From Acidimicrobiales bacterium (GTDB lineage: Bacteria > Actinomycetota > Acidimicrobiia > Acidimicrobiales > JAUJNH01), in assembly GCA_030448245.1 (NCBI GenBank), contig JAUJNH010000008.1:53588-117587 (forward strand): DNA of 64,000 nt, given 5' to 3'. The translations under genes and the position numbers were made by a program. Shown in pieces: positions 1 to 64,000 of this stretch (its first letter is position 1; each line of letters begins with the position of its first letter). The notes under the pieces are model-generated. The model was not told where the DNA came from, made no database searches, and worked only from the letters and a program-made list of their open reading frames with translations.

Positions 1-263
1 ACGGCGAGGGGGACGAGGGTGGGCTGCACCCGAGCCAGGAGCCCGGTGACGCGGTCGTCACGGCTGGCCCGGTCGAGGGCGGCGACCGTCTGGCGCAGCG
101 TGAGCGGCTTCTGGAACCCGGCCGCAGCCAGCTGCAGAGGCGACTGGCTGAGGCTCTCGGGCGGCGCTGACGTCCAGTCGACCTCGAGCACCGTCCCGGG
201 CAGCACGCCCCGGTGGCGGGCCAGCTCGACCTGGCGGCGCAGCTGTTCGACCTTGTCGGTCAC
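1..263 (-). CDS. sppA: Signal peptide peptidase SppA/protease IV (S49), N-terminal part; runs off the window edge
   Basis: Manual translation from GTG at 263 (overlaps upstream stop): MTDKVEQLRRQ...TVLEVDW...LTLRQTVAALDRASRDDRVTGLLARV, resembling the SppA N-terminal segment. Confidence 0.6.
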   Translation of the reverse strand, partial: MTDKVEQLRRQVELARHRGVLPGTVLEVDWTSAPPESLSQSPLQLAAAGFQKPLTLRQTVAALDRASRDDRVTGLLARVQPTLVPLA

Positions 264-498
264 GAGCGGATCCGGTCGATGCGGGCGGACAGGTCACGGT
301 CCCGGTCGGTCACCACGTTCCCTTCGCTGTGGGTGCTGAGCCGGAGCGTGACGACGTTCCAGCGGATGTCGATGTCGGGGTGGTGGCCGGCCGCCTCGGC
401 GACGGCCCCGACCTGGTTGACGAAGGCGAGGGCCTCGGCGAAGTCGGCGAAGCGGAACTCCCTGCTGAGGGCGCCGGGCTCCTCGGTCCAGCCCGCCA

Positions 499-499
<1 letters not shown>
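260..499 (-). CDS. 4a-hydroxytetrahydrobiopterin (pterin-4a-carbinolamine) dehydratase
   Basis: MAGWTEEPGALSREFRFADFAEALAFVNQVGAVAEAAGHHPDIDIRWNVVTLRLSTH; HHPD motif; ATG overlaps the stop of the acyl-CoA dehydrogenase. Confidence 0.92.
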
Positions 500-1791
<1,292 letters not shown>

Positions 1792-1851
1792 CGCGGTCTC
1801 CCTCGTGCCGGGTGGTGGGTCGAGGTGCCCGGTCCTCGCGAGGCGAACCTA

Positions 1852-2949
1852 GTGCGGGATGCCGTGCTCAGCGTCCTCACCGTGGCGGTGCTGGGCTGGG
1901 TCGGCACGAACCTGGCGCTGGGAGCCCGGCGGGCCGTCCGGCGGCGTTCGCACAGCGCCGACCTCCTGCGAGGCGTGCGCCTGCGCCACGTGTGGCCGGT
2001 CCCCTTCGTCCTGACCGCCGTGCTCGGTGCGTTCGGCCTGGCGTGGCTGGTGCCACCGCTGCGCTTCGGCTGGTGGTCGCTCCTCGGCGGCGACGGCAAC
2101 ATCGTCTTCGGCACGACCGAGCGAACCACCGGGACCGTGTGGGAGGTGGTCGTCCCCGTCGTCTTCGTGGTGCTCCTGCTGCCCGCCCTCCCCCTGCTGG
2201 TCGAGGCCGAGGAGCGGCGCTTCCGCCTGGGCGCCGAACGATGGTCGACCGGCCGGCGGGCCCTGCGGGGCCTGCAGTTCGGGCTGCTCCACCTCGTGGT
2301 GGGCGTGCCGGTGGCCGCCGCCCTGGCCATCACCGTCGCCGGCTGGTGGTTCACCTGGGTCTACCTGCAGGCCTTCCGGCGCAGCGGCTCGCGGGCGGCG
2401 GCGGTGGCCGAGTCGACCCGGGCCCACCTCGGCTACAACCTGGTCGTGATCGGCCTCGTCGCCTTCTCGCTGGCCCTGTCGGCCTGCGGGCTGGCTGAGA
2501 GCACCGATCTGCGAGTCGACAGCCCCGACCTGCGCGATGGGCGGCCCCTGGCCGAGCGGTTCACCTGCACCGGCGAGAACGCCGTCCCCACCCTCCGCTG
2601 GAGCGGCGAGGCCGAGGGCGTCGGCGGCTGGGCGGTCGTCGTCGAGGATCCCGACAGCCCCATGGGGACCTTCACCCACTGGATCGTGACCGGGCTGGGA
2701 GCCACCACCCGGTCGGTCGGCGCCCAGCTCCCGCAGGGCGCGGTGGCCGGGCTCACCTCCTCGGGCCAGCCCGGCTACGTCGGCCCCTGCCCGCCGACCG
2801 GCGAGGAGCACCGCTTCCGCTTCCGGGTCCACGCCCTGAGCGAGCCGCTGGTGCTGGAGACCACCACCCCGGTGGTCGTGGCCCGCCGCCGCATCGAGGC
2901 CGTCTCCCTCGACGCCGCCGAGCTCGAGGTCACCTACCGCTCCCCCTGA
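1852..2949 (+). CDS. CPBP/CAAX-type intramembrane protease-like domain fused to YbhB/YbcL (PEBP) domain
   Basis: TM region with EAEERRFR, FGLLH and AHLGYN motifs; then LSACG; C-terminal VVEDPDSP..FTHW..GYVGPCPP..HRFRFRVHAL of the PEBP family. Confidence 0.75.
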   Translation: MRDAVLSVLTVAVLGWVGTNLALGARRAVRRRSHSADLLRGVRLRHVWPVPFVLTAVLGAFGLAWLVPPLRFGWWSLLGGDGNIVFGTTERTTGTVWEVVVPVVFVVLLLPALPLLVEAEERRFRLGAERWSTGRRALRGLQFGLLHLVVGVPVAAALAITVAGWWFTWVYLQAFRRSGSRAAAVAESTRAHLGYNLVVIGLVAFSLALSACGLAESTDLRVDSPDLRDGRPLAERFTCTGENAVPTLRWSGEAEGVGGWAVVVEDPDSPMGTFTHWIVTGLGATTRSVGAQLPQGAVAGLTSSGQPGYVGPCPPTGEEHRFRFRVHALSEPLVLETTTPVVVARRRIEAVSLDAAELEVTYRSP

Positions 2950-3086
2950 CCCCCGCCTGGAGCACCCACTCCCGGTCGCCAGGAGGGCCACGTTGTGGGC
3001 ACTCCCGGACCGGGGTGCGGGCAACCCCCCATGGATCGGCGGGATCGGACGGCCGAGGATCGGACCATGCCTGGAGCCCGGATCCC

Positions 3087-3446
3087 GTGACGCTGGCCGA
3101 AGCCGTCAAGCTGAGCGACGAGGCAGCCGACCTCCTCGTCTTTCTCTTCCTCGTCTTCCTGGCGATCGTCGCCCTTTCATGCGTGGCGGCAGTGCTCGGC
3201 TGGGTGTGGGCCTACCGAGCGGGGCGGGGCTCCAACCTTGCCCTCAAGGGCTGGATCGCAGCCGCCACTCCCTTCGTTGCGGCGATGACGCTCCCCATCC
3301 CCACGATGCTGGCGAAAGGCTTCAACGCGTTCTGGCTGGTGCCGGTGAGCGTGCTGGTGACCCAGGCTGCGCTGTTCGGCCTGGGGAGAGCCGTGGGTCC
3401 CCGGCCCAGCGCAGTGGCTCCCGCCGGCCACGGGTGGTCGGGTTGA
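3087..3446 (+). CDS. Small membrane protein (paralog of the next gene)
   Basis: 3 hydrophobic segments; WAYRAGRGSNLALKGW; TGATG coupling to the next gene. Confidence 0.6.
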   Translation: MTLAEAVKLSDEAADLLVFLFLVFLAIVALSCVAAVLGWVWAYRAGRGSNLALKGWIAAATPFVAAMTLPIPTMLAKGFNAFWLVPVSVLVTQAALFGLGRAVGPRPSAVAPAGHGWSG

Positions 3447-3757
3447 TGCTCGCAGAGACCCCCTCCTTCACCAGCGGCGAGATCCTGCTCATCCTCCTCG
3501 TCCTGGTGGGCGTGGCGGCCGTGGCCGTCGCCACCTTCGCCCTCGGCTGCCTCTGGGCCTGGAGGGCAGGCCGCGGATCGAAGCCGGCCCTCGTCGGCTG
3601 GGTGGTTGTCGCCTCGTTGGAGGTCCTCTTCCTCCTCCCCAGTCTCCCGGGATTCCTGAAGGGAGAGCTCTTCTCCGTGGCTCCCCCCCTCGGTGCCCTC
3701 ACCTGCCAGGTGGTCCTGTACCTCACCGCCAAGGGGAAGCTGGGCGCGGGGCGGTGA
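3446..3757 (+). CDS. Small membrane protein (paralog of the previous gene)
   Basis: MLAETPSFTSGEILLILL...WAWRAGRGSKPALVGW; GTGA coupling to the desaturase. Confidence 0.65.
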   Translation: MLAETPSFTSGEILLILLVLVGVAAVAVATFALGCLWAWRAGRGSKPALVGWVVVASLEVLFLLPSLPGFLKGELFSVAPPLGALTCQVVLYLTAKGKLGAGR

Positions 3758-4644
3758 CCCGTGCCGTCCACGAGCTGCTGCCGTTCGACAGGCTTGTCGA
3801 GACGGCAACGCCATTCGCCCTGGCTGTCAACCTGCCCTACGTCGTGGCGCTCTGCGCCGTGACCGGCGAGGTGGCCTGGTTGGCTCGAGCCTCCGGTCCC
3901 GGGCGGCGCCGCGTGCTGGTCTCGGCGGCGACGGCGTCAGCCATGGCCGCCGGTGCGCTGGTGGTCAGCGTGCCCTACACCGCCACCTTCCGCTTCTTGT
4001 GGGACGCGTTGGCGAAGGTGCGCTGGGAGGCGGCCGCCTCGTTCTGGCAGGCCCACCCGGTCCTGGGGGCGGCCGTGGCCTTTGTCGCCTGGGACCTCTC
4101 CGGCTGGCTGTACCACCTCATCGGCCACCGCACCCGGATCGGCTGGGCGGCGCACCAGCCCCATCACTCAGGCCCAGGCTTCGACGCCACCCTCGGACTG
4201 CGCCAGTCGTGGACCCCGTTCCACGGCCTGCTCCACCACCCGTTGCTGGCCCTCGCCGGCTTCGACCTGCGGGTCATCTTCGTGTGCGCCGCCTTCTCCA
4301 ACTGCTGGCAGGTGCTCGAGCACACGAGCCTCCCCGTGCGCTTCCCCCGCTGGTTCGCGGCCGTGGTGATGACGCCGGCCGCCCACCGCCACCACCACGG
4401 CCGCGGCGGCGCCGCGGTGAACCTGGGCCCCTTCTTCACGATCTGGGACCGCCTGGCCGGCACCTGGGTCCCGCCCGACCACCCTGCCCCGGCCGCCTAT
4501 GGCCCCGAACCGCCAGCGTCGGGGAACCCTCTGGCCATCCAGCTGGCCGGCTGGCGCCACCTGGCCAGGTCTCTCCGGCCCCAGCCGTGGTCCGGCGCTA
4601 GCCCGAGACCCCGCCTCCAAGCCCCTCCCACGGGCCGCCACTGA
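3754..4644 (+). CDS. Sterol desaturase/fatty acid hydroxylase family protein
   Basis: His boxes YHLIGH, WAAHQPHHS, EHT, HRHHH and NLGPFFTIWDRLAGT. Confidence 0.9.
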   Translation: MTRAVHELLPFDRLVETATPFALAVNLPYVVALCAVTGEVAWLARASGPGRRRVLVSAATASAMAAGALVVSVPYTATFRFLWDALAKVRWEAAASFWQAHPVLGAAVAFVAWDLSGWLYHLIGHRTRIGWAAHQPHHSGPGFDATLGLRQSWTPFHGLLHHPLLALAGFDLRVIFVCAAFSNCWQVLEHTSLPVRFPRWFAAVVMTPAAHRHHHGRGGAAVNLGPFFTIWDRLAGTWVPPDHPAPAAYGPEPPASGNPLAIQLAGWRHLARSLRPQPWSGASPRPRLQAPPTGRH

Positions 4645-4803
4645 ACGCTCGGCGAAGATCCTCGATTGCGCTTGGTCCTCCCCAGGTGTGGCGCCCCCTC
4701 GCCCGGCCTTCCGCTCGGCCGCGGCTGCGTCCCGCCAGCTGCCGCCCGTTTGCCGACGCAGAGGTCCGTGGCCGATGGCCTGCCCGAGCGGTGTGTGCCA
4801 ACG

Positions 4804-4918
4804 ACCACAACTGACCCGCAGAAGTGCCGCCTCGACAACCACGGCTGCCCGGGCAGAACGTGCGCCCAACTGCCCGGCAGAACGTGTAGCCCCAGCGACC
4901 ACAGCTGCCCGGGCAGAA
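4804..4918. repeat. Cluster of palindromic CTGCCCGGGCAG(AA) repeats
   Basis: Perfect palindromes at 4845-4856 and 4905-4916, a 1-nt-short copy at 4870-4880 and a degenerate copy at ~4811. Confidence 0.7.
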
Positions 4919-5027
4919 GGCGCCACCGCAACGAGCGGGTCAGCGAGGGGGCCACCGACTGGTTCCGCTTGCAACCAACGAACATCGAGAAGACATCGAA
5001 AGCCACCAACTGCTAGGGTCCCGGCCC

Positions 5028-5588
5028 GTGCGGCGCTGGCTGGTTCTGCTGCTCCTGGTGACCGGCTGCAGGGACGCGTCCGGTGGTGGCACGAACACCA
5101 CCCTGGCGCCGCTGCCCACGGCTGGGACGACCGTGGTGCAGCCAACGACCACCACGGCACCTTCGTTCGAGGTGCCGGCCGTCATCGACCTGCCCTACGT
5201 GCAGCGAGTGCTGGAGACCATCTACCACCTCGACGGCGAGGCCACCCGCCACGTCTACGCCAAGAAGGTTCCCGACGCCGAGCTCAACGAACGCCTCGAG
5301 GCCATCTTCGGAGATCCAGCACTCACCGAGGCAAAGCGGGTGCTCGGGGAGAACGCTGCCGATGGGTTCGTCCGGTTCGCCAACCCACCCGGAGACGCCA
5401 AGGTTCGGGCGGTCGAGATCATCCAGGCCACGCCGACCTGCATGATCATCCGCGCCGACCTGGACTACGGCCCGCAGTTCAAAGAACCACGTCCGCCTCA
5501 GCCCCAAGCCACCATTCAGCTTGGGCGAGCGGACGTCCTCCCGTTCAACCCAACCGGGTGGGGCGTGGTTGTCGCCGGAGTACCCTGA
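5028..5588 (+). CDS. Putative lipoprotein
   Basis: MRRWLVLLLLVTGC lipobox, Thr-rich linker, globular C-terminus. Confidence 0.75.
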   Translation: MRRWLVLLLLVTGCRDASGGGTNTTLAPLPTAGTTVVQPTTTTAPSFEVPAVIDLPYVQRVLETIYHLDGEATRHVYAKKVPDAELNERLEAIFGDPALTEAKRVLGENAADGFVRFANPPGDAKVRAVEIIQATPTCMIIRADLDYGPQFKEPRPPQPQATIQLGRADVLPFNPTGWGVVVAGVP

Positions 5589-5615
5589 CGCTGGCCAAAA
5601 CCTGAAGGTCTGCCG

Positions 5616-6477
5616 ATGAGACGCATGCTTCGTGCCAGGCTGGCCGTCGCCGTCACGGTGTTGGTCCTGATGATGGTCGTGCCAGCGCTTCCCCTCCTCG
5701 GCGCATGCCGCCGTCAGAGGGCAGGACGACAAGCTTGTCGGCTTCGACAGCCGAGGCGATCGGAACGACAAATCCCGAGTGCCGCCGCCGGGGAAGGCGC
5801 CGGTGAAGCGGAAGGGGAAGCCGCGGATCGTGGAGCGGGGGCGGGGGGACAGGCCGGCGGAGCCGACCGTCATCTTCACCGGTGACCGGCCACCCTGCGT
5901 TGAGGGCGCGGGAACCTACCTGTTCGGTGATCCGCACGATGTCCGCGATGTCTCGGCCATCCCCGACTGCCCTGGCGCCGCCCGGGGCAACCGTGGCCGG
6001 CCGGCGCCGCCCCCGCCCAGCGCACGCGATGCCGCCTTCCAGGCCTGGTACTGGGAGACCAAGCTGCCGGACCCGAGGCTGGCCACCAGCCCGCCGGACG
6101 GGGCCGTCGCCGGGCTCGACCTGTACCTGAGCATCGGCGGGCCGCAGGAGCTCACCCTCGACGTCCCTGCCCTCGGGTACGTGGTCCACCTCGAGGTGTC
6201 GAGCGTCTACGACATCAGCTGGGGTGATCCACAGCCCGACGGCTCCGCCCTGGGCCAAGCGGTCACCGTCAATCACCCGACCAGGGGCGGCCCCTACCCC
6301 ACCGGTGACCTCCGCCACCAGTACATCCACCGGGGCACCGCCACCATCGAGGTCATCCAGAAGTGGACCGCCCGCTGGTCGGCCAACGGCGAGTCGGGCA
6401 TCATCGCCGACCGCCTCGCCACCTCCGCCACCCGCACCATCCCCGTGCAGGAGATCCAGGCCGTCATCACCGGCTGA
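5616..6477 (+). CDS. Secreted protein with C-terminal PKD/Ig-like domain (frameshift ~5690)
   Basis: Signal peptide MRRMLRARLAVAV...PSSAHA spans two frames; C-terminus ISWGD...LRHQYIHRG...WTARW...VQEIQAVITG is typical of actinobacterial proteins paired with a lipoprotein. Confidence 0.65.
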
Positions 6478-6800
6478 CCGGCCGTTCCAGGGTCACCGGG
6501 CCCCGGGTCGCGGGCTGTCCTGCCTAAACGAAACTTGAGTGCGACGCGCAGAGCTCGGAGCACCTTCCTTAGGAAGCCCGCGCTACGAAAGGCCTCTTCG
6601 CGCTCGACCGACCTCGAGGTCACGCCCTGCTGACCCGCCCTCGTGAGCGCCGGCTCCAGGACGTCCGCGGCGACGAGCGCACCGAAGTGCAAGCCACCGA
6701 TGCCGAGTCGAGGACACACCTCATCCTCCTGAAGAACCTCCTCGTCAGCCAGAACGGGGAGGTCTTCACCGAGCCGCTTCATCGAGACACGGTGTGTCAT
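6294..6800 (-). CDS. Hypothetical protein (true 3' end probably near 6520)
   Basis: ATG at 6800 overlaps the upstream stop (TGATG); the ORF runs into the opposite-strand gene, so the end is uncertain. Confidence 0.35.
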   Translation of the reverse strand: MTHRVSMKRLGEDLPVLADEEVLQEDEVCPRLGIGGLHFGALVAADVLEPALTRAGQQGVTSRSVEREEAFRSAGFLRKVLRALRVALKFRLGRTARDPGPGDPGTAGQPVMTAWISCTGMVRVAEVARRSAMMPDSPLADQRAVHFWMTSMVAVPRWMYWWRRSPVG

Positions 6801-6946
6801 CAGCTAGTTACCGGCTCGCCGGTGGCGGCGCAGTCGGGGTTCTCGCACACGAAGCCCTCCCCCACCTCCGACGGAAGGGCCGTCACGCCGCAGGCGGGAC
6901 AGATCGGCGCCCGCCCCTCGTCGTCGGCATCGGCGCCGTCAACCAC
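6800..6946 (-). CDS. Small Cys-rich (zinc-ribbon-like) protein, 48 aa
   Basis: VVDGADADDEGRAPICPACGVTALPSEVGEGFVCENPDCAATGEPVTS; CxxC...CxxxxC; overlaps both neighbours. Confidence 0.6.
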   Translation of the reverse strand: MVDGADADDEGRAPICPACGVTALPSEVGEGFVCENPDCAATGEPVTS

Positions 6947-7697
6947 GGCGCTCGAGGGCGGCGTGCAGCGGAGCGAGGTCGAAGGGGTGGCCGAGCCCCA
7001 GGATGACGTGCTGGACGCCGACCGCCTCGTACTCCTCGAGACGACCGACCTCGCTGGCCCTGATGTTGATCGTGCGCTCGATGCCAGCTGGGTCACGCCC
7101 GACCTTGGTGCACCACTCGTCGAGGATGCGGCTCTTGCGCTGGTACTCGGCGGGGGTGCCAAAGGCGTTCCACATCGTGGCGTGCTCGGCCACCAGCCTC
7201 AGGGTCACCTTCTCGCCACCACCGCCGATCAGCAGCGGCAGCGGCTGCTGAACCGGTGGCGGGTTCAGCTTGGCCAGCCGGTCCTTGATGCGAGGCAGGG
7301 CGGCGGCCAGGTCCTTCAGTCGGCTCGACGCGGTGCCGAAGTCGTAGCCGTACTCGACGTAGTCACGCTCGAACCAGCCGCTGCCGATCCCGAGGATGAA
7401 CCGCCCTCCTGACAGGTGGTCCAGGGTGCGGGCCATGTCGGCCAGCAGCTCCGGGTTCCGGTAGGAGTTGCAGGTGACCATGGCGCCAAAGGCCGACCGG
7501 CTGGTCTCGACGGCCATGGCGGCCAGCAGCGTGTAGCACTCCAGGTGTGCCGCGTCCGGGTCACCGTAGAGCGGGTAGAAGTGGTCCCACACCCAGATGG
7601 AGTCGGCACCGGCCTGGTCGACCGCCCGCCACGCCGCGCGCAGGGCGTCGGTGGTGGTGGCCTGGGGCTGGAGCTGCACACCGATCCTGAGTGCCAT
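6939..7697 (-). CDS. LLM-class F420-dependent oxidoreductase
   Basis: SIWVWDHFYP, VTCNSYRNPELLADMARTLDHLSGGRFILGIGSGW, LLIGGGGEK. Confidence 0.93.
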   Translation of the reverse strand: MALRIGVQLQPQATTTDALRAAWRAVDQAGADSIWVWDHFYPLYGDPDAAHLECYTLLAAMAVETSRSAFGAMVTCNSYRNPELLADMARTLDHLSGGRFILGIGSGWFERDYVEYGYDFGTASSRLKDLAAALPRIKDRLAKLNPPPVQQPLPLLIGGGGEKVTLRLVAEHATMWNAFGTPAEYQRKSRILDEWCTKVGRDPAGIERTINIRASEVGRLEEYEAVGVQHVILGLGHPFDLAPLHAALERRG

Positions 7698-7706
7698 CCG
7701 TGGAAG

Positions 7707-8648
7707 CTACCGGTGCCCGGCAACCTCCGCCGTCGTGCCGGTGACGACCCGAAGCTGGCGGAGCAGCGTCTCGGACACCGGCATCGCCACGCCGGCCGCC
7801 TTTCCTTCGGCCACCGGGCGACCAAGGATCACCTCGACCTCCGCCGGCCGGCCGGCTGCCACGTCCAAGCCCATGCTGGTGCGGTAGGGCGGGAACGTGC
7901 GGGTGATGGCCAGGAGGCCGTCCACGTAACCGTGGGAGATCGAGTGGCCGAGGGCGTCGGCGGCGGCGACGACCTCGTCCATCACGATGCGGACCAGGGC
8001 CTCCCCGTCGGGGCTGGACAGCAGGTCGGTGGGGGTGCGGTCGAGCAGGGTGGTGAGCGGGTTGAAGGGGGCGTTCCACACGAGCTTGCGCCAGCGGGCG
8101 CCCACGAGGTCTTCGACGACGACGGCTTCGATCCCGGCGGCCCGCAGGTCGGCCGCCACCGGCTCGACGGCACCCCGGTCCTCGGGGCGGTGGGCGGCGA
8201 TCGTGACGGTGCCGCCCAGCAGGTGCTCGACCTGACCCGGTCCCATCCGGTTGGCGGCGATGAAGCACAGGCCGCCGGCCAGGGGCCGCGATCCGACGGC
8301 GTCCTCGAGGTCGAGCTCGATCCCCAGCCCGTTCTGCAGGCTCACGACCGCGGTGGTGCCACCGGCGAGCCGGAACAGGGTGGCGGCGGCCGGGTTCGGG
8401 AGCGTGGCCTTGACCGCGACGAGCACGACGTCGCTGGCCGGGACCGCGTCAGGGTCGTCGAACGCCTGGACCTCGGGGACGACCACGTCACCATCTCGGC
8501 TGGTCACGCGCACGCCGCTCCGTCGAAGGGCCGGCACGTCGCTGCGGCCCAGGAAGCGCACGGGGTGACCGGCGGCCGCCAGCTTCGCCCCGTAGAAGCT
8601 GCCAACGGCCCCGGTGCCGAGGACGGTGTAGGACCGCACGGGCGTCAA
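7707..8648 (-). CDS. panE: 2-dehydropantoate 2-reductase (ApbA/PanE family)
   Basis: VLGTGAVGSFYG Rossmann motif, VAVKA, SLQNGLG, RWRKLVWNAPFN, TSMGLD..GRPAE. Confidence 0.9.
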   Translation of the reverse strand: MTPVRSYTVLGTGAVGSFYGAKLAAAGHPVRFLGRSDVPALRRSGVRVTSRDGDVVVPEVQAFDDPDAVPASDVVLVAVKATLPNPAAATLFRLAGGTTAVVSLQNGLGIELDLEDAVGSRPLAGGLCFIAANRMGPGQVEHLLGGTVTIAAHRPEDRGAVEPVAADLRAAGIEAVVVEDLVGARWRKLVWNAPFNPLTTLLDRTPTDLLSSPDGEALVRIVMDEVVAAADALGHSISHGYVDGLLAITRTFPPYRTSMGLDVAAGRPAEVEVILGRPVAEGKAAGVAMPVSETLLRQLRVVTGTTAEVAGHR

Positions 8649-8682
8649 TGCTGCCCCAGCTGCCGGCGCCTAGGTTCTCTGG

Positions 8683-9321
8683 ATGGCTGACGTAGAGCTG
8701 TTCTGGGACCCGGTGTGCCCGTTCGCATGGATCACCAGCCGGTGGGTGGTCGAGGTGGCCGAGCAGAGGCCCCTCGAGGTGCGGTGGCGGCCGATCTCCC
8801 TGCGCATGCTCAACGAGGACCGTTACGGCGAAGAGGACCTGGCGGCCAAGCAGCAGGGCCACGCCATCGGCCTGGCTCTCCTGCGGGTGGCCGTCGCCGT
8901 CGATGAGGCGCATGGAAACGAAGCGGTGGGCCGGCTGTACACCTCCGTGGGCCGGGCGATCCACCTGAGCACCGATCGGGAGGCCCTTGCGGCCGCGGGT
9001 CCGCGGTCCCTGGCCCGGCGGGCGCTGGTGGAGTGCGATCTGCCGGCCGAGCTGGCTGCGGCGACCGAAGACGAAGGCCGCGACGCCTCGATCCGCGCCG
9101 ATACCGATGTGGCGCTCGAGCGGGCCGGGAGCGACGTGGGCACGCCCGTCCTCACGTTCGGGCCGCCTGACGGGCCCTCGTTCTTCGGCCCGGTGATCAG
9201 CCGGGTGCCAAGGGGTCCGGATGCTGTCGTCCTGTGGGAGGCCGTCGAGACGATCGCCCGCCACAGTTGGTTCGCCGAGCTCAAGCGCTCCCTGCGAGAG
9301 CCGCCCCAGGTGGACAGCTGA
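8683..9321 (+). CDS. Rv2466c-like mycothiol-dependent reductase (DsbA-like)
   Basis: FWDPVCPFAWITSRW, DVGTP, FFGPVISRVPRG, FAELKRSLR; leaderless TAGGTT -10 at 8671. Confidence 0.9.
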   Translation: MADVELFWDPVCPFAWITSRWVVEVAEQRPLEVRWRPISLRMLNEDRYGEEDLAAKQQGHAIGLALLRVAVAVDEAHGNEAVGRLYTSVGRAIHLSTDREALAAAGPRSLARRALVECDLPAELAAATEDEGRDASIRADTDVALERAGSDVGTPVLTFGPPDGPSFFGPVISRVPRGPDAVVLWEAVETIARHSWFAELKRSLREPPQVDS

Positions 9322-9379
9322 TCGGGCGCCCGCGCCACCCCGGGGTGTAGCCAGGTCAGCCCGTTAGCCTGGCTGCGCT

Positions 9380-10096
9380 ATGGCACGAGGAGCGCGGTTG
9401 CCCGTCCAGGCCTTCAAGCAGGGCGGCGGACCAGCCGTCTGCGTGCTCAGCGGCAAGCCCACCGACCAACGGGTGGAGCTCACGGCGAGGATCAGGGACA
9501 CCCCTTCGTGGCTGCTGTTCGTCGGCGTGCTCCCCTACGTCGTGGCCAGGCTGTGCTGCAAGCGGGCTCGCGGTTCGCTGCCCCTGACCGCCGAGGTCCA
9601 GCAGCTGCTCAGCTCACGCCGGATCAGGCTTCGGATCATCGTCGTCCCCTGCGCCGTCATCCTGCTGCTTGGCGTGCTGGCCCTGTTCCGCCTTCCGGGG
9701 CTGGCGATCATCCTCCTCGTGGCGCCATGGTCGTTCATCGCGACCATCGCCATCCTCAACCGGCTCCGCTCGCCCCTGAGCCCGGTCCATCTCGATGCCA
9801 CGGGCCGGTGGGTTGTGATCCCCCACGCCGCCGAGGAGTACGCAGCCGCCCTGGCAGGGGAGAGCGGGGGAGGTCCCCGCCGGCCCGTCGGGACCATCGG
9901 ACCCAGCGGACCCCGTCATCCAGGCTCCCTGGACGCGAGCCGGCGGCTACGTCGCGGCCGCGGCCTCGGCTATCACCCGGCGGACGACCTTGCGGATCGG
10001 TTCGAACGGGGATTTCCCAGAGCGTGGTCGATGCGGTGTCGGGCGTGGTGGCGCCTCGCAACGCTCGGGCGCGGGAGTTGCTCCGCTTCTTGCTGA
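9380..10096 (+). CDS. Membrane protein (C-terminal end uncertain)
   Basis: [11 protein letters not shown]-terminus and three TM segments; low-complexity tail overlaps a pseudogene remnant. Confidence 0.55.
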
Positions 10097-10292
10097 GCCC
10101 AGCCGGAGGGATCCGGAGGAGGAAGCTCTTCCGTTCGACCCGGGCCTAGTAGAGCCAGCCCGGGTTGACCACCGGTTGGCGCCCCCGTCGCTGCAGAGGA
10201 CGACCAGGAGGTTGCTCACCATCGATGCCTTGCGTTCCTCGTCCAGGTGGACGATCTGCTGCTCGCTCAGCATCTGCAGCGCGTCTCTCGGA
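10090..10292 (-). pseudogene. Remnant of an SPFH/band-7 protein C-terminus plus the start of an Arc/RHH-like gene
   Basis: [28 protein letters not shown](fs)[10 protein letters not shown] followed by [12 protein letters not shown]. Confidence 0.7.
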
Positions 10293-10312
10293 GGGTCCGG
10301 TCCGTCAAGAGG

Positions 10313-11233
10313 TCACTGGATCCCGGCGCTGTGGCCGTCGCGACGCCATCCACGGACCGTGCGGCTGATGGGGCTCAGCCCGAGGCGGGCGTAGTAGCGG
10401 GTGGTGCGCTCGATGTGCCCGTCCTCGATGCCGTAGGCCAGCAGGCGGGAGAGGCCGCCCAGCCTCAACCACGCCGCACTGTGCGCGAAGAGCCACGTGC
10501 CGATGCCCTGTCCCCGTAGATCCTCGCGAACCCAGGTGGTCGCACTCATCGGCCCAACCCGAGAGGGCCAGGTTCGTCCCGCCTCGCGTGAGGTCTGCGT
10601 CCACCTCGTGGGTCCCGACGACCTCACCGTCCAGAACGGCGTTGAACGCGGTTCCCAGGGACCGACCTGGCGCACGAGTCCGAGGCCGACCACCGGCGGT
10701 GCACCCGGCGGCGGGACCACCTCGAGCGAGCCGGCGTAGACCACCTCGACCTGCCCTCCGTCGGCATCGAAGCCGGCCTCTTGGTAGAGGAGCTGCACGT
10801 GGGGCCACGAGTCGGCCACGCCGAAGCAGCCGGGAGCCGGCAGGGTCCCGTCGGCGTGCCAGACGTGACAGCCCCAGCCTGCCAGGTGGGACAGAGCGGC
10901 ATCCCGGACGGCTCGGCCGGCTTCGAGGTCATTGGGCCAGAAGACCAGCCAGACGATCTCGCCGGAGCTCCGGTAGCCATCGCTGACGCGATCGTCGTCG
11001 CCGTAGCGCCGCAGGTGGGCGGGGGCGACGATCCGGTCCCGCTCGACGCCCACGAACGTGGTCAGCTCGACCACCCAGGGCCCGACGACGTACTCGCCGA
11101 GCGGGTGCTCCAGCTGGCTCAAGAGCGTGGCCGACGGCACCGAAGCTCCGGGCACCGCCGTAGCGACGTGGGCGTTCACGAGCCGGGTCAGCTGCTCTCG
11201 ATCACGACGGGCGAACGAACGGACCTCGACCAT
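10313..11233 (-). CDS. GNAT family N-acetyltransferase (two compensating frameshifts ~10535 and ~10660)
   Basis: MVEVRSFARRDREQLTRLVNAH; C-terminal VREDLRGQGIGTWL..RYYARLG; the middle segment reads sensibly only in the alternate frame. Confidence 0.8.
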   Translation of the reverse strand: MVEVRSFARRDREQLTRLVNAHVATAVPGASVPSATLLSQLEHPLGEYVVGPWVVELTTFVGVERDRIVAPAHLRRYGDDDRVSDGYRSSGEIVWLVFWPNDLEAGRAVRDAALSHLAGWGCHVWHADGTLPAPGCFGVADSWPHVQLLYQEAGFDADGGQVEVVYAGSLEVVPPPGAPPVVGLGLVRQVGPWEPRSTPFWTVRSSGPTRWTQTSREAGRTWPSRVGPMSATTWVREDLRGQGIGTWLFAHSAAWLRLGGLSRLLAYGIEDGHIERTTRYYARLGLSPISRTVRGWRRDGHSAGIQ

Positions 11234-11352
11234 GGTGGGCCTCCTTGTTGTGACGCGCCACGGCGCGCCGAATGGGCAAGCAAGGAAGCCGCTACCGGTG
11301 CGGCACGCCGAGGAGCATACAAGGCACCGCCAGGACCGAGCCCGGCGTCCGG

Positions 11353-11780
11353 TCAGGGCTGGTCGTCGGGGAAGAAGACCCGGCCGCCGAAGCGGGCCAC
11401 CAGGTCGTCGTCGTAGGCGTCGGAGATGCTGCCGATGCACTCGCACGCGTTCTGCAGCTCGCGGGGTCGAGGTCCTGCGCCAGGAGCTCGGTGGAGACGA
11501 CCACATCTCCGTCGTCGAAGTACACCCGGCCGTAGTGGATGCCGCGGTTGACCTCGTTGAGGTGGCGGTAGAGGGCGTCCGAGTCGGGGACGTCCCGGGC
11601 CATGAACGACCACACCTTGACCTGCGCCTCGCCGTCGATCTCGAACAGCGAGACCCAATACATCGTCGAGCCCTTGCGGATCGGCACGTCGCCGTCGTGG
11701 TCGACCACGAGGGTCTCGGTCTCGCAGAACTCCTTCAGGAGCTGCTCGACGTAGGGGCGGACGGTATCGGCGGTCGCCAT
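11353..11780 (-). CDS. YbjN/T3SS-chaperone-like (TY-Chap) protein (frameshift ~11462)
   Basis: VDHDGDVPIRKGS..LYRHLNEVNRGIHYGRVYF..(fs)ELQNACECIGSISDAYDDDLVARFGG. Confidence 0.75.
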
Positions 11781-11829
11781 GGCCTGAGCGTGGCACAGCG
11801 CGTGTGCCGGAGGCCGCCCGGCTGCGGGC

Positions 11830-12204
11830 TCAGCCTGACGAGGCCTCGAACAGCTCGACGACGTTGCCGGAAGGATCCTCCACCAGCGCCTGGCGCCCGC
11901 CCCTGCCCTCGGTGATCCCCGTGCGGAAGGCGCAGCCGCCCGACTCGAGGCCGGCGACGGTGGCATCGAGGTCGGCGATCTCGAGCTGGAAGCGGCACCA
12001 GCCTCCGGGCTCCGGCACCCGGCCGTCGATGCCCGCCTGCCCGGCGCCGCCGGCGCCCGCACTGTTGAGCAGGAGGCGCAGGTCGCCCCGGGACAGCATG
12101 GCGAAGCCGGGTCCCGGCTGGCGGTCGATGTGGAAGCCGAGGTGATCGGCGTAGAAGCGGGCTGCCGCCCCCACGTCGTGGACGATGTACCGGACTGCCG
12201 TCAT
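11830..12204 (-). CDS. VOC/glyoxalase family protein
   Basis: MTAVRYIVHDVGAAARFYADHLGF...LVEDPSGNVVELFE. Confidence 0.9.
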   Translation of the reverse strand: MTAVRYIVHDVGAAARFYADHLGFHIDRQPGPGFAMLSRGDLRLLLNSAGAGGAGQAGIDGRVPEPGGWCRFQLEIADLDATVAGLESGGCAFRTGITEGRGGRQALVEDPSGNVVELFEASSG

Positions 12205-12215
12205 CGGGGCTCCTC

Positions 12216-12240
12216 TGCAACGCTGGTGGAGCGCTACACT
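12216..12240. promoter_or_regulatory. Probable TetR operator overlapping the leaderless -10 of tetR
   Basis: Imperfect inverted repeat TGCAACGCT-N5-AGCGCTACA overlapping TACACT (12235-12240), between divergent VOC and TetR genes. Confidence 0.55.
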
Positions 12241-12246
12241 ACACAT

Positions 12247-12798
12247 GTGTCGCAGATCGATGCTCGGGTCGAGCGTTCCCATCGGGTGGTCCGGGACGCC
12301 GCGGTGGCCGAGCTGGCCTCTGCCGGGTGGGGAGGTCTCACCATCGAGGCGGTGGCCGCCCGTGCCGGGGTGGCCCGCAGCACCGTGTACCGGCACTGGC
12401 CCGACAAGCTCTCCCTGGTGGTCGACGCCCTCGAGCACCAGTCCGTCCAGCCGCTCCCCGAAGCAAGCCTCCCGGGGCGGCCACGGGTGGTGGCGCTGGT
12501 GCGTCACCTGGCCGAGGCGATGGCCGATCGCGACCGCTCGCCCGTCGTGTCCGCGCTGATCGGGGCCGCCGAGCGGGAGCCCGGGCTGCGCCGGCTGCAC
12601 CGGAGCTTCAACGACCGCCGGCGGCAGGCCCTCACCAACGCCCTCGCCGAAGCGGGCGTCGCCAACCCCGAGATGACTGCGCTCGCCCTGGCCGGCGCAG
12701 TGGTGTACTCCCGGGTCATGGGGCGCAGGCCACTCGACCCCGAGCGGGCCGAGGAGCTGGTGGAGGCGGTGCTGGGACCGGAACCCGCCTCGTCCTGA
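12247..12798 (+). CDS. TetR/AcrR family regulator
   Basis: LTIEAVAARAGVARSTVYRHWPDK helix-turn-helix. Confidence 0.93.
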   Translation: MSQIDARVERSHRVVRDAAVAELASAGWGGLTIEAVAARAGVARSTVYRHWPDKLSLVVDALEHQSVQPLPEASLPGRPRVVALVRHLAEAMADRDRSPVVSALIGAAEREPGLRRLHRSFNDRRRQALTNALAEAGVANPEMTALALAGAVVYSRVMGRRPLDPERAEELVEAVLGPEPASS

Positions 12799-12823
12799 CG
12801 GGCCCCGGCGACGACGGTCGCCT

Positions 12824-15800
12824 CTAGCGGAAGTCGCGAGAGCCGGGGCCGGCGACCCGCAGGTCGAGCTGCTCCAGCTTCTCGGCCACGATGTTGACCA
12901 CCGTCTCCTTGCGCTCGAGCCGGCCCTGCACCACCAGCGCCGCCGCCCCCGTGCCACCGGGCGGAAGGCGGCCCAGCAGCCCGGTGAGACGATCACGTTG
13001 AGCAGCCCGGTCTCGTCCTCGAGGCCGAAGAACGTGGTGCCCTCGGCCGTGGCCGGGCGCTGGCGGTGGGTGACGATCCCCGCCACCAGCACCCGGCTGC
13101 CGTCAGGAAGGCGGACCTGGTCCTCGAGGTCGCGGGCGGTGAGCACCCCCCAGGCGTCGAGCTGCTCGCGCACGAACCGGGTGGGCGAGCCGGCCGAGAC
13201 GCCGGTGGCCCACAGGTCGAAGGCCTCCTCCTCGATCGGAACCAGGCCGGGCAGCTGGGGCGCCTCGCCGCCGGTGACGATGCCGGCCAGCCGGTCGGGG
13301 CGGGACTGGCTCACCGCCCCCGCCGCCCACAGCGCCCGGCGCCGGCTGAGCGAGAACGATTCGGTGAAAGCGCCGGCGGTGGCCAGCGCCTCGAGGTTGG
13401 CCAGGGTGAGCGCCGGGTTGCGGCGGGCCACGTCCTCCAGGTCGCGGTAGGGGCGGCCGGCGGCCAGCGCCTGGGCCCGGTCCTCACCCAGCGTGCGCAC
13501 CTCCTGGAGGCCCCGGCGCGCACCTCCCTCGCCGTCGATCGAGGCCAGAGCCCGGCTGGCGTTGACGTCGGGGCCCTTCACCTCCACGCCGTGGCGGCGG
13601 GCGTCGGCGCAGATGGTCTGGGGCGACCAGAACCCCATCGGCTGGGCGTTCAGCAGGGCGGCGCAGAACGCGGCCGGGTGGTGCAGCTTCACCCACGACG
13701 AGGCGTAGACCAGGTAGGCGAACGACACCGAGTGGCTCTCCGGGAAGCCGTAGCTGGAAAAGGCGGCCAGCTTCTGCCACAGCACGTCGACGACGTCGGG
13801 GATGCCCCGCTCGCCGGCGCCGGCCGAGAACCGGGCGTGCATCTGCTCCATCCGCTCCCGGGACCGCTTGGAGCCCATGGCTTGGCGCAGCTGGTCGGCC
13901 TCGGCCGGGGTGAAGCCGGCGCAGTCGATGGCCAGCTGCATCAGCTGCTCCTGGAACAGGGGCACGCCGAGGGTCTTCTCGAGCGCCGGCTTCATCAGCG
14001 GGTGGAGGTAGGTGACCTCCTCCTCGCCGTTGCGGCGGCGGATGTAGGGGTGGACCGAGCCGCCCTGGATGGGGCCGGGCCGGATGAGCGCCACCTCGAC
14101 CACCAGGTCGTAGAAGCAGCGGGGCTTGAGCCGGGGCAGGGTGGCCATCTGGGCCCGCGACTCGACCTGGAACACCCCCACCGAGTCGGCCCGGCTCAGC
14201 ATCTCGTAGACGGCCGGATCCTGGGGGATGGTGGCCAGGTCGACCTCGACGCCGGTGGACTCGCGGATCAGGTCGACGGCGTGGTGCAGCATCGACAGCA
14301 TCCCGAGGCCGAGCAGGTCGAACTTCACCAGGCCGGCGGCGGCGCAGTCGTCCTTGTCCCACTGCAGCACGGTGCGGCCCTCCATGCGCCCCCACTCGAC
14401 CGGGCACACCTCGACCACCGGGCGGTCGCAGATCACCATGCCCCCCGAGTGGATGCCGAGGTGGCGGGGGAAGTCCTCGACCTCGCGGGCCAGCTCGATC
14501 ACCGCCGGCGGGATGTCGTGGCCGCCGGCCTCGACCGTCTTGCCCAGCCGGCCCCACGGGTCGACCTGCTTCGACCAGGCGTCGACCTGGCCCTGGCTGG
14601 CGCCCAGCGCCTTGCCCATGTCGCGCACGGCCGACCGGGCCCGGTAGGTGATGACGTTGGCCACCTGCGCCGCCTTCTCCCGGCCGTAGCGCGCGTAGAC
14701 GTGCTGGATGGCCTCCTCCCGGCGCTGGGACTCGATGTCGATGTCGATGTCGGGCGGCCCGTCGCGCTCGGGCGACAAGAAGCGCTCGAAGAGCAGGCCG
14801 AGGCTGACGGCGTCGGCCTTGGTGATGCCGAGGGCGAAGCACACCGCCGAGTTGGCCGCCGACCCCCGCCCCTGGCAGTAGATGTCGTGGCGCCGGCAGA
14901 ACTCGACGATGTCGTGGACGACGAGGAAGTACCCGGGGAACCCCAGCTGCTCGATGACATCGAGCTCGTGGTCTATCTGGAGCCATGCTCGTCTGTTCAG
15001 CTGCCCGCCGTCCTGGCGGGCAGCCGAACGCTCTGGCGCCGCCCCGCCAGTGGTGCGAACGAGGCGGCCATCCTGGCCGCGCCCACCAGGTGGCCGCCCG
15101 CCGTCCTGGCGGGCAGCCGAACGCTCTGGCGCCGCCCCGCCAGTGGTGCGAACGAGGCGGCCATCCTGGCCGCGCCCACCAGGTGGCCGCCCGCCGTCCT
15201 GGCGGGCAGCCGAACGCTCTGGCGCCACCCCGCCAGTGGTGCGAGCCTGGCCGTGCCCACCAAGTGGCCGCCCGCCGTCGTGACCGCGGACCGGCACCGT
15301 TGGCGCGCGGCGTGGCACGTCGGCGGGGCGGGGGCCGTAGCGGAAGGTGGCGCCCTCCTCGGCCAGGTGGCGGAGCCAGGTCATCTCAGTGTGCCCGCAG
15401 GGCACCGGGCAGTCCGGGAGCTTGGGGGCCACCAGGCGCAGGTCGAAGGCCAGGCTGCGGCCGAGGGCGGCGGCCTGCTCGACTGCCCCGGGCCAGCGGG
15501 CGAAGCGGCGGGCCTGCTCGGCGCCGCTGCGCAGGCAGGCGGCCGAGGCCGGCGGCAGCCACCCGTCGACCTCGTCGAGGCTGCGCCGGGCCCGCACCGC
15601 AGCCAGGGCGGTGGCCAGCGGCCGGCGGGCCGGGGTGGCGTAGTGCACGTTGTTGGTGGCCACCACCGGCAGGCCGGCCTCGACGGCCAGGGCGGCCAGG
15701 GCGTCGTTGCGGGCCGAGTCGAGCGGGTCGCCGTGGTCCCACAGCTCGACGGCCACCCGGTCCCGGCCGAACAGGGCCACCAGCTGGTCGAGCCGGCGCC

Positions 15801-16464
15801 GGGCGGCGGCGGGACCGGAGGCCAGCAAGGCAGCGGGCACCGCCCCCTTGCGGCAGCCGGTGAGGACCTGGGCGTGCCCAGCGAGGTGGTCGGCCGCCTG
15901 CTCGAGGGCCAGCACCGGCCGACCCTTCTCCTCGCCCCGCAGGTGGGCCTCGGAGATGGTGCGGGCCAGGCGGGCGTAGCCCTCGGGCCCGGCGGCCAGG
16001 ACCAGGAGGTGGCTGCCCTCGGGGTCGGCCACCCCGTTCTGCGGGCGGGACAGCCCGATCGACAGCTCGGCCCCCACCACCAGCGGAACCCCCAGGGTGC
16101 GAGCCGCCTCGGATGCTCGCACCACCCCGTACAGGCCGTCGTGGTCGGTGGTGGCCAGTGCCTCGAGCCCCAGCCGGGCCGCCTCCTCGACCAGCTCCTC
16201 GGGGTGGCTGGCCCCGTCGAGGAACGAGAAGTTCGAGTGGCAGTGCAGCTCGGCGTAGGGAACGGTGCCGGCATCGGGCCGGGGCGTGAGGTGGCGGGGG
16301 GGCTCGTAGGCCAGCCGGTGCGGCGACCAGGCCGGGCTGTCGCCCCCGTCGCGCCCCGGCTCGCCGCGGCGGCTGCGCCCGTCGCTGCGCCGCTCCGGAG
16401 GCTGGTCGGACAGGGCGGCGTTGATCTCCTGCCAGCTGAGGTCGGGCCGCTGGTCCCATCCCAT
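12824..16464 (-). CDS. dnaE2: Error-prone DNA polymerase DnaE2 (ImuC); frameshift ~12950; internal repeat insertion
   Basis: MGWD start, YAELHCHSNFSFLDGAS PHP domain, QGRGSAANSAVC, PPDIDIDIE, RHLGIHSGG, GVFQVESRAQM, YGFPESH; C-terminal SRDFR* in the shifted frame ending at 12824. Confidence 0.96.
15003..15280. repeat. 93-bp tandem repeat (~3 copies), in frame within dnaE2
   Basis: Units start at 15003, 15096 and 15189; each encodes ~RTTGGAAPERSAARQDGGRPPGGRGQDGRLV. Confidence 0.92.
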
Positions 16465-16474
16465 GGGGCCGACC

Positions 16475-16495
16475 ACTGTAGCGAACACCTGTTCG
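16475..16495 (-). promoter_or_regulatory. LexA (SOS) box and -10 element of dnaE2
   Basis: CGAACACCTGTTCG (16482-16495) matches GAAC-N4-GTTC; TACAGT -10 at 16475-16480 on the minus strand. Confidence 0.9.
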
Positions 16496-16584
16496 ATGCA
16501 CCACCGGGTGGGCTGTCAGGAGCAGGTGTCGCTCAACGCTGCCCTTCTCGCGACAGAACCGGCGGTTCCGGCAGGATGGTGGGC

Positions 16585-16827
16585 ATGTGCCGCAGCATCC
16601 GACCGCTGCACCGAGCCGAGGTGGAGCCCACCGAGCTCGACGTGCGCGACGCCGCCGTCCAGTACGTCCGCAAGCTGTCGGGGATCCGCACCCCGTCAAA
16701 GGCGGACGCCCCGGCCTTCGAGGCCGCCGTCGAGGAGGTGACGGCGGCCACCACCCGCCTGCTCACCGCCCTCCGGCCCGCCCCACCCGTCCCGGGCAGG
16801 ATCCCCCTCCGCCACCTCCACCCCTGA
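16585..16827 (+). CDS. DUF2277 family protein
   Basis: MCRSIRPLH...VRDAAVQYVRKLSGIRTPSKADAPAFEAAVEEV. Confidence 0.88.
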   Translation: MCRSIRPLHRAEVEPTELDVRDAAVQYVRKLSGIRTPSKADAPAFEAAVEEVTAATTRLLTALRPAPPVPGRIPLRHLHP

Positions 16828-16857
16828 CGGACGGGCCTGACTGCGCGCCTGACGGGG

Positions 16858-17364
16858 CTAGCCGCCGCCGTCGAGCTCGGCCCGGGCTCGTGCCACGATC
16901 ACCGGGTCTTCAGCCCCGCGGCTAAAGGCTGCCAGGCGCCGCTCGATGTCCCGACCGAGGTACCAGCGGCCCAGCGGGTGGGTCAGCCACTGGAACCACT
17001 CGGGGCGGCAGTCGAACCGGTAGCGGAAGGTGACCTCGCAGCGCCCGTCGTCCTGATCCACGAAGGCCCACGAGCCGGAGAAGGTCCTGAACAGCGGCGG
17101 TCCCTCCACCATCCGCATGCCCATCAGCGTGGGTCGGCGGTAGGAGAGGTACTCGGAGATCATGATGAGGCCGTGCCGTGACCGGGTCCAGGTGCGGACG
17201 CCCGGTCCGGGCCGCTCGGCGTTGACCAGGTGCTGGCTTCTGACGAACGGGTCCCACTCGAGCCGGACGCCGTAGGACGAGGCCACGCAGAAGCAGTCGT
17301 CGGCCGAGGCGCGCACCACCACCTTTGACTGCACCACGCCCACGTTCTTCCGCTCCGCCACCAC
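16858..17364 (-). CDS. SRPBCC (polyketide cyclase/dehydrase-like) protein
   Basis: RLEWDPFVRS, MRMVEGPPLFRTFSGSWAF, VTFRYRF; TACAGT -10 at 17368-17373. Confidence 0.8.
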   Translation of the reverse strand: MVAERKNVGVVQSKVVVRASADDCFCVASSYGVRLEWDPFVRSQHLVNAERPGPGVRTWTRSRHGLIMISEYLSYRRPTLMGMRMVEGPPLFRTFSGSWAFVDQDDGRCEVTFRYRFDCRPEWFQWLTHPLGRWYLGRDIERRLAAFSRGAEDPVIVARARAELDGGG

Positions 17365-17407
17365 CCGACTGTAGGGAGAGCGGCCGAGATGCTGGCATCC
17401 TGCAACG

Positions 17408-17719
17408 ATGCCCGGCTGGCAGGTGGTCCTCCGCTCCGACGAGCTCGGCGTCATCCCCCGGCGGGTGGTGGTGGAGGGCCGGGAGATCGTGGTGTGGCGC
17501 CTGCCCGACGACGGGGTGGGCGCACTGGACGACCGGTGCGCCCACCAGGCCATGCGCCTCTCCATCGGCAACGCCCTGCCCGACGGCTGCCTGGTGTGCG
17601 TGGCCCACGGCTGGACCTACCGCCCGGACGGGTCCAACGCCCTCGTGCCCGGCGGCCCCCGGGTCCGCGCCCACCAGGCCCACGACGACGGCGTCGTCAT
17701 CCGCATCCGCCTCGGCTGA
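17408..17719 (+). CDS. Rieske (2Fe-2S) ferredoxin-like protein
   Basis: DRCAHQ...VCVAHGWTY (CxH...CxxH). Confidence 0.88.
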   Translation: MPGWQVVLRSDELGVIPRRVVVEGREIVVWRLPDDGVGALDDRCAHQAMRLSIGNALPDGCLVCVAHGWTYRPDGSNALVPGGPRVRAHQAHDDGVVIRIRLG

Positions 17720-17800
17720 CCGACAATCAGGTCGAGGCCTGTCCCGCCGATCAGGTCATGGCGCGCGCAGGGGTGTCGGCCGTCGAAAGGTGCGTGTGCC

Positions 17801-18257
17801 GTGAAGCGGGTGCTGCTCATGGGGGCCACGGCTCTCCTCCTGGGTGCGTGTGGCGGAGAGACGGAGCTGGTGTCCCCGACGGCGGCGCTCGTCCCGGCCG
17901 AGGACGCGGCTCCTCCCGAGGCTCCGACGGAACCGGTGCCGATGACCGCGGGATCCCGACGACGGTGACGACCGCCTCGACGATTGCGACGACGGTGCCG
18001 CCTCGGCCGGCCACGACGGCCGCGGCCGCGCCCAAGGTGAGCGTGACCACCCTGGCCCACCCGGCCCCCAAGGTGACGGCGACGTCGGCGGCACGCTGCC
18101 ACCCGTCGTACCAGGGGGCCTGTCTTCCGGCTGATGTGTCCGACGTGGACTGCGCAGGGGGCAGCGGCAACGGCCCGGCCTACACGGGCCGGGTGCAGGT
18201 GGTGGGGCCGGACGTCTTCGACCTCGACCGGGCGGCGACGGCGTCGGGTGTGAGTGA
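17801..18257 (+). CDS. Lipoprotein with Thr/Pro linker and Ca-binding excalibur-like C-terminus (frameshifts)
   Basis: VKRVLLMGATALLLGACGG lipobox; CHPSYQGACLP..DVDCAGGSGNGP..GPDVFDLDR(fs)GDGVGCE*. Confidence 0.7.
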
Positions 18258-18299
18258 ACCGGCAGCCTGAGAGCGCGAGGGAGCCCGTCCCACGCAGTC

Positions 18300-20426
18300 T
18301 CAGTCGTAGGTTGCTTCGAGCCACCAGGAGCCGGACTCACAGGCGAGGAGGAGGGCGGTGCCGCACCGGCCGGTGACCTGGAGGCGGGCCAGGCGGGTGG
18401 CGGCGACCGGGTCCCACCAGCGCTCCTCGATCGGCCACGGGCCGGCCCAGCCGGCCACCTCGAGGGTGCCGCCCGACCACGCCACCCGGACCGGGGCGGC
18501 GCTGGCCAGGCCCCGACCCGACACCGCGACCGGGGTGCCGGCGGCGTCGACCACCTCGGCCGGCTCGCGCTCGGCGGGCACCACGGCCGGCGGGGGCCCC
18601 GGGATCCGCCCGGGCCACGGTGGCACCTCGCCGGCGGCTGGCCCCATGCCCCGCTTCGGGCGGCGGGCAGGGCGCACGGCCTCCTCGGTGAGGTCGACGG
18701 CCGGGCCCAGCTCGATGGCCGAGCGCACGGCGTGGCCGCCCGGCTGGGCCGGCTCGCGCGGGTCGCCCCACGGGACGAGGGTGGCCCGCAGGCGCGGCTC
18801 CCGCCCGCCGGAGGGCACGGCGGTGACCACCGCGGCAGGGCCCAGCAGGCCCTGGACCCGGGCCAGCGCCCGGGCCGCCCGATCGTCGGCCTCGGCGTCG
18901 CCGCCCCAGAACCCCAGCTGGCGGCCACCGCCGGCCACCACCTCCTCGGGCACCAGGCGCAGCAGCGTGAGCCCACCCCCCTCGGCTCGACCGCCGACGT
19001 CACCCGGTGCCTCCCCGGCGCCGGGCTCCTCGCGCTGGCGGGCGGCCCCAGCCGATCGCTCCCCGCCCTGCTCGGCCGCTCGGGCCTCCGCCTCCGTGCG
19101 CTGCTGGGCCGCACGGGCCCCCACCGTCAGCCAGCCGTCCAGCTGCCAGCGCACCCGTTCGGCGGTGGCGCCCGGCGTGAAGCGGCCCTCGTGGCGCCAC
19201 AGCCGGCTGAGGCGCTCGCCGTCGGCGGTGCGGGCCTCGATGGTGAGCCGGGTGCAGGCCAGGCCCTGGCGCTCGAGCCGGTCGTGCAGGTCAACCGCCA
19301 GCGTGCGGGCGGCGAAGGCGGCGGTGTCGACGCGGTCGGCCGGTGGGTCGAGGACGACCTGGGCCACCAGGTCCGGCGGAGGGTCGCGGGCGTCGAGCGG
19401 CCGGTCGTCCAGCCCGTTGGCCCGGCGCCAGGCCAGCCCCCCGTCAGGGCCGAAGCGGGCCACGACATCGGCCTCGGGCAGGGCGGCCACCGCCCCCAGC
19501 GTGCGCAGCCCCAGCCGCACCAGCAGCGACGCCAGGTCGACCATGCCCCCGGCTGAACCCTCGGTGCCTGCGGGCGGGGCGGGATCGTCGGCCAGAGCGG
19601 AGACGGGCAGCCCGGCCAGGAAGGCAGGGGTCTCCCCCGGGGCCAGGACCAGCACGGGGGCGCCGCCCGCCGTGGCCCGGGCCGCCAGCGACGCGGCAAA
19701 GGTGCCGTCGGCCACCCCCGCCCCCACGTGGGCGGCCCCGGCCCCCAGCACCTCCTGGACCGCCGCCACCAGCCGGGCCGCAAGGGGCTCGTCGCCACCG
19801 AAGTAGCGGGACGGGCCGCGGGTGGCCAACGAGCACAGGCCGGGACGGGTCAGCTCGACGCGAGGGACGAACGCCTCGACCGCGGCGGCGACGGGCTCAA
19901 AGGCGCGGGCGTCCCGGGCCGGGTCGTGGGCCAGGACGACCAGACGGGGGCAGCGGGCCTCGGCATCGCGCCGGCGCATGCCCCGGTGCACGCCCTCGGC
20001 CCGGGCTGCCGGTGTGCACGCCACCGTGCGCCCGCCGTGGAGGACGACCGCCGGCTCGTCGGGCGGCACCTCGGCGGCCACCAGCGGCCAGTCGGCGCAC
20101 CACAGCGCCAGGGTCCGCACCGCCGTGGCCCAGGGGCGAACCTCGGAGGTGCGACCACTGCCGTCCGCCCGCGGTCTGCGGCCCAGCCCGTCCGGCCCCG
20201 ACTCCCGCTCCGCACGGTCGCCGTGGCCCATCCGCACACCAGGACCGCGCCCGACCTCCTGCGCGGCACGATCCGACTCCGGCTCCTGCTCTGCGTGGCT
20301 GCTCGACCCCAGCGATCCCCTCGCGGCGGAGCTCGCGTGGTCCAGTGACTCGTCGTCGGAGCTGGGCGACGCCGCGGCGCGTCCCACGTAGCCGGCCAGG
20401 GCGGCGGCCGCCGGAGCGTGGTCCAC
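18300..20426 (-). CDS. imuB: ImuB, inactive Y-family polymerase (conserved part starts ~20120)
   Basis: RTLALWCADWP, ARAEGVHRGMRRRDAEARCP, RGPSRYFGG, ERVRWQLDGWL, WAGPWPIEERWWD, WWLEATYD; GTG at 20426 overlaps the imuA stop. Confidence 0.9.
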   Translation of the reverse strand: MDHAPAAAALAGYVGRAAASPSSDDESLDHASSAARGSLGSSSHAEQEPESDRAAQEVGRGPGVRMGHGDRAERESGPDGLGRRPRADGSGRTSEVRPWATAVRTLALWCADWPLVAAEVPPDEPAVVLHGGRTVACTPAARAEGVHRGMRRRDAEARCPRLVVLAHDPARDARAFEPVAAAVEAFVPRVELTRPGLCSLATRGPSRYFGGDEPLAARLVAAVQEVLGAGAAHVGAGVADGTFAASLAARATAGGAPVLVLAPGETPAFLAGLPVSALADDPAPPAGTEGSAGGMVDLASLLVRLGLRTLGAVAALPEADVVARFGPDGGLAWRRANGLDDRPLDARDPPPDLVAQVVLDPPADRVDTAAFAARTLAVDLHDRLERQGLACTRLTIEARTADGERLSRLWRHEGRFTPGATAERVRWQLDGWLTVGARAAQQRTEAEARAAEQGGERSAGAARQREEPGAGEAPGDVGGRAEGGGLTLLRLVPEEVVAGGGRQLGFWGGDAEADDRAARALARVQGLLGPAAVVTAVPSGGREPRLRATLVPWGDPREPAQPGGHAVRSAIELGPAVDLTEEAVRPARRPKRGMGPAAGEVPPWPGRIPGPPPAVVPAEREPAEVVDAAGTPVAVSGRGLASAAPVRVAWSGGTLEVAGWAGPWPIEERWWDPVAATRLARLQVTGRCGTALLLACESGSWWLEATYD

Positions 20427-21253
20427 TAGCCGCTGGCCCGGTGTCGGATCGGGTCCGCCATGCGGGCTGCACCGGCACCGAGCGGCGGCGACCCGCGGGT
20501 CGGTGCCAACCGGTCGGCCACGGCCACGCCCTCGTGGCCGGGCAGCCAGAGGCGCACCGAGCGCTCGCGGCCGGCGGCGCCCCGGCCGGTGGCCGCCACC
20601 ACGACCTCTCGGGCCTGGAGGAAGCCGTGGCCCGCCTCGACGCCGTGCCACGCCGCGGCCACCACCCGCAGCCGCAGGTCGGCCCCCTCCACCCACGAGG
20701 CACCCGCCGGGAGCAGGGGGACCAGCACGCTGCCCCGCTCCCGAGCCCGGGCCGCCAGCTTGCGGGCATCGGGGGCCCGCAGGCCAGGCGGCACCGCCGC
20801 CACCACCAGGTCGACCCCGTCGAGCAGGGCGGCCACCACCGTCGGCCAGTGGCCCAGGGTGGCGGCATCGGGGACGAAGGCCAGCCGCTCGAGCGCCACA
20901 CCGAGGTGGGCGGCCGCCGGGGCGTGGGCCGCAGGCAGGCCCACGACGGCAGCCCACGAGCCGGCCTGGGTGGCCGCGGCCACCAGGGCATAGGCCAGGC
21001 TGGTGGCCCCCAGCCCCCGCTCCCCCGCCACCGTGGCGGTGGCCCCCCGCCGCAGCCCAGGCTCCCCCCGCTCCGACGGGCCGCTCGGGCCGAGGAGCCC
21101 GGCCAGGGCAGGCAGGACGGGGACGGTGCGGTCGCGGGCCAGCCTGGAGGGCGCCAGCCGCTCGGCCAGCGCCCGCAGGTCGGCAGCCTGACCGTCTGAG
21201 CCGCGACGATCCCCTCCAGGGTCGCCGACGGGGCGGGCGAGGGCCACGACCAT
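20426..21253 (-). CDS. imuA: ImuA'-like RecA-fold protein
   Basis: PVLPALAGLL..GLRRGATATV..GATSLAYALVAAATQAGSWAAVVG..LLDGVDLVV..LAARARERGSVL. Confidence 0.88.
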   Translation of the reverse strand: MVVALARPVGDPGGDRRGSDGQAADLRALAERLAPSRLARDRTVPVLPALAGLLGPSGPSERGEPGLRRGATATVAGERGLGATSLAYALVAAATQAGSWAAVVGLPAAHAPAAAHLGVALERLAFVPDAATLGHWPTVVAALLDGVDLVVAAVPPGLRAPDARKLAARARERGSVLVPLLPAGASWVEGADLRLRVVAAAWHGVEAGHGFLQAREVVVAATGRGAAGRERSVRLWLPGHEGVAVADRLAPTRGSPPLGAGAARMADPIRHRASG

Positions 21254-21260
21254 GACCCTC

Positions 21261-21281
21261 ATTGTAGCGAACAGGTGTTCG
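21261..21281 (-). promoter_or_regulatory. LexA (SOS) box and -10 element of imuA-imuB
   Basis: CGAACAGGTGTTCG (21268-21281); TACAAT -10 at 21261-21266, 7 nt before ATG 21253 (leaderless). Confidence 0.92.
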
Positions 21282-21325
21282 AGGTTCAGCGGAAGGGGAA
21301 ACGCACCAGCCGGGGCGGACCCGCC

Positions 21326-21766
21326 TCAGCCCTTGACGGCGGCGACCAGCGCCTCCAGCACCCCTGTCGGATCGTGGAGCACCACGAACCCGTCCCCGAC
21401 CACTCGAGCCGTTCCGCCGTCCACAGGGTCCACCGCGGCCCAGGCGAGGTCGGCGACGCCGAGCTCGACCTCGAGCCCCGACACTCGGCGGACCCGGACC
21501 TCCGTCAGCAGATCGCCCCACTCCTGCTGGCGGACGACGCGCGCACCATCGCCGACGGCAGCCAGGAACCAGCCGTGATCCTGCACCAGCGCCGGCCGGC
21601 AGCCCGTGACGACGATCAGGTCCAGGTCGGACCCCATGGTCGGCCGGCCCGCGGCCCACGACCCGCACAGGCCGAGCGCTGCGACGGCGGGCATCGCCCG
21701 GACGAGGCCGACGACGACCTCCGTCAGCTCCTCGACCTCCGCTCGGCGCTCAGCCGTCACGTCCAC
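21326..21766 (-). CDS. Nucleotidyltransferase-domain protein (pol-beta superfamily)
   Basis: GLCGSWAAGRPTMGSDLDLIVV; QEWG, GLEVELG, DGGTARVVGDG. Confidence 0.85.
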   Translation of the reverse strand: MDVTAERRAEVEELTEVVVGLVRAMPAVAALGLCGSWAAGRPTMGSDLDLIVVTGCRPALVQDHGWFLAAVGDGARVVRQQEWGDLLTEVRVRRVSGLEVELGVADLAWAAVDPVDGGTARVVGDGFVVLHDPTGVLEALVAAVKG

Positions 21767-21768
21767 GT

Positions 21769-23037
21769 TCAGGCCGTCGTCATCGCCGCCTCGGTCGCCA
21801 CGTCGGCCTCCGTCGGGACAGCCGGGACCGACGCCCGTCGACCGGCCACGGCCGCCGGCAGCAGGGCCACGGCCACCGCCGCCGCGGCCATCAGGCCCCC
21901 GCCCCCGAGAGCGGCCTGGGCGCCGAAGCGCTGCACCACCCAGCCCACCAGCGGCGCCCCGATCGGCATGGAGCCGAGGAAGACCAGGGTGTAGAGGGCC
22001 ATCACCCGTCCTCGCAGCTCGCCCGCGGCCACCAGCTGGATGCGGGCGTTGGCGGTGGCGAAGAAGGCGATGCTGGTCCCGCCGGCCAGGGCGAGCAGCG
22101 GGAAGACCAGGACCAGCGACGTGGTCGACGCGGCCGCCGCCAGCAGCACGCCCGAGACGAGGCCCGTCACGAGGAGCACCCGGTCGCTCGGCTGGCGCCG
22201 CCCGGCCACGACCAGGGCACCCACCACCGACCCGGCGGCCATCGCGGCCGTCAGCGCCGAGAACAGGCTCGACCCGCCGCCGTAGGAGCGCTCGGCCAGC
22301 GCCGGCAGGATCACCGGGAAGTTGAACGAGAAGAAGGCGACCGCGCCGACCAGGAGGAGCGTGCGCCGCAGCACCGGCTGGCCCCAGGCGTAGCGCAGGC
22401 CCTGCCGGACCTGGCCCCGGCGTGCCTTCTCACGGGCAGACGGCCGCAGCTCGTCGAGCCGCATGCGCCGGTAGGCCCCGATCACCGCCACGAAGGACAC
22501 CGAGTTGGCCACGAAGCACCAGCCGGCGCCGACCAGGGCGAGCAGGCCGGCGGCCACGGCCGGGCCCAGGATCCGGCTGGCGTTGAACAGGGCCGAGTTG
22601 AGCCCGATGGCGTTGGGCAGCTGCTCGGGTCCCACCAGCTCGTTGACGAACGCCTGGCGGGTGGGCATCTCGACGGCACTGCCCAGCCCGGAGGCAAAGG
22701 CGAGGACGCACAGCTGCCACACCCGGGGCGTCCCGAAGAGGGTGGCCGCGGCCAGGAGCGCGGCCACGACGGCCGAGAAGGCGTTCGCGGCGATCAGCAG
22801 CCGGCGCTTGTCGAACCGGTCGGCCAGCAGCCCGCCCCACGGCGCGAACAGCATGGGGAGCAGCGACAGACCGGTGACGGCACCGAGGGCCACCGCTGAG
22901 TCGGTGATGCGGTAGACCACCCAGCTGAGCGCCACCATCTGGCACGCCGTCCCCGACAGCGAGACCAGCTGACCTGCGTAGAACAGCCGGTAGTTGCGCG
23001 TTCGGAACGACCGGAAGGTGCGGGAGATGGTCGGCAT
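21769..23037 (-). CDS. MFS transporter
   Basis: RNYRLFYAGQLVSLSG, GGLLADRFDKRRLL, ~12 TM segments, LRGRVMALY. Confidence 0.93.
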   Translation of the reverse strand: MPTISRTFRSFRTRNYRLFYAGQLVSLSGTACQMVALSWVVYRITDSAVALGAVTGLSLLPMLFAPWGGLLADRFDKRRLLIAANAFSAVVAALLAAATLFGTPRVWQLCVLAFASGLGSAVEMPTRQAFVNELVGPEQLPNAIGLNSALFNASRILGPAVAAGLLALVGAGWCFVANSVSFVAVIGAYRRMRLDELRPSAREKARRGQVRQGLRYAWGQPVLRRTLLLVGAVAFFSFNFPVILPALAERSYGGGSSLFSALTAAMAAGSVVGALVVAGRRQPSDRVLLVTGLVSGVLLAAAASTTSLVLVFPLLALAGGTSIAFFATANARIQLVAAGELRGRVMALYTLVFLGSMPIGAPLVGWVVQRFGAQAALGGGGLMAAAAVAVALLPAAVAGRRASVPAVPTEADVATEAAMTTA

Positions 23038-23080
23038 GGTCGCTCTGGGTCAACTGCTTAGCACGCCGAAGTGTTCCGGG

Positions 23081-24346
23081 CTAGGGGAATATGCCCCGGG
23101 CTGCGATCGCCGCCGCTACCCGCTCCACCGCGACGGCGAAGGCGGCCCGACGGAGGCTGACCTCGAGTTGGGCTGCCCGGGCCCACACGTCGACGCTGGC
23201 CACCTCCATCGACCGGCGGAGGCGGGCGGCCAGGACGTCCTCCTCCCACTGCATCCCCTGGCGGCTCTGGGCCCACTCGAAGTAGGACGCGGTGACGCCG
23301 CCGGCATTGGCCAGGATGTCGGGCACCACGTGGATCCCCCGGTCCTCGAGCACGTGGTCGGCGTCCGGCGTGGTGGGGCCGTTGGCCGCCTCCACCACCA
23401 CCCGGGCGGCCAGCCGGCCCGCCACCCCCACGTCGAGGGCGCCGGCCAGGGCAGCGGGCACGCACAGCTCGGCCGGTACCTCCCAGATCTCGTCGGGCTT
23501 GATGACGTCGCCGCCGTCGAAGCCGGCCACGGTGCCGGCGGCCGCCACGTGGTCGGCCAGCGCCGCTGGGTCGAGGCCGCCCTGGTTGTAGGTGGCGCCG
23601 TCCACATCGGAGATGGCCACCACCCGCATGCCGGCCGACGCCAGCAGGAAGGCCAGCGGCCCGCCCACCTTGCCGAAGCCCTGCACCACGGCCCGCCCGC
23701 CGACGAGGTCGAGCCCCAGCTCCTTGAACGCGGCCCGGGCGCAGACCAGCACCCCGGTCGAGGTGGCGCCGCTGTGGCCCTTGGTCCCCCCGACCGAGAG
23801 GGGCTTGCCGGTGACCGACGTGGCCACATCGGTGCCCTTCAGCATCGAGAGCGTGTCGAGCAGCCACGCCATGACTCGGCCGTCGGTGTTGACGTCGGGC
23901 GCCGGGATGTCCAGGTCGGGCCCCAGCAGCGGGGCGATCTCGACGGTGTAGCGGCGGGTGAGTCGCTCCAGCTCGCCCAGCGACAGTGCCCGCGGATCAC
24001 AGCGGACGCCACCCTTGGCCCCACCGAAGGGCAGGCCGGCCACGGCCGTCTTCAGCGTCATGCCGGCAGCCAGGGCGCTGACCTCCCGGGCGTTCACCCC
24101 CGGGTGGAAGCGGATGCCGCCCTTGCCCGGGCCCCGCGTCGTGTCGTGGTGCACCCGCCACCCGGTGAACACCTCCAGGTGGCCGTCGTCCATCCGCACC
24201 GGCACGGCCACCTCGAGCACCCGCTTGGGGATCCGCAGCTTGCGGTGGATGTCGGGATCGATCCCGGTCAGCTTGGCCGCGTCGTCGAGGCGCTCGAGGA
24301 CGGCGTCCCAGGCGTCCTTGGCCTCTCCGGCGGCTGGATCGGCCAC
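23081..24346 (-). CDS. gdhA: Glu/Leu/Phe/Val dehydrogenase, probably glutamate dehydrogenase
   Basis: RGPGKGGIRFHP, PFGGAKGG, DIPAPDVNT, VQGFGKVG, EAANGPTT, PDILANAGGVTASYFEW. Confidence 0.93.
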   Translation of the reverse strand: MADPAAGEAKDAWDAVLERLDDAAKLTGIDPDIHRKLRIPKRVLEVAVPVRMDDGHLEVFTGWRVHHDTTRGPGKGGIRFHPGVNAREVSALAAGMTLKTAVAGLPFGGAKGGVRCDPRALSLGELERLTRRYTVEIAPLLGPDLDIPAPDVNTDGRVMAWLLDTLSMLKGTDVATSVTGKPLSVGGTKGHSGATSTGVLVCARAAFKELGLDLVGGRAVVQGFGKVGGPLAFLLASAGMRVVAISDVDGATYNQGGLDPAALADHVAAAGTVAGFDGGDVIKPDEIWEVPAELCVPAALAGALDVGVAGRLAARVVVEAANGPTTPDADHVLEDRGIHVVPDILANAGGVTASYFEWAQSRQGMQWEEDVLAARLRRSMEVASVDVWARAAQLEVSLRRAAFAVAVERVAAAIAARGIFP

Positions 24347-24378
24347 GTGCAGAGGCTAGCGGCCGACTGCGCGCTCCC

Positions 24379-24690
24379 TCAGCCGAACTTCTTGGGCTCC
24401 ACGCCCTCGACGTAGTGGGTGAACAGGCCGCGGACGACGTCGAGCATCCCCTCGCTGGTGCGGAAGTCATCGAGCTCGACGGTGATCTGGTTGCCGTAGA
24501 CGTGGACCGCCTTGACGCCCCCGTGCTCGAACAGCCGGCGGGCCAGCACGTCGGGAGGCCGCGAGCCCGAGCAGTCCTCGAGCGAGGCGTACCGCTCGTG
24601 GCCCATGCCGGTCAACGGCCGGTTCACCTCGAACCGGGCCACGCCCGACCGGCCGGTCGGCCTCTCGGTGACGGTCACGGACTGGCCCAT
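24379..24690 (-). CDS. Nfu/NifU N-terminal-like small protein
   Basis: RFEVNRPLTGMGHERY..LARRLFEHGGVKAVHVYGNQITVE. Confidence 0.7.
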   Translation of the reverse strand: MGQSVTVTERPTGRSGVARFEVNRPLTGMGHERYASLEDCSGSRPPDVLARRLFEHGGVKAVHVYGNQITVELDDFRTSEGMLDVVRGLFTHYVEGVEPKKFG

Positions 24691-24729
24691 GGAGGAAATG
24701 AACCTAGACGGTCGGTACGCTGAGCCGCC

Positions 24730-26013
24730 ATGCCGGCAGCCGCCAGGTACTCACGAGACCGGGTGCCCTGGCGCACGATCCTCGCCGTGCTGTTCGTCGT
24801 GCTCGCCTCGGCGTTCGCCGTGGTCACGCTGCAGCGCCTCGGCCGGATCATCACGTGGTTCGTGGTGGCCGCCTTCTTCGCCGCCATCCTCACGCCCGCC
24901 GTCGACCTCCTGCACCACCGGGCCCGGCTGCCCCGGGTGCTGGCCACCCTCATCGTCTTCCTGGTCGGCATCGCGGCCATGGCCGGGATGCTGTACGCCT
25001 TCATCCGGCCACTGGTCGACCAGGCCTACGAGTTCGCCGACAACCTCCCCAGCTACGTCGAGGAGGCCAAGGCAGGCCGGGGCCCCGCCGGCGACCTGGT
25101 CACCCGCTACGAGCTCGACACCTACCTCGAGCGCAACCAGGAGAAGCTGCGGGAGACCGTGACCGGGGCCGGCGGCCCGGTCGCCGAGCTCGCCTCTGGC
25201 ATCTTCAGCACGCTGGCCGCCGTCGTCACCATCCTCGTGCTGATCTTCCTGCTGCTCCTCGAGGGACCGAAGGTCATCGCCGGGCTCCTCCAGCTCATCC
25301 CCCCACGGCACCGGGAACGGGTGCGGCGGGTCGCCCGCGACAGCAACCGGGCCATCACCGGCTACATGTTCGGCAACCTGGCCATCAGCGTCATCGCCGG
25401 CGTGGCCACCTACCTGGTGCTGTGGGCCCTGGGCGTGCCCTTTCGGGGTGTCCTGGCCCTGTGGGTGGCGTTCGCCGACCTGATCCCGCTGGTGGGAGCC
25501 ACGCTCGGCGCCGTCGTCGCCACCGGTGTCGCCTTCCTCGACTCGCCCCGAACCGGCGTCATCGTCCTGATCTTCTTCATCATCTACCAGCAGTTCGAGA
25601 ACCACGTGCTCCAGGTGTCGATCATGAGCCGCACCGTCGACCTCAACCCGCTGGCCGTGCTGGCCAGCGTCCTTGTCGGCGTCGAGCTGTTCGGAATCCT
25701 CGGCGCCCTGCTCGCCATCCCCGCCGGCGGCGTGCTGCAGGTCATCTGCCGCGACATCTACGACACCAACCTCGGCATGCTGAAGGAAGAGCCGACGGTG
25801 GGCGTCGACGAAGTGCCCATCTCGGAGGTGCAGCAGGAGGAGGCCGCCGAGGAGGCCAAGGCCGCCGTCGAAGGCAGCGACCGCCCGGAGCAGCCCTTGC
25901 AGCCCGAGGGGGAGCGGCCCCAGCTCGGGCCGGTCCCCACGCCTCCCGTGCTCGGGCCGCTCAGCCCTCCCGTGGCGGGCCCGCCGGCACCCGGCCCGGC
26001 CGCCGGGACGTGA
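24730..26013 (+). CDS. AI-2E family transporter
   Basis: LIPLVGA, YQQFENHVLQ..MSRTVDLNP, GILGALLAIP. Confidence 0.92.
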   Translation: MPAAARYSRDRVPWRTILAVLFVVLASAFAVVTLQRLGRIITWFVVAAFFAAILTPAVDLLHHRARLPRVLATLIVFLVGIAAMAGMLYAFIRPLVDQAYEFADNLPSYVEEAKAGRGPAGDLVTRYELDTYLERNQEKLRETVTGAGGPVAELASGIFSTLAAVVTILVLIFLLLLEGPKVIAGLLQLIPPRHRERVRRVARDSNRAITGYMFGNLAISVIAGVATYLVLWALGVPFRGVLALWVAFADLIPLVGATLGAVVATGVAFLDSPRTGVIVLIFFIIYQQFENHVLQVSIMSRTVDLNPLAVLASVLVGVELFGILGALLAIPAGGVLQVICRDIYDTNLGMLKEEPTVGVDEVPISEVQQEEAAEEAKAAVEGSDRPEQPLQPEGERPQLGPVPTPPVLGPLSPPVAGPPAPGPAAGT

Positions 26014-26264
26014 CGCCGGCTCGGGCCACGCTCGAGCTCGAAGGCCACATCATCGACTCGCTCCTGCTGGCCAAGGTGCTCGACCAGATCCTCGACGGCG
26101 GCGCCGACTACGACATCGTCGACGTCCTCATCGGCCGCGCCCGGCACGACCACAGCCGGGCCATCCTCGCCGTCACCCACCCCGAGGGAGCCGAGGCCCT
26201 CGACCAGCTGTGCTCGCGCCTCGCCGCCCACGGCGTGCGACGGGTGGACGGCGCCGGTGGGTGA
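26010..26264 (+). CDS. Stand-alone N-terminal domain of LOR/SDH (TIGR00300, ornithine cyclodeaminase-like) family
   Basis: VTPARATLELEGHIIDSLLLAKVLDQILDGGADYDIVDVLIGR; coupled to both neighbours. Confidence 0.75.
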   Translation: MTPARATLELEGHIIDSLLLAKVLDQILDGGADYDIVDVLIGRARHDHSRAILAVTHPEGAEALDQLCSRLAAHGVRRVDGAGG

Positions 26265-27072
26265 AGCGCTGCCCTGGGGGCGCCGCTTCCTGCTCTGCCC
26301 GCCGACCCACTTCGCCGTCGCCTACGAGATCAACCCCTGGATGTCCACCCAGGTCGTCGTCGACCGGGACCGGGCCCAGGTCCAGTGGGAGGGGCTCAAG
26401 GCCGCGCTCGAGCAGGCGGGGGCCACCGTCGAGGTGCAGCCGCCGCACCCGTCCGTGCCCGACCTGGTGTTCACGGCCAACGCCGGCATCGCCTGGCGCC
26501 AGGCCTTCGTCCCCTCGCACTTCCGCCACCCCGAGCGCCAGCCCGAAACGGCCCTCGACATCGCCTGGTTCGAGGCGGCCGGCTACGAGGTGCGCCGGCT
26601 CAGCGCCGACGTGGGCCACGAAGGGGCCGGCGACGCCCTCCCCTTCGGCGGCGTCCTGGTCTCGGCCTACCGGTTCCGCAGTGACGCCACCGCGCACACC
26701 CAGCTGTCCAGGCTGCTCGACGTCCCCGTCCGCTCGATCGAGCTGGTCGACCCCCGCTACTACCACCTCGACATCACGTTCTGCCCCCTCGACTCGACCA
26801 GGGCGATGCTGTGGCCCGGTGCCTGGGACTCCTACGGCCGCACCGTCATTGAGGCGCTCGTGCCCGAGCCGCTGGTCCTCGAGGCCGACGAGGCCTCCGC
26901 CTTTGTCGCCAACTCGGTGGTCGTCGGCCGGACCGTGCTGATGCCCAGCTGCCCGCCCCGGGTCGGCCGCCAGCTCGAGGCCTGGGGCCTCACCCCGGTC
27001 GAGGTCGACGTCGGCGAGTTCCTCAAGGCCGGTGGCGGCTGCCGCTGCCTGACCCTCGCCCTGGACATGTAG
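26257..27072 (+). CDS. Amidinotransferase/guanidino-modifying hydrolase (ArgZ/DDAH-like)
   Basis: YEINPWM, PDLVFTANAG, FRHPERQPE, EGAGD, YHLDITFCPL, EFLKAGGGCRCLTL. Confidence 0.9.
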   Translation: MGEALPWGRRFLLCPPTHFAVAYEINPWMSTQVVVDRDRAQVQWEGLKAALEQAGATVEVQPPHPSVPDLVFTANAGIAWRQAFVPSHFRHPERQPETALDIAWFEAAGYEVRRLSADVGHEGAGDALPFGGVLVSAYRFRSDATAHTQLSRLLDVPVRSIELVDPRYYHLDITFCPLDSTRAMLWPGAWDSYGRTVIEALVPEPLVLEADEASAFVANSVVVGRTVLMPSCPPRVGRQLEAWGLTPVEVDVGEFLKAGGGCRCLTLALDM

Positions 27073-27105
27073 CGGGGTTCTCCCCCACCCGAGCGGCGGT
27101 CCTGC

Positions 27106-28247
27106 TCAGCGGGACAGGGTGAACCGAGCTCTCCCGACCGGCACACCGTCGATCACGATGCTCACCTCGTAGGTGCCCGCCCCCAGGCTGCGGCGGCGAG
27201 GTTGTAGTGGTAGGTGCAGTCCTCACGGCGGAAGGACGACCCGGTGTCGGATGGCGAGGTGTAGACCGCCTCGTCGAACACCACGGCGCCGCTGTCGCTG
27301 ATGCGGCTGACGGCGATCTGGGCCGGAGGCAGGCTGCAGGTGACGCTCCCACCTTCGAAGAGGGCGAACTTCACCGGGACGACTCCACGCTTCTTCGAGA
27401 ACACGCTCGATCCGTCGGGGTCGATCGGTTGCTGGACCTGGGCCACCAGGTCGTCGGCCGGGGTGACGGTGATGGTGGCCGTGGCGGTGCCGGTGGCTCC
27501 GGCCGGGTCGGCGACGGTGTAGGTGAAGGTGTCGGTGCCGGCGAAGTCGCGGTTGGGGGTGTAGGTGAACGACCCGTCGGTGTTGACGGTGACCGTCCCG
27601 TTGGCCGGACCGGCCGCCACTGCTGTGGTCAGGCCGTCGCCATCGGCGTCGGTGTCGTTGACCAGCAAGCCAGGGGAAGCCTGGACCAGCGGCGTGTCCT
27701 CCACGGTCACATAGGCGTCGTCTTGGGCCACGGGGGCGTTGTTGACGACCTCGGCGACGTGTGAAGCGGGTGAACCGAACGCCGCCTGACCGCCTCCGTA
27801 GGTGGCCGACGCAGAGAAGGAGATGATGGCCCCGGGCTCCACTTCGGGCGGCCCGTTCACCGTGACCTGCCGGATGAAGGTCGGCGTAGCCCCTGTAATC
27901 AACGTGAAGGACTCCGACGGGATGGTTGAAGCCGCCGCGTCGTCGGTCGTCTTCGGCGGGACCGGCGCGCTGACCCTGATGTCGTTGAGCGCTCTCCCGC
28001 TCACGTTCTGCAACGTGACCGCGTACCGGATGGCGTCACCCGAGCCGACCTGACACGGCGTCCCGCACGGCGTCGCCACCCCACCCCGCACCCGCTCCGC
28101 TGAGACCGACAACACCAAGGACTCGCCCGCAGCCTCGGCTGTGGCCTCCATTCCGAGCACCAACATCGCCACCATCACCAGCGCCATCGCGGCTCGAAGG
28201 ACCATCCAGCCCCGACGGCCTTCCGCCCGCACCTCAGCTGATCTCAT
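27106..28247 (-). CDS. Secreted protein with DUF11-like, cadherin/Ig-like and PxKF domains (frameshift ~27190)
   Basis: Signal peptide; [40 protein letters not shown]; VVPVKFAL; shifted frame ends [23 protein letters not shown]. Confidence 0.8.
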
Positions 28248-28578
28248 GGCTCCTCCGGAGGCTGCTCGACCCCATCGCGGGGACCGTACGCCTCCGGTTG
28301 TCCCGCCTACGAGGGGCTGGTGTCCCTTTCTGGGCGGGACATCATGCTGGACAAGCCACGGGACTCAGATCAGCTCGGTGAGACCCCTGGGTCTTGCGCA
28401 GGCTCGCTGGGTCGGGTTCTCAGGCCGCAACGGCTTGCGGATGGGCACCGTCGTGGGCGGTCTCGAATCGGCGGTTGTGAGGTCCTCGGGTCCTGACGGG
28501 TCAGGTCCGGCTGAGCCTTGCCGGGCCGCCGGACACGTTGGTCCCGCCGGGGCCGCCGGAGCCGATGGCCCTGCCGCG

Positions 28579-29622
28579 CTACCCCTTGTCCGCTGGCTTG
28601 GCCTCCGTCGGCGCGTCGGCCACCGCTCGGGGCGGAGCGCTGTCTTCGGCTGGAACCGGTCCGGCTGAGGTCACGTCGTCGGGTTGGTCGCTCCCGGCTT
28701 CGAGGCTCGCCTCGGCGGGCGGACCGGTCGGGTCTCCGGCTGGCGGGTTCTTCGTGGCGTCGAGCGCCGCTGCTCGTTCGGCGCGGGCGGTGGCTTCGGC
28801 TTCCAGCTCCTGGGCGGTCAGGGCCGCCTCGTCCCGGCGGCCCAGGAGGAAGAAGGCGACCAGGGCCAGGAGGCCGACGGCCGGGGCCACCAGCTCGTTG
28901 ACCCGGAAGCCGCCGACCTGGGTGGCCTCGTCGATCCGGAGGGTCTCGATGACCCAGCGGCCGGCGGTGTAAAGGGCCACGTAGAGAGCGAACAGCTGGC
29001 CCGGCTTCAGGCGCCGGCGGCGCTCGAGGGCCAGCAGGAAGCCGGCCACCGCGAGGCACCACAGGGACTCGTAGAGGAAGGTGGGGTGGAAGGTCTCGAA
29101 GCCCTCGAACCCCTCCGGCCGGTTGTCCGGGTCGATGCGCAGGCCCCACGGCAGCTCGGTCGGCCGGCCGAAGAGCTCCTGGTTGAACCAGTTGCCGAAG
29201 CGGCCGATGGCCTGGGCGATCGGGATGGCCGGGGCGGCCACATCAAGCAGGCGGACGGCCCGGGCCCCCCGCCTGGCGGCCACGATGCAGCCGACGGCCG
29301 TGCCGAGGGCCACGCCGCCCCAGATGCCGAGGCCACCCTCCCAGATCCGCAGGATGCGCAGCGGTTCGTCGGCGAAGCTGGGATCGCCGCGGTTCCAGTC
29401 GGTGGCCACGTGGTACAGGCGGGCGCCGATCACGCCGGCCGGCACGGCCCACCAGGCGATGGACTCGACCAGGCCGGGCGGGCCGCCCCGGCGGTCCTGA
29501 CGTGACGAGGCGAGCCGGATGGCGATCAGCGCGCCGAGGGCGATGCACAGGCCGTACGCCCGGAGCGACAGCGGCCCCAGCTCGAGGACGCCGGACGACG
29601 GGCTGGGGAGCGAGGCGATCAC
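28579..29622 (-). CDS. lgt: Prolipoprotein diacylglyceryl transferase
   Basis: GARLYHV, IWEGGLGIWGG, QAIGRFGNWFNQELFG, FHPTFLYESLW. Confidence 0.96.
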   Translation of the reverse strand: MIASLPSPSSGVLELGPLSLRAYGLCIALGALIAIRLASSRQDRRGGPPGLVESIAWWAVPAGVIGARLYHVATDWNRGDPSFADEPLRILRIWEGGLGIWGGVALGTAVGCIVAARRGARAVRLLDVAAPAIPIAQAIGRFGNWFNQELFGRPTELPWGLRIDPDNRPEGFEGFETFHPTFLYESLWCLAVAGFLLALERRRRLKPGQLFALYVALYTAGRWVIETLRIDEATQVGGFRVNELVAPAVGLLALVAFFLLGRRDEAALTAQELEAEATARAERAAALDATKNPPAGDPTGPPAEASLEAGSDQPDDVTSAGPVPAEDSAPPRAVADAPTEAKPADKG

Positions 29623-29686
29623 CGGCCCGGCACCCTAGGGCGGCGATCTGCGGCGACCTGGGCGGCCGTGGGGTCCGGGCCGGCGG

Positions 29687-29926
29687 TCAGGCGTCGACCT
29701 GGTCCCGGTCCTGCGCCGGGGCCCGGCTCCGCCGGTTGCGCTGCACCACGATCAGGGCGGCGACCGCGAACGCGACCGACACCACGGCCAGCGCCGAGTG
29801 CACCACCTTGAAGGGCACGTCACGGGCCTCGTCACGCCAGATGTTCCAGATGCGGGTGACCCACACGTAGATCGTCCACCCCGAGAAGGCACGGAGGAGG
29901 AGCGCCTCGTTCCTGGTCAGCTGCAC
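29687..29926 (-). CDS. Small 2-TM membrane protein (SCO4848-like)
   Basis: WTIYVWVTRIWNIWRD..FKVVHSALAVVS; TAGGTT -10 six nt before GTG. Confidence 0.8.
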   Translation of the reverse strand: MQLTRNEALLLRAFSGWTIYVWVTRIWNIWRDEARDVPFKVVHSALAVVSVAFAVAALIVVQRNRRSRAPAQDRDQVDA

Positions 29927-29997
29927 CGCCCGAACCTACCTGTCGCGCCTGCCGAGGGTGTAGCAAGGACGGCGAGCACGGAGCCGGGGGTGCAGGA

Positions 29998-31966
29998 TTG
30001 GCCGAGGGCGGCCGGGAGGGGGAGACACCGCGGGTCGGTGCGCTGGACGGTGTCCGGGGCCTGGCTTTGGCGGCCGTCGTCGCCTTCCACGCCTTCCCGG
30101 CCCTCGTCCCCGGCGGCTTCTTCGGGGTCGAGGTCTTCTTCGTGCTGTCCGGCTACCTGTTGGCCAGCCTGCTCCTGGGCGAGCATGCCCGCACCGGCTC
30201 GGTCGACCTGCTGGCCTTCGCCCGGCGGCGCCTCCGCCGGATCGTGCCGGCCCTGTGGGTGTTGCTGGCCGCCCTCGTCGTGGCCGCCCCGGTGTTCGCC
30301 GGGGCCGACGTCCACCGCCTCCCGGGTGATGTGGCCTGGAGCGCCGGCGGGCTGACCAACTGGCACCTGGTGCTCGACCACAGCTCGTACTTCAACCAGC
30401 TCGGCCGCCCCCCACTGGTCCGCCACCTGTGGTCGGTGGCCGTCGAGGTTCAGTTCTACGTGGTGTGCCCCTTCGTGGTGCTCTGGGCCGCCCGGCGCCG
30501 GCGGCGGACGGTGGTCAGAGCCCTGGCCGCGGCGATCGCCGTCTCGGCCGTCCTCCTCGCCGCCCTCGGCCGCGGCGCCGACCCGTCGCGGGCCTACTAC
30601 GGCACCGACAGCCGGATCGGCGCGCTGCTCAGCGGGGTGCTGCTCGCCCTGGTGCTTCCTGACGCGCTGGGGCGGCGACACCGAACAGAGGGCCAGGCGA
30701 CGCGGAGTCAGGCGGCCCGCACCGGTAGGACGGCCGACCGGCTGGCCGCCGCCGGCACCGCCACCCTGCTGCTGGTCTTCTGGCTGGCTCGGGAGGACCA
30801 GCACCTGCTCTACCCGCTCGGGTTCCTCGCCGTGCAGGCGGCCACGGCCGCCACCATCACCGGGGCGGTGGCGGGCCGAGCCGCCCGGAGGTTGCTGGCC
30901 GTCCGGCCCCTGCGGTGGCTGGGTCAGCGCTCGTACGGCATCTACCTGTGGCACTGGCCCCTCGTCGCCCTGCTGCGCCCGGGCATCGACGTCGGCTGGG
31001 ACCCGGCGGTGGCGGGCGCGGCCGGCGTCGCCGGCGCCCTGGTGCTCGGCCACGCCTCGTTCGTCCTGGTGGAACGGCCCCTGCTGCAGCGGCGGCCCCC
31101 TCGCCTCCGGCTCCCCGTCGTGGCCCGCCCCGCGGCCATCGCCTCGGTCACCCTGTTCCTGGCCGGCGTCGTCGGGATCGTGGTGAACCTCCCGACGAAC
31201 GACCCGATCGTCGACACGCTCCGGGCGGGCGAGCAGGTGCTGGCGTCCCAGGCCGTGGTCGAGGCCCGGCCCGTGGTCGCCCCGGCCGTCCCGGTCGCCA
31301 CCACCGCGCTGCCCGCCACCACCTCGACCGCCCCAGCACCACCGGCCCCGACGACCACGGCTCGACCCACCACCACCGCAGCCACGGCCCCGGTTCCCGT
31401 CGCACCGCCCCCGACGGCCGCCCCCCTGCCCTCGGTCGCCGCCCTGCCCCAGGGCCGCCGCCCGGCTCGGTGACCGTCACGGCCATCGGCGACTCGGTGA
31501 TGCTGAGCGCCGCCGGGCCGCTCAAGCGCGGCTGGGCCCCAGCAGCGCCATCGACGCCAAGGTCAGCCGCCAGTTCCGGGAGGGCGTCAGCGTCGTCGCC
31601 CAGCTCCGCCAGCAGGGCCGCCTGGCCCCGGTGCTCCTCGTCCACCTCGGCACCAACGGGCCGCCGAGGGCGGCGGACGTCGACGCCATGGTGGCCGCCG
31701 CGGGCGGAGCCCGCGTCCTGTTCCTCACCGTGCAGGTGACCCGCTCGTGGGAAGCCGAGACCAACGACGTGCTCAGGGCCGCACCCGGGCGCCACCCGAA
31801 CACCGCGGTCGTCGACTGGTTCGCCCACAGCGAGGGCCGTCGCGACTGGTTCCAGTCGGACGGCGCCCACCTCACCGCCCGGGGCGGCGACGCCTACGCC
31901 GGCCTGGTCGGCTCGTCCCTCCCGCCGCCCCCGGCGGCCGCTCCCCCGTCCGCCCCGTCCGCCTAG
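29998..31966 (+). CDS. Acyltransferase-3 + SGNH hydrolase (OatA-like O-acyltransferase); frameshifts ~31460 and ~31530
   Basis: LDGVRGLA, GVEVFFVLSGYL, HLWSVAVEVQFY, RSYGIYLWHWP; then AIGDSVML, VHLGTNG, SDGAHL. Confidence 0.9.
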
Positions 31967-32670
31967 AAGAGCGTCGGCTCGCGCACGGTCCGCCCGCCCC
32001 ACGGGGTGTGGTCCATGAACACCCAGCTGCGGCGGTGGATGGCGCTGGGTCCGAATCCCTGGAGCACGGCCTTGTGCTTCGGGCACGGGTAGCCCTTGTT
32101 CTCGTCGAACCACCACCAGGGGTAGTGCTCGTGCATCTCGCGCATCAGCCGGTCGCGGGTGACCTTGGCCAGGATCGAGGCCGCGGCGATCGAGAGCACC
32201 GTGGCGTCGCCCTTGATGACCCGGATGGTGGTTCCCCGGCCGACGAAGTCCCAGCTCCCGTCGAGCAGCACCTTGTCGGGCACCACCTGCAGGCCGGCGA
32301 TGGCCCGCGAGGCGGCGATGCGCTGGGCGGCGGACATGCCCAGCTCGTCGCACTCCGCCTGGCTGGCCATGCCCACGTGCCACGCCGTGCACCAGCCGGC
32401 GATGCGGTCGAACAGCCGCTCACGCTCGCGCTCGGTCAGCATCTTCGAGTCGCGTACCCCGAGGACGCGGCGGCCCTGGGGGAGGACGGCGGCGCCGACG
32501 GCCAGCGGCCCGGCCCATGCCCCCCGCCCAACCTCGTCGAGGCCAACCACCACCTCGTGGCCGCTGGCCCACAGCTCCTTCTCGAGGGCGAGGGTGGGGG
32601 CGGTGGCCTTTGTGGGCTTGCGCCGGCCGGCCGGGCGCAGCAGCGGCGCCTTGGCGAGCGGTGCGGCCAC
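31963..32670 (-). CDS. rnhB: Ribonuclease HII
   Basis: GLDEVGRGAWAGP, VRDSKML, LLDG, KGDA..SIAAASILAKVTRD, NKGYP, IHRRSW. Confidence 0.96.
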   Translation of the reverse strand: MAAPLAKAPLLRPAGRRKPTKATAPTLALEKELWASGHEVVVGLDEVGRGAWAGPLAVGAAVLPQGRRVLGVRDSKMLTERERERLFDRIAGWCTAWHVGMASQAECDELGMSAAQRIAASRAIAGLQVVPDKVLLDGSWDFVGRGTTIRVIKGDATVLSIAAASILAKVTRDRLMREMHEHYPWWWFDENKGYPCPKHKAVLQGFGPSAIHRRSWVFMDHTPWGGRTVREPTLF

Positions 32671-32729
32671 GACGCCCGAGGGTACTGCCGCCTCGCCGGC
32701 GCCTCCGCGACGGCGCGGGCCAGCGAGCG

Positions 32730-33752
32730 TCAGCCGAGGGTGACGCCCGGCGGGCCGTCGGCCACCTCGCCGACCACGGCCCACCCCTCGTCGGCCAGGG
32801 CGGCCGCGTCAGCCGGCGGCACGGCGGCCAGCAGGCCCCCGCTGGTCTGCGGGTCGTAGCAGAGGGCCTCGTGCTCGGCGCTGGCCCCGTCGCCGACCGT
32901 GACCCGCGACTGGAGGGACGCCCGGTTGCGGGCGTCGCCGCCGGTTCGCACGCCCGCCTGGGCGGCGGCCAGCGCGCCCTGGTGGAGGGGCAGGGCGGCG
33001 GCGCTGAACCGCAGCGCCACCCGGCCCCGCTCGGCCACCTCCCACCCGTGGCCGAACAGGCCGTAACCGGTGACGTCCGTGCACGCCCGAGGGCCCGCGC
33101 CGTCGTCGACCTCGGCGAGCCGCTCGGCCGCCGCCCGGTTCAGCTGGCGCATCCACCCGATGGCCGCTGCCCGGTCAGCCTCGTCACCGCCGGCCAGGAC
33201 GATCCCGGTGCCGAGCGGCTTCGACAGGACCACGGCGTCGCCGGGGCGTGCGCCGCCCTTGGCCCACACCCGGTCGGGGTGCACGGTGCCCTGCACGGCC
33301 AGGCCGAAGATCGGCTCCTCGCTGCGGATGGTGTGGCCGCCGGCGATGATCCCGCCGGCGTCGGCCACGACGTCGGCGGCGGCGCCGAAGATGGCCTCGA
33401 TGGCCGCCACCGGCAGGCGCTCGGGGAAGGCGGCGACGTTGACGGCGAGGCGCACCCGGCCACCCATGGCGAACACGTCGGAGCAGGCGTTGGCCGCGGC
33501 GATGGCGCCGAAGTCGGCCGGATCGTCGACCAGCGGCGGGAAGAAGTCGGTGGTGCTGACCAGGGCGATGTCGTCGGTGAGGCGCAGCACGGCGGCGTCG
33601 TCGAACGGCGCCAGGCCGACGAGCAGGTCACCGGCACCGCCGGCGGCCGCCAGCCGGGCCACCAGGTCGCGCAGGGGGGCGGCGCCCCACTTGGCCGCAC
33701 ACCCGCCGCATGCCGTCCACTCGGTGAGCCGCAGAGCCTCGGTCGTCGTCAT
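32730..33752 (-). CDS. selD: Selenide, water dikinase (Cys form)
   Basis: ACGGCAAK, DDAAV, TTDFFPPLVDDP, ANACSDVFAMGG, GGHT, TDVTGYGLFGH, DPQTSGGLL. Confidence 0.95.
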   Translation of the reverse strand: MTTTEALRLTEWTACGGCAAKWGAAPLRDLVARLAAAGGAGDLLVGLAPFDDAAVLRLTDDIALVSTTDFFPPLVDDPADFGAIAAANACSDVFAMGGRVRLAVNVAAFPERLPVAAIEAIFGAAADVVADAGGIIAGGHTIRSEEPIFGLAVQGTVHPDRVWAKGGARPGDAVVLSKPLGTGIVLAGGDEADRAAAIGWMRQLNRAAAERLAEVDDGAGPRACTDVTGYGLFGHGWEVAERGRVALRFSAAALPLHQGALAAAQAGVRTGGDARNRASLQSRVTVGDGASAEHEALCYDPQTSGGLLAAVPPADAAALADEGWAVVGEVADGPPGVTLG

Positions 33753-34321
33753 GAGGGTGGACCGTACCCAGGTGGGGGAGGTTGTGTTCCCCACCCGGTC
33801 GAGGCCGGCGGCCCGGGCGGCCGCCGCCGCCGGTTGCGGCGGACCAGGACGACGATGAGCACGACGATGGCGGCGAGCAACACCAGGCCGCCGAGGAACA
33901 GCCCGAGGACGACCAGGCCGATGGTGCGGAGGTCGCTCTCCTGGAAGCCCTCGTCGAGCGAGGGGTCGCGAGGCCCGAAGCGCCGCTCGAGCTCGCCCCG
34001 GTCAGCCGTGTAGGTGCCCTCGCCGCCGAAGCCGTTGGTGCAGGCCACCTCGAGGCGCTCGATCCGCAGGGGGAGCTCCCGCCACACCACCGAGGCGGCG
34101 TCGGCGGCGGCCGCGCTGAGGTCTTCGACGTCCTTGGTGACCGTGACCCGGTACGCGTCGCGGCCGTCGAGCTCGACGTCAGGGCTTCCGAACCCGGCCC
34201 GGTCGAGCTCCTCGACGGTGGACACGAAGCCCTTGGCCAGCCCGCACCCGGCGATGACGAGGGCGGCGAGTGCGGCGGCGGCGATGAGGCAGAGCCGTGC
34301 TCCGGTTTGCCTGTTGCCGAC
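33749..34321 (-). CDS. Putative lipoprotein with C-terminal TM anchor (start uncertain)
   Basis: LAALVIAGCG lipobox; C-terminal TM helix, basic stop-transfer and Pro-rich tail. Confidence 0.65.
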   Translation of the reverse strand, partial: VGNRQTGARLCLIAAAALAALVIAGCGLAKGFVSTVEELDRAGFGSPDVELDGRDAYRVTVTKDVEDLSAAAADAASVVWRELPLRIERLEVACTNGFGGEGTYTADRGELERRFGPRDPSLDEGFQESDLRTIGLVVLGLFLGGLVLLAAIVVLIVVLVRRNRRRRPPGPPASTGWGTQPPPPGYGPPS

Positions 34322-34351
34322 CGGCCGATCAGCGGGCAGGCTCGGGTCGCA

Positions 34352-34579
34352 GTGGTCGATCCTCAGCAGGCGACGGGCGGAGGGCCCCGGCCGCTCGCCA
34401 CCGGCACCCGGGTCGAGGTCCGCCGCCGCTACGACCACCGGTGGGCCAGGGGCTTCGAGGTGGCCGGGGTCGAGGAGGGCCGCTACCTGGTCAGGCGGCT
34501 GTCCGACGGATCGCTCCTCCCCGCCACCTTTGAGCGGGTCGACCTGCGCAGGGAGCGCCAGGACGCCTGGTGGTTCTGA
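34352..34579 (+). CDS. Small SH3/Tudor-like hypothetical protein
   Basis: GTRVEVRRRYDHRWARGFEV..YLVRRLSDGSLLPATF..WWF. Confidence 0.7.
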   Translation: MVDPQQATGGGPRPLATGTRVEVRRRYDHRWARGFEVAGVEEGRYLVRRLSDGSLLPATFERVDLRRERQDAWWF

Positions 34580-34596
34580 GCGTTCGAGACCCCGGT

Positions 34597-34878
34597 TCAC
34601 AGGCCCTGGATGAAGTCGTCGATGCCAATCGCCGGGATGGTCTGGGTCTTCAACGTGCCCCGCGCTCCGAGCATGACGGCGACCCGCGCCACGGTCAGGG
34701 TGTCGGGAGCCTCGAGGACGTTGAGGAAGTCCCACTCGCCGAGCAGTGCGTACTGGGCGACGATGCGCACCCCCATCGCCTCGACCTCGCTGTTGACCTC
34801 GCTGATCCGGCCCGGGTGCTCCTTCAACGTGGCCGCCCCGTTGGGCCCCAGGGTCGAGAGCATCAGGAAGGTGGCCAT
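34597..34878 (-). CDS. GYD domain-containing protein
   Basis: MATFLMLSTL..QYALLGEWDFLNVLEAPD..GTLKTQTIPA. Confidence 0.88.
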   Translation of the reverse strand: MATFLMLSTLGPNGAATLKEHPGRISEVNSEVEAMGVRIVAQYALLGEWDFLNVLEAPDTLTVARVAVMLGARGTLKTQTIPAIGIDDFIQGL

Positions 34879-34925
34879 GGCCCGACGGTAGGCGGCGGCG
34901 ACCGGGGTCGCCACAGGGTCCCGGC

Positions 34926-35333
34926 TCAGCAGCGGTCGATCTGCGCCCGCTCCGACTCGTCCGGCTCCGTCCCGAGGAACGCCACGATGACCTCCTCGGC
35001 CAGCGCCTCGCTGGTGAGGCGCAGCGAGAGGGCCAGGACGTTCGCGTCGTTCCAGCGGCGGGCTCCACGTGCCGTCTCGGCGTCGGTGCACAGAGCCGCC
35101 CGCACCGCCGGGCTGGCGTGGTTGGCGGCAATCGAGACCCCGGTACCGGTCCAACAGCAGACGATCCCGACATCGGCCTGGCCGGCGGCCACGGCCTCGC
35201 CCACCCGCCGGCCGGCGTCGGGCCAGTCGTCGCCGTCGGCCAGGACGTCGACGTCGTGGCCCGACTCGACCAGGCCGCCGACGATTCCCTTGGTCAGGGC
35301 CGTCGACTCGTCGGAGCCAAAGGCGATGCGCAT
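34926..35333 (-). CDS. rpiB: RpiB/LacA/LacB family sugar-phosphate isomerase
   Basis: MRIAFGSD, CCWTGTGVSIAAN, ARRWNDANVLAL. Confidence 0.9.
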   Translation of the reverse strand: MRIAFGSDESTALTKGIVGGLVESGHDVDVLADGDDWPDAGRRVGEAVAAGQADVGIVCCWTGTGVSIAANHASPAVRAALCTDAETARGARRWNDANVLALSLRLTSEALAEEVIVAFLGTEPDESERAQIDRC

Positions 35334-36220
35334 CAGCACACCTCCAATGCGGCGCAGACGGCGTCGACGGGCACGGCGAACGAGAGCCCCTCGGCGCCGT
35401 TGCCGACCAGCTTGGCGGTGGCCACGCCGAGGACGTGGCCCCGCCGGTCGACGACGGGCCCTCCGCTGTTGCCGGGGCTGACCGGGGCCGAGAACTGCAG
35501 GGAGCCGGGGCGCACGGCGGACACGATGCCACTGGACGCGGACCCGGCGAGACCGAGCGGCGATCCGATGGCGAGGACGGGGTCGCCGACCTTGGGCGCC
35601 GTGGTCGCTCGCACCAGCGCGGGCAGCTCGGCGGCGACCTCGACGAGGGCCAGGTCGCGCTCCTCGACCACCCGTCGCACGGTGCCGGTGAGCCGCCGCC
35701 CCTCGTTGGCCACCATGACCTCACGGGATGGGGACGCCCACGCCTCCTCGACCACGTGGAAGTTGGTGACGAGGGTGCTGCGGCCGCCGGCGGTGCGCAG
35801 GACGAAGCCCGACCCGATGCCCTGCTCCGTGCGGATCGTGAAGACCGACGGCTGCACCGCGCTGGCCACCTTGGGCAGGTCCGGCTGCTCGCCGACCTTG
35901 GCCTCGAGGGCTCCAAGGCGCTCGGCCAGCCCGTTGGTGGCGGCGACGCCGGCCGCGATCTGCTCGTCGGCCAGGCGGGCCGACGCGGCGGCGCTGGCCT
36001 GCTGGTCGGCGAGGCGATCCCGCAGGCGGACCACGGTCACGGCGAGACCGGCGCTCGTGGCCACCAGCGCGGCCACGAGCGCCGTGAGCAGCGCCCGCGG
36101 CCAGCGGCGGGGCCGGGCCGGGCTGGTGGCCAGGACCGACGGGTCGGGCGGCACGGGATGCAGCTGCTGCGGCGGCGGGTAGGGGACGACCGGGGGCGGG
36201 CTGCCGCCGGGGTCAGCCAC
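35333..36220 (-). CDS. Membrane-anchored trypsin-like (S1C/HtrA-type) serine protease, no PDZ domain
   Basis: GSGFV, VTNFHVV, DLAL, AIGSPLGL, PGNSGGP. Confidence 0.9.
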   Translation of the reverse strand: MADPGGSPPPVVPYPPPQQLHPVPPDPSVLATSPARPRRWPRALLTALVAALVATSAGLAVTVVRLRDRLADQQASAAASARLADEQIAAGVAATNGLAERLGALEAKVGEQPDLPKVASAVQPSVFTIRTEQGIGSGFVLRTAGGRSTLVTNFHVVEEAWASPSREVMVANEGRRLTGTVRRVVEERDLALVEVAAELPALVRATTAPKVGDPVLAIGSPLGLAGSASSGIVSAVRPGSLQFSAPVSPGNSGGPVVDRRGHVLGVATAKLVGNGAEGLSFAVPVDAVCAALEVC

Positions 36221-36362
36221 GACCGCTGCCCCGGACCCGCTGCTCGAACCGCTCGCGCACCGACTCGGAGCCGAGGAGGCCCACGAGGAAGTCGTGCACC
36301 CGCCGGTGGGCAGCCTCGTCGACCGGCCCCTCGGCTGGCGTCCCGTTCCGCTCCGAGCTCAT
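36213..36362 (-). CDS. Small hypothetical protein (49 aa)
   Basis: MSSERNG..HRRVHDFLVGLLGSESVRERFE; overlaps both neighbours in operon fashion. Confidence 0.5.
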   Translation of the reverse strand: MSSERNGTPAEGPVDEAAHRRVHDFLVGLLGSESVRERFEQRVRGSGRG

Positions 36363-38272
36363 GACAGCTCCACGGTGCCACCGCCCGGGGCGGTGGTCGA
36401 GGCCGGGCCCGACAGGAGGGCTTCGCCCCGGGCCTCGGTGGTTCCGAACCGAGGGTCGAGGCCCGGCGCGGTGAGGCGCAGCGGGCCGGTGGCCTCCCAC
36501 AGCAGAGCCGGCCGAGGGCCGTGCCACCGGACGGCGTACGACAGCCGGACGCCTCCGGACAGCGGGACATCGTCGACCTCCACCGGCTGGCCCCTCCACC
36601 CCTCCGGCACCAGCGGCAGCACCGCCGCGTGGCCGGCCGTCGGCTCGCTGACGAGCAGGTCCCGCACCAGGAGCACGAAGGCGGCGCTGGCCGCGAGGCT
36701 GTGCCCGTCGCCGTCGCTCCCGGCACCGGTCCGGGGGTGGACGTGGTCGGGCCACGCCCACGTGGGCCCACCGGCGTCGAGCAGCCACGTCAGCCGCTCG
36801 AGCGCGACGGGCTCACCCGCCTCGACGTCGGCGGCCGCGGCCGCGGCGGTGGCAGCCACGTCGAAGCCGGCTGGTCCGGCGACGGCGGGCCGCTCGGCGC
36901 CGCTCGGCGGCCGGGCCAACGAGAGGAGGCCGGCGGCGGTCGAGGTGGGCGGCGGCGCCTCGTCGCCCTGGAGGCCGGCGGACAGGGCCGCTGCCGCGGT
37001 GGCCGCTCCGGCCTCGCTGGCCGCGTGCCCGGCGGCCCGGCGGCCGGCTGCCGCCCACCGCCGGCTCACCGGTGTGAGGGCGCGGCGGCCTTCGCTCTCG
37101 CGCAGCCAGCCTTCGGCGGCCACCAGGCTGGGGCCGAGTGGCCCGAGGAGCCCGCGGTCAGGCCGGAGGCGCAGGTGCTCCCCCAGCGCCCAGAGGTGGG
37201 GACCGCCGGGTGTTCCGCCGCCGGCCGGCTCGTCGAAGCTGCCGTCGGTGCGCTGGCGGGCCCACAGGGCTCGCACCAGGTCGTCCGCCTCGGCCGAACG
37301 CCCGGTGCGGGCCAGGGCGGCGACGACCAGGGCGGCCGTCTCGGCCCCGCCGGGCCGTTCGCGTTCGACGAGCAGGAGGTCGCAGCGGGCGGCGTCGAGG
37401 GCGCGCTGCAGCAGCGGGTCGGGGACGGTGGCCCGCAGGCCGGTGCGGCCCTGGGCCCGCCAGCCCCGGACGGCGGCGGCGGCGCCGGTCGCCGGCAGCC
37501 CATCCGCCGTCGCCGGGTGGCCCGTCGGGACGGCCGCCCGGAAGGTGGTCCGGTGGGCCACCGGGACCAGGATGGCGGCCGACGCCAGCGCTTCGGGACA
37601 GGCGACGCCGGCATCGCCGGTGGCGCCGGCATGGCCCCGCAGGACCACGCCGGCCACGTCGCCGGCGGCTGCGGTCGAGGTGGCCACCCGCCCGGGTCGG
37701 CCCGCCAGCACCAGGGCGACGGCTCCATCGACCTGCACCTCGCGGCCGTCGACCGTCACCGAGCGGACGGTGGTCGCCCCGAGCGGGTCGTAGGGGCGGA
37801 TGGCGAGGGCGAGGGCGAAGGGCGCCGGCGACCGGTTCTCGACCTCGATCACGACGAAGCCGGGAACGCCGAAGCAGCGGTGGACGGCGTCGCCTCCGGG
37901 GACCCGCAGCACCGTCTCGACGACCGGCGTCGACTCGAGGAGGGACTGGCGAACCGCAGCCTCCCGACTCGGCAGCCGCCAGCGGTCGTCGGCGCCCACC
38001 CACCAGTCGAGCGACCAGCCCCCCAGCCGAGGGGTGACCAGCCCGGCGGGGTCGACGGCGGCGGCGGGCCCTCCGACGGCTCCGACGAGCGTCCACCGCC
38101 GCCCCGTGCGGTTGACCAGCCCCTCTCCCGCCAGCCGCGGAACGAAGGCCACGTTGGCCGGGTCACCCTGCCGAGACAGCCCCCAAGGCAGCACCCACCC
38201 CCCATCCACCAACCGAGCCGTCCGCGCCGCCCGATCAACCTCCGCCCCCCGACCCCGACGCCCCCACCCCAC
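36359..38272 (-). CDS. Conserved hypothetical, possibly six-hairpin glycosidase-like protein (start uncertain)
   Basis: WSLDWWVGADDRW, ALAIRPY, WPDHVHPRTGAGSDGDGH, LSYAVRWHGPRPALLWE. Confidence 0.65.
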   Translation of the reverse strand: MGWGRRGRGAEVDRAARTARLVDGGWVLPWGLSRQGDPANVAFVPRLAGEGLVNRTGRRWTLVGAVGGPAAAVDPAGLVTPRLGGWSLDWWVGADDRWRLPSREAAVRQSLLESTPVVETVLRVPGGDAVHRCFGVPGFVVIEVENRSPAPFALALAIRPYDPLGATTVRSVTVDGREVQVDGAVALVLAGRPGRVATSTAAAGDVAGVVLRGHAGATGDAGVACPEALASAAILVPVAHRTTFRAAVPTGHPATADGLPATGAAAAVRGWRAQGRTGLRATVPDPLLQRALDAARCDLLLVERERPGGAETAALVVAALARTGRSAEADDLVRALWARQRTDGSFDEPAGGGTPGGPHLWALGEHLRLRPDRGLLGPLGPSLVAAEGWLRESEGRRALTPVSRRWAAAGRRAAGHAASEAGAATAAAALSAGLQGDEAPPPTSTAAGLLSLARPPSGAERPAVAGPAGFDVAATAAAAAADVEAGEPVALERLTWLLDAGGPTWAWPDHVHPRTGAGSDGDGHSLAASAAFVLLVRDLLVSEPTAGHAAVLPLVPEGWRGQPVEVDDVPLSGGVRLSYAVRWHGPRPALLWEATGPLRLTAPGLDPRFGTTEARGEALLSGPASTTAPGGGTVELS

Positions 38273-38447
38273 CCCGGGGTGTCTACCCCCTCGGCGCGTG
38301 GTGGTGGCTTGCAGGGGGGCGTGGGGGGCAGATGCCCCCCACAGACGGCCCGCAGGAGGCTCCGCCTCCGAGGAGCCTGAGCGCGGCCGGAGGCCGCACG
38401 ACCTACCGGAGGGGGGTCGGGGGGAGGGGCTCCGCCCCTCCCCCCGA
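38271..38447. repeat. Cluster of GC-rich hairpins (REP/MITE-like or terminator)
   Basis: GTGGGGGGCA-GA-TGCCCCCCAC (38321-38342) and TCGGGGGGAGGGGC-TCC-GCCCCTCCCCCCGA (38417-38447), plus shorter inverted repeats, abutting the gpsA stop. Confidence 0.6.
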
Positions 38448-39449
38448 TTACATGATCCCGTCATGCTCGAAGCCGGTGCCGCGAGCCAGGAGGCTCCCGA
38501 GGGCGTCGGTCACGGTCCAGCCTTCGTGGCAGACGCCGGCTACGGCCTCGGCGATGGGCAGGTCGAGGCCGGCGCGGCGGGCGAGGTCGACGACGGCTCG
38601 GCTGGTCTTCACGCCTTCGGCCACCATGTTCATCTCGGCGACGACCTGCTCGATGGTCTTGCCGCCGCCGAGCGCCACGCCGACGGCGCGGTTCCGGCTC
38701 TGGGGGCTCGAGCAGGTGGCGACGAGGTCGCCCATGCCGGCCAGGCCTGAGAACGTGAGCGGGCGGCCGCCGAGGGCGACCCCGAGGCGGGAGAGCTCGG
38801 CCAGGCCGCGGGTGATGAGGCTGGCCTTGGTGTTGTCGCCGAAGCCCATGCCGTGGGCCATGCCGACGGCGATGGCGACGACGTTCTTCAGGGCGCCAGC
38901 CAGCTCGCAGCCGACGACGTCGTCGTTGGTGTACACCCGGAACACGGGCGTGCCGAAGACCGACATGAGCCGCTCGGCGAGCGCCAGGTCGGCGAAGGCG
39001 ACGACCGAGGCGGCCGGCTGGGCCGCGGCCACCTCCTTGGCCAGGTTGGGCCCGGTGAGCACGCCGACCGGGCTGTCCGGCAGGACCTGCTGGACCACCT
39101 CGGTCATGCGCAGCAGCGTGCCCTGCTCGACACCCTTGGCCAGGCTGACCACCGGGGTCCCGGGGCCGACGTGGGGTGCGGCCTGCTGGAGCACCGAGCG
39201 GAAGCCGTGGCTGGGAACGCCCAGCACCAGGATGTCGGCGCCCGCAACGGCCTGCTCGAGGTCACTGGTGGCCCGGACGCCCGGTGGGAGCACGTAGCCG
39301 GGCAGGTAGGCCGAGTTGGTGTGGTCGAGGTCGACCTCCTCGGCGACCTCCGGCCGCCGGGCCCAGAGGAGCACGTCGGCTCGCCGCTGGCACAGCCCTG
39401 CCACGGCGGTGCCCCAGCTGCCGGCCCCGACCACGGCCACCGTCGTCAT
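38448..39449 (-). CDS. gpsA: NAD(P)H-dependent glycerol-3-phosphate dehydrogenase
   Basis: GAGSWGTA, SLAKGVE, TGPNLAKEV, GALKNVVAIA, GMGDLVATCSS..SRN, VAEGV. Confidence 0.97.
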   Translation of the reverse strand: MTTVAVVGAGSWGTAVAGLCQRRADVLLWARRPEVAEEVDLDHTNSAYLPGYVLPPGVRATSDLEQAVAGADILVLGVPSHGFRSVLQQAAPHVGPGTPVVSLAKGVEQGTLLRMTEVVQQVLPDSPVGVLTGPNLAKEVAAAQPAASVVAFADLALAERLMSVFGTPVFRVYTNDDVVGCELAGALKNVVAIAVGMAHGMGFGDNTKASLITRGLAELSRLGVALGGRPLTFSGLAGMGDLVATCSSPQSRNRAVGVALGGGKTIEQVVAEMNMVAEGVKTSRAVVDLARRAGLDLPIAEAVAGVCHEGWTVTDALGSLLARGTGFEHDGIM

Positions 39450-39508
39450 CGGCTGGACCGTAGCCCTGACTTCGCGGGCGGGAAGTCGAGCGCGCGGGCT
39501 GCCCTACG

Positions 39509-40105
39509 GTGGTGGCGGTGGAGGCGGACGCCGCGGTGCTCGTGCCGGTGAAGGCCTTCGGCGAGGCCAAGCGGCGGCTGAGCCCGGCGCTCGGCGCGGC
39601 CGAACGTGCGGCCCTGTCGCGCCGCTTGACGGCCGGGGTCATCGCCGCCGCGGCGCCGCTGCCCGTGGCCGTGGTGTGCGACGACCGGGAGGTTGCGGGG
39701 TGGGCGCGCTCGCTCGGGGCCCTGGTCATCTGGGAGCCGGGCCGCGGGCTGAACGGTGCTGTCGCCGCCGGGGTGGCCCACCTCGCCGGGGAGGGTGTGC
39801 GCGTGGTGGGGGTGGCCCACGGCGACCTGGCGCAGCCGGCGGGGCTGGGAGCGCTCTGCACCGGCCATCCTCAGCGGGCGCTCTCCCTGGTGCCCGACGG
39901 CCGCGACGACGGCACGAACGTCGTCGTGGTGCCCACCGCCGCCGCCTTCCGGTTCTCCTACGGCCCCGGCTCGTTCCGCCGGCACCTGGACGAGGCGGAC
40001 GCCCTCGACCTGCCCGTGCGGGTGGTGCGGGGTACCGGCCTGTCCCTCGACGTCGACCTGCCGTCCGATCTCTCGCTCCCCGGGGCCCCTGCGGGTGGCC
40101 GGTGA
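39509..40105 (+). CDS. cofC: 2-phospho-L-lactate/PEP guanylyltransferase (F420 biosynthesis, CofC/FbiD)
   Basis: LVPVKAFGEAKRRLS, GLNGAV, HGDL, DGTN, YGPGSFRRH, DVDLPSDL. Confidence 0.92.
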   Translation: MVAVEADAAVLVPVKAFGEAKRRLSPALGAAERAALSRRLTAGVIAAAAPLPVAVVCDDREVAGWARSLGALVIWEPGRGLNGAVAAGVAHLAGEGVRVVGVAHGDLAQPAGLGALCTGHPQRALSLVPDGRDDGTNVVVVPTAAAFRFSYGPGSFRRHLDEADALDLPVRVVRGTGLSLDVDLPSDLSLPGAPAGGR

Positions 40106-40866
40106 GCCAGCCGCTCGCCGGTGGCTCAGCTCCGGTGACGACCGGCCTGCCCACGCCGGCCGTGGCGCTGGCCGTCGCCGCCCACCCGGACGACGTCGAG
40201 TTCCAGGCCGGTGCCACCCTGGCCAGGTGGGCGGCGGGCGGCTGCGAGGTCCATCACCTGATCCTCACGGACGGGTCGAAGGGCACGTGGGACCCGAACA
40301 CCGAACCGGCGGCGCTGGTCGCCGAGCGCGAGGCCGAGCAGCGGGCCGCCGCCCTCCGGCTCGGCGGCAGGAGTGGGGGCGTGCGGTTCCTCCGCTGGCC
40401 GGACGGCGAGCTCGAGGCCGGCCTCCGGCAGCGTGCTCAGGTGGCGGCGGCGATCCGGGAGGTGCGGCCCGAGGTGGTCCTGGGCCACGACCCGTGGAAG
40501 CGCTACCGCCTCCACCCCGACCACCGCAACGCCGGCTGGCTCGTCTGCGACGGCGTGGTGGCCGCGCGCGACCCGCTGTTCTTCCCGGAGCTGGCCACGC
40601 CCTGGCACCGCCCGCGTGCCCTACTGCTGTGGGAGGCCGACGAGGCGAACCACGTGGAGGTGGCCGACGAGGCGGCGGTCGAGGCCAAGGTGGCCGCCCT
40701 CCTGGAGCACCGCAGCCAGTTCGTCACCACCCACGGGATCACCGACGAGGCGGACACGGTCCAGCGGGCGGCCTTCACCGCCCGGGTGCGCGCCCGTCTG
40801 GCCGAGCGTGGTGCCCTGGCGGGCGTCGGCCTTGGAGAATCCTTTCGCCGGCTCGAGGACCTCTAG
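40102..40866 (+). CDS. PIG-L family deacetylase
   Basis: AAHPDDVE, LTDGSKG, REAEQRAAA, HPDHR. Confidence 0.92.
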   Translation: MSQPLAGGSAPVTTGLPTPAVALAVAAHPDDVEFQAGATLARWAAGGCEVHHLILTDGSKGTWDPNTEPAALVAEREAEQRAAALRLGGRSGGVRFLRWPDGELEAGLRQRAQVAAAIREVRPEVVLGHDPWKRYRLHPDHRNAGWLVCDGVVAARDPLFFPELATPWHRPRALLLWEADEANHVEVADEAAVEAKVAALLEHRSQFVTTHGITDEADTVQRAAFTARVRARLAERGALAGVGLGESFRRLEDL

Positions 40867-40887
40867 TCCTCGAGCCGGGCCCACCCG

Positions 40888-41331
40888 CTACTGCTTGGTG
40901 TTCCGCTTGGTGGCGGTCTTGGCGGCCTTGGTGGTGGGCGTGGACGACTTGGCCGCCGTCTTCGATGACCTTCCCGCGCCGGTCTTGGCTGCGCCGGTCG
41001 TCTTGGTCGTCTTCTTCTCGCCGGGCGACTGGGCCGCCTTCGACGCCTTCTCGACCTTCTCGACCTTGGCCCGGGAGGCCTTCTTCGTGTCCGGGGTGCT
41101 GCCGGCGCCACCGAGCCCCTTGGAGGTCTTGCCGGCCTGGGAGGTCTTGGAGGGGTTCTTCGCCGTCTTCGGCGTGGGGCCCGACTCGGACGTCTCGGCC
41201 GACTCCGCCTTGCCGGAGCCGGTCGCCCTGGTGGTCTTCACGTCGGTGTTCTGCCGGCCGGCCTCCTTCGAGCTGCCGGGGACCACCTTCTTCACGGCCG
41301 AGGCGATCTTGTTCGACTTCTTGACACCCAT
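40888..41331 (-). CDS. Lys/Ala/Thr-rich histone-H1-like basic protein
   Basis: MGVKKSNKIASAVKK..KKTTKTTGAAKTG..AAKTATKRNTKQ; AAG-rich coding bias; starts 2 nt after the hup stop. Confidence 0.7.
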   Translation of the reverse strand: MGVKKSNKIASAVKKVVPGSSKEAGRQNTDVKTTRATGSGKAESAETSESGPTPKTAKNPSKTSQAGKTSKGLGGAGSTPDTKKASRAKVEKVEKASKAAQSPGEKKTTKTTGAAKTGAGRSSKTAAKSSTPTTKAAKTATKRNTKQ

Positions 41332-41333
41332 GG

Positions 41334-41717
41334 TCAGCCCCTCTTCTTCGCGGTGGTCTTCTTGGCCGGTGCGGCCTTCTTGGCGGCCGACTTGTTGGCC
41401 GGTGCGGTCTTGGATCCTGCTGCCTTCTTGGCGGCCGACTTCTTGGCGTTGAGCGCCGTCTTGAAGCCCTGCGCCGGAGCGAACTTGACGCTCTTCGATG
41501 CCGCGATCTTGATGGAGGCCCCCGTCTGGGGGTTGCGACCCGTTCGAGCGGCGTTGGCCTTGGGTGAGAACTTCCCAAAGCCGAAGACCGACACCTCCTC
41601 GCCCTTCTTGACGGTGTCGACGATGCCGCTGAGGACGGCTTCCACCGCCGCCTCAGCTTCCTTCTTGCCGGTTCCCGTGGACGACGCCACGTGATCGACC
41701 AGGTCTGCCTTGTTCAC
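41334..41717 (-). CDS. hup: HU family DNA-binding protein with AAKK tail
   Basis: MNKADLV..GFGKF..ARTGRNPQTG..IAASKSVKF. Confidence 0.96.
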   Translation of the reverse strand: MNKADLVDHVASSTGTGKKEAEAAVEAVLSGIVDTVKKGEEVSVFGFGKFSPKANAARTGRNPQTGASIKIAASKSVKFAPAQGFKTALNAKKSAAKKAAGSKTAPANKSAAKKAAPAKKTTAKKRG

Positions 41718-41852
41718 GCCACCTCCTGGTGGTTGGGGAAGTTCCTAGCAATGAAAGGGGTTCTGGCCCTCCAGGTCAAGCATCCTCCAGCGGATCCGCG
41801 GGATTTTTGGCTTCCTGGCCATCGAAACCCAGGATCTGCAAGGGTTCGGGCC

Positions 41853-42083
41853 GTGCAACCGCTGCCTGACGGGTCGTACGAGGCGATGGTCGTCGAGGTC
41901 TCGCCGCCCGCCGAAGGACGGGGCGCCCGCCTCGAGCTGGCGCTGCTGGACGGCGAGCACAAGGGCGACGTCGTGCACGTGCGGTCGCCGGGGCTGGACC
42001 CGGACGACCTCTCGCTGCTCGGCCGGGTTGCCCGAGTGACGGTCGTGGCCGGCGTCCCGGGGGTGCGCCTTGACCAGCGGTGA
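41853..42083 (+). CDS. Small hypothetical beta-rich protein
   Basis: LPDGSYEAMVVEV..LELALLDGEHKGDVVHV..VVAGVPGVRLD; overlaps the ppk2 start. Confidence 0.65.
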   Translation: MQPLPDGSYEAMVVEVSPPAEGRGARLELALLDGEHKGDVVHVRSPGLDPDDLSLLGRVARVTVVAGVPGVRLDQR

Positions 42084-42897
42084 GCGGCCGGCCGCGACGG
42101 GCCGGCTCACGTCACTGGACCTGTCCGTGCGGCTGTCGAGGGAGGAGGAGGCCCGGCGGCTGGAGGCGGCGTCGCGCCGCCTGCTGCAGCTGCGGCTGGT
42201 CCTCGGCGGCCACCTGGCGGCCGACGGGACGCTCGAGGGCGAGCGCCGCCTGGGACCGCCGCTGTGCATCGTGTTCGAGGGGTGGGACGCCTCGGGCAAG
42301 GGCGGCGTCATCCGCCGGCTGGTGACGCCGCTCGACCCCCGTCACGTGTCGGTCGCGCAGTTCGCCGCGCCCACGCCCCGCGAGAAGCGCCACCACTTCC
42401 TCTGGCGCTTCTGGCCGGTGCTGCCGGGGTGGGGCGGGATGACCGTGCTCGACCGCAGCTGGTACGGGCGGGTGCTGGTGGAGCGGGTCGAGGGCTTCGC
42501 CACCGATGAGCAGTGGGGCCGGGCCTACCAGGAGATCGTCGAGTTCGAGCACACCCTCGTGGCCGAGGGGACCATCCTGCTGAAGTTCTGGCTCGAGATC
42601 TCCGACGCCGAGCAGCTGGCCCGCTTCGAGCGGCGAGCGGGCGACCCCCTGAAGGCGTGGAAGCTGGGTGACGAGGACTGGCGCAACCGCGGGAAGCGGG
42701 CCGACTACGAGGCCGCCATCGAGGAGATGGTGGCGCGCACCGACCATCTCGCGGCACCGTGGCTGCTGATCCCGGCCGAGTCGAAGCGCTACGGCCGGGT
42801 GGCCGTGGTCGAGCGCACCGTGGCCGCCGTCGAGGACGGCCTGCGGGCCCGGGGCTTCGGAGAGGTCTCTCCGCTCCGACGGCCGGCGGGCGGATAG
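42070..42897 (+). CDS. ppk2: Polyphosphate kinase 2 family protein
   Basis: FEGWDASGKGG, LDPR, HFLWRF, DRSWYGRVLVERVEG, WKLGDEDWRNR. Confidence 0.94.
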   Translation: MTSGERPAATGRLTSLDLSVRLSREEEARRLEAASRRLLQLRLVLGGHLAADGTLEGERRLGPPLCIVFEGWDASGKGGVIRRLVTPLDPRHVSVAQFAAPTPREKRHHFLWRFWPVLPGWGGMTVLDRSWYGRVLVERVEGFATDEQWGRAYQEIVEFEHTLVAEGTILLKFWLEISDAEQLARFERRAGDPLKAWKLGDEDWRNRGKRADYEAAIEEMVARTDHLAAPWLLIPAESKRYGRVAVVERTVAAVEDGLRARGFGEVSPLRRPAGG

Positions 42898-42957
42898 CGG
42901 GGCGGCGCCGAGGGCGACGGGCGCCCGGCGCCCCGGTGACTAAGGTCGCCCGACGAC

Positions 42958-44832
<1,875 letters not shown>

Positions 44833-44979
44833 CCTGAGGTCTCCCGCCAGGGCTGCGGCCGGATGGTGGCGCTTCGTTCCTAGCTGGGCGTGTTGACCGC
44901 GCCGTGGGTTGGGTGAGTTCCGATCCGGGGATATCCTGCTTCCGTGGCCCCTCTCCTGCTCTCCCAGATCCGAACCTAG

Positions 44980-47151
44980 GTGGAAGCCATCCGGGCGCAC
45001 CGGGTTCGGTCGGCGGCCGCGGCCATGGCCATCCTCCTGGTCCTGATCGCGGTGGTGCCGCCGCTGCGCAGCATCGCCACCTTGGCGGTGTCGAAGGTCA
45101 TCCTCGTGGTGACCACCCCGTTCGCCCCAAGCGTGAAGGGGCTGAACACCGCCCCGGAGAGCTCGAGGGTGGTGGCGGCCGACGGCTCGCCGCTCGGCAC
45201 CTTCGAAGAGGGTGAGCGGCTCCCCGTCCGGGTGGCCGACCTCCCTCCCCACGTGACCGGCGCTGTCCTCGCCGCCGAGGACGACGACTTCTACAAGCAC
45301 GACGGGGTCGACCCGTCCGCCATCGTCCGGGCCACGCTCAACATGGCCACCGGCAGCAAGCAGCAGGGTGGCTCGACCATCACCCAGCAGCTGGCCAAGC
45401 TGAACTACACCAGCGGAGAGCGCACCGTGTTCCGCAAGCTGCGCGAAGTGCTGTTCGCCACCCGCCTCGAACGGACCTACTCGAAGGACGAGCTGCTCGA
45501 GCGCTACCTCAACCAGGTCTACTTGGGGGACGGCACCTACGGCATCGAGGCTGCGGCGCGGCGCACCTTCGGCGTGCCTGCGGCCAAGCTCACGCCCGAC
45601 CAGGCCGCCGCCATCGCCGTGCGCATCCGCAGCCCGCGCAACATCGACCCGAGGAAGAAGCCTGACGCCGTCCTGAGCCGGCGCAACACCGTGCTCGGGT
45701 CCATGGCCGATCTCGGCACCGTGCCGAAGGACCAGCTGGCCGGGCTGCAGGCCACGCCGCTCGCCCCCATCCCGCTGCCACCGTCGTCGGCCAAGCCCGA
45801 GCGCCTCGTGGTCGACCGAGCTCGGCAGGAGGCGCTGGAGCTCGACGTCCTCGGCGGCAACGAGGAGGACAGGCTGACCAAGCTCGAGGGTGGCGGGCTC
45901 ATCATCGAGACAGCGCTCGACCCGAAGGGCCAGAAGGCCGCCCGCGAGGCCGCCCAGGCCACCCTCCCCCGCCCGGAGGACGCCAGCGCCGCCATCGTCA
46001 GCGTCCAGCCGGGCGACGGTGCCATCAAGGTCCTGGTCGGCGACTCCAAGGGCGGCCAGTTCGACGTGGCCACCAACGGTCGGCGCCAGCCGGGTTCGTC
46101 GTTCAAGCCCTTCACCTATGCGGCCGCCCTCGAGGACCGCATCCACCCCGGCACCACCTACGAGTCCAGCTCGCCCCAGAGCTTCACCTACCGGGGCAGC
46201 ACCTTCCAGGTGCAGAACGCCGAGGGCGGAACCGGCGGCCCCATCACCTTCGACCAGGCGACGGTCGAGTCGGTGAACGTCGTCTACATGCAGGTGGCGC
46301 TCAAGGTCGGACCCGACAAGGTGAAGAAGGTGGCCGAGCGCCTGGGTGAGCCCAGCGACCTGCAGGCCGTCCCGTCTCTCGCGCTGGGCGGCGAAGGCAA
46401 GGGCGTCAGCCCGCTCGACCAGGCGGCCGCCTACGCCACCTTCGCCTCCGGCGGCACCTACGCCGAGCCCTACCTCGTGACCAGGATCAAAGACGCCACG
46501 GGCAAGGTGGTCTGGCAGCACGACAAGAAGACCCGCAAGGCGATGGACCAGAAGCTGGCCGGCAACCTCAACCGCGTGCTCCAGCAGGCCGTCAGCGACG
46601 GCACCGGCAAGGCGGCGGCCATCGGCCGACCGGTGGCCGGCAAGACCGGCACCACCAACGACAGCAAGGACATCTGGTTCGTCGGCTACACCCCGCAGCT
46701 GGCCACCGCGGTGTGGGTCGGGTACGTGGACGCGCCAAAGACCGTCACCGACGCCAAGGGCCGGCCCCAGTTCGGCGGCGGCCCGCCGGCCAGGATCTTC
46801 TCGGGCACCATGAAGGCGGCGCTGCAGGGCGTGAGGGACACGCCGCTGCAGGTCAACACCCCCGAGGACCTTGGGCTGAAGCTCCCGGGCGGTGCCCCCC
46901 TCCCGCCGCCGCCGCCGCCGCCGCCGGTGAACGGTGCCGCTCCGACGACGGTGCCCCCGCTGGCCCCCCTCGACACGACCCCCCTGCCCGTGCCCACGGT
47001 GGCCCCGGTGGCGCCGCAGCCACAGGGCCCGCTGCCGACCACCCCGACGACCCGGCCACCTCGCGCCGCCACGACAACGAGGCCTCCACCCTCGACGACG
47101 ACGACGAGCGCTCCGCCGCCCCCCACCACCGCCCCGGCGACGGCGCCTTGA
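44980..47151 (+). CDS. Class A penicillin-binding protein (transglycosylase/transpeptidase)
   Basis: [39 protein letters not shown]; GSSFKPF, SVN, GKTGTT; Pro/Thr tail. Confidence 0.95.
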
Positions 47152-47163
47152 CCAAGGGGGTCG

Positions 47164-47661
47164 TCACCTGGCCGGCGTGACCACGAGGAGGCTGGCGGCG
47201 CCGAGGTCGATCTCGAGGCGGGCCAGTCCGCCTCTGACGTCCAGCCAGGCCTGAGCCGGGGGGCTGCCATCGAGGCGGAGGTGGCGGCCCTCCCACCGAG
47301 CCGGCCGTTCGACCAGCGGGGCCAGCAGCCATGCCGGTTCAGCGGCCGGCACGTCGACGGTGGTGCCGAGGGCGTGGAGGCGGTCTCCTTCCTGCACCCC
47401 GCGCAGGCCGGCGGCCGCCACCTCGGTCCGGTCGCCGTCCACCCGGGCGCGAGCGATCTCGCTGCCCTCGGATGTCACGAGGGTGACCAGGAGCGGCGTG
47501 ACCAGGGCGAGCTCGTGGGCCCGCCGAGCCGCCTGCACGGGGTCAACGGGGGGTCCATGCTGCGCCGGACCGTGCCGGCCCACAGGTCCGAGCGCAACGA
47601 CCACAGCGACGGCCAGCACCACCATCACCACCACCAGCAGAGCGGTTCGCCGCACGGGCAC
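47164..47661 (-). CDS. Hypothetical membrane-anchored protein
   Basis: N-terminal TM/signal segment followed by a beta-rich domain. Confidence 0.55.
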   Translation of the reverse strand: MPVRRTALLVVVMVVLAVAVVVALGPVGRHGPAQHGPPVDPVQAARRAHELALVTPLLVTLVTSEGSEIARARVDGDRTEVAAAGLRGVQEGDRLHALGTTVDVPAAEPAWLLAPLVERPARWEGRHLRLDGSPPAQAWLDVRGGLARLEIDLGAASLLVVTPAR

Positions 47662-47765
47662 CTCCGAGGACCATCGGGAGGGCAGGGGTGCCGAGCGGCC
47701 AATCGGGCCGGGCCCGCAAGACTACCCGGCCAAGCCGGGGACCCGGCCGACGGGAGCCCCGGCTC

Positions 47766-50213
<2,448 letters not shown>

Positions 50214-50305
50214 GAACGGCCCTCCTTCGAGCGGTAACGGTGTAACTACCGTCGACGGCGCCGCTATTCCGGCACCTCGCGAGGGCCAGCGGGCAGGATG
50301 GAGCC

Positions 50306-51297
50306 GTGAGCGACCGGTGGCCTCCGCCTCCCCCTCCCCCCGGCGGGCCACCGCCGCCCGATGGGCCACCGAGCGGACCGCCGCCCCCGCCCGGGGCGCC
50401 ACCGCCACCGGACCCGCCTCCTCCGCCGGCGCCCCCGCCCCGGCGGGCCCCGCCGCCGCCCGGCGGCCCCCGCCGCCGCCCGGCGGGCCACCGCCGCCAC
50501 CTCCCTGGAGCCCTCCCCCGTCGGGCCCGCCACCCCAGCCGCCGCCCCAGGCCCTGCCGACCGGATGGAGCCCGCCGCCGGGCGGCCCGATGCCGCCGGG
50601 CGGCCCGATGCCCCCACCCGGGGCCCCGTTCCCGCCCCCGGGGCAGGGGCCGCCGCCGGGCTGGGGCGGCCCGCCGCCTCCCCCTCGCAAGTCCAGGACC
50701 GGCCTGGTGGTCGGCCTCGTGCTGGGCGGGCTGGCCCTCCTGGCGCTCCTCGTCATCGGCGGGACGCTGCTGGCCGTCAACAGCGGCGAGGAGGACGCCG
50801 AACCCCCGAGCACGACGGTGGACCCGCGCTCGTCGACCACGCGGGCGTCGACCGCCGGCACGGGCCCGACCACCTCGGTGGCCGGCACGGGGCCCCCCGC
50901 CTCGGTCACGGCCGACCAGGCGGAGAACTTCTTGAAGGAGCAGCAGGAGAAGGCCCTGCCCGACGTCCCCGTCTCCACGGTCACCTGCCCGTCCGAGCCC
51001 TACCGGGTGGGCCACGTCATCCTCTGCCGGATGGTGCTCCAGGCGACGCCGGTGCTCTACCAGGTCACCATCACGGGCGTTGACGCCCTCGTGGTGAAGC
51101 CGGCCAGGCCGATCATCGACACCGACAAGGCCGAGGTGCTGGTCGAGGACAACGAGGTCGGCAGCGTCGCCGACTGCGGCTCGCCCCGGATCCGTCAGGT
51201 CGAGATCGGCGCCACCTTCTCGTGCAGGACGGCCACGAGCACCTGGGACTTCACGGTCCGCGACGAGTACGGCCAGGTCGCCGGCACACGCCGCTGA
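50306..51297 (+). CDS. Pro-rich membrane protein with DUF4333-like extracellular domain (frameshift ~50460)
   Basis: MSDRWPPPP..., TM helix, then VTCP..GHVILCR and ADCG..GATFSCR. Confidence 0.7.
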
Positions 51298-51349
51298 TCC
51301 TCCCGGCTGCTCTCAGTCGGCCGGTCACCCGGCACCTCTCGACGGAGCT

Positions 51350-51654
51350 CCGGCTCACCCCGGTCGGGCGCGTCGGCGAACTCCGGGTGGTAGACGGTCT
51401 CCGGTGCCGGCGGGGAGAGGCTCCGGGCGGCACAGAGGTGCGAGAGGGTCTGCTCCCAGCGGGCGCCGTCCATCGAACCGGGCGCAGCACCGTTGGAAGA
51501 CGGAGGGAGCCAGCAGCCGCCAGCCCTCGCGGGCGTCGTCCTCGTCGGCCTCCGGGTACCGGCGCCGCAGGTACGGCAGGTGGTAGCCGGGCAGTCAGGT
51601 GGGGCAGTAGAAGCTCAGCCGGAGCCGCTGTCGAACCTTCCCGTCGGATCCCAT
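51350..51654 (-). pseudogene. Degenerate, internally deleted ABC substrate-binding (NMT1/THI5-like) gene with in-frame TGA
   Basis: MGSDGKVRQRLRLSFYCPT*LPGYHLPYL joined to RRRYPEAD..GWRLLAPSVF(fs)..GSMDGARWEQTL..ETVYHPEF. Confidence 0.45.
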
Positions 51655-51796
51655 GAAGCTCCCGCCGTGCCGCACATCGGCTCGGGGTCGAATACTGCTG
51701 TGGCCCCCGAAGGGCGTCAAGCGTGCGCTGCATACCGAGCGACGCCCGCCCACAAGCGCTTCGGCTTGCGAAGCTTCGTGCCGTAGCGTTGCCGAG

Positions 51797-54700
51797 GTGG
51801 CAGGCGAGGCGGATCGGCTGGGGTGGGGACGCCAGCTGCTGCGCTGGCTGGCCCCCCACCGGCTGAACGTCGGCATCGCCCTCGGCGCCGGGCTGCTGGG
51901 CACCGGGGTGGCGGGGCTGACGCCCCTGGTGCAGAAGGTGGTGGTCGACGACGTCACCCGCGGCACGGGCGACGCCATCGCGCCATGGCTCCTGCTGCTG
52001 GTGGTCGCCGGCGTGGCCCGCTTCGCCCTCGCCTACGTGCGCCGCTTCTTCGGCGGCCGGGTGGCGGCCGACGTGCAGTACGACCTGCGCACGGCCCTGT
52101 TCCGCCACGTGCAGCGCCTCGACGTGGCCAGCCACGACCAGCTCCAGACCGGTCAGCTCGTCGCCCGAGCCACGACGGACGTCAACGCGCTCCACCACCT
52201 GCTGAGCCTGCTGCCCCTGGTGTTCGGCAACGTGCTGCTGTTCGTCATAACCCTCGGGATCATGCTGCGGCTGTCCCCGCTGCTGACGCTGGTCGTCTTC
52301 GGCGTGGTGCCGCTCATGGCCCTGGCCACGGACCGGGTCCGCCGGACGATCTTCCCGGCCAGCTGGGATGCCAGCCAGCACGCCGGCGTGGTGGCTGGCA
52401 TCGTCGAGGAGTCGGTCTCGGGGGTGCGGGTGGTGAAGGGCTTCGGCCAGGAGCGGCGCGAGCTGGCCCGCCTCAGCCAGGGTGCCGCCGACCTGCTGGC
52501 CAGCCGCACCCGCCTGGTCCGCCTGCAGGCCCGCTTCGGCCCCACGCTCCAGGTGATCCCGATCCTGGCCCAGGTGGCCGTGCTGGCCGTCGGCGGCTGG
52601 CTCGCCATCCGGGGCCGCATCACCCTCGGGACCTTCCTGGCCTTCAACGTGTACGTCACCTCGCTGGTCGGCCCGGTCCGCACCGCCTCGTTCCTGGTGG
52701 CGGCCAGCCAGCAGGTCAAGGCCAGCATCCAGCGCCTCACCGAGGTGCTCGACGCCAACCCGCAGGTGGCTGACCGGCCGGGCGCAGCGCTGCTGACCAC
52801 CGCCGACGGCGCCCTCGAGCTCGACGACGTCACGTTCGGCTACACCCGGGACGAGGCCGTGCTCGACTCGTTCAGCCTCAGGGTGGAGCCGGGCGAGACC
52901 GTGGCGCTCGTGGGTACCAGCGGCTCCGGCAAGAGCACGGTGGCCCTGCTCCTGCCCCGCTTCTACGACGTGCACGCCGGGGCCGTCCGCATCGGCGGGA
53001 CCGACGTGCGCGACGTGACCCTCGAGTCGCTGCGGCGGCGGATCGGCGTGGTGTTCGAGGAGCCGTTCCTGTTCTCCGACACGATTCGGGCGAACATCGC
53101 CTACGGCCGCCCTGACGCCACCGACGACGAGGTCGAGGCGGCGGCCCGTGCGGCCGAGGCCCACGCGTTCGTCTCGGAGCTGCCCGACGGGTACGACAGC
53201 GTCGTCGGCGAGCAGGGCCTGACCCTGTCAGGCGGCCAGCGCCAGCGAGTGGCCCTGGCCCGGGCCCTCCTCACCGACCCCCAGGTGCTGATCCTCGACG
53301 ACGCCATGTCGGCGATCGACAGCCGGGTCGAAGAGGAGATCCTGGCCACCCTCTCGCGGCTGCTGGCCGGCCGGACCACGGTGCTGGTCGCCCACCGACG
53401 CTCGACGCTCCGGTTGGCCGACCGGATCGCCGTCGTCGACGGGGGCCGGGTGGTGGCGATCGGGACGGCGGACGAGCTGGAGGCGACCAGTCCGCTCTAC
53501 CGGGCGCTGCTGTCGGGGCCGGACGAGGACGTCGAGCACGCCGCCGACGTCGAGGAGGCAGACGTCGCCGCTGGCCGGGATGCCGCCCCCTGGGACGGCC
53601 GGCCGACGGCCACCCTGTGGGCCCGCCGCGAGGTGTCGGCGGCCGAGGCCCTCGCCGCTGCGGGCCGCCTGCCGAAGCCGGACCCGACCGCCACCTCCCG
53701 CCCAGGAGGCCATGGGCACGGCAGGGGCGGCGGCATGCGGGGACCGGCCACATCGGCGCCTCGATGGTGGCCACGCCCGAGCTGCTGACGTCGGTCGCGG
53801 CCCTGCCTCCGGCCACGGACCGTCCGGACGTGGGGGTCGACGAGCTCGACGTGGCCGAGCCGTCGTTCTCCTTCTGGCGCTTCGTGCGCCGGTGGCGACG
53901 GCTGCTGGGCTTCGGCGTCGGCCTCGTCGTGGTCGACTCGGTCACCAACCTCCTCGGGCCGACCGTCGTCCGCTACGGCGTCGACAACGGGGTCGAGCCG
54001 GGGCGGACCGGCGTGCTGTGGGCGGCCACCGCGGTGGCCCTCCTGGTCGCCGTGATCTCGTGGGGCAACGCCATCGTCGAGCAGCTCGTGACGGGCGCGA
54101 CCGCCGAGAAGGTCCTGTACGCGCTGCGGGTGCGGGTGTTCGCCCACCTGCAGCGCCTGTCGCTCGGCTACTACGACCGCGAGATGGGCGGCCGAATCAT
54201 GACCCGCATGACGACCGACGTCGACGCCATGCAGCAGCTGCTGGCGACCGGCCTGGTGCAAGCGGTCGTCAGCGGCGTCACCTGCAGCGGCGTGGCCGTG
54301 GCGCTCGTCCTGATGAGCCCGCCGCTGGCCCTCGTCACGTCTGCCGTCGTCCCGCCGCTGGCCCTCGCCACCTGGCTGTACCGCCGGCGGGCCCACGCGG
54401 CCTACGACCGGGCCCGCGAGCGGGTGGCCGAGGTCAACGCCGACTTCCAGGAGAACCTCTCGGGGGTCCGGGTGGCGCAGGCCTACAGCCGGGAGGAGCG
54501 CAACGAGGCCCGCTTCGCCGGGCTGGCCGACCGCTACCGGCGGGCCCGGGTCGACGCCCAGCGCCTCGTCGCCCTGTACTTCCCGTTCGTCGAGATGCTC
54601 TCGGAGCTGGCCAACGCCCTGGTGCTGGGAGCCGGAGCGGTGTTCGTGACCCGCGGCACCACCACGACGGGCGAGCTCATCGCCTTCCTCCTGTACCTCA

Positions 54701-55596
54701 ACCTGTTCTTCGCGCCGATCCAGCAGCTGTCGTCGGTGTTCGACACGTGGCAGCAGGCCCGCATCTCGATCGGCCGGATCGAGGGGCTCCTGGCCCTGCC
54801 CTCGGGCACGCCGCCGGCCGATCACCCGGTCGACCCGGGGCGCCCGACCGGCCGGATCGACCTGGTCGGCGTCCGGTTCCGCTACGACGGCACGGCCGAC
54901 GAGGCACTGCGGGGCGTCGATCTCACCATCGAGCCGGGCCAGACCGTCGCCTTTGTCGGTGAGACGGGCGCCGGCAAGTCGACGGTCCTGAAGCTGGTGG
55001 CCCGCTTCTACGACGTCACCGGCGGCGCCGTGCTCGTCGACGGCGTCGACGTCCGCCAGCTCGACCTCACGGCCTTCCGCCAGCAGCTCGGCGTGGTGCC
55101 GCAGGAGCCGTTCCTGTTCGCCGGGACGATCCGCGACAACATCGCCTACGGCCGCCCGGACGCCACCGAGGCCGAGGTCGAGGCGGCGGCCCGGGCGGTC
55201 GGTGCCCACCCGGTGGTGGCCAGCCTGCCGGGCGGCTACACCCACGTCGTCGGTGAGCGCGGCCGCAGCCTGTCGGCCGGGCAGCGCCAGCTGATCGCCC
55301 TGGCCCGCGCCCTGCTTCCCGACCCGCCGATCCTCCTGCTCGACGAGGCCACGGCCAACCTCGACCTGGCCACCGAGGCCAGGGTGACCGAGGGGATGGG
55401 GGTCGCGGCCCGTGGCCGCACCACCCTCCTGATCGCCCATCGCCTGCCCACCGCGGCGGGAGCCGACCGCATCGTGGTCCTCGACGGCGGCCGGGTGGTC
55501 GAGTCGGGCACCCACGCCGAGCTGCTGGCTCGCGGCGGCCGCTACACCCAGCTGTGGCAGGCGTTCGCCGGAGCCGACGCCGGCGCCGCCGCCTGA
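51797..55596 (+). CDS. Fused (TMD-NBD)x2 ABC exporter, Rv0194-like; frameshift ~53745
   Basis: Two TMDs; [22 protein letters not shown] and [22 protein letters not shown]; the two overlapping ORFs join by one indel. Confidence 0.92.
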
Positions 55597-55651
55597 CCGA
55601 CACACACCAAGAAAAAGAGCAGCGGACAGCCCGATCGGCCGGGTCGCTGAG

Positions 55652-55657
55652 TAGGTT
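55652..55657 (+). promoter_or_regulatory. Leaderless -10 element for the S8 peptidase/DGC operon
   Basis: TAGGTT six nt upstream of GTG 55664, the same geometry as other leaderless genes in the window. Confidence 0.6.
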
Positions 55658-55663
55658 GGGCCG

Positions 55664-57512
55664 GTGGCCCCACTGAGACGACTTCGCCGCGGACGAGCCT
55701 GGCTGGCTGGCCTGGTCGTGGCCGTCGGCCTCGTCCCGGTCACCGTCGGTCTCGACGTCCCCGGCCGTCACGCCGGCCCGGCCATCGATCCCTCCCTGAC
55801 CGCCACGAGCCGTGAGGTTCCGGTCGTGGTGCAGGCGCGGCCTGGCCGTGTCGACCACGCGGCGCGCCGGGCGGCCGCGGCCGGTGGCCAGGTCGGAGCG
55901 CCCCTCCCCATCGTCGACGGCTTCGCGGCCCGGCTCTCCGGCCGGTCCCTCGCCGCGCTCGCTGGTTCGCCGGACATCGTGGCCATCACCCTCGACAGGC
56001 AGGGGGCGTTCACGTCGAGCGGGAGCCAGCTGAAGCCTCCCGTCGAATCGCCCTTCGTTCAGGTGACGGGCGTCGGCGATGCGCGGGCGAGCGGGTTGCG
56101 AGGAGGCGGCGTCACGGTGGCGGTGCTCGACACCGGCATCTCGCCGATGCCCGATGTGGCCAGCCGCACCGTCCACGGCCCCGACCTTTCCGGGGAGGGG
56201 ACGCTGATCGACTCCTATGGCCACGGCACGGTCATGGCCGGCATCATCGGCGGGGACGGAGGCGACTCGGCCGGCCGGCGGGCCGGCGTGGCTCCCGACG
56301 CCCGGCTGGTGGCGGTCAAGGTGGCCGGGCGGAACGGCGCCGTCGACGTCTCGACCGTGCTCGAGGGCATGGCCTGGGTGGCCACCTACCGGCAGGCGCT
56401 CGGCATCCGGGTGCTGAACCTGTCCTACGGCACCCGCTCCACCCAGGACCCTCGCCTCGACCCGCTCAACTTCGCGGTGCAGCGCCTCTGGGCGCAGGGT
56501 GTGGTCGTGGTGGCCGCCGCCGGCAACGGCGGGCCGGGGCCAGGCACGATCACCAAGCCAGGCGACGACCCCGTGGTGCTGACCGTCGGCGCCTACGACG
56601 ACCGGGGCGACACCTCCCCCCGCAACGACCTGGTTCCGGCCTGGTCGTCGCGGGGCCCGACGGCCCAGGGCGTCGCCAAGCCCGACCTGGTCGCTCCCGG
56701 GCGCACCGTGGTCGCCACCCGCTCCTACGGGTCGGCGGTGGAGCAGGAGAACCCCGAGTCGCTGGTATCGCCCAGCTACATCAAGGGCAGCGGCACCTCG
56801 GAGGCCGCGGCGGTCACCTCGGGCCTGGTGGCGCTGCTTCTCCAAGCCCATCCGACCTGGACGCCCGACCAGGTCAAGCAGGCGCTCACCTCGACCGCGG
56901 TCCCACTGGCCACCGCCGCGCCGGCCGCCTCCGGCCATGGGCGGGCCCGGGTGGACCGGGCGCTCCAAGCCGATCCTGGGCCTGCGGTGCGCCAGCGCCT
57001 GACGGCCACCGGCCTCGGCTCGCTGGAGGCCAGCCGGGGCGGAGCCCACCTGGTGGCCGCCTGCGGCCTCATCGTGGGCGAGAAAGACGTGCTCTGCCAG
57101 CCCTGGAACCCGTCGGCCTTTGCCGGCGGCACCTGGACCGGCGGCACCTGGACCGGCGGCACCTGGACCGGCGGCACCTGGACCGGCGGCACGTGGACCG
57201 GCGGCACCTGGACCGGCGGCACCTGGACCGGCGGCACCTGGACCGGCGGCACCTGGACCGGCGGCACCTGGACCGGCGGCACCTGGACCGGCGGCACCTG
57301 GACCGGCGGCACCTGGACCGGCGGCACCTGGACCGGCGGCACCTGGACCGGCGGCACCTGGACCGGCGGCGCCTGGACCGGCGGACCGACCGCCGGCTGG
57401 ACCGGAGACAGGTCGTCCCGGCGGGCCGACGGTCGGCCCGGCACGCTCACCGTTCTGGGGTGACCGCCCCAAGCGGGGCCAGGCCGTCGCCGGCGAGCGC
57501 TCGGCCGACTAG
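55664..57512 (+). CDS. Secreted S8 (subtilisin-like) serine peptidase with C-terminal (GGTWT)n array; called ORF stops at 57463, probable frameshift extends it to 57512
   Basis: Signal peptide and propeptide; [27 protein letters not shown] catalytic motifs; 16x GGTWT + GGAWT; alternate frame gives [19 protein letters not shown] abutting the next GTG. Confidence 0.93.
57125..57379 (+). repeat. 15-bp tandem repeat GGCGGCACCTGGACC x17
   Basis: 15 identical units, one synonymous variant (ACG, unit 5) and a final GGAWT unit. Confidence 0.98.
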
Positions 57513-60040
57513 GTGGCTGCGACCCACGCAGAAGACCGGGCCACGCTGCACCGGTTCGTGGGGTTCACCACGGTGCTGGGGGTGGCCTGCATGGCGATGG
57601 CGGCCGCAACCCTGGGCGGGTCGGCACCGCCACTCCCGTGGCGCCTGGCAGCCGTCGCCGCAGGCTTCGCGACCGCCGACGCCGCCCTGGTGCACCTCCG
57701 CTTCGGTCACGACCGCTGGTCCTTCAACTGGTCCGAGGTCGTGGTGGTCGTCGGGCTGACGGTGCTGCCACCGGCGTGGATCGTCCTCGCAGCCCCCGCC
57801 GGGGTGGCGGCTGCCAACCTTTGCCTTCGTCGGCCCCCGGTGAAGGTCCTCTTCAACGTCGCCGTCGCCGCCGTCGGCACCGCTGCTGCCTGGCTGACGT
57901 ACTCGGCCGTCGAGGGGATGGCCGACGGCGCCGGGATCGGCCCGACGACGCTCCGGCTCGTGGCCGCCTCCCTCGCCTCATGGGCCGTCACGACCGCCGC
58001 CGTCTCGTTCGCCGTGGCCACCTCGCAGAACGTGTCCGTCGGCTGGGTGCACGCCAAGGCCTTCCGCATGAACCTCGTGGTCTGGGTCGGCAACACCGCG
58101 ATGGGCTGCCTCGTCGTCGGCATCGGCGCCACGGAACCCACGGCCCTGTACGCCATCCCGGGCCTCGCGGCCATGCTCGCCGTGATCTACCGGGGCTACC
58201 TGGTGGCGCTCGAGGAGCGCGACACCTGGGAGCGGCTCCAGGCGGTGTCACGCCAGCTCCTGGGTGCGGACGCCGAGAGCATGGCGGAGGTGGCGATCGA
58301 TGGCGCGCTCGCGCTGCTCCAGGCCGAGTTCGCCGACTTGATGCTGGTCGAGAACGAGCGCGACCGCGCCGCCATCGGTTGGCGCCGAACCGCCGGCGGC
58401 CAACTCGATCGCCTCATGGGGGACCCGTTCGACCTGACCCCCGGCAGCTGGGGCCGGGTGCTCTCCGACCGGGCTGCGTTCACCATCGACCTCTCGTCGT
58501 CGACCGGGCCCCAGCACGACGAGCTGCGTGCCATGGGGCTGACGTCGCTCAGCGCCGCCCCCTGCTCGTGCACGGCCGCTGCCTGGGCACCTTGCGGATC
58601 GGCTTCCGAGGCCCCGTGCGGCTGCGGGCTCGGGAGCGGCAGGTGCTGGAGACGTTCGCCAACCACATCAGCGCCGCCGCCAACGCCGTCCAGCTGTTCG
58701 AGCGGCTCCGTTCGCTGGCCCTGTTCGACGCGCTGACCGGCCTGCCCAACCGGGCCGAGCTGACGGGGCGCCTGCGCGACGCCGTGGCCGGCGACGGGGT
58801 CGTGAGCGTGCTGTTCCTCGACCTGGACCGGTTCAAGGTGGTCAACGACTCGTTGGGCCACCAGGCCGGAGACCGGGTGCTGCAGGAGGCGGCCTCCCGC
58901 CTGCGTGCCGCCCTGCCCGAGGGAGCCGTCGCCGGGCGCTTCGGCGGTGACGAGTTCGTGGTGGTCTGGCCAGGCATGGCGGACGAGGCCGTGGCCGCCG
59001 ACGTGGCCGCCCGGCTGGCCGCCGCGGTGGCGCAGCCGATCGAGGTGGACGGCAGCCAGCTGCTGCTGACGGCCAGCGTCGGGGTCGTCGTCGCCCCCGG
59101 GGGCAGCGCCACCCCGGCCGGCCTCCTGCGCGACGCCGACGCCGCGATGTACCTGGCGAAGGAGCGGGGGCGTGACCGCGTCGAGCTGTTCACGGCCGCG
59201 GTGCGCACCACCGCGGTCCGCCGCCTCGAGCTGGAGAACGAGCTGCGTGCAGCCCTGGAGAGGTCAGAGCTGGTCGTGCACTACCAGCCGATCGTCCGCC
59301 TGCGGGACCGCCGGGTGATCGGGGCCGAGGCGCTGCTGCGCTGGCACCACCCGCAGCGGGGAGTGGTACCCACGAACGAGTTCGTCGCGGTGGCCGAGGA
59401 GACGAAGCTGATCCTGTCGCTCGGCGCCTGGGTGCTGGACGAGGCCGTGGGCAGCCTCCGGCGGTGGGACGAGGCGACGGCCGAACCGCTCGGGGTCTCG
59501 GTGAACCTGTCGGCCCGCCAGCTCAGCTCGTCCCGCCTGGTCGACGAGGTGGTCTGCACGCTCTCCCGGGCCGGGGCCGATCCGGCCCGTGTCACGTTCG
59601 AGGTGACCGAGTCCTCGCTGGTCGACCTGGCCGGCGAGGCGGTGGGGAACCTCGGCCGGTTGCGAGCCCTCGGCTGCACCATCGCCCTCGACGACTTCGG
59701 GACGGGCTGGTCCTCGCTGTCCTACCTCCAGCGCCTGCCGGTCGACTGCCTGAAGCTGGACCGCTCCTTCGTGGCCCGCCTCGACGAGGACGGCCGGGAC
59801 CGCGCCGTCGTCGGCAGCCTGGTGAACCTGGCCCACGCCCTCGGCCTGGTCGTCGTGGCCGAGGGGGTCGAACGGGAGGCCCAGCTCGACGTGCTCCTCG
59901 ACTTCGGCTGCGACGCCGCCCAGGGCTTCCTCCTGCAGCCGCCGTGCACCGCCGCCGACCTGCTGCAGGCCGTCGGCCAGCCCGGTGGCTGCTGGCCGGC
60001 CGCATCGGCCACGCCGGTCCCCCTCTTCCGCAGCGCCTGA
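57513..60040 (+). CDS. Multi-TM sensor-GAF-GGDEF-EAL c-di-GMP enzyme (frameshift ~58560)
   Basis: ~6-7 TM N-terminus, GAF-like segment, DALTGLPNR, DLDRFKVVNDSLGHQAGD, RFGGDEF, YQP..GAEALLRW, IALDDFGTG, LKLDRSF, VVAEGVE, QGF. Confidence 0.93.
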
Positions 60041-60060
60041 ACGACCGGGGCCGTCCCGCC

Positions 60061-60717
60061 TCACAGGCGCCAGTCCACCGGCTCCCGACCCGCCTCGACC
60101 AGGGCGGCGTTGGCCCGGCTGAAGGGCCGGCTGCCGAAGAACCCGTTGCTGGCCGACAGGGGTGACGGGTGGGCCGACTCGAGGACGACGTGGCGGCCCT
60201 GGTCGACCAGTGCCCGCTTGCGCCGCGCCGAGGCCCCCCACAGCACGAACACGACCCGTTCGGCCTTGGCGTCGACCGCCTTGATGACCTCGTCGGTGAA
60301 GGTCTCCCACCCCCGGCCCTGGTGGCTGGCCGCGGCGCCGCCCCGCACGGTGAGCGTGGTGTTGAGCAGGAGCACGCCCTGGCGGGCCCAGGGCTCGAGG
60401 CTGCCGCTGCGGGGCGGCGGGATGCCGAGGTCATCCTGCAGCTCCCGGAAGATGTTGCGGAGCGACGGCGGGAGCGCCACGCCGGGGCGGACGCTGAAGG
60501 CCAGGCCGTGGGCCTGCTCGGCACCGTGGTACGGGTCCTGGCCGAGGATCACGACCTTGGTCGCCGCCCGCGGCGTCAGGTGCAGGGCGGCGAAGACCTC
60601 GGCCGCCGGAGGGTGCACGGGGTGCTGGTCCCGCTCGGCGGCCACGAAGGTCTGCAGCTCGGCCCAGTACGGCTTGGCCAGCTCGGCCCCGAGCACCGGG
60701 TGCCAGTCGGTCTTCAC
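60061..60717 (-). CDS. ung: Uracil-DNA glycosylase (family 1)
   Basis: VVILGQDPYH, AHGLAFSV, PPSLRNI, GVLLLNT, SAHPSPLS. Confidence 0.97.
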   Translation of the reverse strand: MKTDWHPVLGAELAKPYWAELQTFVAAERDQHPVHPPAAEVFAALHLTPRAATKVVILGQDPYHGAEQAHGLAFSVRPGVALPPSLRNIFRELQDDLGIPPPRSGSLEPWARQGVLLLNTTLTVRGGAAASHQGRGWETFTDEVIKAVDAKAERVVFVLWGASARRKRALVDQGRHVVLESAHPSPLSASNGFFGSRPFSRANAALVEAGREPVDWRL

Positions 60718-60742
60718 CGCACCAGCTCGCGCCGCACTGTGG

Positions 60743-61240
60743 TCAGGCGGCTTGGGTCAGGTACGGCTCCCACGCCGGGTCGATCCGCCCGACGCCGACC
60801 ACAAGCCACCGGGTGCCGCGAGGGACCGTGGGCGTGGTGCGCAGGGTCCACCCGAGCTCGGCCAGGAGGCGGTCGCCCTTGCGGCCGTTGCACAACCGGC
60901 AGGCGGCCACCACGTTCTCCCACTCGTGGTGGCCGCCTCGCGAGCGGGGCACGACGTGGTCGACGGTGTCCGCGCTCCTGCTGCAGTAGGCGCACCGGTG
61001 GGCGTCACGGGCGAGGAGGGCCCGGCGGGTGAGGGGCAGGCGGGCCCGGTAGGGGACCCGCACGTAGGTGGTGAGCCGGATGACCGAGGGGATGGGCAGG
61101 GCGGTCGACGCCGAGCGCACCACGCCGCCGCCGGCCTCGATGATCTCGGCCTTCTCGGCGAGCACCAGCACGATCGCCCGCTTCAGCGGGACGACGCACA
61201 GCGGCTCGTAGCTGGCGTTGAGGAGCAGGGTGCCCTTCAT
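60743..61240 (-). CDS. HNH endonuclease (HNH_5-type)
   Basis: LLLNASYEPL, PSVIRL, RDAHRCAYC, TVDHVVPRSRGG..WENVVAACRLCNGRKGD. Confidence 0.93.
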   Translation of the reverse strand: MKGTLLLNASYEPLCVVPLKRAIVLVLAEKAEIIEAGGGVVRSASTALPIPSVIRLTTYVRVPYRARLPLTRRALLARDAHRCAYCSRSADTVDHVVPRSRGGHHEWENVVAACRLCNGRKGDRLLAELGWTLRTTPTVPRGTRWLVVGVGRIDPAWEPYLTQAA

Positions 61241-61261
61241 GCCCGGCCGGCCCAGAACGAC

Positions 61262-61284
61262 AAAGGCCGCCCACATGGGCGGCC
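61262..61284 (-). terminator. Terminator/attenuator-like hairpin in the HNH leader
   Basis: Minus strand GGCCGCCC-ATGT-GGGCGGCC followed by TTTGTCGTT, about 20 nt before the HNH ATG. Confidence 0.6.
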
Positions 61285-61509
61285 GGCGGTACTTGGGAGG
61301 CGGAGCGGGGCTGCGTGCGCCCTCCGCCGCCGCCGTGGCGCGCCGTGCTGCTCGCTCCGATCCCCCGTCGGCCAGCGGGCTGCCACGGCCCGAACGATAC
61401 CGGCGCCGGCGGGGCGCCGCCGACCATATGCCGCTGCACGGGAAGCCACTGGCCCTGAACACCTAGCATTCGCCCTTCGGGTGGCTCATCCCGAGGACTA
61501 GAGGAGCGC

Positions 61510-62835
61510 GTGGTGGGTGAGGTGGAGAGAGATGGAGGGCCGGCATCCGGCCGCCGGACCATCCCGGCGCCGGGTCGCGGTGGCTCCGTCGCGCTGGTCA
61601 CGCTTCTCGTCGTCCACCTCGTGCTCGCCGGCCCGGCCGGCGCCCAGAACCCCCCGGCCCCGCCGCCCGTCCCGGTCACGGCGCCGCCGCTGACCACCCC
61701 CCTGGGCGCCGACGAGAACCTCCGGGCCCGGACCCTGGCCGAGGTGGCCGCAGCCAAGAAGGCCCTGAGCGCCGCCCAGCGGGCCGAGAACCAGACCCGC
61801 CAGAAGGCCGCCGACCTCGACAAGGCCCTGGCCGGGTTCGAGGGCCAACGGGCAGCCCTGGCCGGCGAGGAGCGGGTGGCCGCCGACCGGCTCGAGGGCA
61901 CCCGCAGCCGGCTGCGGACCGCGGCCGTCAGCGAGTACATCAGCGGCGGCAAGACGACCATCGCCAACCAGCTGCTGCGCTCGGTCAGCCTCGAGGAGTT
62001 CACCCGCAACCGCGTCTACGGCGCCGCCGTGCTCCAGAGCCAGCAGCGCACGCTCGCCACCTACCGCGACCAGCTGTCCAAGGTGACGGCGGTCACCTCG
62101 ACCCTCGGCCGCCAGGTCGACCGGGCCAAGGCCGACCGCGGCCTGATCCTGCAGGAGCTCGAGGCGCTGGTGGCACAGCGGGCCCTGCGTGAGCAGGAGC
62201 TGGCGCAAAAGCAGATCCTCAACCAGCTGGCCACCGCGGGCGCTCCCGTCCTCCCGAGCGACATCCCGGCCCTCGTCCTCGACGCCTACGTCCGCGGTGC
62301 CGCCGCAGCCAACCGTCGCACGCCCGGGTGCCGCATCCACTGGTCTGCCCTCGCGGCGATCGGGCGCACCGAGTCGGGCCACGCCCGTTCCGGCGGCGCC
62401 TCGCTCACGCTGACCGGCGACGTGACGCCCCGCATCCTCGGCCCCCGGCTCGACGGGAACGGCTTCGCCTACGTCGGCGACACCGACGGGGGGGCCCTCG
62501 ACGGCGACCTCGAGCTGGACCGGGCGGTGGGGCCGATGCAGTTCATCCCGTCCACCTGGAAGGGGCTCGGCGAGGACGGCAACGGCGACGGGAACCGGGA
62601 CCCGAACAACATCTACGACTCGGCCACGGCCGCCGGCATGTACCTGTGCCGCTCCCGCCAGGCACTCGACCTCGACGAGAACCTCTACAACGCCGCACTC
62701 AGCTACAACCGCAGCACCACGTACGCGGCGCTCATCGTCAGCACGGCGCGCGAGTACATCAACCTGAACCTCGCGGGGTTCCCGCCTGGGCCGCCGCCAT
62801 CGCCGTCTCCCGCCGTCCCGGCGGCCGCTCCATGA
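61510..62835 (+). CDS. Secreted coiled-coil + lytic murein transglycosylase (MltB/SLT_2-like)
   Basis: WSALAAIGRTESGH, DTDGGALDGD..DRAVGPMQFIPSTW, DGNGDG..DPNNIYD, YNRS. Confidence 0.9.
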   Translation: MVGEVERDGGPASGRRTIPAPGRGGSVALVTLLVVHLVLAGPAGAQNPPAPPPVPVTAPPLTTPLGADENLRARTLAEVAAAKKALSAAQRAENQTRQKAADLDKALAGFEGQRAALAGEERVAADRLEGTRSRLRTAAVSEYISGGKTTIANQLLRSVSLEEFTRNRVYGAAVLQSQQRTLATYRDQLSKVTAVTSTLGRQVDRAKADRGLILQELEALVAQRALREQELAQKQILNQLATAGAPVLPSDIPALVLDAYVRGAAAANRRTPGCRIHWSALAAIGRTESGHARSGGASLTLTGDVTPRILGPRLDGNGFAYVGDTDGGALDGDLELDRAVGPMQFIPSTWKGLGEDGNGDGNRDPNNIYDSATAAGMYLCRSRQALDLDENLYNAALSYNRSTTYAALIVSTAREYINLNLAGFPPGPPPSPSPAVPAAAP

Positions 62836-64000
62836 ACAGCCGGCGGCGGGCTCGCTCCCGCGGGGCCTCGTCGTCGGCCTTCTGGCGCTCCTCGTCTGCG
62901 CCACCACGGGGCCGGCGATGGCCCAGACCACCGACCGAACCCGGTCCGACCACGACCACGGCGGCCCCCGTCACCACGGCGGCGCCTCCCACCACCCAGC
63001 CGCCGGCCACGAGCCCGCCGACCACCCAGCCCCCGGCGACCTCCCCGCCCGCGACGTCCCCGCCCGCCACCGTGCCGCCGACCACGGCGCCGCCACCGAC
63101 GCCGGCTGGCGGGCCGGCTCCCGCGCCCCTCCCCCGCCCCCACCTTCCGGCGGCCCGGCGCCGGCCGCTCCCGCCGCGCCGCGACCCGTCGACACCAGGG
63201 CCGAGGACAGCAGCGAGGAGCCGCCGCCGCGGATGCCGCCCAGGCCGCCGAGCGCCGGTTGGCCGTCCTGGAGGCCTAGCAGGCCGCGCTCAAGCGGACG
63301 TTCGCGGCTCTGCACGCCGACGAGGCCGCCGCCGCCCAGAAGCTGGTCGAGCAGCGCCAGAACATGCGGACCCGCGCCGTCGCCATCTACGTGTCCGGGC
63401 CCGTGAGCCGGTCATCCCGGCCGGCGACGACATCCACGAGTTCGGCCGCCGGCCCGGGTGCTGGTCCAGGCCCTGCACGCAGCCGACCGGCGCACCCTCG
63501 ACCGCTACCTCGACGCCAAGAAGGCCGCCGGGTCGACGTGGACGCCATCGTCGACCGCCTCGAGGACCTGAACGGCAAGGTGCTGGCCGCCCGGGCCCAG
63601 ACCGAGAACAAGGCGGCGCAGACCCAGAGCGGCTACCGGAGCGTCAGCACCGCAAAGGCGGGCGGCCGGATGGCGGCTTCGCCTTCCCGGTGGCCGAGCC
63701 CCACAACTTCGGCACCTTCGCCCCCGCAGCGGCGGGCGGCTGCACGGGCGAGAGCGGTACCAGCTACTACTACGCCCACCTCTCGGCGTTCGCCATGAAC
63801 GTGTTCGCGCTGGTCGAGGCGGGCGACGTGGTCGGCCTCGTCGGGAACACCGGGAACGCCATCACCACCCCACCGCACCTCCACTTCGAGATCCATCCCG
63901 GGGGCGGACCGGCGATCGACCCCACCCCATCCTCAAGGCCGCCGACGACGCCACCCGGCAGGCGGCGCCAAGCAGCCAGGGGCGGCCACCACCACACCGA
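62832..64000 (+). CDS. M23 family metallopeptidase with Thr/Pro linker and coiled coil (multiple frameshifts; end unresolved)
   Basis: ATGA coupling to the transglycosylase; YYYAHL, VEAGDVVGLVGNTGNA, PPHLHFEIHPGGGPAIDP near 63770-63925. Confidence 0.75.
   Translation, partial: MNSRRRARSRGASSSAFWRSSSAPPRGRRWPRPPTEPGPTTTTAAPVTTAAPPTTQPPATSPPTTQPPATSPPATSPPATVPPTTAPPPTPAGGPAPAPLPRPHLPAARRRPLPPRRDPSTPGPRTAARSRRRGCRPGRRAPVGRPGGLAGRAQADVRGSARRRGRRRPEAGRAAPEHADPRRRHLRVRAREPVIPAGDDIHEFGRRPGCWSRPCTQPTGAPSTATSTPRRPPGRRGRHRRPPRGPERQGAGRPGPDREQGGADPERLPERQHRKGGRPDGGFAFPVAEPHNFGTFAPAAAGGCTGESGTSYYYAHLSAFAMNVFALVEAGDVVGLVGNTGNAITTPPHLHFEIHPGGGPAIDPTPSSRPPTTPPGRRRQAARGGHHHT

Follow-up and report, generated by a model that had tools for sequence, protein, structure and literature searches.

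A gene for a subtilisin-family (S8) protease that ends in a chain with tryptophan at every fifth residue, followed directly by a gene for a membrane-bound GGDEF-EAL sensor, was found in the window (the whole 64,000-nt stretch of DNA that was analyzed, from contig JAUJNH010000008.1 of an Acidimicrobiales bacterium), and the same pairing recurs in other actinobacterial genomes. On balance we favor, with modest confidence and from sequence comparisons, a joint reading: that the two genes form a sensory module conserved in Actinomycetota, and that the protease and its Trp chain act as an outside partner that supplies the input of the sensor, the chain being read by the membrane domain.

Conservation of the pair was examined from three starting points. 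A search with an S8 profile gave 80 protease loci, most of them from metagenome-assembled genomes (MAGs) and related orders, kin among which are not independent, and 64 of these had at least 1,000 nt of sequence past the S8 ORF. The window's own membrane part matched directly downstream of the protease in 61 of the 64 loci (tblastn), while a membrane-domain profile, 27 rows of which came from these same loci, matched on the same strand after the S8 gene in all 64; in each of the 64, the next gene encodes the same 8-helix MASE9-like membrane domain followed by a GAF domain. Starting from the sensor domain, the best 30 loci in 301 Actinomycetota genomes comprised 20 immediately preceded by an S8 gene that ends in (Wxxxx)n and 10 lacking such a protease upstream. 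The array alone, searched for as TGG every 15 nt, 8 times, was present in 76 of the 301 sampled genomes, often in several copies. All 14 array sites that were fetched proved to be S8 C termini, with the sensor domain directly next in 13 and 1.3 to 1.9 kb further on in the remaining one. A conserved linkage of repeat-bearing S8 genes to membrane signaling genes, which the sequence-only reading of this DNA had set as a check on its model, was thus seen from every direction. The sensor domain itself occurred in 141 of the 301 genomes versus 76 for the array, and this excess, together with the 10 protease-free loci, indicates that many proteins use the domain independently of the protease. The module was not found in three of the four other genomes of the same genus (G002, 95% complete; G004, 92%; G003, 67%), so it is dispensable.

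As assembled, the window interrupts both reading frames. One probable indel near the 3′ end of the S8 gene had been suspected from the sequence, and it is real: contigs from four of four public DNA runs (two studies) carry a CG behind 57450 that is absent from the window. With the CG restored, the frame ending in GTLT joins the frame of the conserved family tail and stops at 57510-57512. A second window error, which the sequence-only reading did not name, is a single C missing behind 58557 and present in the same four runs; its restoration makes the sensor a single ORF. Because both indels are errors of the window assembly, the protease and sensor genes are intact. The corrected frame also bears out the claim that the protease stop directly abuts the GTG start of the sensor gene at 57513, and among relatives the first in-frame start lay −4 to +15 nt from the S8 stop in 27 of 66 downstream ORFs. 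The proposal that one leaderless promoter precedes the pair fared less well. A consensus scan of 55400-60400 returned zero promoter-like and zero terminator-like sites, and what remains is a TAGGTT hexamer picked out by eye, a possible −10 element of a leaderless transcript. Feature coordinates are given in Table 1.

Table 1. Features of the protease-sensor pair, in window coordinates.
Feature	Position	Strand	Basis or remark
TAGGTT hexamer	55652..55657	+	By eye; 6 nt upstream of GTG start
S8 (subtilisin-family) peptidase gene	55664..57512	+	Assembled ORF ends at 57463; true stop 57510-57512 after adding 2 missing bases behind 57450
Arg-rich N-terminal segment, then hydrophobic segment (residues 1-30)	55664..55753	+	Translation and alignment consensus
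Peptidase_S8 catalytic domain, D156/H187/N288/S379	56102..56914	+	Pfam, invariant columns, and motif positions
Conserved Cys...Cys loop (C467, C478), immediately N-terminal of array	57062..57097	+	Invariant columns of homolog alignment
Trp-periodic array, 16 GGTWT and 1 GGAWT	57125..57379	+	Tandem Repeats Finder and translation
Assembly error, CG (2 bases) missing behind 57450	57450..57451	+	Contigs of 4/4 DNA runs
Conserved C-terminal tail (family motif FWG..RP..G..V.GE) and TAG stop	57453..57512	+	+1 frame in assembled window
Sensor gene, 8-helix MASE9-like domain, GAF, GGDEF, and EAL	57513..60040	+	One ORF, counting missing C behind 58557
Membrane domain, residues 14-233	57552..58211	+	Hydropathy, alignment, and MASE9 leads
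GAF-like segment, limits approximate	58263..58700	+	GAF families match homologous sensors; window copy split by error at 58557
GGDEF domain, motif at 58943	58718..59179	+	Pfam PF00990, 136.4 bits
EAL domain, EAL 59327, EVTE 59600, DDFGTG 59690	59237..59944	+	Pfam PF00563, 252.2 bits

The assembled S8 ORF (55664..57463, plus strand) encodes 599 amino acids, of which residues 1 to 30 form a putative signal peptide or signal anchor. Pfam placed Peptidase_S8 (PF00082) at residues 147-417 with 167.4 bits (gathering score, 21.8). The Asp-His-Ser triad and the oxyanion Asn are present in the order D, H, N, S, within the motifs DTG (156), HGT (187), GNGG (287), and GTSEA (377); D156, H187, N288, and S379 were unchanged throughout 24 aligned homologs, and the same four columns were invariant in 120 of 120, confirming that the catalytic motifs are intact as first read. 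Among 8,000 scored candidates, 3,524 matched the protease family. AlphaFold models of two S8 homologs had pLDDT values of >90 across the core and propeptide and showed a subtilisin fold with an N-terminal propeptide; the best Foldseek match for a homolog model was 3afg (ProN-Tk-SP; E value, 1.4e-25), and Inhibitor_I9 scored right at its cutoff in homolog P0052 (21.3 versus 21.2). The tail after the array reached pLDDT values of 78 to 94 in the two models, and AlphaFold packs it onto the protease core. The closest named S8 model is that of mycosin, the subtilase of type VII secretion, which is also actinobacterial. This identity was rejected at 154.1 bits against a curated cutoff of 278.75 (TIGR03921), and unlike mycosin, the window protease lacks a C-terminal membrane anchor; no ESX genes were noticed alongside.

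Translation of the array gave the unit counts originally claimed, with 16 GGTWT units beginning at 57125 and a lone GGAWT at 57365-57379, and Tandem Repeats Finder agreed (57123-57384; period, 15 nt; 17.5 copies; 98% matches). When units are counted in the W register, 14 of 16 are identical at the DNA level; a single unit has been freshly expanded in the window array. Trp spacing is the sole array feature constant between clades. Unit sequences across loci include WSSSS and others (35 protein letters, not shown), copy number per array ranges from 2 to 37, and the chain, hydrophilic with periodic Trp, spans Gly/Ser-rich to Ala/Arg/Gln-rich compositions, a range that makes a common secondary structure unlikely. 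Within the window's clade, 68 of 120 arrays have 18 or 19 units, and an odd W-x-G-G-x unit stands at the tenth place (77 of 163 such units). The majority unit is usually surrounded by variant units. Across 74 arrays the median pS was 0.47 and the median pN was 0.16, by which measure the units are evidently maintained by selection and not by recent copying; constraint inside arrays is weak at positions 4 and 5 of the unit (pN/pS, about 0.55 and 0.67). Two modules of one genome carry differing units in G179, G192, G151, G123, G230, and G165. L044 and L046, recent paralogous modules of one MAG, have the same unit and the same odd units despite differing membrane domains, so strict one-unit-one-sensor specificity does not fit.

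In the two homolog models the array had no confident fold (pLDDT, 30 to 57 and 32 to 49), which leaves unsupported the earlier alternative of a regular Trp-ladder beta-solenoid. Searches of Pfam, NCBIfam, and PDB sequences returned no match for the Trp-every-fifth-residue chain. Pentapeptide-repeat proteins (PF00805) form a right-handed, four-sided beta-helix and resemble the array in their five-residue period and in having small residues two places before a central hydrophobic one; this identity was rejected on the lack of a Pfam match and of a confident helix in the two AlphaFold runs. With the Ala/Arg/Gln-rich or Ser-only units of other clades included, array units do not fit one fold.

In the hydropathy profile, the sensor's membrane part shows seven hydrophobic blocks, and the block at residues 70-105 is of double length. 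We read this as eight helices, where about six to seven TM segments had been counted before. In the sensor-domain alignment, conserved polar residues (E75, R107, K111, N115, N194, and Y226) lie within helices or at their inner ends, and the outer loops are short and variable. Matches to the MASE9 model were mixed across the family. The window domain gave no match to MASE9 (PF20972; gathering score, 24.3 bits) even at an E value of 0.1, but the model matched 9 of 28 aligned relatives at E values up to 0.1 (best, 6.9e-6), and one relative, L126, passed the cutoff with 29.1 bits. In the ESM Atlas, 23 of 30 feature matches fell in clusters with 18 to 24% MASE9 members (scores, 0.91 to 0.93). The accessible text of the paper that describes MASE9 credits it with short outer loops, membrane-embedded polar residues, and paired short helices, a description that fits the window domain; its authors read the conserved in-membrane polar residues and short outer loops as ligand binding within the membrane, and they place MASE9 before HD-GYP, GGDEF-EAL, and other outputs (bioRxiv 10.1101/2021.11.05.467447). 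The two domains are thus alike in their multiple helices, short outer loops, conserved polar residues in the membrane, and varied outputs downstream. They differ in that the window domain scores below the Pfam model and that the accessible text describes no protease link for MASE9 (bioRxiv 10.1101/2021.11.05.467447).

Behind the membrane domain, a GAF-like segment gained support from GAF families that match homologous sensors, whereas Pfam found no match in the two halves into which the assembly error splits the window copy. The GGDEF, EAL, DDFGTG, and EVTE motifs are all present, as claimed, in domains recognized by Pfam, and the sensor is predicted both to make and to break c-di-GMP. Other members of the family end differently. 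Downstream ORFs sorted by output comprised 37 GGDEF-EAL proteins, 22 histidine kinases, and 8 that were cut or unclassified; short sensors were GAF-PAS-HisKA-HATPase proteins in 10 of 10 cases, and those of a distant clade were GAF-HisKA-HATPase proteins in 5 of 5. The search for one membrane domain with several outputs, suggested at the outset, therefore succeeded. Parsimony on the membrane-domain tree gave five changes of output type, at least two of which are forced by well-supported branches.

In the reading that we favor, the first gene would produce an exported subtilase consisting of a signal peptide, an I9-like propeptide, an active S8 core, and a hydrophilic chain with Trp at each fifth residue. 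The second gene, starting at the stop codon of the first, would produce a sensor whose 8-helix MASE9-like input has almost no outside loops and leads into GAF. The Trp chain may be a multivalent string of membrane-seeking indoles, a coupling element read by the membrane domain at or within the outer leaflet, and protease activity would set the signal that it carries. Since the kinase and GGDEF-EAL domains are both outputs, signaling would run from outside to inside. This direction is one of the steps that we infer, along with export, co-translation, contact between the two proteins, and every cleavage event. Within the favored reading, a need for the protease to cut the chain beforehand, into fragments that need not be pentapeptides, is a tentative possibility, and a chain that serves uncut, as a tethered ligand or a dock, is a more doubtful one. 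Counting against an outside partner, the sensor offers it little surface, given its short outer loops with their low conservation. The fixed array architecture and, in the models, the docked tail suggest a built structure whose purpose is possibly unrelated to the sensor.

If the protease cut its tail after each Trp, identical pentapeptides could diffuse between cells as a quorum or kin signal for the sensor. Invariant catalytic residues in a protease always attached to an array, the lack of a confident array fold, the wide range of copy number, pherotype-like differences in units among the modules of one genome, and the fresh expansion in the window all agree with such a scheme, and tandemly duplicated Phr pheromones matured by extracellular proteases in Bacillota are a precedent (accessible text of PMC11343458). 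However, array length and the odd tenth unit are kept across lineages with different units, and a bag of identical peptides needs neither. The weak constraint on positions 4 and 5, majority units set amid variants, a conserved post-array tail predicted to pack on the protease core, and the unit shared by L044 and L046 in one genome also speak against it, and we consider strict pentapeptide release rather improbable. A self-processing pheromone polyprotein is unlikely as well. Here the subtilase would cut its own multi-copy Trp-peptide tail, the MASE9-like receptor would read these membrane-seeking peptides inside the bilayer and control c-di-GMP or a kinase, and differing units per genome would be orthogonal “pherotypes”; the array length and special tenth unit conserved in the window's clade argue against a plain polyprotein.

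An unlikely reading, but a real contender, is that the array anchors the protease at the cell surface (membrane interface or wall glycan) or self-associates, while the sensor reads another input, such as proteolysis products or envelope state, and the genes are linked by co-regulation. A hydrophilic chain of variable composition with periodic Trp would suit this role, a constant length and a hinge unit are in keeping with a built element, and in many proteins the sensor domain does without the protease. The tryptophan repeat of NANOG also has Trp residues five apart. Its chain is polar and of low complexity with Trp at regular intervals, and it is through these residues that it works, forming beta-rich, fibril-like gels by Trp-dependent self-association (accessible text of PMC9106587). 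NANOG is nonetheless a eukaryotic nuclear protein, and the likeness is one of pattern only, with no homology. A sticky tail leaves unexplained why arrays are restricted to S8 genes (14 of 14 sites) located ahead of this one sensor family (13 of 14) and why the link survives changes of output and unit over class-level distances; a MASE-type domain also offers proteolysis products no extracellular part to bind to. Inside-out control, in which a membrane GGDEF-EAL protein senses intracellular c-di-GMP and holds or releases an outside protease, is scarcely credible here. LapD, the model for such control, is degenerate and has a periplasmic domain, and LapG is a periplasmic cysteine protease. The window likewise encodes an outside protease and a membrane GGDEF-EAL protein side by side, and a homologous sensor can be aligned with the LapD model of NCBIfam at 141.8 bits, far below that model's cutoff of 1,020. 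But the window protease is of the S8 type, the sensor motifs are intact, neither the window sensor nor its homologs have a periplasmic domain or a HAMP match, and the 22 sensors classified as histidine kinases have no c-di-GMP domain. Adjacency by inherited gene order, without a functional link, would be easier to accept given how many loci come from kin. Yet any other neighbor is common to at most 25 of 80 loci, the upstream context changes from ABC exporters in the window to prfB-ftsE-ftsX-smpB in Frankiales-type loci, and the pair persists at 42 to 50% protease identity with different units and outputs, making mere inheritance very improbable.

AgrC/ComD-type polytopic receptors bind peptides, and in the agr (AgrB/AgrD/AgrC) and com (ComD) systems, a protease-made peptide is read by a membrane-helix-bundle sensor with small outer loops. 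The pair favored here as a sensory module resembles them in its side-by-side genes, in its helix-bundle input with small outer loops, and in variants that differ in peptide (agr/com) or unit. It differs in that the presumptive precursor is a long array joined to the protease in one protein, the receptor domain is MASE9-like with GAF and not of the AgrC type, and the output can be c-di-GMP turnover. According to the accessible text on the Rap-Phr systems of Bacillota, short peptides are cut by extracellular proteases, with the subtilisin-family enzymes AprE, Epr, and Vpr cited for CSF, and one Phr precursor can hold several pheromone copies, as the window array is also multi-copy (PMC11343458). 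In contrast to what is proposed here, Phr peptides are taken up and then bind Rap receptors in the cytoplasm; their precursor as described there is small and separate, with 2 copies versus up to 37 units, and the proteases are housekeeping enzymes encoded elsewhere (PMC11343458).

Our literature search found no published description of a module of a Trp-repeat protease and a sensor, and the sequence data point to an undescribed two-gene signaling unit across many actinobacteria. MASE-type membrane domains front many bacterial c-di-GMP enzymes and kinases. For the domain described here, the constant genetic partner makes the input open to direct test, and the Trp-every-fifth-residue chain is an uncharted kind of protein segment. 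Were the pheromone polyprotein true, MASE-type domains would have their first class of ligand, and Actinomycetota a native system of peptide signaling. Under the favored reading, a chain cut into signals would amount to actinobacterial peptide signaling of a new design, and a chain read uncut would be a new way to couple an extracellular enzyme to a second-messenger switch.

As assembled, both genes of the module are interrupted: the tail of the S8 protease sits in the +1 frame of the window, and the sensor gene is split over two frames. Logan contigs from four public DNA runs were aligned over window positions 57390 to 60100; two runs (X1 and X2) come from one study, possibly of the source sample, and two (X4 and X5) come from a second study. 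All four carry a CG behind position 57450 and a C behind position 58557 that are absent from the window. With the CG restored, the S8 frame runs on into the tail and gains one Ala codon that the homologues also have; the C unites the two sensor frames. Among nine runs listed as carriers of this DNA, none was of RNA. Because the missing bases are present in every run, both frameshifts are assembly errors and the real genes are intact, with the protease TAG immediately preceding the sensor GTG. A reading made earlier from the sequence alone had proposed just such a probable indel and abutting stop, and the 4/4 runs with the CG bear it out. The same reading placed one leaderless promoter before the pair; a scan for promoter and terminator consensus sequences gave no match, although its E. 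coli-type consensus is a poor test in high-G+C DNA. The two indel errors (2 bases and 1 base) lie within 1.1 kb, and other apparent frameshifts in the window may share their cause. Further differences occurred in single contigs only: an extra C at 60050 and small deletions around 59522-59531. The X4/X5 strain has about 60 base differences over 2.7 kb and carries the same gene pair.

Features of the module and its surroundings (window coordinates)
Feature	Position	Strand	Basis or remark
ABC exporter gene	51653..53788	+	ABC_membrane and ABC_tran
ABC exporter gene, directly upstream of the protease	53617..55596	+	ABC_membrane and ABC_tran; overlaps the preceding ORF by ~170 nt as assembled
S8 protease ORF, 599 aa as assembled	55664..57463	+	Translation
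Trp array DNA	57123-57384		Period 15 nt, 17.5 copies, 98% matches
Protease stop	57510-57512
Sensor gene, first frame	57513..58736
Sensor gene, second frame	57638..60040
Uracil-DNA glycosylase superfamily gene	60061..60717	-	Pfam UDG; converges on the sensor gene
Putative HNH endonuclease gene	60743..61462	-	By eye
Secreted transglycosylase-like protein gene	61510..62835	+	By eye; candidate cell-wall enzyme
M23-type peptidase gene	62328..63998	+	By eye; candidate cell-wall enzyme
Antisense ORF (rejected)	56776..57450	-	PPVQV or GPGAA repeats; array mirrored in another frame, not a gene
Antisense ORF (rejected)	55067..57472	-	PPVQV or GPGAA repeats; array mirrored in another frame, not a gene

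The window protease begins with an Arg-rich segment and then a hydrophobic one, has a Pfam Peptidase_S8 domain at residues 147 to 417 (167 bits), and carries a conserved Cys...Cys loop before the array. D156, H187, N288, and S379 were invariant in alignments of 24 and of 120 homologues, in line with the intact catalytic motifs first seen in the DNA. A regular expression for these motifs matched 53 of 77 locus ORFs, a pattern that is too strict and misses mostly at AAGN. Of 8000 candidates scored in a word-indexed protease search, 3524 proteins reached an E value of ≤1e-3. The 120 best matches (44 to 77% identity) come from Acidimicrobiales, Mycobacteriales, and Frankiaceae MAGs and are annotated at source as "serine protease AprX" or "S8 family serine peptidase"; nearly all end in (WTGxx)n arrays, where xx is SA, SS, AA, AS, NS, GT, etc. 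The nearest curated S8 model was the T7SS mycosin, with a score well under its cutoff. Within the window's genus, one genome (G001) has the protease at 68% identity, and three (G002, G003, and G004; completeness of 95, 67, and 92%) gave distant S8 matches only.

The protease and the sensor are found together far beyond the window. A protease-profile scan of one genome per species yielded 80 loci; 64 had 1000 nt or more beyond the S8 ORF; the 16 with less were excluded from the comparison. The window's membrane part matched directly downstream by tblastn in 61 of the 64, and a membrane-domain profile, 27 rows of which came from the tested loci themselves, matched a same-strand ORF directly downstream in 64/64. 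When all locus ORFs were clustered, every other gene family was confined to 25 or fewer of the 80 loci; the antisense image of the array formed an artefactual "family" in 79/80. Most loci are from MAGs, and kin among them are not independent.

The association was also seen from the other two directions. Of 301 genomes sampled from the phylum, 141 matched the membrane-domain profile, many of them at several places; this tally includes ten genomes flagged as unpublished (G187, G127, G041, G058, G277, G306, G212, G088, G264, and G159). Among the best 30 sensor-domain loci, 20 had, directly upstream, an S8 gene ending in (Wxxxx)n, and 10 had none (unpublished-flagged loci: L104, L114, and L120 with the protease; L121 and L123 without). 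Upstream of the 10 unpaired sensor genes, no shared partner was found in ORF lists that were noisy. A DNA pattern requiring eight TGG codons at 15-nt spacing matched 76/301 genomes, including eight of the ten unpublished-flagged ones. A reversed-pattern control also matched some genomes, because arrays repeat other codons every 15 nt; since this control is not a clean null, 14 places, none from unpublished-flagged genomes, were fetched for confirmation. All 14 were the C-terminal ends of S8 ORFs 43 to 50% identical to the window catalytic domain. A membrane-domain ORF followed the array within a few bases in 13 of them and lay 1.3 to 1.9 kb further on in the remaining one (L138). The expected linkage of repeat-bearing S8 genes to one membrane domain was thus seen from all three directions.

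The surrounding genes differ among loci. Upstream of the pair, the window has two ABC exporter genes, whereas in Frankiales-type loci (such as L022, L060, L070, and L075) the module lies, by eye, downstream of prfB, ftsE, ftsX, a secreted protein gene, and smpB, a cell-division and ribosome-rescue neighborhood absent from the window. At L019, which has the closest protease homologue, the gene upstream shares 86% identity with the second exporter, so conservation of this flank is limited to near relatives. Four loci (L078, L083, L095, and L066) have another GGDEF-EAL gene, unpaired and likewise carrying this type of membrane domain, about 4.5 to 9.7 kb upstream of the protease.

The second piece of the window sensor matched GGDEF with 136 bits and EAL with 252 bits, as the sequence-only reading had called them. 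Downstream ORFs at the loci comprised 37 GGDEF-EAL proteins, 22 histidine kinases, and 8 that were cut or unclassified. By Pfam, 10/10 short sensors were GAF-PAS-HisKA-HATPase proteins; in a distant clade, 5/5 sensors were GAF-HisKA-HATPase and a sixth was a GAF-PAS-kinase. The anticipated fusion of one membrane domain to differing outputs is therefore seen in GGDEF-EAL and histidine kinase versions. The kinase version at L084 belongs to the complete genome of an Acidothermaceae isolate. On a membrane-domain tree of 62 rows (61 loci plus the window, leaving out matches of <150 bits or <200 profile positions), parsimony required 5 output-type changes, compared to an average of 17.8 for shuffled labels, and at least two changes were forced by well-supported branches. 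The window domain is most like the kinase-type ones (39% to L027), though its own output is GGDEF-EAL. One input with swapped outputs is what sensory input modules usually show, and the fact that both output types are cytoplasmic transmitters argues that information would flow from outside to inside. No response regulator stood out for the kinase versions in the neighbor clustering.

Hydropathy showed seven hydrophobic blocks, of which that at residues 70 to 105 is twice as long, and we read the domain as eight helices, with topology taken from charge distribution and both ends placed inside because the GAF domain must be cytoplasmic. A multi-helix input domain thus stands as described before, with its count of ~6 to 7 transmembrane segments revised to eight. 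E75, K111, N115, and Y226 were invariant in 28 aligned sequences, and R107, F114, N194, and P216 were nearly so. The conserved residues lie within helices or at their inner ends, and the outer loops are short and variable. The window's own domain does not reach the Pfam MASE9 model; 9 of 28 relatives matched it at an E value of ≤0.1, one unpaired relative scored above the cutoff (29.1 versus 24.3 bits), and the ESM Atlas gave mostly clusters with a minority MASE9 label. We call the domain, present in one copy in the window's genome, MASE9-like. For MASE9, the available text of its authors describes periplasmic segments that are short and show poor conservation, notes charged residues in the core of the membrane, and proposes that a ligand binds within the membrane, naming no ligand there (10.1101/2021.11.05.467447).

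The window array consists of 16 GGTWT units and one GGAWT, just as the tandem pentapeptides had been reported. Across clades, the sole constant of the arrays is the Trp period: arrays run from 2 to 37 units, with [50 protein letters not shown] and WSSSS among them. The Trp residues are separated by polar or small ones, in mixes that go from Gly/Ser rich to Ala/Arg/Gln rich. This variety makes one common regular fold seem unlikely. No entry in Pfam, NCBIfam, or PDB sequences matched the array or tail, and a phmmer comparison of the array region to PDB sequences gave 0 matches at an E value of ≤1. One Arg/Ala/Gln-rich array (L135:818-2836, minus strand) had a sub-threshold Pfam match to the histone H1-like HC2 (31 versus 40 bits), which is a composition effect. 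A weak DNA match to the array elsewhere in the genome (G000:C18) was rejected because it is not a Trp array.

At 74 of the 80 loci there were at least five consecutive in-register Trp units. Comparison of units within these 74 arrays gave a median pS of 0.47 and pN of 0.16 (ratio of 0.34); the ratio at unit positions 2 to 5 was about 0.56, 0.26, 0.55, and 0.67, the Trp position being fixed by array selection. Units encoding the same peptide differ in DNA (median identity of 0.86 over 15 nt). Since such units have diverged and pN is below pS, most arrays are old and kept by selection on the protein, strongest on Trp and Gly. The window array is an exception: 14 of 16 units have identical DNA, so it is a recent expansion or homogenization, and there is no distinct tenth unit. 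Six genomes (G179, G192, G151, G123, G230, and G165) hold two modules with different units, such as WDGRV and WHGNS in G179 and WSSSS and WDARE in G192. One MAG holds two recent whole-module copies (L044 and L046) that share their unit as well as their odd units. The two arrays match almost throughout, whereas the membrane domains differ by ~0.44 changes per site on the tree, a pattern that suggests that gene conversion took place or that the array is under strong constraint.

In the window's clade, the array follows a built plan. Its median length is 19 units, with 18 or 19 in 68 of 120 arrays, and of 163 odd W-x-G-G-x units in arrays of at least 14 units, 77 occupy the tenth place, whatever the majority unit. 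Homologues there carry, behind the array, a conserved tail with the consensus FLTAFWG.RP..G..V.GE.S.P; proteins of more distant clades have no such tail and end with the last Trp. AlphaFold models (120 sequences) were made of two homologous proteases, P0004, whose array has no hinge unit, and P0012, with a canonical 9+1+9 array. Propeptide and core scored >90 and the array scored 30 to 57 and 32 to 49, respectively, so the structural Trp ladder or beta-solenoid put forward as an alternative found no support, both runs leaving the array at a pLDDT of ≤57. The tail scored 92 to 93 and 78 to 94, with a short strand at its LTAF part. Because a 20-residue peptide scores so high only if packed, we infer that the tail packs on the folded protease body; docked in this way, it would make the array a closed excursion with both ends pinned to the protease.

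On comparative evidence, we lean toward reading the pair as a conserved sensory module of two genes, where the exported protease with its Trp chain would be the outside partner of the MASE9-like sensor. Self-cutting is plausible, since the protease is predicted to be always active and its array is modeled as unfolded and is studded with Trp, and the accessible text of one report gives a precedent in Bacillota, where tandemly duplicated Phr pheromones are matured extracellularly (PMC11343458). The original proposal went further, with the protease cutting its own tail into identical pentapeptides that act as a pheromone for the sensor; in the strict form of a pentapeptide quorum signal, we consider this improbable. 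A plain polyprotein is less likely in the window's clade, given an array of fixed length with a special tenth unit and a tail that would be docked, and our expectation is for that reason divided between two routes. It is possible, at a tentative level, that the protease cuts the chain and the product is then sensed; that the chain is read uncut and tethered is a somewhat fainter possibility.

Other explanations give the array or the pairing a smaller role. A chain that is a mere anchor or self-association tail is unlikely, and LapD-like inside-out control is exceedingly improbable. We also consider it very improbable that the two genes have no functional link. Co-folding of the window's membrane domain (residues 1 to 250) with the array (residues 478 to 596) scored 0.00 without controls and is evidence neither for nor against contact.

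No paper that describes the protease family or the pair came up in a literature search with most subscription journals and supplements outside its reach. All domains except the array appear to belong to known families, and the kind of system is already known, either as an accessory protein outside that feeds a membrane sensor or as a polytopic receptor that reads a peptide made by a protease. The architecture, in which a Trp array fused to a protease is joined to a MASE9-like receptor with interchangeable c-di-GMP or kinase outputs, is described in no paper within the reach of that search.
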